A stretch of DNA of 40,786 nt from Helicobacter sp. (lineage in GTDB: Bacteria > Campylobacterota > Campylobacteria > Campylobacterales > Helicobacteraceae), in the NCBI GenBank assembly GCA_029264655.1, contig JARHZY010000163.1:1-40786 (forward strand), read 5' to 3'. A program made the translations under genes and the position numbers. This document shows positions 1 through 40,786 of this stretch, piece after piece. The notes under the pieces were generated by a model, which made no database searches, was not told the DNA's origin, and was given only the letters and a program-made list of their open reading frames with translations. Each line of letters starts with the position of its first letter. The stretch's first letter is position 1.

Positions 1-1
1 C

Positions 2-607
2 ACAAGTATTGGCACAATGCTTGGGGATTCAGGTGAGGTTGCAAAACAGCTTGGGCATAATGCTGACCAATTATTTAGCATGGTGCAAAATCTAATTGCA
101 ACTTCACAATCTCAAGTTACATCATTACAAGAAAATACAAAATCAGTAGAGCATATTAATAATTCAATGCAACATATTGAAGACTCTATGGGAGAACTAA
201 CAAGAGAAGCCGATGAGATTAAATCAGTTATAAATATTATTAAGGATATTGCTGACCAGACAAACTTACTCGCCTTAAATGCCGCTATTGAAGCAGCAAG
301 GGCAGGAGAGCATGGTAGAGGTTTTGCAGTCGTTGCTGATGAGGTAAGAAACTTAGCAGAGCGTACAAATAAATCTCTAGGTGAAATTGAACAAAATGCA
401 AATGCACTGATAAATTCAGTGAATGATATGTCGCAATCTATTAAAGAGCAAACACGAAGTATTGCCCACATTAGCGATATTACAAATCAATTAGAATCTA
501 TTACACAAGAAAATGCAGCAATTGCAAGTCAAACTGATGCAGTTGCTCAAAATATGCAAAACATAGTGCAAAATATTGTAGAAGATTCTAAAAAACATAA
601 ATTTTAA
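2..607 (+). CDS. Methyl-accepting chemotaxis protein, C-terminal signalling domain (5' truncated by window edge)
   Basis: Frame open from base 2; hallmark MCP hairpin [40 protein letters not shown]. Confidence 0.96.
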
Positions 608-624
608 TATCATTACATAAAGAA

Positions 625-656
625 AAAGCACAATAACGCTTTGTTTATTGTGCTTT
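625..656 (+). terminator. Intrinsic terminator-like hairpin after the MCP gene
   Basis: Perfect 12-bp inverted repeat AAAGCACAATAA (625-636) / TTATTGTGCTTT (645-656), 8-nt loop, starting 18 nt after the stop. Confidence 0.75.
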
Positions 657-701
657 ATAGCATTGTTTGTAAAAGATATAAACCTACCAATAAAACACCA
701 C

Positions 702-781
702 AAAGAATTTGAAAAACTAAAAAAGAAATCAAAAGTAATCCTGCTATGCTTCATAAAGAATACTATAAGGAGAGAAAATAA
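702..781 (+). pseudogene. Putative eroded 3' tail of a polymorphic toxin gene
   Basis: Reads KEFEKLK, then after a frameshift in A6 (719-724) KEIKSNPAMLHKEYYKERK-stop; the TAA (779-781) overlaps the immunity gene ATG (TAATG). Confidence 0.4.
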
Positions 782-1344
782 TGAAATATTATAAAATGAT
801 GTATAACTATAATCATAATGATGTGGATAATTGGTGCTCTTGTGATCTCGTAGATATAAAAAATAATGATGAATATGCACTTTTAGAATCTAAACCTATT
901 ACAAATTGGCAAACACCTACATTTGAAATCGATAAAGATGAAGGAAACATGCTAACTGATCTTATACACAATGACTATGGTTGGCGTATAGTCTCTCCTA
1001 AATTTATGAATTTAATGCAAGATTTAATTAAAGATTGTGTGCAATATTTGGATGTAGAAATTAAAAGTCAGGAAATAAATTATTATGATTGTAAAGTTAT
1101 GCATGTAACAAAATCACTTGAGGCTTTAGATTATGAACATTCTGTATATACTTATATGGGTGATAATGATGAATATTTAAGTATTACTAAAGCTGCTTTA
1201 AGAAAATCAAAACTTGATGGAAGTCATATATTTAGAATTAAAGATGATGAAATACCTGTTTTTGTATCTAGTGAATTTAAAAAAAGAGTGAGAGAAAACA
1301 ATTTATTAGGATTTAGTTTTAGTGAAGTGTATGCGTATGTATAA
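781..1344 (+). CDS. Imm11/DUF1629-like immunity protein
   Basis: 187 aa, acidic; pattern DLIHNDYGWRIVSPKF...VQYLDV...LEALDYEHS...HIFRI...VFVSSEFKKRVRENNLLGFSF typical of Imm11; AAGGAG RBS. Confidence 0.75.
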   Translation: MKYYKMMYNYNHNDVDNWCSCDLVDIKNNDEYALLESKPITNWQTPTFEIDKDEGNMLTDLIHNDYGWRIVSPKFMNLMQDLIKDCVQYLDVEIKSQEINYYDCKVMHVTKSLEALDYEHSVYTYMGDNDEYLSITKAALRKSKLDGSHIFRIKDDEIPVFVSSEFKKRVRENNLLGFSFSEVYAYV

Positions 1345-1450
1345 GAAAGAATAAGTATAGCTATTTATAAATCTCAAAAATGAAACTTAGAGGATAAAAT
1401 AGTTTATATAGAATATTGCTATTGTATTACTAGGAATAAGGAGGTATCTT

Positions 1451-2317
1451 ATGTATGATTTTAAGACATTATTACATATATTTATGGCAGTGGATTGGCA
1501 GATAAATAAAGCTGCTATATTGCGTTATACACATGGATTTTGTTATTTTCATGCAATGCAGTCTTTACCCGATATAAAAGCACAAGGACTTTTTGGCGTG
1601 CAAGAACATTATGAAATCTTGGCAACAAATACATACAATTTTTGCGAACATAAGCATGCTACAAATGCACTTTTATGGGGTGCAAGAGGTTGTGGCAAAA
1701 GCTCTATTGTTAAAGCTGTATGCTCTACTTACACACATTTATATCAGTCTTTACGCATTTTAGAAATTGAAAGCAAAGATATTGCGATATTGCCACTTTT
1801 ATTTGATTGCATGCGTCAGCTTGATTATGATTTTATTGTATGTTGTGATGATCTTACTTTTGCTTCTCATGAATCTATATATCATGGATTAAAAAGTGTG
1901 ATTGATGGTTCTATAGAACAACAAGCAACAAATATTATAATCTATGCTACTTCCAATCTCCGCCATCTTATGCCAGAATATACAGATGCACATATACTAC
2001 ATACGCAAGATTCTATACATGAAACCCTTGCATTAAGCGATAGATTCCCCTTAAAGATTGGTTTTTATGATAATGGGCAAAAAGAGTATTTGCAAGTTTT
2101 AGATTATATTATACAGCAAGAAAATAATCCATTATCACCAGAGATATGCAAATATGTAATGCAGGCAATTCAGCAAGATTCACTGAATTTTGCCACAAAA
2201 ATTGGCAATAGAAATCCACGCACAGCAAAAAACTATTATATGATTCACCATGCTAAAATTATGCAGCTTATAGCAGCATACAAAGAGGAAACAAAACATA
2301 CTCTAGATTCTATATAG
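1451..2317 (+). CDS. DUF815 family AAA+ ATPase
   Basis: NALLWGARGCGKSS Walker A, CDDLTF Walker B, LKSVIDGSIE, IYATSNLRHL, LALSDRF; AAGGAGG RBS. Confidence 0.88.
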   Translation: MYDFKTLLHIFMAVDWQINKAAILRYTHGFCYFHAMQSLPDIKAQGLFGVQEHYEILATNTYNFCEHKHATNALLWGARGCGKSSIVKAVCSTYTHLYQSLRILEIESKDIAILPLLFDCMRQLDYDFIVCCDDLTFASHESIYHGLKSVIDGSIEQQATNIIIYATSNLRHLMPEYTDAHILHTQDSIHETLALSDRFPLKIGFYDNGQKEYLQVLDYIIQQENNPLSPEICKYVMQAIQQDSLNFATKIGNRNPRTAKNYYMIHHAKIMQLIAAYKEETKHTLDSI

Positions 2318-2348
2318 AATCTGATATTATATTTGCAAGGAAATTATT

Positions 2349-3206
2349 ATGCATATGCCATTTTTTACAAGCAAAGAAAGTCGATTATTCCGTGATAGCC
2401 CACTACATTTTGTGCTAACAAATCGCTATCATGGCATAAGCTTACCTCCATACCAAAGCCTTAATTTAGCTTATCATGTTGATGATATACCTACATATGT
2501 AACACACAATAGGAATTATATTATGCAACAATACTATAATAATAAAACATTGCTTTACCTTGACCAAATCCATTCTACCACAATTTTTACAACATATGCA
2601 TATAGTAAAACAAATATAGATTCAATACCACATATATATAATATGGGGCATACAAAACCACAACAAAGTTATAATATACACGCCCATAAGCATGCACAAT
2701 ACCACGAAATGCTTGTAGGTAAAGGTGATGGTATTATTTGCAACACACCGCATTTTACCCTTATGAGTATGGTTGCAGACTGCAATCCGATTTTAGTATA
2801 TGCCCCATCACATAATGTATTTGCATTGCTGCATGCTGGTAGGCTTGGAGTATGCCATAAGATTCTCACACATGCCATTATGTTGCTTATAAAGCATTAT
2901 GCAGTAGATATACATGATATACTTATATTTATTGGGGCTTCTATACGCAAATGTTGTTATGCTATTGGGAGTGATTTAGCAATGCAAATAGCAAACAAAC
3001 ATGGCAAGCAATATATTATAAAAGTATCTGATACTTATAAACTTGATATGCTCGGGCTTTTATATAGTGAATTAATGGCACTTGGTATTACACCATCACA
3101 AGTAGAAACACATCCAAGTTGCACATGCTGTGATAGCACATATTTTTCTTATCGCCGTGAAGCAACAACAGGACGTTTTGGGCTTTTTGCAAGTCTTATG
3201 CATTAG
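2349..3206 (+). CDS. pgeF: YfiH/PgeF family purine nucleoside phosphorylase (laccase-domain protein)
   Basis: SLNLAYHV, QIHS, ADCNPIL, HAGRLG, CTCC...FSYRR...GRF motifs. Confidence 0.9.
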   Translation: MHMPFFTSKESRLFRDSPLHFVLTNRYHGISLPPYQSLNLAYHVDDIPTYVTHNRNYIMQQYYNNKTLLYLDQIHSTTIFTTYAYSKTNIDSIPHIYNMGHTKPQQSYNIHAHKHAQYHEMLVGKGDGIICNTPHFTLMSMVADCNPILVYAPSHNVFALLHAGRLGVCHKILTHAIMLLIKHYAVDIHDILIFIGASIRKCCYAIGSDLAMQIANKHGKQYIIKVSDTYKLDMLGLLYSELMALGITPSQVETHPSCTCCDSTYFSYRREATTGRFGLFASLMH

Positions 3207-3545
3207 ATACAAATTATATCTACATGTTAATATATAAAATGGCAAGCACACAAAATAATTATATATTATTTTTTCAATGCCAAACACTCTCTAATGCACT
3301 ATAATTTTCTAAGACACTTATCTGTCGTGCAATATATAAAGTTTCTTATGTTATCTACAGGCACATATAGCAAGAAATTGCCAATAGTCCCTAACACCAT
3401 CAAATATAATATGCTACTTCAAAATTATTAGAATTAATAAATCCTATTGCCTACCTTAGAATCATTGCATTAACTAATACCTTACTAGCTATCCTATATA
3501 TAAAACTCCATATAAGGCAAAATCCCATGCAACAAAAAGTATAAA

Positions 3546-4588
3546 CTATTTTCTACTCTCAAAGGATTTAATAATATTGTCTTTTAGATTATAAATATCT
3601 TCTAGCTTGCTTATGCTTTCACTTTGCCCATCAGGAAAACTTACACTTTTCTTTGATGAGTTAAAATATAATCTGCAAATCCATTTTGTAACCTTATTTT
3701 GATACAAGATTCCAAAATAACTTAATGTATCTTTATAGGATATATCATCAAGATTAGCCCCTGCATTTGCCAATATTGACTTGACAATATAGAATCCTTG
3801 CAATTCTTCTTCTGTTGTAATGATTTCTTTGCTATCATCAATATATTCTTCATTTTCATCATCATTAATACTTTGCAAGTTGTTTTTAATATTTGTTATT
3901 TTATCATAAGCAAGATCATTTATAATTTCTTTAAAAGATTTTTTGATGTGTGTTTTGAATTCCTCTAAAACGGCATTTGTCATTCTTTTATTAGTGATTT
4001 GCTTTGCAAAAAAACTTGTAAATTCATCGCTAGGGTTTTCAATTTCACTTTTAAAAATCTCTTGTATGTTGCGGTAGCATTTTTTCTCCATTGCAACGCT
4101 TAAGATTTCATCTAAATTTAAATCAGAGCAAATAAAACGTTTTAAGTCTTTTAAATCTCTAGGTTTTAATTTTTCAAGATTAATAACTAAAAATGGAACT
4201 TTATCCATTAAATTTGATTGCTCAATATCAGTAAAAAACGATATTCAATACCATTTGTAAGAATAGCAAATTTAATGCTTGGGTCTGTATTAAAATATCT
4301 AACAAGTTGGTTATTATGATTATCAAGGTTTTCTGTATGGTTTTTGGCTTCGATTAAAATAAATGGTTTTGAATCTTTAAAGATTGCATAATCTACTTTT
4401 TCACCTCTTTTTGTGCCAATATCTGCAGTATATTCAGGCATAACAACCATAGGGTTAAAAACATCATAACCTAAAGCTTTTAAAAATGGCATGATAAAAG
4501 TCATTTTTGTAGCTTCTTCTGTATTAACAAGTGCTTTTCTTTCTGCGATGGTTTCACAAATTGCGTTAATTTGGTTTTCAAAACTCAT
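3546..4588 (-). pseudogene. HsdR N-terminal (type I restriction R-subunit-like) nuclease domain protein, split by a 1-nt frameshift
   Basis: TEEATKMTFIMPFLKALGYDVFNP...EY...GEKVDYAI...IEAK...QLVRYF...ILTNGIEYRF. One extra T in the T6 run (plus-strand A6, 4233-4238) gives RFFTDIEQSNLMDKVPF and joins ORFs 4208..4588 and 3546..4208. Confidence 0.85.
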
Positions 4589-4808
4589 GGTATATCCCCA
4601 ATAATAAAAATGCCTATACCATAAAATATGAGTTTATACAATACCACACAATGTTTATATGCCAGCACTCATTTTATCTACTCTTAAAGTATTGGGTTAT
4701 ATAAATATATTTTTTAATATAAATTAAGATAGTTTGTTAAAGCAATAAATATAATTTCTTATTTTATATACTTTGATAATGCAATAAAAATTCCATGCAT
4801 TCACTATA

Positions 4809-6806
4809 TTATGATGCACTATCTTTGGTATTTTCAATAGCATTTTCTAGAATCTTTGTGCCAATTTTGAGTGTTTGACGCAAATCCATAATATCTCGAA
4901 TCCTATTACGCACAATCTTTTCATTTTTCTTTGTTTCTTGCAAAAGCTGGTTTGGGATAGAATCAAAATGAGTATGTGCTGCTGGCAAGGAACAAAAGAT
5001 TTGCTCAATTACTTGGGGTAAAATCTCTAAAATGCAATCTTGCAAAAATACTCTATCAATAGGTGCTAAATCCACTCTTTTTGCTTGTTTAACAAGGGCT
5101 TTGTTAGCATGGAATTTTTGCTCTATGCGTAAAATCACGCACTCAAGTAACATTGTTTTGGTAGCTTGCACCCATACACTTAAAGTTGTGATGTTTGTAT
5201 GTGCTTGCATTACAAAATCATTCATAATATTATTATGTTGCTTTGTAAAATTATGAAAAACTCCAAGCTGAAATTCTTCAAGATTAATATAGCAATCCAT
5301 ACTAATATAGGCTGGTTTTTTTTGCAATATAAGACGATGTCCTTGTGCTATCCAATCATGTAATACTTGTCCAAATGTCTGCATCATATCTTGCACACTT
5401 TGTGCTATATATGAATCAAGACGCGTAAGCTTTGTAAGTAAGCTTTTATTTTTACGCACTAAAAGACTTTTAGAATCTTCTATTTCTTTTAGTAGTTCTT
5501 TATGGTGGAGTTGAAAACTTTCATAAACAATGCGGCGGTTTGTAATTAAGTCAAAAAATTTAGGTTGATTGGGACGCGTTTTTATTTTGATAATTTCAAT
5601 ATTATCAAGCACACTTTCTACAATGCTATCAAAATATTTTTTTAATCCTTTTGAAATAGTAACAAATATTTCACGATTATATTCAGCAATAAGTTGCTTT
5701 GTCTTTGCAATCAATGTTTCATTTGCTTTATGATACATTAAATCAAGTTTTTTGTAATGCTCAAAAATAATTTTATAATGTTTATCTATATTTTTATTCT
5801 TTTCAAACGCATTTTTAAGGATTGTAACACCCCGCTTTGATTTGGCGATTTGCAAAGCAGTTTGCAAACTATCTGCAATATCTTGCATAATTGTGTTTTG
5901 CAATGTAGCTTGTTTTGTCGTATCTTTTTGGGCATAATAAGATTCTATAAGTGCTTTTGTTTGGTCAAGTGAGGTTATAATGCTCTCCATAGGACGTGCT
6001 TTGTTTGTTAGCTGTTGTTTATATAATGTGCCAATAATTTTACACAAGGCAAACTTCTCTTCAAGCCTATAAGCTTCGAGAAGATTTCCAAGATGCATAT
6101 CATAGAGTGCATGGAGATTAAATTGGGAATCAAGCTGTTTGCGTTGGGTTGATATTTGCTCTAATACCTCATGATCCTCTTTTTCTTTATCATCATAACA
6201 AAGTATAGCAATGGTTGGTTTCTTTTTTATAATCTTTAAAAGCTCTTCTTTTTTTAATTTTTTTGGTTTGTTAAGCAACCATATTATACAATCAGAATCT
6301 TTAAGCACATTTAATGTTTTTTTATCGCTAAAATCATTTTCTTTTACAATCATACATTCTTGTAATAATGGCGATGGAGTAAATATTTCAAAATACTCAA
6401 TTTCTTCTAAATGGCTTGATGTGCAATCAAGTGTATGCAAACTGATATTTGCACTTCCATTTTTATAGTGTGCTTTAGTAAAAAAATAAGGGGCAAAATG
6501 AATGACAAACTTCTTTTGTGCAAGTCCATTATGCAGGGGTATAAGAGAATCTTTAAAAAGCACATTAAGCAAAGTAATCATAGAGAGATGGCAATCTCCT
6601 ATGAGTTGCACGCATAATGGATTTTTATAATATCCGCGTAGCTGCTTATAATATTGTTTTATTTCTAGGGTTGGGTGTAGCTTTGGTGTATTGATAATTT
6701 TTTCGGCTTGCTTAATCTCTTGTAAGATATCACCCGTGTTTTCTTTGCTTAAATTTTTATAATACAAATCATCATATTCTTGTATAAATTGTGTTAATAG
6801 ATTCAT
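4809..6806 (-). CDS. Dynamin-like protein 2 (Cj-DLP2-like) with degenerate GTPase motifs
   Basis: N-terminus NLLTQFIQEYDDLY; P-loop-position segment VQLIGDCHLSMITLLNVLF; IFTPSPLL before the G3 position; long helical C-terminal stalk; ATGA overlap with the upstream DLP1-like gene. Confidence 0.65.
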   Translation of the reverse strand: MNLLTQFIQEYDDLYYKNLSKENTGDILQEIKQAEKIINTPKLHPTLEIKQYYKQLRGYYKNPLCVQLIGDCHLSMITLLNVLFKDSLIPLHNGLAQKKFVIHFAPYFFTKAHYKNGSANISLHTLDCTSSHLEEIEYFEIFTPSPLLQECMIVKENDFSDKKTLNVLKDSDCIIWLLNKPKKLKKEELLKIIKKKPTIAILCYDDKEKEDHEVLEQISTQRKQLDSQFNLHALYDMHLGNLLEAYRLEEKFALCKIIGTLYKQQLTNKARPMESIITSLDQTKALIESYYAQKDTTKQATLQNTIMQDIADSLQTALQIAKSKRGVTILKNAFEKNKNIDKHYKIIFEHYKKLDLMYHKANETLIAKTKQLIAEYNREIFVTISKGLKKYFDSIVESVLDNIEIIKIKTRPNQPKFFDLITNRRIVYESFQLHHKELLKEIEDSKSLLVRKNKSLLTKLTRLDSYIAQSVQDMMQTFGQVLHDWIAQGHRLILQKKPAYISMDCYINLEEFQLGVFHNFTKQHNNIMNDFVMQAHTNITTLSVWVQATKTMLLECVILRIEQKFHANKALVKQAKRVDLAPIDRVFLQDCILEILPQVIEQIFCSLPAAHTHFDSIPNQLLQETKKNEKIVRNRIRDIMDLRQTLKIGTKILENAIENTKDSAS

Positions 6807-9130
6807 TGTTGTCCCCCATGCACAAGCATTGTAATTAATGTATCAAATTCTTCTATTGCATAACTTTTAGAATCATTAAAATATTCAATAAAACAAGATT
6901 CCAAAATATATTCAAGTTGTTGCAATTGCGTGTGGAAAAGATTTATTTTGTTATGAAAAAGTGTATTAATATTACGCTCTAAAAGTAAAAAATAATAATC
7001 AAAACTTTCTTTTAATGGCACAATAACAGAATCTTCTTGTATCTCTGTTTTTTTAATGGTGTTAGGCAATAAAATATCAAGCCGATAGGAAAGATGCTCA
7101 ACTACAATTGTGTTGCTATCACCAAAAAAATCTGTTTGGATATTAGTCTTATATTGCATAAAAATAAGCTCCAAAATTTTTTTATGCTGTTTGGTTGTTG
7201 CAAAGTTTGCAAGCGATTGTGTATTGTTTGGTTGCAACAAAGTTGTAATCTCATGGATCTCGCGTATAGCAAAAAAATGTTTATGTAATATTTGGGCAAG
7301 CTCACGCAGTCCAACAATAAGACTTTGTATCATAGAAGTTTTTAATTTTTGCATATCAATATTGCCACGTTTTTTTGTTTCATAATTGAGTGCTTGTATA
7401 AATTGGGCATAGAGATTATCGCGTAAATTTGTGAAAGCATCATAAAATGAATAGTATTGTGCTGGAAGTTTTTTTAATATTGCTTGCGATAAAGCTTTGA
7501 TATGATTAATTTGCAAACGTACTGCATCTTGGTTGCTAGTTGTATTAGAATCTGTTTGTATTGATTCTGGTGCGATATGGCAAAGCGTCAATATATTTTC
7601 TAACAAGCTTATATTAAAATGCTTTAATGGTTTGCCAAAAACATGTGTAAAAAGTGTGGATTCTAATTCTAAAATACCACTTGTTGCTATATCAAAGCCA
7701 CTTTCAGATGTGCTAGAACCATGGCATCTAATTGCATGGGTAACACCAGCAGTAATAAAATGGAAAGTAAGTTTTTCAAGTTTTTGTTGTTTTTCTTTTT
7801 GTTGGCATGTAAGTCGTTGTTCTATGGTAGTTTGTATTTTTTGGCAAATATTTTGTCGTTTTCTTAATGTCATATTAGCACGATCAATATGCGTTATAAT
7901 AAAATGTATATGCGATATATTAGCTTTATTAATAAGACGCAATAGCACGGCAATTATTTTATCATAAAGAAAAACTAGATTCATTTCATTGTAGCTTGCC
8001 AAATAAAGCACAATATCACTCTTTGCGGTATAATTATATACTTGTAAATGACGAAATGTTTGTGGAATGAGTGATGGTGTGTTAATAAGATGCATAAATT
8101 GCAGGATTTCATAATTTTGTGGCACTATTATATGGTCAGCGATATTGATTTTATTGTTGGGAAAGCAAGAATTATAGAGTTTCTCATACTTCATTTTCTC
8201 ATACCCATGTTTTAAACAATCATGAAAAGTTTGCTGCAATTGCTTGTAGCTATTAGCTATATTAGTAATTGGCGATTCTTGTAAGGATTGTAAATCGCCT
8301 AAGTGCATATATTCTATAGTAGCAAGTGATTTACCATAGCAATATTCAATCGGGGCTTTTGCTTCTAATGGTGTATTAGCTTCTATAGATTTTTTACCAT
8401 CATAAAGCAATGTGGCAATTAGTGTTGATTTACCTGTTTTTTGCCCACCAATCACTACTACCTTTTTTGTAAAATCCTCTTCACAAAGAAAAAGAAGTTT
8501 ATTTGCCCATGTTACTTTTTTCAGAATCTTTTTTGCTCTCACTATAGCATCAATTTGATTTTTTAAAGGCGTTTTTGCAACCGGCAAATGGATAAAAGAA
8601 GTAGCTTTAGAAGCTGCATTATTAAATGCATTTTGCACCTTTGTCAAATCTATTTGCATGGCGGTTTCAATGCATTTTTGTTCATGAAACCCAATAATTC
8701 CTTGTTCTCGCAAAGTCCTTGTATGTTTAGTAATAGCTCGTATTGCTTTAGAATCAATATGGTGTAGAATACTTGCTTGTATGCATTGTATATAATGAAT
8801 ATGATATTTTGCATGTAATGAATGAAAACGCGAGCAAAAAGCTTGGCAAAGCATTGTAAAGCTTGGAATCATCATAAATATTGCAATGTTTTGTTCATTA
8901 CATGCAAGCAATAAAGAACATGCCTCATATACACTAAACGCTTGTGTTTCTTGTGTTGTTTTTAGAGTTTGCAAAGGACTATGTAGAAGTATATAATTTG
9001 GAGATTCTTGCACATAGAGTAAATGGAAAAAAGTTTGCACTCTTTTATTTGGCTCTTGGGCTATTAATGCCAAATAATCATGTAAGATAGCAATATTTTG
9101 TGTATGTTTTTGTTTCTTTTTTGCTTTCAT
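6803..9130 (-). CDS. Dynamin-like protein 1 (Cj-DLP1-like)
   Basis: VVVIGGQKTGKSTLI (G1), LINTPSL (G3 position), FIITHID (G4 position), SGILELESTLF, helical stalk; AAGGA RBS. Confidence 0.78.
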   Translation of the reverse strand: MKAKKKQKHTQNIAILHDYLALIAQEPNKRVQTFFHLLYVQESPNYILLHSPLQTLKTTQETQAFSVYEACSLLLACNEQNIAIFMMIPSFTMLCQAFCSRFHSLHAKYHIHYIQCIQASILHHIDSKAIRAITKHTRTLREQGIIGFHEQKCIETAMQIDLTKVQNAFNNAASKATSFIHLPVAKTPLKNQIDAIVRAKKILKKVTWANKLLFLCEEDFTKKVVVIGGQKTGKSTLIATLLYDGKKSIEANTPLEAKAPIEYCYGKSLATIEYMHLGDLQSLQESPITNIANSYKQLQQTFHDCLKHGYEKMKYEKLYNSCFPNNKINIADHIIVPQNYEILQFMHLINTPSLIPQTFRHLQVYNYTAKSDIVLYLASYNEMNLVFLYDKIIAVLLRLINKANISHIHFIITHIDRANMTLRKRQNICQKIQTTIEQRLTCQQKEKQQKLEKLTFHFITAGVTHAIRCHGSSTSESGFDIATSGILELESTLFTHVFGKPLKHFNISLLENILTLCHIAPESIQTDSNTTSNQDAVRLQINHIKALSQAILKKLPAQYYSFYDAFTNLRDNLYAQFIQALNYETKKRGNIDMQKLKTSMIQSLIVGLRELAQILHKHFFAIREIHEITTLLQPNNTQSLANFATTKQHKKILELIFMQYKTNIQTDFFGDSNTIVVEHLSYRLDILLPNTIKKTEIQEDSVIVPLKESFDYYFLLLERNINTLFHNKINLFHTQLQQLEYILESCFIEYFNDSKSYAIEEFDTLITMLVHGGQQ

Positions 9131-9240
9131 AGTGTTTCATCCTTTGCTCTTTTGTCTATTATATTATGTTTATTTACATAATTGCCAAACTCTAACTTGA
9201 GTGGAAGTAACATAGGGTTATGCAAAATTAGTGAATAGAG

Positions 9241-9537
9241 TTATTCCTCCTGTTGGGCATACAATGTTTGTTGCTGTGCGATTTGCAACATTTGTTCTTG
9301 CGTTTGTAGGGTAATATTAAGTGTTTGTTCAGCAATTTTTATACGCATAATACAATAACGAACAATAGCAGTAAGAAAGATAAAAAAAGCAAAAATACAT
9401 ACAGCAAATAAAATAGCTATAAAAAAATCAGGAGTAACAAGAAAAGTAAGTGTTGCACCAAAGACTGCTACACCAAAAAGAAACCCATAAAAAAACTCCA
9501 TTACTGCTAAAAAGCGTCTCATTTCAGTTTTATGCAT
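9241..9537 (-). CDS. Small membrane protein (2 TM helices), downstream of atpB
   Basis: Two hydrophobic stretches then a Q-rich tail; 12 nt after the atpB stop; start may be the later Met (MRRFL). Confidence 0.75.
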   Translation of the reverse strand: MHKTEMRRFLAVMEFFYGFLFGVAVFGATLTFLVTPDFFIAILFAVCIFAFFIFLTAIVRYCIMRIKIAEQTLNITLQTQEQMLQIAQQQTLYAQQEE

Positions 9538-9549
9538 TTAGCACAACTT

Positions 9550-10230
9550 TTAATGTTCATCATCAAGTAAAACTGCACTTGCTAAATACACATAAGTGAG
9601 AATCATAAAGACAAATGCTTGCAATATTGCCATAAACATAAGGATTCCAAATGGCAAAAGTGGGACAACCCAAGGGACAAGTTGCAACATTACAAGCAAG
9701 AACATATCATCACCGCGTATATTACCAAATAAACGAAAAGATAATGAAATAATACGCGAACAATGTGAAATAATCTCAACAGGGAAAAGTAATGGTGAAA
9801 GCAATTTAATCGGACCTGCAAAATGCCCAAAATACTTAGCAAATCCATTTGCCCTAATACCCTCAAAATGGTAATAAAAAAAGACAACCAAAGCAAGCAC
9901 AAGTGTAAAGCTAATGCTTGCAGTAGGTGCCTCAAAACCCGGTATCATACCTATAACATTACAATAAAATACTAAAACACCTATGGTGCCAGCTAGCGGA
10001 AAATACTTGCGTGCAAGTTTCTCACCCAAAGAATCTTTACCAATATAGAGCATACCCCCAATAATCCACTCATAAAAGTTTTGCATACCAGTTGGCACTG
10101 CTTGCAACTTTCTTACAGCAAACATACTAATACCAATGGTAATAAGTGCACATAAAATTGTGTAAAAAATTGTAATAAATGCGTGATCTGTGCTAATTAA
10201 GCCCGCAAATGTAAAGAGTCTATTTTCCAT
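9550..10230 (-). CDS. atpB: F0F1 ATP synthase subunit a
   Basis: [14 protein letters not shown] and [13 protein letters not shown] motifs; start moved to MENRLF (10230), which has an AAGGA RBS. Confidence 0.97.
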
Positions 10231-10353
10231 ATTCTGTATCCTTTTGCATTTAACAAACATAAAATAGTTATAATCGTATCCAAAAAACTCTTAAAAATAG
10301 CTAAAAATTCAACAAAATAGCTATGAAGTTTTACAAAAGCATGAAAGTTTTAG

Positions 10354-10420
10354 TATAATAATTAAAACAATACTATATTATCAAAATGAACTTTTACTAG
10401 CTTTATAATTAATGTATAAT
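10354..10420 (+). promoter_or_regulatory. Candidate RpoD -10 boxes for the permease-yidD-yidC-jag-mnmE operon
   Basis: TATAAT at 10354-10359 and 10415-10420, upstream of the GTG at 10476. Confidence 0.4.
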
Positions 10421-10475
10421 TTAAAGTGTGTAAGTTTATTTGTTTTAGTTAAAAATAATAAATAAGGTATAAAGA

Positions 10476-11141
10476 GTGGCGGAGCTTTTTAGCTTAACAA
10501 CATTATGGCGTGTTGCAGAAGGTGTTGGTGTTTTGTTGTTTGTAGCACTCATAAGCATTGTATTTGCAATTATTGGTGGGCTTTTTATGGGAAGACTTAT
10601 GATTGTGAAACATAAATCTATCCAATATATATGTAAATTTTTTCTTGAAAGTGTGCGTATTGTGCCACTCATTGCGTGGCTTTTCATTATTTATTATGGT
10701 ATACCAAGTGCATTTGATGTGCATATTGGTGCACTTACTTGTGGCATTATTGTTTTTAGTATGTGGGGTATTGCTGAAATGGGAGATCTTGTGCGAGCAA
10801 GTATTCTTAATATACCAAAGCACCAAAGAGAATCTGCACTTGCATTAGGTTTTCATGCATGGCAAATAGAATATTATATTATTATTCCTCAAGCTTTAAA
10901 AGCCCTTGTGCCCTCAAGTATCAATCTTTTTGGACGTATTATTAAAACTACATCGCTTTTACCACTAATTGGTGTTGTTGAGCTTTTAAAAGTAGGGCAG
11001 CAACTCATAGAAGTATTTGGGCGGTATGATACAAATATCAATTTTATTGTATATGGGGCAATACTTCTTATTTATTTTATGCTTTGTTATCCATTTTCAT
11101 ACATTGGCAGTCATCTTGAAAAAAAATTTATTACACAATAA
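10476..11141 (+). CDS. Polar amino acid ABC transporter permease (HisM/GlnP family)
   Basis: ESVRIVPLIAWLF, EMGDLVRA, EAA-loop IPKHQRESALALG, IIPQA, IKTTSL. Confidence 0.93.
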   Translation: MAELFSLTTLWRVAEGVGVLLFVALISIVFAIIGGLFMGRLMIVKHKSIQYICKFFLESVRIVPLIAWLFIIYYGIPSAFDVHIGALTCGIIVFSMWGIAEMGDLVRASILNIPKHQRESALALGFHAWQIEYYIIIPQALKALVPSSINLFGRIIKTTSLLPLIGVVELLKVGQQLIEVFGRYDTNINFIVYGAILLIYFMLCYPFSYIGSHLEKKFITQ

Positions 11142-11142
11142 T

Positions 11143-11550
11143 ATGCAACCAAAAAAACCTATAAAAATACTGAATCTATGGGCTATAAATATAGTAAAAT
11201 TATACCAATATGCACTCTCTCCTGCACTTTATCCAAGTTGTCGCTTTTATCCTTCATGTTCATCATATGCATTGGTATTATTGCGTTTTGATAATGTTAT
11301 AATAGCATGTATAAAAATTATAATAAGAATCTTAAAATGTAATCCATTTTTTCATGGTGGTTTTGCACCCCCTTATATATATTTAAGCCAACAAGCATTT
11401 GATAAAATTATATTGAATGGGTATAAACAATCCCATATTTTAGCAAAGCCATTAATACAAAAACCGCAAAAAATAACATATTTTTTTGTAAAATCGCATT
11501 CTCATTTGCTTAAATTAAAAAAATTTTATATAATTTCGATTCATCTATAA
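11143..11550 (+). CDS. yidD: Membrane protein insertion efficiency factor YidD
   Basis: YQYALSP...CRFYPSCSSYA...RILKCNPF..GG; start moved to ATG 11143 just after the permease stop; directly upstream of yidC. Confidence 0.9.
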   Translation: MQPKKPIKILNLWAINIVKLYQYALSPALYPSCRFYPSCSSYALVLLRFDNVIIACIKIIIRILKCNPFFHGGFAPPYIYLSQQAFDKIILNGYKQSHILAKPLIQKPQKITYFFVKSHSHLLKLKKFYIISIHL

Positions 11551-11565
11551 TATTAAGGGTTTTTA

Positions 11566-13269
11566 GTGGACAAACAAAGTAATTTAAGGTTAATTTTAGC
11601 AGTTGCTATTTCATTTGTTGTTATTGTTGTATGGTCAAAATTTTTTGCCCCAGAGCCACCTGTGCGAGAAACAAAAACGCAGACTACTCAACAAGTGGAT
11701 TCTGTAAATAATGCAGTCCCACAAAGTGCAATAAGTAATGATAATGTAACACAAAGTAATAGCGATATGAAAGGTATTCCGCCATCAATACCGCAACATA
11801 AAGAGCAACTTGTGTATATAGAATCTAAAGATTTTGATATGGATATTGATGTATTTGGGACAATTACTCAAGTATATCTTAAGGCAGATAAATATACCCA
11901 GCCTCACCAAGAAGGCATTTTTACTCATATAGGGCGACTCTTTGGTATGGTGAGCGGTGAAAATAAAAAGCTTGATAGGCTACCATTATTAGCTAATAAT
12001 GTGCCACTTTATCCTTTGCAAATGATTTTTGCTGATACAAATTATGCAAAAAAAGCAAATGAGATAAAATATAGTGCTGATAAAACGCATATTATACTTA
12101 AAGATAAATCAGAAACCTTGACATTAACTCAAGATTTAGGTGATTTAGTTGTGCGTAAAATTATCACTATTGAGCCAAACATGACTTATAAAGTGCAAAT
12201 AGAATTAAGTAAGCCAACACATTATGTTATTAGTAATGGCATGCGTCCTAATGCCGATGCTGAAAGCTATGTGTTTCATGGCGTATTATTACAAAAAAGC
12301 AATGGTTCTATTGAAAAAATAGAAGATGGAGATGCAAAAATAGAAGGGCAAAATTTTGACGATGCTCTATATATTGCTAGTGTTGATAGATATTATACAA
12401 GTCTCTTATTTAATATCGACAAACCACTATCGCTTACTATTGGTGCATTTGGCAAGGGTCTACCAAGACCATTTATTAATGTAAATACTACTACTGAAAC
12501 ACTACATGGCTATATAGGACCAAAAGATTATAAACTTTTAGAATCTATTAACCAACATTTAACAAGCGTCGTTGAATATGGTAGGATTACTTTCTTTGCA
12601 AAATATATTTTTGCATTGCTTGATTTCTTACATAAATATATAGGAAATTGGGGAATTGCCATTATTCTTTTAACAATCATCATACGCATTATTCTTTTTC
12701 CACTAAGCTTTAAAGGCATGGTGGGTATGCAAAAACTCAAGGAGCTTGCTCCGAAAATGAAAGATTTACAAACAAAACATAAAGGTGATCCGCAAAAACT
12801 CCAAGCAGCAATGATGGAGCTTTACAAAAAACATGGTGCAAACCCACTTGGTGGTTGTTTGCCGCTTATTTTACAAATCCCAGTGTTTTTTGCAATCTAT
12901 CGAGTGCTTTATAATGCAGTAGAGCTCAAAAATGCACCATTTATGTTGTGGATACACGATCTAAGTGTTATGGATCCATATTTTGTCTTGCCTTTATTAA
13001 TGGGATTTTCTATGTATTTACAGCAAGCTTTAACACCAACAAATTTCACAGATCCTATGCAAGAAAAAGTATTTAAATGGTTACCTATAATTTTTACATT
13101 TTTTCTTATTACTTTTCCAGCTGGACTTATACTTTATTGGACTATTAATAATGTTATATCAATTATCCAGCAACTTGCTATTAATAAAATGCTAGAAGTA
13201 AAGAAACAGAAAGAAATTGAGGAACATACACATAAAAAACATACGCAAAAGGCAAAAAACGAGCAATAA
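11566..13269 (+). CDS. yidC: Membrane protein insertase YidC
   Basis: GNWGIAIILLTIIIR, NPLGGCLPLILQIPVFFAIY, DLSVMDPYFVLP, PAGLILYW. Confidence 0.98.
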   Translation: MDKQSNLRLILAVAISFVVIVVWSKFFAPEPPVRETKTQTTQQVDSVNNAVPQSAISNDNVTQSNSDMKGIPPSIPQHKEQLVYIESKDFDMDIDVFGTITQVYLKADKYTQPHQEGIFTHIGRLFGMVSGENKKLDRLPLLANNVPLYPLQMIFADTNYAKKANEIKYSADKTHIILKDKSETLTLTQDLGDLVVRKIITIEPNMTYKVQIELSKPTHYVISNGMRPNADAESYVFHGVLLQKSNGSIEKIEDGDAKIEGQNFDDALYIASVDRYYTSLLFNIDKPLSLTIGAFGKGLPRPFINVNTTTETLHGYIGPKDYKLLESINQHLTSVVEYGRITFFAKYIFALLDFLHKYIGNWGIAIILLTIIIRIILFPLSFKGMVGMQKLKELAPKMKDLQTKHKGDPQKLQAAMMELYKKHGANPLGGCLPLILQIPVFFAIYRVLYNAVELKNAPFMLWIHDLSVMDPYFVLPLLMGFSMYLQQALTPTNFTDPMQEKVFKWLPIIFTFFLITFPAGLILYWTINNVISIIQQLAINKMLEVKKQKEIEEHTHKKHTQKAKNEQ

Positions 13270-13303
13270 TATGTTACAATGTTAAGAAAAAAAGGATTTT
13301 TTG

Positions 13304-14434
13304 ATGAAAAAAATTAGTGCAAATACTCTTGAAGCCGCTTTACTGGAAGCTTCTCAATATTTTAACTGCTCATTAACACAAATTGAATATGAGATTTTAC
13401 AAAACCCAAGTAATGGTATCTTTGGATTTTGTAAAAAAGAAGCAATTATTGTTGCAAACAAAAAGCAAGCAACGCAAACAGAAGCAACCAATACCCACAT
13501 TGATACAACACAGCATAAACCTATGGAGCAAGTGCATGAATATACTCAAGCCAAAATAGATACGCCATCTAACACTATACACGATAATTATACACCAGCA
13601 GTTGATCCAAATATAAAAGATACACAACATACTTATAACCATACAGAAGTTGCTAAAAGCACATATGGCGATAACTACAAACAAAATACATTTACAAATA
13701 CTATGCAAGTAGAATCACAAGAACATAGAGAGACTACTGCTCTAAGTCATGTAAAAATAGCCCAACAAGATTCTATGCAAAAAAATGTAAAAACACATGA
13801 TTGGCAATCGTCCTCTATTGATGAGAAAGTGCGGAGTGATTTTGACACTTCTTTTTATGATAAAGATTCAGACATTCCATGGCAAGATTCTCCAAAAACA
13901 ACATTACAGCATACAAAAAGTATTGAATCTACCTGCCAAGAGGTGCAAGCAGAACTTACAGAATTATTGCAATGCTTGCCACTTGAGCTTAATAAAATAC
14001 AAGTAACACCCCATGATGAACATACAATCTTTATTCTTATTGATGGACTTGATGCTGCACTTCTCATTGGACAAAAAGGGTATCGCTATAAATCATTAAG
14101 CTACTTACTTTTCAATTGGATTAATACTTGTTATGGTTATGGCGTACGGCTTGAAATTGCACAATTTCTAAAAAATCAAGAAGAAATGATGCGTGCATAT
14201 CTTGAACCTATTATAGAATCTGCAAAAATACATGGCAAGGCACAAACCAAACCTTTAGATGGTGTATTAACACATATTGCATTAAAAATGTTACGCGATG
14301 CATTGCCAAATAAGTATATTGTTTTTAGAGAAACTGCTGAAGGGGAAAAATATATTACTATCAGTGAATTTTTGAATACTTTCAATAATGTGCGTAACAA
14401 TATTCATGGTTTTGGAAATCTTCCAAAATACTAA
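13304..14434 (+). CDS. jag: Jag/EloR (KhpB) RNA-binding protein
   Basis: Jag N-domain (ANTLEAAL...YEILQNPSNGIFG), KH-like AALLIGQKGYRYKSL; lies between yidC and mnmE. Confidence 0.88.
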   Translation: MKKISANTLEAALLEASQYFNCSLTQIEYEILQNPSNGIFGFCKKEAIIVANKKQATQTEATNTHIDTTQHKPMEQVHEYTQAKIDTPSNTIHDNYTPAVDPNIKDTQHTYNHTEVAKSTYGDNYKQNTFTNTMQVESQEHRETTALSHVKIAQQDSMQKNVKTHDWQSSSIDEKVRSDFDTSFYDKDSDIPWQDSPKTTLQHTKSIESTCQEVQAELTELLQCLPLELNKIQVTPHDEHTIFILIDGLDAALLIGQKGYRYKSLSYLLFNWINTCYGYGVRLEIAQFLKNQEEMMRAYLEPIIESAKIHGKAQTKPLDGVLTHIALKMLRDALPNKYIVFRETAEGEKYITISEFLNTFNNVRNNIHGFGNLPKY

Positions 14435-15810
14435 TGCATACCATCGTAGCTATTGCAACCGCACTTGCAAAAAGTGCAATTAGTATTATTCGTCTTAGTG
14501 GCGATGAAGCTCTAATGATTGCTACTAAATTACTTGTGCCAAACCAATTAGAAAACAATAAAGAAAAAATATATAAGCCTTTGCAGCCTCGCCGAGCAAC
14601 TTTATGCAATATTTACAATACACAAGGTGATATGCTTGATAAAGCTATTATCATTTACTTCAAAGCCCCTGCTAGCTTTACGGGTGAGGATATTGTTGAG
14701 ATTCAAAGTCATGGTGGTATTTTAGTTGCCAATGAGATTCTAAAAACATGTTTGTCTTTTGGAGCAACACTTGCTAAAGCAGGTGAATTTAGTATGCGTG
14801 CATTAAGACATAATAAACTTGATTTAGTAGAATTAGAAGCAACATTGGCTTTAATAAATAATACAAATACAAATCTCACAAAGCTTTTAACACGTAATTT
14901 AGATGGACAACTAAGCCATATGTTAGAAACTATACGTTTAGAGATTTTATCTATCATTGCACAAATAGAAGTTAATATTGATTATAGTGATGAAGATTTA
15001 GACCCAACAATACTCACACAATCACTCACTACATTAACTACAATTAGCCATAAATTTCAAGGAATCCTTGATTCAAGCAGGCATTACCATAAATTACAAG
15101 ATATAAAACTTTGCATTATTGGTAAGCCAAATGTTGGAAAAAGCTCTTTGCTTAATCTGTTACTCATGCAAGATAGAGCAATTGTAAGCGAACAGGCTGG
15201 CACTACACGCGATACAATTACTGCTATGCTTGATATTTGCGGGCATCTTGTATCACTTGCTGATACTGCAGGCATACGCACAAGCACAGATTCTATTGAA
15301 ATGCAAGGTATAGAGCGTAGCTTACAAAGTGCAAAAGAGAGTGATATATTGCTTTGTGTATTTGATATTGCAAAACCTATGGATACAGAAGATTTAAGGA
15401 TTATGGATTTTTTAACACAAGAATGCAATAAGGAAAAATTTATATTGATTGTATTAAACAAAAATGATTTAGCACAACAAAATACCTATGATTTTAGTGC
15501 ATTTCCAACAATACAAATCAATACAAAAGAACAAACAAATGCTACCTTATTGAAAGAAAAAATTGCTACTTTCTTAACGATGGAGATTAATAATGAAACA
15601 TTTGTGCTTACAAATACTATGCAAAGCACTTTATTAGAATCTGCATATAAGAATCTTAGTATAGCAGCAGAGTTGCTAACACAAGGTTCATTAGAACTTG
15701 CGAGTTATGAGTTGCACCAAAGCTTGCAGGCTCTAGGTGAGATGACACATCCCTATAATGTTGAAGATATGCTTGAAGTTATGTTTTCACAATTTTGTGT
15801 TGGTAAATAA
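14434..15810 (+). CDS. mnmE: tRNA U34 modification GTPase MnmE
   Basis: SFTGEDIVEIQSHGG, GKPNVGKSS, GTTRD, DTAG, NKND, C-terminal FCVGK. Confidence 0.98.
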   Translation: MHTIVAIATALAKSAISIIRLSGDEALMIATKLLVPNQLENNKEKIYKPLQPRRATLCNIYNTQGDMLDKAIIIYFKAPASFTGEDIVEIQSHGGILVANEILKTCLSFGATLAKAGEFSMRALRHNKLDLVELEATLALINNTNTNLTKLLTRNLDGQLSHMLETIRLEILSIIAQIEVNIDYSDEDLDPTILTQSLTTLTTISHKFQGILDSSRHYHKLQDIKLCIIGKPNVGKSSLLNLLLMQDRAIVSEQAGTTRDTITAMLDICGHLVSLADTAGIRTSTDSIEMQGIERSLQSAKESDILLCVFDIAKPMDTEDLRIMDFLTQECNKEKFILIVLNKNDLAQQNTYDFSAFPTIQINTKEQTNATLLKEKIATFLTMEINNETFVLTNTMQSTLLESAYKNLSIAAELLTQGSLELASYELHQSLQALGEMTHPYNVEDMLEVMFSQFCVGK

Positions 15811-16139
15811 ATCATAGAATACTAGCAAATTAAAAGTAATCTTATATTTTTCAATATCTTTAACCCAATGATTATGATTTTCTTTTATGGTATTATACTA
15901 ATAACTATTTATGGTGTTTTCAATATTTTTAACTTTTTGAAATAACAAGTTATTGGGAAAATAAAATATAATGTAATAAATAAATTCACCATTTAATCTG
16001 TATGGATTTTATGTGTTTAATGAAGCGGTTTTGACTATAGAGATAATATATTTTGTTTTTTACATATATTATTATAATGTCTAAATTATACTTGTATTTT
16101 TATTGCTCATAAATGTATAGGATAATAATATTTTAAATT

Positions 16140-16290
16140 AAAAACAAAATATTAAAATGTAGTGTAGCATACTCTGTATTTATTGGAATTAGAAGGAACT
16201 CTAGTGTGCTACCTACAATAACGATTGCTTAAAAGCAAAATAATAAGTAGTAATAATTTTAGGTGTTTTTGTTTGTAATCAAATGACTTG
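16140..16290 (+). pseudogene. Possible decayed SMR/DMT-family transporter remnant
   Basis: In-frame KILKCSVAYSVFIGI (16146-16190) resembles SMR TM3; downstream KIIS/VIILGVF resembles TM4; broken by frameshifts and stops. Confidence 0.3.
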
Positions 16291-16865
16291 TTTTTAACTC
16301 TTTTTTTGTGGTAATAGGGTGAGTATTTTAATAATAATTTTGCAAGAATCCCACCTTATCATACATATAAAAACTATTCATAAAACTAGCATCATAGCAA
16401 TGGATTTTGACTTTTTCAACTAAGCAAATTTTGCTTGGATATATACAATCAGATTAATATTGACCTGAATTGCATATTTTATAGCAACTTTTTAGAGTTT
16501 AACTTTCCATAAAATATTATTAAAATACATATTATCTCATTCTTTTCTATGGTATTATATAAAATATGTTTTTAAATTAATGTTTTTATTATTTATGCAT
16601 TAAACAATAATACTACTAAAATTACTTGTTTTATAATATGCAAGAAATCCTATAAGTGATATGAAAAAATAAAAATAAAATTGATGTGTATATTTGCATA
16701 TACAAAATCATTATAATCGCAATAAAATAAGCATATATTTTCTTTTGCTAATGGTATAAGCTATTGATACAAACAAGATTCATATATACTTTGCATTGCT
16801 ATAATACATATATTGAATATGAAAATATGTCAATATAAAAACTCAAAAATTAAGGATATACATAA

Positions 16866-17240
16866 ATGTTTCTTCTTATTTATAAAAATATGCATTATGG
16901 CTTCATGCTTTGCATGGCATTATTTTGTATTGGGTGCTATACTCCACTTATGCATTTACAAAGCATTGGGCTTGCAGAAGATATGCCATCATATAAACTC
17001 CATGCAGATAATATAGATAAAATATCGCAAAATACAATTATTTTTTATAAAGAATGTAGCCACAATGGCAGTGCATGGCTTTATGAATGCCAAAGCATAG
17101 GGTTAGAATCTCTCCAACAAGCTATTTATCTATATTATCCAAATACAATTATAAACAATATTACTATGTTTTTTTATCCTAAAAAAACATATATACGTTT
17201 TGAAATTCATGATTCTAGTCTTTTGCAAGATATACCATAA
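16866..17240 (+). CDS. Hypothetical protein, probable lipoprotein
   Basis: AAGGA RBS, TGCTATAAT extended -10 at about 16797-16805, hydrophobic stretch ending FCIG-C, further Cys pair (EC...EC). Confidence 0.6.
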   Translation: MFLLIYKNMHYGFMLCMALFCIGCYTPLMHLQSIGLAEDMPSYKLHADNIDKISQNTIIFYKECSHNGSAWLYECQSIGLESLQQAIYLYYPNTIINNITMFFYPKKTYIRFEIHDSSLLQDIP

Positions 17241-17260
17241 ACACATATAAGTCATTAAAA

Positions 17261-17525
17261 TATCCTGCCATTACCGATGCAATAGACATATACATAAGCA
17301 CACAGATTCTATTGGAATGCAAGATATAAGTATAGCTTGCAAAGCACAAAAGAGAGTGCTACATTACTCTGTGTATTTGATATTGCAAAATCTATGGATG
17401 CAAAAGATTTAAAGATTATAGATTTTTTAACACAAAAATGCAATAAGAAAATTTATATTAATTGTATGAAATTAAGAATAATTTAGCACAACAAAATACC
17501 CATGATCAATTTCTAACAATATAAA
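17261..17525 (+). repeat. Degenerate direct copy of mnmE internal segment (about 15244-15517)
   Basis: Collinear shared blocks cacagattctattg, aaaagagagtg, tgtgtatttgatattgcaaaa, gattttttaacacaa, tgcaataag, atttagcacaacaaaatacc; many substitutions and indels, frame broken. Confidence 0.92.
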
Positions 17526-17575
17526 AGATTAGACATTGCCTAACATACTTTTATATATTGCAATCCCGCCATTTA

Positions 17576-19237
17576 TCACACAAAATAAAATGCACGGAGT
17601 TTTGCACTCCTTGCGCGTTTATTACGTGCTAGCTCTTTATTATCTGCACTTAATGGTTTTTTATATAAATTCAAGCCTTTTGCATGGTTATTGCCACATG
17701 TGCATTGAAAGCTCCCTACATCACATAGACAACTCCTTGTCCATTGCCTAAAAGTTTCTTTAATGATTCTATCTTCAAGCGAATGGAAAGAAATAATGCA
17801 AAGTAAAACATGGTGCAAATCCCTGCATGCTTCAAGCAAACCGCGTAATTGCCCTAACTCATCATTGACAGCAATGCGTAAAGCTTGGTAAATCAGTGTA
17901 GCGGGATGTATTTTAGTTTTTGTATGCATTTGCAGGGCAATATTTTGCAAATTTTCACCTGTAATTGCCCCTAGCTTACGCTCTTGTATAATTAAATTTA
18001 CCAATTTCTTATATTCTCGTATTTCACCATAATCTTTAAAAATTTGTTCAAGCATATATTTACTATATGTATTGAGAATTGTATCTGCACGCAATGTCTG
18101 TGTTGTATCCATACGCATATCAAGCTCTTTTGCATGGAAGCTAAAACCGCGTTCAAGTGTATCAAACTGATATGAACTTACACCAATATCAGCCAATATA
18201 CCACAAAGTTGTGCGTTACTTTGCTGTATTTCTTTAATAATAGATGGCAACAATGTGCTAAAATCACCATGTCTTATTTGCAAGCGGCTTCCAAACTCTT
18301 GCATATTTTTCTTATTATATTGCAGTGCCTCCATATCTCTATCAATACCAATAATATGTAAATTGTGGTATTTTGACAATAAAGCACGACTCATACCCCC
18401 AAATCCAAGCGTGCAATCTATAAGCACTTTTGTGGTATCTTTATCGTATGAATGTGGTATATAATTTATATGTGTAGGTAAAAATATTCTATCAAAAGTA
18501 TCAAGAACATGCTCTAGTAAAACGGGAATATGTGGTGTTGCAGCTATTTTGTTGTTTTTGTGATTAGTATGTGGTATTTTTGTTATAGTTTCAGAATCTT
18601 GTATAGCCAATATTTCTTGTTCTTGTGTATCTAGCATAATATGTTGCATAGAATCTTTTATGGCAATAGATTCTATGCATATGTCTTGCACATAGCAAGA
18701 ATTAGCTTGCCAAGCCTTATCTTGAATTGCTTTGTTTGTGCTATATGTATCCTGCATTAATAGATTTTCTTTTGCTTGCAATGCTTGTTGCTGTGCCATA
18801 TAACGTTCTAAAATAATACATGCACTTATACTATCAAGTTTGCCATCTTTGCGTGCATTTTTTCTGTTTTTATAATGCCTATCTTTAAGCCAATGGTTTG
18901 CTTCTACACTACTATATGATTCATCAATATAGATAATTTTACCGCAAAAACCTATTAAACTAAGAAAATGGGTGATACGTTTTTGCATAACTATATCTAT
19001 TGGAGATATTGCTTTAGAATCCTGTGCTATATCATTGCAAGACTTATCTTGCAAGGGCATACCAACAACAAGAGTAATATAATGCATATCTTTACAATAT
19101 TGCATAAGTGTATTATATAATTCTTTACTTGCTTGATGTCGATTTTTACGTATTATGGGTGGCAATGGCACAATGATATTTTGCACAACTCTTGCTATAC
19201 CGATACGTTTCAAACCAAAGTCAATACCAAAAATCAC
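17576..19237 (-). CDS. ruvX-rsmH: Fusion of YqgF/RuvX pre-16S rRNA nuclease and 16S rRNA m4C1402 methyltransferase RsmH
   Basis: N-part GIDFGLKRIGIA, VVGMP, IDESYSS, DSISACIILERY; C-part HIPVLL, DCTLGFGG, GIDRD, ADIGVSSYQ, RGFSF, LDMRMD, QALRIAVNDEL, ISFHSLEDR, RARSAKLR. GTG 19237 has a GAGG RBS and overlaps the mtaB TGA. Confidence 0.93.
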   Translation of the reverse strand: MIFGIDFGLKRIGIARVVQNIIVPLPPIIRKNRHQASKELYNTLMQYCKDMHYITLVVGMPLQDKSCNDIAQDSKAISPIDIVMQKRITHFLSLIGFCGKIIYIDESYSSVEANHWLKDRHYKNRKNARKDGKLDSISACIILERYMAQQQALQAKENLLMQDTYSTNKAIQDKAWQANSCYVQDICIESIAIKDSMQHIMLDTQEQEILAIQDSETITKIPHTNHKNNKIAATPHIPVLLEHVLDTFDRIFLPTHINYIPHSYDKDTTKVLIDCTLGFGGMSRALLSKYHNLHIIGIDRDMEALQYNKKNMQEFGSRLQIRHGDFSTLLPSIIKEIQQSNAQLCGILADIGVSSYQFDTLERGFSFHAKELDMRMDTTQTLRADTILNTYSKYMLEQIFKDYGEIREYKKLVNLIIQERKLGAITGENLQNIALQMHTKTKIHPATLIYQALRIAVNDELGQLRGLLEACRDLHHVLLCIISFHSLEDRIIKETFRQWTRSCLCDVGSFQCTCGNNHAKGLNLYKKPLSADNKELARNKRARSAKLRAFYFV

Positions 19238-20544
19238 GAACACACCTCATAATCAAAGGCAAAATTATATTTTCCTATAATATCATATTTTTTTACAACT
19301 ACCCATTGCCCTCTTAGTTGCTTATTTTCATCTACATTTGGTAATAATACTCTATTAAAATATTGATCAAAACCGACAAGATAACTTCCTTGCCCTATAG
19401 AATCATACCCTTGCATAACTTTTTGCCCTTCAATTAAAACATAAAGTGGTGTTGTGCAGTTTTGACGGAATATTTTATTCTTTTCTTGCACTATATATGT
19501 AATCTGCCGCAAACGCTCTTTTGCCACATTACCATTTACTTGTATAAGATTAAGTGTATTTTTTGCAGATTTTGTGCCAGTGCGTGGGCTATATATAAAT
19601 GGATGGATATGTGTCAATGGTAGTTGTTTTAAATGCGAAAGTCCTTCATCAAAAATTTCTTCTGTTTCACCATAATGCCCAACAATATAATCAGTGCCTA
19701 GACTAAACCCTTTTTCTGCGATAGCATGAAAAAGCTCTAGATCGCATCTAAAAGTGTTTTTACGATTCATGATTGTAAGCATAGTTTGACTAGTATGTTG
19801 CAAGGCAATATGTAAATGACGTTCTAATTTTGGTAATTCTAGAATCTCTAAAAACCTTGAATCAATTTGGCTTGGTTCAAGACTACCTAATCGTATGCGT
19901 AAAATCCCCTTAATGTCATGAATTTTTTGTATCAAAGTAGCAATATGCGTATGCGTATCAAGTCCATAACTACCAATATTTGTCCCTGTTAATATTACTT
20001 CAGTAACACCATTTTGTGCTAAAAGTTGTATTTGCTCTAAAATATGTTGTTCTTGAAAACTCCTTGCACTCCCACGCACACTTGGAATAATGCAATAGCT
20101 ACAAGCAAAATTGCAGCCCTCTTGAATCTTAATAAAAGCACGCACTTTTCCTACTACTTTTGGCAAAAGTGTTGAATCAATATGTTTTTGTATTTTTTCT
20201 TTTGGTAAAAAAACACGATTTTTGCTTGATAGAAATGTTTGTATATCTTCTTTGTGGCTATGTGCAAAAATACCATGCACAAGCCCATCATGAAAAAGTT
20301 TAGTGCCTATATGTTTTACTCCACAACCCGTAAAAATGACGCGTTTTCCAGCGTTTGTATATTTACGTGCATACCCACGCACTTCTCTATCTGCTTTGTT
20401 TGTTACTGTGCAAGAATTAATCACAATAGTATCTGCCTCTGTTTCACTAGCAACAATACTATGCTCTTTTATATTACTAATCATAACCTGTGTATCATAA
20501 AGATTACTCCTACAACCAAAGGTTTTAAAATATATTTTTGCCAA
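19234..20544 (-). CDS. mtaB: tRNA t6A37 methylthiotransferase MtaB
   Basis: KTFGCRSN, INSCTVT, KIQEGCNFACSYC radical-SAM motif, RLGSLEP, HPFIYSPRTGT; TTG start at 20544 with AAGGA RBS. Confidence 0.92.
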   Translation of the reverse strand: MAKIYFKTFGCRSNLYDTQVMISNIKEHSIVASETEADTIVINSCTVTNKADREVRGYARKYTNAGKRVIFTGCGVKHIGTKLFHDGLVHGIFAHSHKEDIQTFLSSKNRVFLPKEKIQKHIDSTLLPKVVGKVRAFIKIQEGCNFACSYCIIPSVRGSARSFQEQHILEQIQLLAQNGVTEVILTGTNIGSYGLDTHTHIATLIQKIHDIKGILRIRLGSLEPSQIDSRFLEILELPKLERHLHIALQHTSQTMLTIMNRKNTFRCDLELFHAIAEKGFSLGTDYIVGHYGETEEIFDEGLSHLKQLPLTHIHPFIYSPRTGTKSAKNTLNLIQVNGNVAKERLRQITYIVQEKNKIFRQNCTTPLYVLIEGQKVMQGYDSIGQGSYLVGFDQYFNRVLLPNVDENKQLRGQWVVVKKYDIIGKYNFAFDYEVCS

Positions 20545-20643
20545 GATAATCCTTAAGTTTTTATTTATTATACATAATAGCATACAACAATATATATTAT
20601 CGATGCCTTACGATAAAAATAATCTATAAATAGCAATTAATTC

Positions 20644-23600
20644 TTATTTTTCTCTATCTTGCAAAGCTCTTCTGCCAAGATTCCCATATCTATGAAAAGC
20701 AATGCTTGCAGCACGTTCTGTATGGTAAAATAAAAGTTCAAAATAGCCATTTTTATAGGGTTTATGGTGTGCTATAAGTTTGCCCTTAGCTTTACCTTCT
20801 TGTATAAGCCCCTTATACACAATACTATCCTTATTTGGTGGTAAAAGATAACGAATGAGTTCATATTGCCCCGCATGTTCAATAAAATCCTCTAAGCTTT
20901 GGTATTCGATTGCAATATTATTTAAGTGTAAAGTTTTGATATGTTCTAATATAAAACCTAAAGATTCGTTAATTTCTGTTGCTTTGACACTTATCGTAAG
21001 CTTTGCATTAATTATTTGTGTAGCAGTGATAATACTTAAAATATCGCTTAAAGAATCTTCTTGTCGTGCGCGATAAACTACAGATTGCACAGGTACATAA
21101 TAAAATAGATTATCTTCACCTCTTATATGCACAAAATCTCTTTTTTGTAAAAATTCATTTTCATGAAAATGTGCATAACTTGCTGCCGTTTGTAGAAAAG
21201 CTTGTAATTCCTGTTTCATCTCATTATCTTGCATTGTGTTTATCACATACTGCAATCTATCAATAAATGTATTTCCTTGTTCAAATTGAGATGCTTCTTG
21301 ACTACTTGTATCAATATGTAAAAATTGTGTTATATAGTTATAGCTTCCTGCCTTACGCCCAAAACCAACCGCTGACTTTTTAATCCCACCAAATGCCTGC
21401 CGTAAAACAATTGCTCCTGTTGTGGATTTATTAATATAGAGATTACCTGCTTCAATATGTTTTAGGTAATAATCCCATTCCCTTTCATCAAGGGATTCAA
21501 AACCGCTTGTAAGTCCATATCCAGTTGCATTTGCAATATGAATAGCATGCTCTAAATCTCTTGCACACATGACTGAAAGAATTGGAGTAAAAAATTCATT
21601 TTGGTGTGCATAACTTCCCTCTTTCACACCATATTTAATGCATGGTTGCATAGCGTAGGGATTACTATCTGCAAAACTTGGGGCTAATACCCACTCTTCA
21701 CCATCCTCTAACACTAAACCTTGCTTTACTTTTTCATCTATTGTGCTACTTAAATATCCGAGTTTATTTTTAAAATCAAATGGGTTGCCAACATGCATAC
21801 TTTGGGCAGCATCAATGAGCGTGCGTTTAAAATTTTCATCTTTATACACTTCTTCTTCAAGAATGAGTAATGAAGTAGCACTACATTTTTGTCCTGAATT
21901 TGAAAAAGCTGAATGGATAATATTTTTTACTGCTTGATCTCTATCTGCCATTTTACTCACAATTGTTGCATTTTTACCACCTGTTTCAGCACTTAAAAAG
22001 AGTGTTGGATTCTCCTTTAGAATCTGATAAGCAGTATCCTCGCCTCCTGTCAAAATCGCAAAATCTACTTCTTTTAGTAGAATCTCATTTACATCTTTAC
22101 CACTTGCTGGTAAAAAAACAAGATAATCTTTAGGTAATCCTGCATCATAAAAACATTGCACAAGCATACTGCCTGTGATAGCTGAAATGTTGGAAGGTTT
22201 ATAAACCACCCTATTGCCACTAGCAAGACTAGCAGCAATCCCACCAACAGAAATTGCAACAGGAAAATTCCATGGTGTAATCACAACGCCAATTCCCTTT
22301 GGGCGGAAACTACAATCTTTATGTGTCTGTAATATTTTATGCATACTATGTGGATAGAATCTTAAAAAGTCGATAGCCTCGCTTACTTCCGCATCTGTCT
22401 CAACAAAAGTTTTACCAACCTCAAGTGCAGCAATACCAATTAAATCATTGCGACGTTCTGCTACAATTTCTGCGGTTTTAAGCAAAATTACCCCAAGTTC
22501 CTCAAAGCTTAAATTATTTTTTGGTTCTTTAACATATTGCAATGCCTCTTTGATACTTTTGTTACTTGCCAAATGCACAACGCCAATAATATTATCACTG
22601 CCTTTTTGTGTAATCTCTTTGGGATTATCTTTAGGTGTCTGCTCACCTATAATAGGTGTAACAATGCAAGATTCAATATTTAACCATTTATCCTTAATGG
22701 CATTTGCCCATTGTCTATTTGGCTCTAATATAAAATCAGTATCTGGTTCATTAAAAAATGTATCAAGTGTGGCTGCTTGAGTAAATGGGGATTGCAAACG
22801 ATTTTGTTGTCTATAGCTTGTATCCTGCACACTCTTCATACCCTCTAAAGATTCTAAAAAGATTTGTTCTTGTTGTTTCCATGTTGCAGAGCCCACAGCT
22901 AAATCAAATGCATAACGCATAAAATTATCTTTACCTGTATTTTCATCAAGTCGTCTTACAAGATAAGCAATAGCATTATTGAAATGTGCATCATTGCATA
23001 CAGGTGCATATAAAATTAATTTATTGCGTGTTGCAACCTCAAAGCTAGCCTTCAAATTCATACCTTCAAGCATTTCAAAAGTGAAGCTCTCTTGTGCCCC
23101 TGCTTCTTTAATCCGTGTTATCGCATAAGCAATTTGAAAAATATTATGTGAAGCAATGCCAATATTAATATATTTGAAATGCTCATCTTGCAATATATAA
23201 TCAAGCATTTTATTGTAGTTGGAATCTGTATCTACTTTGCGTCTAAAAGTAGGAAGCTCCCAACCTCTAACGCTTGCAATTGTTTCTTCAGATTCCATAT
23301 TTGCACCTTTTACAATGCGAATCTTAATTGGAGGCTTACCATTCAAAACACGTTCTTTAGAAAATGCTACCAATGTTTTTAAATATTGGTAAGAATCGGG
23401 TAAATATGCCTGCAATACAATGCCTGCCTTAATATCAAATTTCGCAAGAGATTCCATAAAAGATGCAACAGTAAGTTCTAAGTCTTTAAATTCTTCCATA
23501 TCAAGATTAATAAATTTTGGGATACCTGCTTTTTGTTTTTGTTCTGCAATCGCATATAATTTATCTAATCTTTGCACAATTTCATGTTTTGAATATTCAA

Positions 23601-24180
23601 AATCAAGAATATTAATTTGAGAGAAAATAGTTGTAATTTTAATAGAAATATAATTAATATAGCTTGAATTTAGTGCATCTTCATACTTTTGCAAACGATA
23701 ATTTGACTCAAGATTGCCTAAAACCTCTTCCCCAATAAGATTTACATTTAATCCGATACCTTCGCTTTGCCGTTTATCTGCATGTTTTTTTAGAGTAACT
23801 GGAGAATCATCTAACACCATAGCTTTTGTGTCTTTTTTTAAGTTTTTAATAAAAAATGGCACACTTACACATGGCATGCTTTTACCAATACCTAAAAACA
23901 ACTGCAATAATATTTTTTCAAATGGAGAAAAAAAATCAGCAATCCCATATTTTTGCAAAGTATGTGCAATAAGCTCATGTGCCATTGCATTATTCTTTGA
24001 GCGAAAACTTCTATCAAGAAGTTCAATTAACATAATTTTACTGCTTGGATTTTCAAGCATTTTCATCATCTTTTTGCGAAACCTTTTCTCATGGCAACTT
24101 AAATCACTATTAATTTTATTTTGCAATGTCTTTGCTAATTCTAAACTTGCCTCAATCGTTTCTTGCTTGTGAGATTGCAT
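20644..24180 (-). CDS. putA: Bifunctional proline dehydrogenase / P5C dehydrogenase
   Basis: PRODH: NLDMEE, VLQAYL, RIVKGAN, ASHN, YLVRRLDEN; ALDH: ITPWNFP, ETGGKN, SGQKCSA; AAGGAG RBS. Confidence 0.97.
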   Translation of the reverse strand: MQSHKQETIEASLELAKTLQNKINSDLSCHEKRFRKKMMKMLENPSSKIMLIELLDRSFRSKNNAMAHELIAHTLQKYGIADFFSPFEKILLQLFLGIGKSMPCVSVPFFIKNLKKDTKAMVLDDSPVTLKKHADKRQSEGIGLNVNLIGEEVLGNLESNYRLQKYEDALNSSYINYISIKITTIFSQINILDFEYSKHEIVQRLDKLYAIAEQKQKAGIPKFINLDMEEFKDLELTVASFMESLAKFDIKAGIVLQAYLPDSYQYLKTLVAFSKERVLNGKPPIKIRIVKGANMESEETIASVRGWELPTFRRKVDTDSNYNKMLDYILQDEHFKYINIGIASHNIFQIAYAITRIKEAGAQESFTFEMLEGMNLKASFEVATRNKLILYAPVCNDAHFNNAIAYLVRRLDENTGKDNFMRYAFDLAVGSATWKQQEQIFLESLEGMKSVQDTSYRQQNRLQSPFTQAATLDTFFNEPDTDFILEPNRQWANAIKDKWLNIESCIVTPIIGEQTPKDNPKEITQKGSDNIIGVVHLASNKSIKEALQYVKEPKNNLSFEELGVILLKTAEIVAERRNDLIGIAALEVGKTFVETDAEVSEAIDFLRFYPHSMHKILQTHKDCSFRPKGIGVVITPWNFPVAISVGGIAASLASGNRVVYKPSNISAITGSMLVQCFYDAGLPKDYLVFLPASGKDVNEILLKEVDFAILTGGEDTAYQILKENPTLFLSAETGGKNATIVSKMADRDQAVKNIIHSAFSNSGQKCSATSLLILEEEVYKDENFKRTLIDAAQSMHVGNPFDFKNKLGYLSSTIDEKVKQGLVLEDGEEWVLAPSFADSNPYAMQPCIKYGVKEGSYAHQNEFFTPILSVMCARDLEHAIHIANATGYGLTSGFESLDEREWDYYLKHIEAGNLYINKSTTGAIVLRQAFGGIKKSAVGFGRKAGSYNYITQFLHIDTSSQEASQFEQGNTFIDRLQYVINTMQDNEMKQELQAFLQTAASYAHFHENEFLQKRDFVHIRGEDNLFYYVPVQSVVYRARQEDSLSDILSIITATQIINAKLTISVKATEINESLGFILEHIKTLHLNNIAIEYQSLEDFIEHAGQYELIRYLLPPNKDSIVYKGLIQEGKAKGKLIAHHKPYKNGYFELLFYHTERAASIAFHRYGNLGRRALQDREK

Positions 24181-24765
24181 AATGTCTCCTTATAAATAAC
24201 AATAATTTATTATTTTAACTCAAACTTATTCAACAAAGAGTAAAAAATCTACAAAATATACATTTTATTGTGTAAAATTATCATATAAGATTTTATTACT
24301 AAACAAAAACTTTCATTTTTTACCCCATTTTTTCAAAACAAAGCGTGTATGTTAAGTATCTAATACCAATAAAATATAAACTATATATTTTCTTTTAATT
24401 CTATAAAGTAAGTTGTTGTTTTATAGTAAAATAATTATTAGCACGTATTAAAAAAGAGTGTAACCAACTTTTGCTCTATTCAATTTGTTTGTATGTAATT
24501 TAGCATTCTTAACACTTCTAACATAAAACATATAAAAATCACACTAGAAAGTATTTTTTGATACAACAAAAAACTTAGCATATTTATAACAATCTTTAAT
24601 TTTGTGGTATAAAAACATGAAAAGTAAGATTCTGTATTGCTAATACCCTAACAAATCTATACCAATATCTCAAAATATCATAATGCAAAAAATCCTTTAA
24701 AATTTTGCATTATAAAATGTAATTTTGATAATTTTACTTAGTTTATTAGAATTATGTATTAAATA

Positions 24766-25065
24766 CTATGTATTAAAAAAACTATGTAAGCAATCCGCAT
24801 GCAATACGGCTTCAAATTCAATTATTTCATACAAAGCAACACCATGTATGCAAAAAGGATCATCTTTTGCAAATGCAAGCACTTCATCTTTTGTATCAAA
24901 ACGACCTATAATAAGCCCCCCATCTTTTGGATTACGAGGACCAGATGCCAAAAGCTTTCCATTATTATAACCTAATGCCAAATAAGCCCTATGCTCTGCT
25001 AAAAATTGTTCTACTTGCTCAAAAGGTTGCGTGTAATTAACTTTACAAACAAATAATTTTTTCAT
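24766..25065 (-). CDS. YciI family protein
   Basis: EHRAYL, LASGPR, GGLII, DDPF; AGGAG RBS. Confidence 0.88.
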   Translation of the reverse strand: MKKLFVCKVNYTQPFEQVEQFLAEHRAYLALGYNNGKLLASGPRNPKDGGLIIGRFDTKDEVLAFAKDDPFCIHGVALYEIIEFEAVLHADCLHSFFNT

Positions 25066-25089
25066 ATGAATACTCCTAGATTTTAAAAA

Positions 25090-25527
25090 CTAAAAAGGCT
25101 TTATAATAACCAAATATACAATAGCAATCATAAGTAGTGTTGGAATTTCATTAAAAAAACGAAAAAACCTCTCACTTTTATAACATGAGTGTAAAAGTTT
25201 CTTGCGGTAAAAACCACAACAAAAATGATATACTATTAACAATAAAACAAGAGTGAATTTCGCATGTATCCAACCACCACTTTTCATAATACCCGGGATA
25301 GATAATGTAATCAGAGAGCCACTTATAAGCACAGCAATCATAGCGGGATAACCAATAAAATAATATAATTTCTTTTCTTGTATAGCCACAACCTTACGAA
25401 ATGCCACATTATCATATTGTTGTGCATGATAAACAAAGAGACGAGGTAAATAAAAAAGCATAGCCATCCAAGTAATAATAGATACCACATGAAACACTTT
25501 AATATAAGAAAAATAGAGAAAAAGCAT
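25090..25527 (-). CDS. hemJ: Protoporphyrinogen oxidase HemJ
   Basis: HVVSIITWMAMLFYLPRLFVYHA, WIHAK, RFFNEIPT, IIKPF. Confidence 0.95.
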   Translation of the reverse strand: MLFLYFSYIKVFHVVSIITWMAMLFYLPRLFVYHAQQYDNVAFRKVVAIQEKKLYYFIGYPAMIAVLISGSLITLSIPGIMKSGGWIHAKFTLVLLLIVYHFCCGFYRKKLLHSCYKSERFFRFFNEIPTLLMIAIVYLVIIKPF

Positions 25528-25637
25528 TACTCTCCTTTAATAATACGGAAACTTTGCATGTTTATAGCTAGTTTTCGCATTAAAGCAAAAAATTTAAGCT
25601 TAATATTCTAATCAATGAGAGTAAATATATATAAAAT

Positions 25638-25667
25638 AGGCATAATACCCCCCCCTAGTATATGCCT
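25638..25667 (-). terminator. Terminator-like hairpin after ccoG, with a G8 tract in the loop
   Basis: AGGCATA(A)TAC / GTATATGCCT stem around C8 (25648-25655); followed by ATTTT on the minus strand. Confidence 0.6.
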
Positions 25668-27136
25668 TATTTGTTATATTGCATATGCTTTTTACGCAAT
25701 TTCTTTTCAATAGCGGTTTTACTTGGATACATGAAGAATGTATTATATTTAATAGTAATGCCATCTTTATTATCACTAGCATAAGATTTAATTGTAAGTG
25801 GAATATTTCTATCGATATTTACAGAATCATTATAATCGCCTTTAGCACGCAATAATACAACAAGAAACTTCGTGTCATTTGGCTCAATTAAAAATTCTTT
25901 TTTACCTTTATAATCTGGCATGATAATTTCAAATTTATCTGCCATATCACCATCAATTTCAAAAACAAACTTATGAGGTTCTCTATCGATATTTTGCACA
26001 ACAAACTTATATACATTATCAATTGCACCACTATCACGCACAATATATGATTCTGATGTCCGTGTGATATTTAACAACATGCTTTTATGTGTTTTACCAA
26101 CAAAAATTAATAATGAAAAAATTAATGCTAATATTATCATATATGCAATAGTTTTTGTGCGTAAGAGTTTTGGCTTTGTTTTTTGTTCCATAGCATTTGG
26201 GGAACTCCAAGTAACAAGGCTTGGACGATTAAACTTTGCCATAACAGCAGAACACGCATCTACACATTCTAAACAATGAATACATTCAAGTTGCACTCCT
26301 TTACGAATATCAATATGTGTTGGACATACTTTCACGCAACTTTGGCAATTTGTGCATTCATTATGAGGATCTTGTTTTTTGGGAGCAATGCCTATAGCAC
26401 TTCCATTAGGATTATACAGCAAACCACCTCGTTTTGTATCATAAATAGACATTAAAGTATCGTTATCGAAAAATACAGATTGCACACGTGCATAAGGACA
26501 CATATAAATACAAAATTTCTCTGCAATAAAACAAACTTCAATTGTCATAAATGTAGCAACGACAAGCCAAAAGCCAAGTAAAACGCGATGATCAGCAAAA
26601 TCTCTTGCATACACAAAAAAATCTTCTGGTGGCACAAAAAAGAATAAAAAATCTGCAGTGGCAATAAGTGCTATACATGCAAACAACACGATACCTATAA
26701 CATACTTTACTTTTTTTAGTGGTGTGTCAAGCACTAACACTTCTTGTTTATTGGTAATTTTTTTTCGCAAATGTAATAATTTAGTTTGGATTATATCGCG
26801 ATATACAGAGCGAAAGATAGTTTGAGGACAACCCCAGCCACACCAAAAACGTCCTGCCATAACCGTCATAAAAAAAATTCCAACAAAGAGCATCATAAGC
26901 ATAAAAGTCATAACATAAAACTCTTGAATACTATATTCTATGCCCAATACATGCAATACCTTATGATCAAAAGAGAGTAAAAAAATATGATTTTGTGCTT
27001 CTCCTATACGCACAAAGGGAACAATAAGTAACACAATTGTAAGGATAATATATCCAATATGACGTTTTTTACGAAAACTTTCAATATGAGCACCATCTTT
27101 TACCTGAACACTAGAATTTGATGAAGAAGTCTGCAT
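25667..27136 (-). CDS. ccoG: Cytochrome cbb3 oxidase accessory protein CcoG (FixG)
   Basis: GRFWCGWGCPQT, FCIYMCPYARVQS, CTNCQSCVKVCPTHIDIR, ECIHCLECVDAC. Confidence 0.95.
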   Translation of the reverse strand: MQTSSSNSSVQVKDGAHIESFRKKRHIGYIILTIVLLIVPFVRIGEAQNHIFLLSFDHKVLHVLGIEYSIQEFYVMTFMLMMLFVGIFFMTVMAGRFWCGWGCPQTIFRSVYRDIIQTKLLHLRKKITNKQEVLVLDTPLKKVKYVIGIVLFACIALIATADFLFFFVPPEDFFVYARDFADHRVLLGFWLVVATFMTIEVCFIAEKFCIYMCPYARVQSVFFDNDTLMSIYDTKRGGLLYNPNGSAIGIAPKKQDPHNECTNCQSCVKVCPTHIDIRKGVQLECIHCLECVDACSAVMAKFNRPSLVTWSSPNAMEQKTKPKLLRTKTIAYMIILALIFSLLIFVGKTHKSMLLNITRTSESYIVRDSGAIDNVYKFVVQNIDREPHKFVFEIDGDMADKFEIIMPDYKGKKEFLIEPNDTKFLVVLLRAKGDYNDSVNIDRNIPLTIKSYASDNKDGITIKYNTFFMYPSKTAIEKKLRKKHMQYNK

Positions 27137-27281
27137 CGCCTGCTCCTTTGAATACTTTAGTATTCCTAAACTAAAGTTTTGGGTTAAAATTTGGCGAATT
27201 ATACATACTTTAATGTTAAAATTACATTAAAGTGTTAGATTTTGCAACTTTAATAAAGAAATAGTGTCGAAAGGAAATATT

Positions 27282-28889
27282 ATGTTACAGGCAGTGAATG
27301 TGAGCATGCGGTATGCAACAAAAACATTATTTGAAAATATAAATATAAAACTTGATAAAGGCAAGAGGTATGGACTAATTGGAGCAAATGGTGCAGGCAA
27401 ATCAACATTTCTTAAGATTCTAAGTGGTGAGATAGAAGCAAGTGGTGGTGATATTGCATTAAATAATGATTTGCGTCTTGGTGTGCTTAGCCAAAATCAA
27501 TATGCTTTTGAAGATTTAAGTCTTAAAGATGCTGTGCTTATTGGGAATAAAAGGCTTTATGACGCAATAAAAGAAAAAGAAAATTTATATGCAAATGCAG
27601 ATTTAAACGATGAGCAAGTTAATATGCGTTTAAGCGAACTTGAAATGATTTGTGTTGAAGAAGATCCTATGTATGAATGTGAAGTCGTTATTGAAAAAAT
27701 CTTAGAAGACTTGGGCTTTAAGGCAGACATACATAATGAGCTTATGAAAACCTTGACAGGTGGAGATAAATTTAAAATTTTATTAGCACAGGTTTTATTT
27801 CCAAAACCTGATATTTTATTGCTTGATGAACCAACAAATAACCTTGATTTAAGTGCCATTGCATGGCTTGAAGATAATCTAAGGCGGCATGATGGAACAT
27901 TGGTGGTTATTAGCCATGATAGGCATTTTCTTAATGCTGTTTGCACGCATATTTTGGATCTTGACTTCAAAACTTTGCGTGAATTTAGTGGTAATTATGA
28001 TGATTGGTATATTGCAAGCACACTTATTGCAAAACAACAAGAAATGGAACGCAATAAAAAACTCAAAGAAAAAGCAGAATTAGAAGATTTTATAAGACGT
28101 TTTGGTGCAAATGCAAGTAAAGCAAAACAAGCTACATCAAGACAAAAGCAACTTGATAAACTCAATGTTGAAACACTGCAAATATCAAGCCGTAGAGATC
28201 CAAGCATAGCATTTAAAATAAAAAGAAATATTGGCAATGAAGTTTTACAAGTTGAAAATCTTAATCATGCCTATGGGGATTTAGTTATTTTTCAGAATCT
28301 AAATCTTCATGTTTTACCTGGAGATAAAATTGCATTAATCGGTGCAAATGGTGTTGGCAAAACAACATTATGCAAGATTCTAGCCGAGCAGTTACAACAA
28401 GATAGCGGTGTGGTAAAATGGGGGACAACGATTGAAATGGGGTATTTTCCGCAAGATACAAGTGAAATTATTAAGGGTGAGGAAACATTGTATGAATGGT
28501 TGCGTGCATTTGATAAAAGTGTAGATTCTAATGAAGTTAGAACATCGCTTGGACGCATGCTTTTTAGTGGTGAAGAACAAGAAAAGAGTGTTAATGCCTT
28601 AAGTGGTGGTGAAAAACACAGAATCATGCTTTCAAAACTTATGCTTGCAAAAAGTAATTTTTTACTCCTAGATGAGCCAACCAACCATCTTGATTTAGAA
28701 GCTATTATTGCTTTAGGTGAAGCACTCTATAATTATGCAGGTGGTGTAATTTGTGTAAGCCATGATAGAGAACTTATTGGAGCTTATGCTAATAGAATTA
28801 TAGAGCTTGTTGTTGATTCTAAAAGTAATAGCAGGCATATAATTGACTTTCGTGGTAGTTATGAAGAATATTTAGAAACTAAAGTATAA
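27282..28889 (+). CDS. ABC-F family ribosome-associated ATPase (YbiT-like)
   Basis: Two NBDs (GANGAGKST, GANGVGKTT; LLDEPTN; SHDR), inter-domain linker, no TM segments; ATG 27282 with AAGGA RBS. Confidence 0.93.
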   Translation: MLQAVNVSMRYATKTLFENINIKLDKGKRYGLIGANGAGKSTFLKILSGEIEASGGDIALNNDLRLGVLSQNQYAFEDLSLKDAVLIGNKRLYDAIKEKENLYANADLNDEQVNMRLSELEMICVEEDPMYECEVVIEKILEDLGFKADIHNELMKTLTGGDKFKILLAQVLFPKPDILLLDEPTNNLDLSAIAWLEDNLRRHDGTLVVISHDRHFLNAVCTHILDLDFKTLREFSGNYDDWYIASTLIAKQQEMERNKKLKEKAELEDFIRRFGANASKAKQATSRQKQLDKLNVETLQISSRRDPSIAFKIKRNIGNEVLQVENLNHAYGDLVIFQNLNLHVLPGDKIALIGANGVGKTTLCKILAEQLQQDSGVVKWGTTIEMGYFPQDTSEIIKGEETLYEWLRAFDKSVDSNEVRTSLGRMLFSGEEQEKSVNALSGGEKHRIMLSKLMLAKSNFLLLDEPTNHLDLEAIIALGEALYNYAGGVICVSHDRELIGAYANRIIELVVDSKSNSRHIIDFRGSYEEYLETKV

Positions 28890-29105
28890 TGAATAATCCA
28901 CCAATAACTCATATTGAAAAGTTGAGTGATCCCTTGTAACATTCAAGGTTACCATGAAATAGATAAAATACTTTAGCTATACAAAAAACACATTACATTT
29001 ATATAAATATTTTATTTGCATAAAATAAATCTAAAAATAAGAAATATTGAGTGTAATGAAAGATAAATTGCTTTATATTTCTACCTAAACTATATAAAGA
29101 AAATC

Positions 29106-29134
29106 AAATGATATATCGCTATCGTATATCATTT
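29106..29134. repeat. Perfect 10-bp inverted repeat with 9-nt spacer
   Basis: AAATGATATA-tcgctatcg-TATATCATTT. Confidence 0.7.
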
Positions 29135-29936
29135 TAAAAAATATTTGTTCTAACATATAATTTTTCAGTAAGTTTTAATTTGTTATAGCTTATAGCACAT
29201 AACATTTGCAAGTATTATAACAAAACTAAAAATAAAAACATAAATATAATAAAAATCTTAAAAGATTGAGTTTGAATTTTACACTAAGTTGTATAATATT
29301 TGGAGTTACTGCAAAAGTATGTATGTTAGTGTTGGCAGATTCCATAACCATATAAATGCCTTATGCAATAAATACAAATATACTAATAGTGTTATTCATT
29401 TTGTGCAAATGGCTTATACTGCATGATTTTATTATTACGATGAACTTATGTAATGGGTTTATTTGCTGTCAATATTGCAATGTAAATCGCCTTGTATTAA
29501 CTTAATTGTTGGTGCTGATTGGATATATTCAAGCATAATGTAGTAGGGATTTAATCTATTTTTGGAGCTAAGATTGGTGGAAAATGAGCATATTCTACAA
29601 TGCTTAATATAGCTATTAAAAATATGTTTATTTATGTAAAAATTTTGGCAAATAAGCATAAATTACATAGTATTTCATCAATATACTTAACACATGATTG
29701 TAGTATATTAATAAATTACTAGCATATATACCATGATATTCAAAAAAAACTAAATGTTATATATATTTTTTATCGTAAAGTATTATTGCATATTGAATGG
29801 TAAAATAATTTTTGATAACAAATAGATAAAATTTCATATTTTATGGTATTTATTTTTATTGTTTAAAAAAAAATTATAAAAACATATTACAATAGTTGCA
29901 TTTTTAATTAAAATTCTTATTAAGGAGTTTGGAAAT

Positions 29937-31394
29937 ATGAAAAATACAAGTTGTCATACATTGATAAAAGTATTTGCGATATTGCCATTAAGTTTATGCT
30001 TAAGCCATGCATTTAATGTAACAGATGCACCATCTTTTACACGTTCTACCCCATCTAGTAATCCAAATGTTGTGTTTTCTTACCATGATGCTATTAAAAA
30101 TGCAACAAAAGCAGTTGTTAATATTACAACAGAAAGAAAAATTGGTGGTGGTGATTCGCCCTTTAATGATCCCTTTTTTCAACAATTTTTTGGAGATATG
30201 ATGCCCCAAGACAGATTGCAAGGAGGTATTGGCTCTGGTGTTATTATTACAAGTAATGGCTATATTGTAACAAATAGCCATGTTATTAAAGGAGCTGATA
30301 AGATCCATGTAACATTACCCGGTGATACTAAAAAATATCCTGCAAAATTAATTGGCGAAGATTCACAAAGCGACATTGCGGTAATTAAAATAGAACGCAA
30401 TAATCTCCCTGTGCTCTCATTTGCTGAAAGTAGCCGTTATGCTGTTGGAGATATTGTGTTTGCCATTGGTAATCCTTTTGGTGTTGGTGAAAGTGTAACG
30501 CAGGGTATTATCTCTGCGTTAAATAAAAATGGTTTTGGTATCAGCAATTATGAAAATTTTATTCAAACCGATGCAAGCATTAATCCGGGTAATTCTGGGG
30601 GTGCACTTATTGATAGTAGAGGCGCATTTATTGGCATGAATACCGCTATTATTTCAAGGACTGGCGGTAATCATGGCATTGGTTTTGCTATTCCATCAGA
30701 AATGGTAAAAAATGTAGCCACTGAACTCATCAAAAGCGGTAAGGTAAGACGTGGTTTTCTTGGGATAAATATCAAAGACTTGGATTCTGAAATTGCAAAT
30801 ACTTATGGTGATGCACAAGGTGCGTTGGTTGTTGGCATGCAAGCAAATTCTCCTGCACAAAAAGCAGGTTTAGCTGTATGGGATTTAATCACAGCTGTAA
30901 ATGGTAAGCCTGTTAAAAGTGCTGCTGAACTGCGTAATCTTATTGGTTCTATACCTCCGCACCAAACCATTACACTCACCTTTTTACGCAATAGTATGAA
31001 GGGAAATGCACCAAGCCTTGAAACAAAGCAAATCAAACTTATACTTGCAGAACAACCACAAAGCAGTAATACCATATCAAGTAAAACTAATACAACAACG
31101 CCAAGTGGTGGCTCCTTTGATGGATTAAGTATTGAAAATCTAACAGGGCAGTTGCGTCAAGCATATCGTGTGCCTAGTGATATTAATGGGGCACTTGTAA
31201 GCGATGTGCAACGCAATTCAAAAGCACAAGAACTTGGATTCCAAAAAGGTGATATTATTTCGCAAGTAGAAAATATGGCAATTAAGAATGCAACTGATTT
31301 TCAGAATGCTATTAGAGCGTATAACGGAAAACCAAAACGCATACTTATTTACAATATCGTAAGCAATGAGGTAAAAACTATTATTGCACCCTAA
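29937..31394 (+). CDS. htrA: Periplasmic serine protease/chaperone HtrA (DegP/DegQ)
   Basis: Signal peptide, TNSHV / SDIAV / GNSGG triad, two PDZ domains; AAGGAG RBS. Confidence 0.97.
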   Translation: MKNTSCHTLIKVFAILPLSLCLSHAFNVTDAPSFTRSTPSSNPNVVFSYHDAIKNATKAVVNITTERKIGGGDSPFNDPFFQQFFGDMMPQDRLQGGIGSGVIITSNGYIVTNSHVIKGADKIHVTLPGDTKKYPAKLIGEDSQSDIAVIKIERNNLPVLSFAESSRYAVGDIVFAIGNPFGVGESVTQGIISALNKNGFGISNYENFIQTDASINPGNSGGALIDSRGAFIGMNTAIISRTGGNHGIGFAIPSEMVKNVATELIKSGKVRRGFLGINIKDLDSEIANTYGDAQGALVVGMQANSPAQKAGLAVWDLITAVNGKPVKSAAELRNLIGSIPPHQTITLTFLRNSMKGNAPSLETKQIKLILAEQPQSSNTISSKTNTTTPSGGSFDGLSIENLTGQLRQAYRVPSDINGALVSDVQRNSKAQELGFQKGDIISQVENMAIKNATDFQNAIRAYNGKPKRILIYNIVSNEVKTIIAP

Positions 31395-31468
31395 ATAATA
31401 ATTTTGTATTCTGTATTACATATCATATTATGCAGTATTTTGTTAATATTATATTTGTTTTCTGCCGA

Positions 31469-31474
31469 TATAAT
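31469..31474 (+). promoter_or_regulatory. Candidate -10 box of the rpoD promoter
   Basis: TATAAT about 40 nt upstream of the ATG, preceded by T-rich tracts. Confidence 0.45.
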
Positions 31475-31513
31475 TAAGGATTTTAGTATCCTAATTATTA
31501 TAAGGAGTAAAAA

Positions 31514-33397
31514 ATGGCAGCAAGCAAACTTAACGAGCAACTTGAGCATTTATTTAAACATACAAAGGAAAATTATATTTCCTATGAAATGATTGCACAA
31601 ACAATCGATACGGAACCTAGTATGGCAGTCATACAAAAGATTAAATCTCTTTGCAAAACGCACAAAAAGCAACTCATTAGTTCATCTGAAATGGCGAAAA
31701 ATCTCAATGAACAAGATAAAATTAAAGCAGACCGCATTAAACAAAAAAATATCGAGGAATCATTAAGCGAAGAATTTGATTTTCAGCGCGAACGTGAATT
31801 GCTTGAGTGGAGTAGAAGTGATAGCCCAGTGCGTATGTATTTACGTGAAATGGGGCAAATACCCCTACTAAGCAAAGAAGAAGAAATCAATCTAAGTAAA
31901 GATATGGAAAAAGGCGAAGATATTATTATTGATGCGATATGTTCTGTGCCTTATTTGATTGATTTTATTTATGATTATAAAGAAGCTCTTATTAATAGAG
32001 AGAGACGCGTAAAAGAACTCTTTAAAAGCTTTGATGACCCACAAAGTGATGATGATTCTGATGATATTGAATTTGATGAATTAGACGAGGATTTTGATGA
32101 AGAAAATAAACCAAAAACGCGTAAAAACACAAAAGCAGATGAAGTGCGTATTGAAAAAGTGCTTGAAAGTTTTCAGGCATTAAATGATGCAAAAAATGAT
32201 TGGCTTCATATTCTTCAGGAAGACAATGAATTAGAGGCTAAAGGTGTTGTGCGAACCGGAGATGAAGCACTCTTGCACACACTTATGCTTGCTCATAAAA
32301 AACATATTTTAAAACAACGACTTCTTAGTTTGGGACCAACAAGCAAACTTATTAATGAGCTTACAAAAGCTATGGAAAATAGTCTAAAAAATGATGATGG
32401 CTTTGAGCGGGAGTTAAAGAGATTGGAATATAGGCTTAATCTTTTTAATGATACATTGCGTGAAAATCATCAGCAATTATTGCAAAACATTACAAATATG
32501 ACACGTGAGGAAATTGCAGCACAAGTGCCAGAAAATACAATGGTTGGCACATATGTTGAATTGCAAAAACTATACCGAACGCGTGAAGCAAGCCAAAGTG
32601 GTTTTAATCTTGAATCAGAAAAACTCAAAGAAATTTTAGAGCAAATTAAACGCGGTAAAAGAATCTCTGATACTGCAAAAACAAAAATGAGCAGAAGTAA
32701 CTTGCGACTTGTTGTTAGCATTGCAAAACGTTATACAAACAGAGGATTACCTTTTTTAGATTTGATACAAGAGGGTAATATCGGGCTTATGAAAGCTGTT
32801 GATAAATTCGAATACCGCAAACAATATAAATTTTCCACTTATGCTACTTGGTGGATAAAACAAGCAATTAGTAGAGCCATAGCGGACCAAGCACGCACTA
32901 TTCGTATCCCAATCCATATGATTGATACAATTAACAAGATTAAAAATCTAATGCGTAAGCATGCACAAGAAAAAGGTGAAGAACTCGACGTGGAATCAAT
33001 TGCAAATCAAGTTGGGTTAAGTGTTGATAAAGTAAAAAATGTTATTAAAATCACAAAAGAACCAATTAGCCTTGAAGCACCAATTGGTAATGATGATGAT
33101 GGAAAATTTGGTGATTTTGTTGAAGATAAAAGCACAATAAGTTCAATGGATGCTATGCTGAAAGAAGATTTACGCCATCAGATTGACAATGTCCTTGACC
33201 AACTTAATGAACGCGAAAAAGCTGTTATTAAAATGCGTTTTGGCTTACTTGAGGATGAGAGTGATAGAACATTAGAAGAAATTGGTAAGGCACTCAATGT
33301 TACAAGGGAACGTGTGCGTCAAATTGAATCAAGTGCAATTAAAAAGCTAAAGCACCCAAGAATAGGCAGACAACTGCGACAATATCTAGGTGGTTAA
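31514..33397 (+). CDS. rpoD: RNA polymerase primary sigma factor
   Basis: [57 protein letters not shown]...TRERVRQIE. Confidence 0.98.
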
Positions 33398-33415
33398 ATC
33401 TAATATATACTTTGC

Positions 33416-33450
33416 AATCATAATAAAAGAATAAAGCTTTTTTTATGATT
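33416..33450 (+). terminator. Terminator-like hairpin after rpoD
   Basis: AATCATAATAAAAG / CTTTTTTTATGATT inverted repeat (1 mismatch). Confidence 0.55.
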
Positions 33451-33633
33451 CTTATACCCAAAAAACACATATAACAATGGAGCAATAAATCTCTTTTTTA
33501 CTTTGATATACTAAACGTTATGCACCTAAATAAAACAATAAAACATTACTACTATTAACTTTCTAATTAATAAAAGTATGCTAAAATAAATTAGTTGAGG
33601 TATTTATTTTTGAATACATACAAAAGGATTAAT

Positions 33634-34281
33634 ATGCAAACTATCCAATTCCAACAAACAAATATTATGACAAAAAAACTTTTACAAAAAAAAGGTGCTA
33701 AAGCATTATTGAGTAGTAATTTTCAAAGTGCATTTTATCTTTTTGAGAGTGCATTTTGGCTTGATACTAATGACTTAGATTCTAAAATTGGACTTTATCT
33801 TGCAGATATGGGTATGGATTTTGGACAAGAGGCAGTTGGTATTTATGAATTTTATCAAAGTATTCTTGCATCTGAAAAACGTTCAAACAAATACCGAGTC
33901 CAACGCATGATACTTTCACTTATTGAAGCATTTGATAATAAAACACATAAACTTTCAAAAGCTATGCAACATAGTAAAAATGTAGCTATGGAGAGCTATG
34001 ATGCTATTAATTATGCTGATATTAAGGTTATGTTAAAAACTAAAGGTTTTAAAGAAATATATAGTGGGTTACCCGTTAATACTAAACTTGTGTTTGGGCA
34101 AAAAAGCGATTTTTATGAATTTCTATCACTATTGGTGCAACATGACTATATTGAAGCATTGTTACACTATATTGATGCATTGCCACGATATGATATAGAG
34201 CTTATCCCTTTAATTGAAGCAGCAAATAATAAATTATTAGCAAAAAGTAAAACCAAAAAAAGACAAAAAGTATCAAAATGA
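33634..34281 (+). CDS. Conserved hypothetical helical (TPR-like) protein upstream of murE
   Basis: AAGGA RBS; ATGA overlap with murE; KIGLYLADMG and INYADIK motifs resemble the Campylobacterota gene usually found before murE. Confidence 0.75.
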   Translation: MQTIQFQQTNIMTKKLLQKKGAKALLSSNFQSAFYLFESAFWLDTNDLDSKIGLYLADMGMDFGQEAVGIYEFYQSILASEKRSNKYRVQRMILSLIEAFDNKTHKLSKAMQHSKNVAMESYDAINYADIKVMLKTKGFKEIYSGLPVNTKLVFGQKSDFYEFLSLLVQHDYIEALLHYIDALPRYDIELIPLIEAANNKLLAKSKTKKRQKVSK

Positions 34282-35684
34282 GAGTGCATATTACAGATGA
34301 TACGCGTAAGATTGGCATAGATTCTCTTTTTCTCAAAACACCACAAAATCAACATTTTATAGAATCTTTGCCATCACATACAAAGATTATCGAACGCGAT
34401 ATGCTACCGCATTATTTTAATACACAAATTAAACTTATTGGTATTACAGGCACAAATGGCAAAACAACAACTGCCGCAGCAATTTATTCTATTTTACTTG
34501 ATATGGGCTATAAAGTGGCATTGCTTGGCACACGTGGTATGTTTGTCAATGATATACAAAAAAAACCAAAAGGGCTTACTACTCCAAGTCTTTTAGAACT
34601 TTATGAAGATATAGATATGGCAACAACACTTGGTTGTGATTTTTTTGTTATGGAAGTAAGCTCACATGCAATTAAACAAGAGCGTATTTATGGTTTAGAT
34701 TTTTGTCTTAAAGTGCTTACAAATATTACAAGCGATCATCTTGACTATCATAAAACTTGGGAAGATTATTGCCATACAAAAATGCAATTTTTGCAAAGTG
34801 GCACATGCCCAAAAATTATTAATCTTGATGATAAAAGTGGGGCAAATATGCGTTTTTATTCTCATGTGCTTACTTATGGGATAGAATCTAAGGGGCATTT
34901 ATTTGTGAATGCATATGGCTTGCAAGATGGGATTTTTGCACAGATTGGCTTACGCATGCCAAAATCTAAAGATCGCATACCACAAACTAATACTGCAATG
35001 CAAGAATGCGTATTAGAATCTCCTTTATTTGGACTTTTCAATCTCTATAACCTGATGGCAGCAATATTAGCAACATATGCAATAACGCACAGCGATTTAC
35101 AAGTAATTTGTGAGCATATACAACATTTTGGTGGTGTCTCTGGACGCATGGAGATTGTAAGTAGTAATCCTTTAGTTATTGTTGATTTTGCCCATACAAC
35201 AGATGGTATGAAGCAAATATTTGAATCATTTAAAACACGAAACATAAGTGTTGTATTTGGTGCAGGGGGTGATAGAGATAGAAGCAAACGTGCAAAAATG
35301 GGTGCATGTGCAGCACTCTATGCAAAAAAAATATATATTACAAACGACAATCCCCGCAGTGAAGAGCCTCTAAGTATTGCACAAGAAATTGCATGTGGGG
35401 TATTAGCCAAGCATACAACCAATGCCGATGCAATGCAGCAAACAACACATACAACATTTAAGGAAAATATACCCTATATTTTTCAAGCTAAAGGTGCTAA
35501 TGGGAGTATGCAAATTATTCTTGATAGATTCCAAGCGTTACAGCATGCCCTGCATGAATTACCAAAAGATTGGGTGCTACTTGTGTTAGGTAAGGGCGAT
35601 GAATGCATGCAAATCTTTAAAGAACACGAAGTGTATTTTAGTGATAAAGAATGCGTGCAATCAATCTTAAATACAATCCATTAA
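34278..35684 (+). CDS. murE: UDP-MurNAc-Ala-Glu:meso-DAP ligase
   Basis: GITGTNGKTT, MEVSSH, TNITSDHLDYH, VDFAHT, GAGGDRD, DNPRSE (DAP-specific), LGKGDE. Confidence 0.97.
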   Translation: MRVHITDDTRKIGIDSLFLKTPQNQHFIESLPSHTKIIERDMLPHYFNTQIKLIGITGTNGKTTTAAAIYSILLDMGYKVALLGTRGMFVNDIQKKPKGLTTPSLLELYEDIDMATTLGCDFFVMEVSSHAIKQERIYGLDFCLKVLTNITSDHLDYHKTWEDYCHTKMQFLQSGTCPKIINLDDKSGANMRFYSHVLTYGIESKGHLFVNAYGLQDGIFAQIGLRMPKSKDRIPQTNTAMQECVLESPLFGLFNLYNLMAAILATYAITHSDLQVICEHIQHFGGVSGRMEIVSSNPLVIVDFAHTTDGMKQIFESFKTRNISVVFGAGGDRDRSKRAKMGACAALYAKKIYITNDNPRSEEPLSIAQEIACGVLAKHTTNADAMQQTTHTTFKENIPYIFQAKGANGSMQIILDRFQALQHALHELPKDWVLLVLGKGDECMQIFKEHEVYFSDKECVQSILNTIH

Positions 35685-36344
35685 TGTAATATATAAAACA
35701 TAGAAATTACATGCTTATATAAAATATCTATAATCACATGAGTTATATTTATGCTTTTCTAACATGAGGTATAACAGCATACAGAAAGTACTCACAAACC
35801 AATAAGTTGTTATCCTATCTATAAGTTTAAAGTCAAAGTTTAGATGATTAGTATCAAAGATTACATAGAGTTGCTTAGTAAATATGCGAAAATATCATAT
35901 GTGTTATTTTATAGGATTATATAGATTAAAATTCTATAAAATTCACTATATGCCTTAATGTTTCATGATAAAGTTTAATTATATGAAAATATATAGTATG
36001 TTTATATCAAAAACAGCATAAAATATTTATATAAATTTATATTTTCTAATTAAATATGCTTTTTGCCAATATAAGAGTGATACTCCAATAATGTAGTTTG
36101 TATAATACATTTTTGAATTTAGTGCTTTGGCGTAATTTATAGCAATATAATTTTATCTATTTTAAAGAACTTGGATTTGTATCATTTAATTAACCAAATA
36201 AATATTATAAAAAGCTTACTAGATTAAAGTGTTGCTTAAAAAATATTTAATACCAATGTTTTATAATTATGGCTTACACTCCGCCATAAATTTATACATA
36301 AAATATCTTTTTAGTATTTTACTGCCGTATATAAATTTATTTCA

Positions 36345-39300
36345 TTATGCTTTATTCTTGCCAAAATGAATACTAAAGTTTATCTCTGAACCATCAAATA
36401 TTTCATGCAATTTCTCTTTTGGAGTATTCTTAAAAAAGTCAATCAAAGAATCTGCATCAAGGTCTTTTATATGCTGTGTATCTCTTATGCTATCTACATG
36501 TTCCTGTGCATCATCTTCTTGTGGTATTTGTGTTTGCGTATTATCTAATGGCATATCATCTGTATTTAATGGTATAGATTCTGCAATATCTAATTGCCTA
36601 TTATCTTGTTTGGCTTCCTCCTCTAAAGACTGCTCTAAACGTATAATTGGCACATCGCAACTTTCCCCCAAAGCTTCAGCTAATTCTGTTTCTGTAATAT
36701 TTTCAATAGATTCTTCACTAGATGGCAAAGTAACATAAAGCATTTCATCACTATGTGGTATGGTTGCCTCACTTTCTGCTATTTTATTAACAGAATCTTG
36801 TATGAAAAGATTATCAGATTCTTCTGAATCTAGTGGAATAGATTCTGTATTTTCTTCTAAAGCAGTATCAATATCTGCAAGCATATCATCTAATGCATTA
36901 GAATCTTGTAATGTTGTTTCTTTATCTTGCATTGTTAATTGCTCTGTAAGCATATCATCTTTATTAGCGATTGTATCAATATCTAAATCCAAAGCAACAT
37001 CATGTCCATCTAAGTCTAAACTATTGGCAGAATCTAATGAAGTATTAAGCAATCCATCAAGCATATTATCATGTTTTTCCTCATTTTCTTGTGATACATT
37101 GTCTATTGAAGAGGCTTGGTTGTCTAATGATGATTCTTGCATATCTATATCCAAAGGCATATCAAGCAACATATTTATATCATCATCTAGTTTTGTTTCT
37201 TCATCTGTATTTATTATTTTTTGATTATCTATAGCAGTATCATTTGGCATATCTATTAATGCATCATCGTTAATTGCACGTAAAGCTTCATTAACCTCTG
37301 CTAATGTATCTTCAGCCAATATTGTTGGTTTTTGTATGCTATCCTCTTGTGGTGTTGTTTCTTGCCCATCCAAACTAAGCGTATCCATAGATTCTAAATC
37401 GTTTGTATCTAATATAGATTCCAAGTCAATATCTAGCTTTTCTTGTGGATCTTGTATGTCTGCATGAAGAGATGATTCTAAATCATTGCTATTACTTTCT
37501 ACCTCATCTAGCCCTATTTTTGCATTCTTTAACTCATCTAATGTAAGCTCGGCTTGTAAATCTTTTGTATTAGATTCTAAATGCTCATGCAAGGTATCAT
37601 CAAGTATATTTATAGAATCCATATCATTCTCATCTAAAGCAATCTCTTTAGATTCATTATCATGCTTTAAATCCAATGTATCTGGTGTAGTAATACTAGA
37701 ATCTAAATGCGTGCTCTCTAATAACATAGATTCTAAATCATCATCTAGTGATGTAGATTGGCTTTGTGTCTCATCTATTTGTGATGGTATAGCCATAGTC
37801 TGTGTTGGATCGGTTTCATTATCTATATTTTCTATACCCCCTATATCTAATGTTGCTAACTCATCTATTTCTAATTCCTTTGCATTATCTTGTAAAGGAG
37901 CATTATCTTCTTGTGTGGAATCAGCCATTACCAATTCATCTTGTGCTTGCACATCATCTAATTGTGTATCAAATGATAAATTATTAAAAGCACTATCAAG
38001 TGCCGCACTTAGGTCATCAAATGCATCATCAAGTGTGCCGCTTGTAGTATTATCATCTTGGACTTCTTGCTTTTTTAAGGTTTCATCAAGCCCACTTAAA
38101 TCAATGGTATCTATGTGTTCTTTTGTAGTCTTATCATCTATTGCAGGAGATTCTAAATCAAGATTACCCAAATCAACATCTGCAAGCCCCATTTCCTCTA
38201 AATTATCTTTGTTAATGAGTGTAATATCTTGTATTGTAGAGTTTGGCGTATTGTCTAAAGGCACAGAATCTATTGTATGTGTATCTTGGCTATTTTGTTC
38301 GGGATCTATACTATCTGTAATTACTTGCGATTCTAGACTAACATTATTAGATACATTGTCATTTGTATCTTGTAGTGGGTTTTTAGCGTTTTGGGTTGCA
38401 ATTTCTGTATTATCTCCTTGCACCTCATCTATAAGATATTCATGCTCTTTTGGTGCTGCATTGCTATCTGTTTCTAGCAAATCTGCTTGTTCTTTATTAA
38501 TGTTTTCTTCAGCCTCTTTTGCTTTGCGTTCCTCTTCTTCTTGACGTGCTTGCAAAAACTTTTTAGGACTTGGTTGTAATAAATCTCTTTCATCATCACT
38601 TAAAAATAAATCATCTTCATCATCAAGATTATCTGCTACTTCTTTTGCTTCTTCCTCAATTTGACTTGGCATACCAAGACTAGCAGCTTTTAATGCAGAT
38701 GAATCCATAATAGAATCAAGATCAAAATTTGCTAAATCAAGTGGATTATCACTACTTGGTTTTAAATCGCTTAAATCACTATCAAATATTGAACCAACAC
38801 GAGTTTCCTGTGCTTCATGCGAATCCTGATCTGCTATAGCTTGCATATCCTTTTCATCTATTTGGTCTATATTATCTGCTGTATCTTCATGTGGTATTTC
38901 AGATGTAACTTCACCTGCTTCTTCAAGACTTGAGAAATCAAGTGAATCTGGATTAAAATCAAGCATAGAATCTGTATCTTCATTGGCAATTTGCATAGCT
39001 TCTTCTTGTATATTATTTATAGATTCTATACCCTCTGGTGGTGTGATTTCAGCAGACTTTAAATCCATATCAATTTCATTTACAGAATTAATACTACCAT
39101 AATCTAATGTGGAATGGTTATCAACATCTTCAGACAATCCAATATCGCTTTGTTTCTTTATCTCCCCTTCTTTTGGTATGCAGTCATTCAAAATCTCTAA
39201 AATATCAGTAGGTAAAAAAGGTTTTTGGATTGCAATATTAAATTCATGTTTTTTAATTTGTGTTTTACGTGCAAAAAGCAGGCAAACTTTAACTTGGTCT

Positions 39301-39488
39301 TGCAATGCAGTTAATCGCTCAAGGTTTTTGCCTACATTTTCATCATCAACAATAATACATATATAATCATTTGCATTAAAATCAGGGGCTATACGAGCTA
39401 CATTCTCAATTTCAAGATTAAGTTTTTTGCTCGCCATACCAACAAGTTTTTTAATTACTGGATTTTGATTAATTAATAATACTTTCAT
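36345..39488 (-). CDS. chePep: ChePep-like highly acidic chemotaxis protein with N-terminal receiver-like domain
   Basis: Start MKVLLINQNPVIKKLV...KKL, IIVDD, IQKPFLPT (receiver-like); about 900 aa D/E-rich region; C-terminal ELAEALGE and INFSIHF; adjacent to nucT. Confidence 0.8.
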   Translation of the reverse strand: MKVLLINQNPVIKKLVGMASKKLNLEIENVARIAPDFNANDYICIIVDDENVGKNLERLTALQDQVKVCLLFARKTQIKKHEFNIAIQKPFLPTDILEILNDCIPKEGEIKKQSDIGLSEDVDNHSTLDYGSINSVNEIDMDLKSAEITPPEGIESINNIQEEAMQIANEDTDSMLDFNPDSLDFSSLEEAGEVTSEIPHEDTADNIDQIDEKDMQAIADQDSHEAQETRVGSIFDSDLSDLKPSSDNPLDLANFDLDSIMDSSALKAASLGMPSQIEEEAKEVADNLDDEDDLFLSDDERDLLQPSPKKFLQARQEEEERKAKEAEENINKEQADLLETDSNAAPKEHEYLIDEVQGDNTEIATQNAKNPLQDTNDNVSNNVSLESQVITDSIDPEQNSQDTHTIDSVPLDNTPNSTIQDITLINKDNLEEMGLADVDLGNLDLESPAIDDKTTKEHIDTIDLSGLDETLKKQEVQDDNTTSGTLDDAFDDLSAALDSAFNNLSFDTQLDDVQAQDELVMADSTQEDNAPLQDNAKELEIDELATLDIGGIENIDNETDPTQTMAIPSQIDETQSQSTSLDDDLESMLLESTHLDSSITTPDTLDLKHDNESKEIALDENDMDSINILDDTLHEHLESNTKDLQAELTLDELKNAKIGLDEVESNSNDLESSLHADIQDPQEKLDIDLESILDTNDLESMDTLSLDGQETTPQEDSIQKPTILAEDTLAEVNEALRAINDDALIDMPNDTAIDNQKIINTDEETKLDDDINMLLDMPLDIDMQESSLDNQASSIDNVSQENEEKHDNMLDGLLNTSLDSANSLDLDGHDVALDLDIDTIANKDDMLTEQLTMQDKETTLQDSNALDDMLADIDTALEENTESIPLDSEESDNLFIQDSVNKIAESEATIPHSDEMLYVTLPSSEESIENITETELAEALGESCDVPIIRLEQSLEEEAKQDNRQLDIAESIPLNTDDMPLDNTQTQIPQEDDAQEHVDSIRDTQHIKDLDADSLIDFFKNTPKEKLHEIFDGSEINFSIHFGKNKA

Positions 39489-39542
39489 ATACGCTCTCTT
39501 CATTGTAAAATAATGATAATCTGACAAAATTCATTAAATTCA

Positions 39543-39552
39543 TATTATAATA
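39543..39552. promoter_or_regulatory. Palindromic bidirectional -10 element between chePep and nucT
   Basis: TATTATAATA gives TATAAT on both strands in the 99-bp divergent spacer. Confidence 0.5.
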
Positions 39553-39587
39553 CAAAAATGTTTTATTTTTATCTTGTAGGGGTTTAA

Positions 39588-40166
39588 ATGCGAAAAAAAC
39601 TGCATTTTTTATTCACAATAAAGACTTTGTGTAAAAGTTGGCTGATATTTTATACTCTTGTATGCACACTAACACCCATATATGCAAAAGAGCAAATCTA
39701 CCTTATGCCATATGAACAACAAGAGGCATTAAAAGCATTGGTGCATGCTATAAAACAAGCCAACAACAACATTGATATTGCCATTTATAGTTTTACAAAT
39801 AGAGAAATAGCAAAAGCTTTGCGTGATGCAAGCAGTAAGGGCATAAAAATCAATATTATCTATGATATGGGGCAGAAAACAACCGATAATAGCACGATTG
39901 GCTATTTAGAAAAGTTTGCAAACATCCATACTTGTCTTTTAGAAGGTAATTTAGCAAAAAAAGGAAAATATAGGGGTATCATGCACCATAAAATGATTAT
40001 CATTGATGGTAAATTGCTTGGACTTGGTAGCGCAAATTGGAGTAAAAATGCATTTGAAAACAACTATGAATCGCTTTATTTTACAGATTCAGAACATATT
40101 ATCAAAAAAGCAACAAGCTACTACCAACAAATGCTTGCCACTTGCACGCCTTTTGTTACCTATTGA
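39588..40166 (+). CDS. nucT: Phospholipase D-family secreted nuclease (Nuc/NucT)
   Basis: Signal peptide, IDIAIYSFT, single HKD motif HHKMIIID, GSANWS..A...NYE. Confidence 0.88.
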   Translation: MRKKLHFLFTIKTLCKSWLIFYTLVCTLTPIYAKEQIYLMPYEQQEALKALVHAIKQANNNIDIAIYSFTNREIAKALRDASSKGIKINIIYDMGQKTTDNSTIGYLEKFANIHTCLLEGNLAKKGKYRGIMHHKMIIIDGKLLGLGSANWSKNAFENNYESLYFTDSEHIIKKATSYYQQMLATCTPFVTY

Positions 40167-40388
40167 TATAAGATTATTTTTACCATCTGAAGCATTATGT
40201 CTAAAATATAATTTCTATATAGAATAGTCAATGTTGTGGCACTTGTCAAAGTAATATATGAATAGCTTCTTTATGGTATTAGATATTGTTATTGGTATTT
40301 TTAAATTAAATTGCTAGCATATGCCTGCATATTCATAGACTCTATGCTAAACTTACAAGATATTTTAATGCTTAAAGTAAGGGTTATT

Positions 40389-40786
40389 ATGCCAGAAGCA
40401 ATTTTTTATAGAAGTAATGGTGAGATTTTATGCCAATGTGGGTTAGATACAGATTTGCAGAGTGTTTTAAATAGGAAATATGGATTTGAAGCACTATTAG
40501 ACAAAAAGCGTAGTGAAGGAATTTTGCAAGATCATGTTGTGATACAATACAAAAAGCAAGTTATATCATTTTTGCTAGACTTATCAAAAGATGGGTATTT
40601 ACATGTTGATAGCTTACCCATAGATGATAACTTTTTATATAGAATCATGGATACTCATACAATTAAATGCCTTTATAATGCAATGGGAAGCAATGGAGAT
40701 AAAAATTACCATAACATAAATATGAAAAAAGGTAAAGGTAGTCCAAGAGCTTGTTTAAGATATTATTTAGAATTTTTGGAAAATAG
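40389..40786 (+). CDS. Hypothetical protein, 3' truncated by window edge (not in the supplied ORF track)
   Basis: 132 uninterrupted codons, MPEAIFYRSNGEILCQC...KGKGSPRACLRYYLEFLEN, to the window end; AAGGG RBS; alternative in-frame ATG at 40368. Confidence 0.7.
   Translation, partial: MPEAIFYRSNGEILCQCGLDTDLQSVLNRKYGFEALLDKKRSEGILQDHVVIQYKKQVISFLLDLSKDGYLHVDSLPIDDNFLYRIMDTHTIKCLYNAMGSNGDKNYHNINMKKGKGSPRACLRYYLEFLEN

Follow-up and report, generated by a model that had tools for sequence, protein, structure and literature searches.

The minus-strand frame from 19237 to 17576 joins a complete RuvX (YqgF) nuclease domain to a complete RsmH methyltransferase domain within the window, the whole 40,786-nt stretch of Helicobacter sp. 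DNA that was analysed. It probably arose as a read-through fusion of overlapping operon neighbours, a reversible event that would have left two intact enzymes working independently at the ends of a flexible tether. The features of the locus, with positions counted in the window, were as follows.

17576..19237, minus strand: ruvX(yqgF)-rsmH fusion ORF of 553 aa and 63.6 kDa, with a GTG start
19243..19248, minus strand: Shine-Dalgarno-like GAGGTG preceding GTG 19237, duplex energy -9.4 kcal/mol
19234..20583, minus strand: mtaB-like tRNA methylthiotransferase gene, TIGR01579 334 bits (cut-off 357), TIGR00089 above cut-off
18794..19237, minus strand: predicted RuvX/YqgF RNase-H-fold nuclease domain, PF03652 E 6.6e-19
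18539..18793, minus strand: linker of about 85 aa, predicted disordered and unconserved, with AGAATCT/AGATTCT words near 18674, 18656 and 18599
17576..18538, minus strand: predicted RsmH (MraW) 16S rRNA m4C1402 methyltransferase domain, PF01795 E 1.8e-82, TIGR00006

Open-frame reading of the sequence showed no stop codon from GTG 19243 or GTG 19237 to 17576, and full-length Pfam matches bore out the uninterrupted YqgF-RsmH frame with two complete domains that the initial annotation had described. A protein identical to the 553-aa fusion is already present in the databases (record P0002). GTG 19237 is the better of the two start codons, because its Shine-Dalgarno (SD) pairing is stronger (-9.4 kcal/mol versus 0 for GTG 19243). 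As had been proposed, this start overlaps the mtaB stop (by 4 nt; GTGA, 19237-19234); it lies behind the SD-like GAGGTG. An mtaB gene precedes ruvX in both genomes of the sister genus (g6) and in all but one of the 13 genomes of the genus. The two alternative frames of the 255-nt linker are interrupted by 6 and 5 stops, and the linker frame stayed open in 26 of 20,000 shuffles. Internal starts in the linker showed SD-like pairing no stronger than -1.5 kcal/mol, which agrees with the earlier statement that no clear SD precedes the linker Met codons; the test has little power, however, because genuine stand-alone rsmH starts in relatives are likewise weak (0 to -5.8 kcal/mol). A promoter scan returned 14 sites against 21 expected. 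Elsewhere in the window, the ORFs at 36345-39527, 6803-9130, 4809-6806 and 16866-17240 (1060, 775, 665 and 124 aa) had no NCBIfam match at E 1e-8.

The N-terminal domain matched PF03652 from nt 19234 to 18794 with 69 bits (cut-off 29.2), covering model positions 3-133 of 134. The NCBIfam RuvX equivalog cut-offs were missed (NF001026, 127.3 versus 155; TIGR00250, 40.8 versus 43.25), a shortfall due either to a loop insertion or to divergence; despite these scores, tree and alignment placed the domain best as RuvX. The motifs IDFG, IDES and LDSIS, pointed out in the initial annotation, were found at aa 5, 104 and 134, and the acidic residues D6 (19222), E106 (18922) and D135 (18835) were invariant in 28 aligned Campylobacterota RuvX sequences. 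In an AlphaFold2 model strand 2-7 bears D6 and helix 133-164 bears D135, and a lineage-specific loop insertion occupies about aa 62-78, with pLDDT below 50 at 64-77. A Foldseek search showed that the model resembles M. tuberculosis RuvX 7ess. The full RNase-H-like domain and the acidic residues are common to the YqgF/RuvX family, including E. coli YqgF, M. tuberculosis 7ess and H. pylori DprB (HP0334); unlike its counterparts at most Campylobacterota loci, the RuvX of the fusion lies away from dprA and is tethered to RsmH.

The C-terminal domain matched Methyltransf_5 (PF01795) from nt 18538 to 17588 with 278 bits, covering model positions 2-306 of 309, and passed the TIGR00006 RsmH equivalog cut-off (261.6 versus 154.3 bits). 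Alignment to 1m6y and 3tka showed the RsmH motifs HIPVLL, DCTLGFGGM, IDRD, HGDF, LADIGVSSYQ, FHSLED and RSAKLR to be whole. Foldseek matches of the domain to 1n2x, 1m6y and 3tka had TM-scores of 0.82-0.85 by target, and METTL15 structures were also matched. The fold and the SAM-binding and C-terminal motifs are thus those of RsmH/MraW proteins (E. coli 3tka, T. maritima 1m6y, mitochondrial METTL15), whereas the N-terminal RuvX and linker, the position behind mtaB-ruvX and a GGM in place of GGH set the fusion apart. The change of the SAM-site GGH loop to GGM or GGL (18418-18392 in the window) is shared by most sequences of the genus (g1) and of g6, fused or unfused. According to passages of PMC2831307, E. 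coli RsmH methylates 30S subunits, with neither naked 16S rRNA nor tight-coupled 70S ribosomes as substrate, and its deletion lengthens the doubling time by 15%. The initial annotation had raised the matter of separate copies of either gene; in the source genome (G000, 86% complete) none was found, and the fusion ORF was the single match both for RuvX and for RsmH. A separate ruvC is present.

In the AlphaFold2 model, calculated from a 20-row alignment, both domains were well folded (pLDDT 80-96 in most 10-residue blocks; pTM 0.56), while the linker had pLDDT values of 20-35 at aa 161-230 and stayed below 50 over aa 161-234. Linker length ranged from 29 to 154 aa, with the frame open in 45 other records. 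Median identity to 17 other fusions was 9% for the linker, compared with 56% for RuvX and 60% for RsmH, and no residue was specific to the fusions, 0 of 427 columns separating 14 fused from 9 separate rows. The linker composition was insertion-like (log-likelihood ratio 11.2), and at the background rate its three AGAATCT-type words have a P of 0.005; a 15-nt tandem unit occurs in the linker of the H. bilis group. Aligned to a reference genome (G123), the source genome showed 82 internal in-frame insertions of at least 20 aa (median 27, maximum 108) in 71 conserved proteins, and in the reverse direction G123 showed 6. The insertions in G000 are rich in Q, T, N and H, and AGAATCT occurs in them threefold more often than in aligned coding DNA (4.05 versus 1.28 per kb). 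Lengthening of proteins by in-frame insertion is a process acting across this lineage; a literature search for insertions of this type found no description of them, and they may merit a study of their own.

Both Pfam domains occurred together in 21 other 90%-identity clusters besides that of the query, among the best 120 homologues. The named carriers are H. trogontum, H. bilis, H. aurati, H. didelphidarum and H. muridarum; in a named H. aurati contig, mtaB is followed by a 535-aa fusion. UniRef100_A0A4U8TE00, T5LDK8, A0A3D8J8V4 and A0A3D8IB91 have the same RuvX-linker-RsmH architecture at a full-length identity of 45-61%, and the RsmH domains of other fusions are 50-74% identical to that of the source genome. 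An assembly artefact is ruled out by the occurrence of this architecture in the 21 other clusters, several of which derive from named isolates. The broader suspicion of an assembly or sequencing error in a metagenome-type genome, prompted by an exact protein on record from one contig only, has a negligible probability in view of the same clusters and isolates and of the 85-codon linker, which would seldom be open by chance. Proteins from H. trogontum, H. bilis, H. aurati and H. didelphidarum bear the UniRef label 'Multifunctional fusion protein', whereas RefSeq names most fusions plain RsmH, a naming trap that hides the RuvX domain. The initial annotation knew of no description of the fusion. 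Apart from these UniRef labels its statement held, since no paper describing a RuvX-RsmH fusion or its fused and split variation was found in a search of main texts, mostly from open-access journals. PMC12641178 names both genes, in passages that contain neither 'fusion' nor 'fused'.

A two-domain profile was built from 10 fusions together with 20 single sequences each of RuvX and RsmH, taken from many phyla, and a check of every sixth score gave 527-574 bits for fusions and at most 454 bits for single RsmH. Among the best 150 matches from 1.84 billion representatives, 7 had two domains; all were from this clade and 5 of them were in the query. The profile list reaches 387 bits, with the next match after the two-domain ones at 443, so a fusion of very divergent domains could be missed. 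RuvX was sought in 11 long or two-stretch profile matches and found in none. In a sample of 151 genomes of the phylum, the 149 other RuvX matches listed, outside the genus, were all short frames (at most 198 aa), and in 80 further genomes of the family RuvX was matched in 77, always in frames of at most 293 aa. Among 50 genomes of distant lineages RuvX was found in 39, one of them with a 677-aa frame (G301:C31:26799-27167) and RsmH as a separate 322-aa ORF. None of the long RsmH or RuvX frames scanned outside the genus (G143, G182, G104, G036, and 7 long ORFs among 80 loci) held both domains. A region-restricted homologue search gave 91 candidates, too few for judging absence; a metagenome scan yielded 4 stand-alone RsmH loci, 0 of 64 plasmid records covered 80% of the query, and the ESM Atlas returned RsmH clusters only, all under 0.9.

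Other partners of the two domains were observed in these searches. RuvX-MltG fusions (PF03652 and PF02618; one from Candidatus Saccharibacteria) made up 7 of 21 long RuvX matches (P0167-P0170, P0172-P0175). There, too, the C-terminus of RuvX is joined to an unrelated enzyme, in this case a cell-wall lytic transglycosylase in other lineages; ruvX and mltG are operon neighbours elsewhere. Two apparent DprA-RuvX fusions (P0163, P0164) were rejected, being single-contig records that look like junction frameshifts. Single records of RsmH ORFs carried other N-terminal partners, namely a partial DUF520 (G036, L082:1652-2914) and a weak STAS domain (P0247).

Fused, overlapping, interrupted and unlinked states were all found within the one genus. 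With regard to related Helicobacter, a comparison that the initial annotation had suggested, the outcome was divided: the genes are fused in 6 of 13 genomes (G000, G001, G003, G005, G007, G012) and separate in 7. The separate genes overlap by 4 nt in two genomes (G004, G006), are split by an inserted membrane-protein gene in three (G002, G008, G010), and are unlinked in two (G009, G011), on different contigs with unrelated neighbours. In the three split genomes RuvX keeps an 87-92-aa remnant of the linker, and in two of them rsmH lies on the opposite strand; their RsmH matches H. bilis-named RsmH at 94-100%. One 90% cluster contains H. bilis-named proteins that are fused (594 aa) and split (253 aa; 325-329 aa), the split 325-aa RsmH being recorded from 139 contigs, and among RefSeq H. 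trogontum RsmH records 323-aa proteins stand beside those of 564 aa.

In a tree of RuvX and RsmH with 27 rows (4 redundant ones omitted), the state changed at least 5 times. A single clade of the 15 fused rows was rejected (p-AU 4e-42); G004 and G006 were nested among fused genomes with bootstrap values of 97-100%, and the unlinked G009 was sister to the fused P0019 (100%). One fusion followed by four or more fissions would be the simplest reading of this tree, and several fusions from the overlapped state would also fit it. The deepest branching order, and with it the position of g6, lacks support; that the separate state in g6 is ancestral we infer.

The gene order points to how the fusion may have originated. 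At most Campylobacterota loci ruvX lies at a distance from rsmH, as a rule behind dprA; in 5 others of those scanned (L051, L054, L056, L062, L069) it lies directly behind mnmE, which encodes a tRNA-modifying GTPase. The order mtaB-ruvX-rsmH is common to the genus and its sister genus, and in both g6 genomes the three are separate overlapping genes. A single indel would suffice for a fusion from such an arrangement, in which ruvX and rsmH already overlap. The indel would have removed the ruvX stop and placed rsmH in frame, and the junction may then have been lengthened by the in-frame insertion process seen in about 70 other proteins of the source genome. Translation would resume by re-initiation at the GTG beneath the mtaB stop, giving one 63.6-kDa chain. 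Its RsmH part would methylate late 30S particles at N4 of C1402, and its RuvX part would cleave substrates of its own, namely branched DNA, as is reported for H. pylori DprB, and perhaps also the leader of pre-16S rRNA. The link appears to have been undone several times, giving rise to the overlapping genes, the membrane-protein gene in the linker and the full separation that are now found. A general tendency of the source genome to fuse genes was rejected as an explanation: a screen against one reference (G123), which covered 1.60 of 1.62 Mb with crude ORF calls, gave 4 candidate pairs, 3 of which look like frameshifts in the reference, and ruvX-rsmH was the only fusion of two distinct genes. 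Some observations weigh against parts of this account. A purely neutral view has to reckon with the scarcity of other fusions in the source genome and with a frame that stays open over very different linker lengths while RsmH diverged to 50-74% identity, and independence of the two enzymes with an operon, mtaB-ruvX-rsmH, that groups three RNA-acting enzymes, as well as with the mnmE loci, where ruvX stands in a second RNA-modification context.

The initial annotation had taken the fusion as a Rosetta stone, indicating that trimming of 16S rRNA and methylation of its decoding centre are physically coupled. This inference was not supported: three features that would commend it were sought and not seen. 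Recurrence in an independent lineage was not seen, the 7 two-domain proteins among the best 150 matches (list to 387 bits) all belonging to this clade; nor was the fusion stably retained, with 6 of 13 genomes fused, at least 5 state changes and both alleles in H. bilis; and no conserved linker or interface was apparent in a segment of 29-154 aa with 9% identity, pLDDT 20-35 and 0 of 427 fusion-specific columns. The distribution likewise speaks against coupling, since the genes are separate in 7 of 13 genomes of the genus and polymorphic in H. bilis; the fusion, moreover, probably arose where the two already overlapped within an operon. A fusion of two ribosome-related genes that fails such tests of functional coupling is a caution for Rosetta-stone inference.

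The trimming half of the claim also needs qualification. That YqgF acts on the 5′ end of 16S rRNA stands for E. coli, but the one Helicobacter orthologue studied, DprB of H. pylori, is reported, at second hand in PMC11466669 and PMC9601230, as a Holliday-junction enzyme; according to the passages of the latter it binds and resolves junctions and can be deleted. PMC11466669 emphasises that YqgF substrates vary by species, and the D. radiodurans YqgF is described as an RNase (PMC9601230, in part). The two E. coli enzymes moreover act on different particles, RsmH on 30S and not 70S (PMC2831307), and YqgF, in its pre-16S processing, only in 70S (PMC9601230, at second hand), as far as the passages of these papers go. 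This conflict may not apply to Helicobacter, because trimming in H. pylori may end before 70S ribosomes form: parts of PMC6582327 report that 16S precursors are scarce in H. pylori polysomes, which suggests this order of events. The same parts describe H. pylori as having neither RNase E nor RNase G and as not using RNase J in rRNA maturation, and leave the 16S 5′-end maturase without a name, a position for which YqgF is a candidate in H. pylori and in Helicobacter generally. No match to RNase E or G was found in the 86% of the source genome that is represented.

These facts leave some room for a selected advantage of the fusion on pre-30S particles, where RsmH bound to the late 30S subunit would bring the tethered YqgF to the 16S 5′ leader, or the reverse. 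Such co-delivery would agree with an old and persistent fusion that was the only genuine one in the G000/G123 screen, with the RNA-enzyme operon around it, with the lack of an RNase E/G match in the incomplete source genome and with the H. pylori reports on the unnamed maturase and early end of maturation (PMC6582327, in part). It seems unlikely all the same, given separate genes in 7 of 13 genomes (on opposite strands in 2) and both forms in H. bilis, an unconserved linker with no fusion-specific column, a distribution limited to one clade among the matches listed, and an H. pylori DprB described at second hand, in parts of PMC11466669 and PMC9601230, as a deletable junction resolvase. We are equally doubtful of its fullest form, in which YqgF/DprB would be the Helicobacter 16S 5′-end maturase at the 30S stage, moved to an RNA-modification operon and then tethered to RsmH, so that a single chain would carry out both leader trimming and C1402 methylation on one and the same pre-30S particle. 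If coupling did prove true, 5′ trimming would be linked to decoding-centre methylation and the role of YqgF settled in bacteria without RNases E and G.

The advantage could instead lie in expression, the fusion fixing a 1:1 output and sparing rsmH its own weak start in the mtaB operon. Stand-alone rsmH starts in relatives are indeed weakly SD-paired (0 to -5.8 kcal/mol), the overlap of starts seen in G004, G006, G017 and G165 already implies that translation is coupled, and the frame has been kept through many linker indels. An open frame would be equally expected, however, if it were simply the only route by which RsmH is made, and strains with rsmH unlinked or on the opposite strand, together with the 325-aa H. 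bilis RsmH known from 139 contigs, make weak selection of this kind improbable as well. Lower still do we place the chance that the fused frame yields mostly two polypeptides in the cell, by an internal start near RsmH or by cleavage of the disordered linker. In G012, ATGs are found 5-9 codons ahead of the RsmH motif, with SD pairing (-2.7 and -3.2 kcal/mol) that resembles that of genuine stand-alone starts; disorder is predicted for the linker, and RefSeq has H. trogontum RsmH records of 323 aa beside those of 564 aa. In the source genome, on the other hand, the nearest internal start lies 26 codons upstream and is without SD pairing, and an RsmH with its own start predicts stops in the linker, yet 45 other records show it uninterrupted. 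A reversible read-through fusion of two probably independent enzymes remains the preferred account.

With YqgF substrates disputed across species, the near-identical fused and split alleles of H. bilis are natural test material. The gene inserted in the three split genomes encodes a Campylobacterota membrane protein, with a DUF996-like match as a lead only (0.87-0.89), and looks truncated or frameshifted in all three (L043:6891-7565, L040:4768-5298, L034:8044-8870). A 1.24-kb segment carrying rsmH is reversed in G008 relative to G002 and G010 (L040:3390-4630, L034:8955-10196, L043:7805-9047). An invertible switch was considered for this segment and not supported, as no long terminal inverted repeat was present among the 5 longest per region and the far flanks differ. 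Short TAGAAT-type words occur near the ends of the reversed segment, and in G008 a phage Mu Gam-like gene follows just downstream. Near the locus in G002, a 632-aa ORF with an ART-PolyVal ADP-ribosyltransferase domain was also observed (L034:82-1980).
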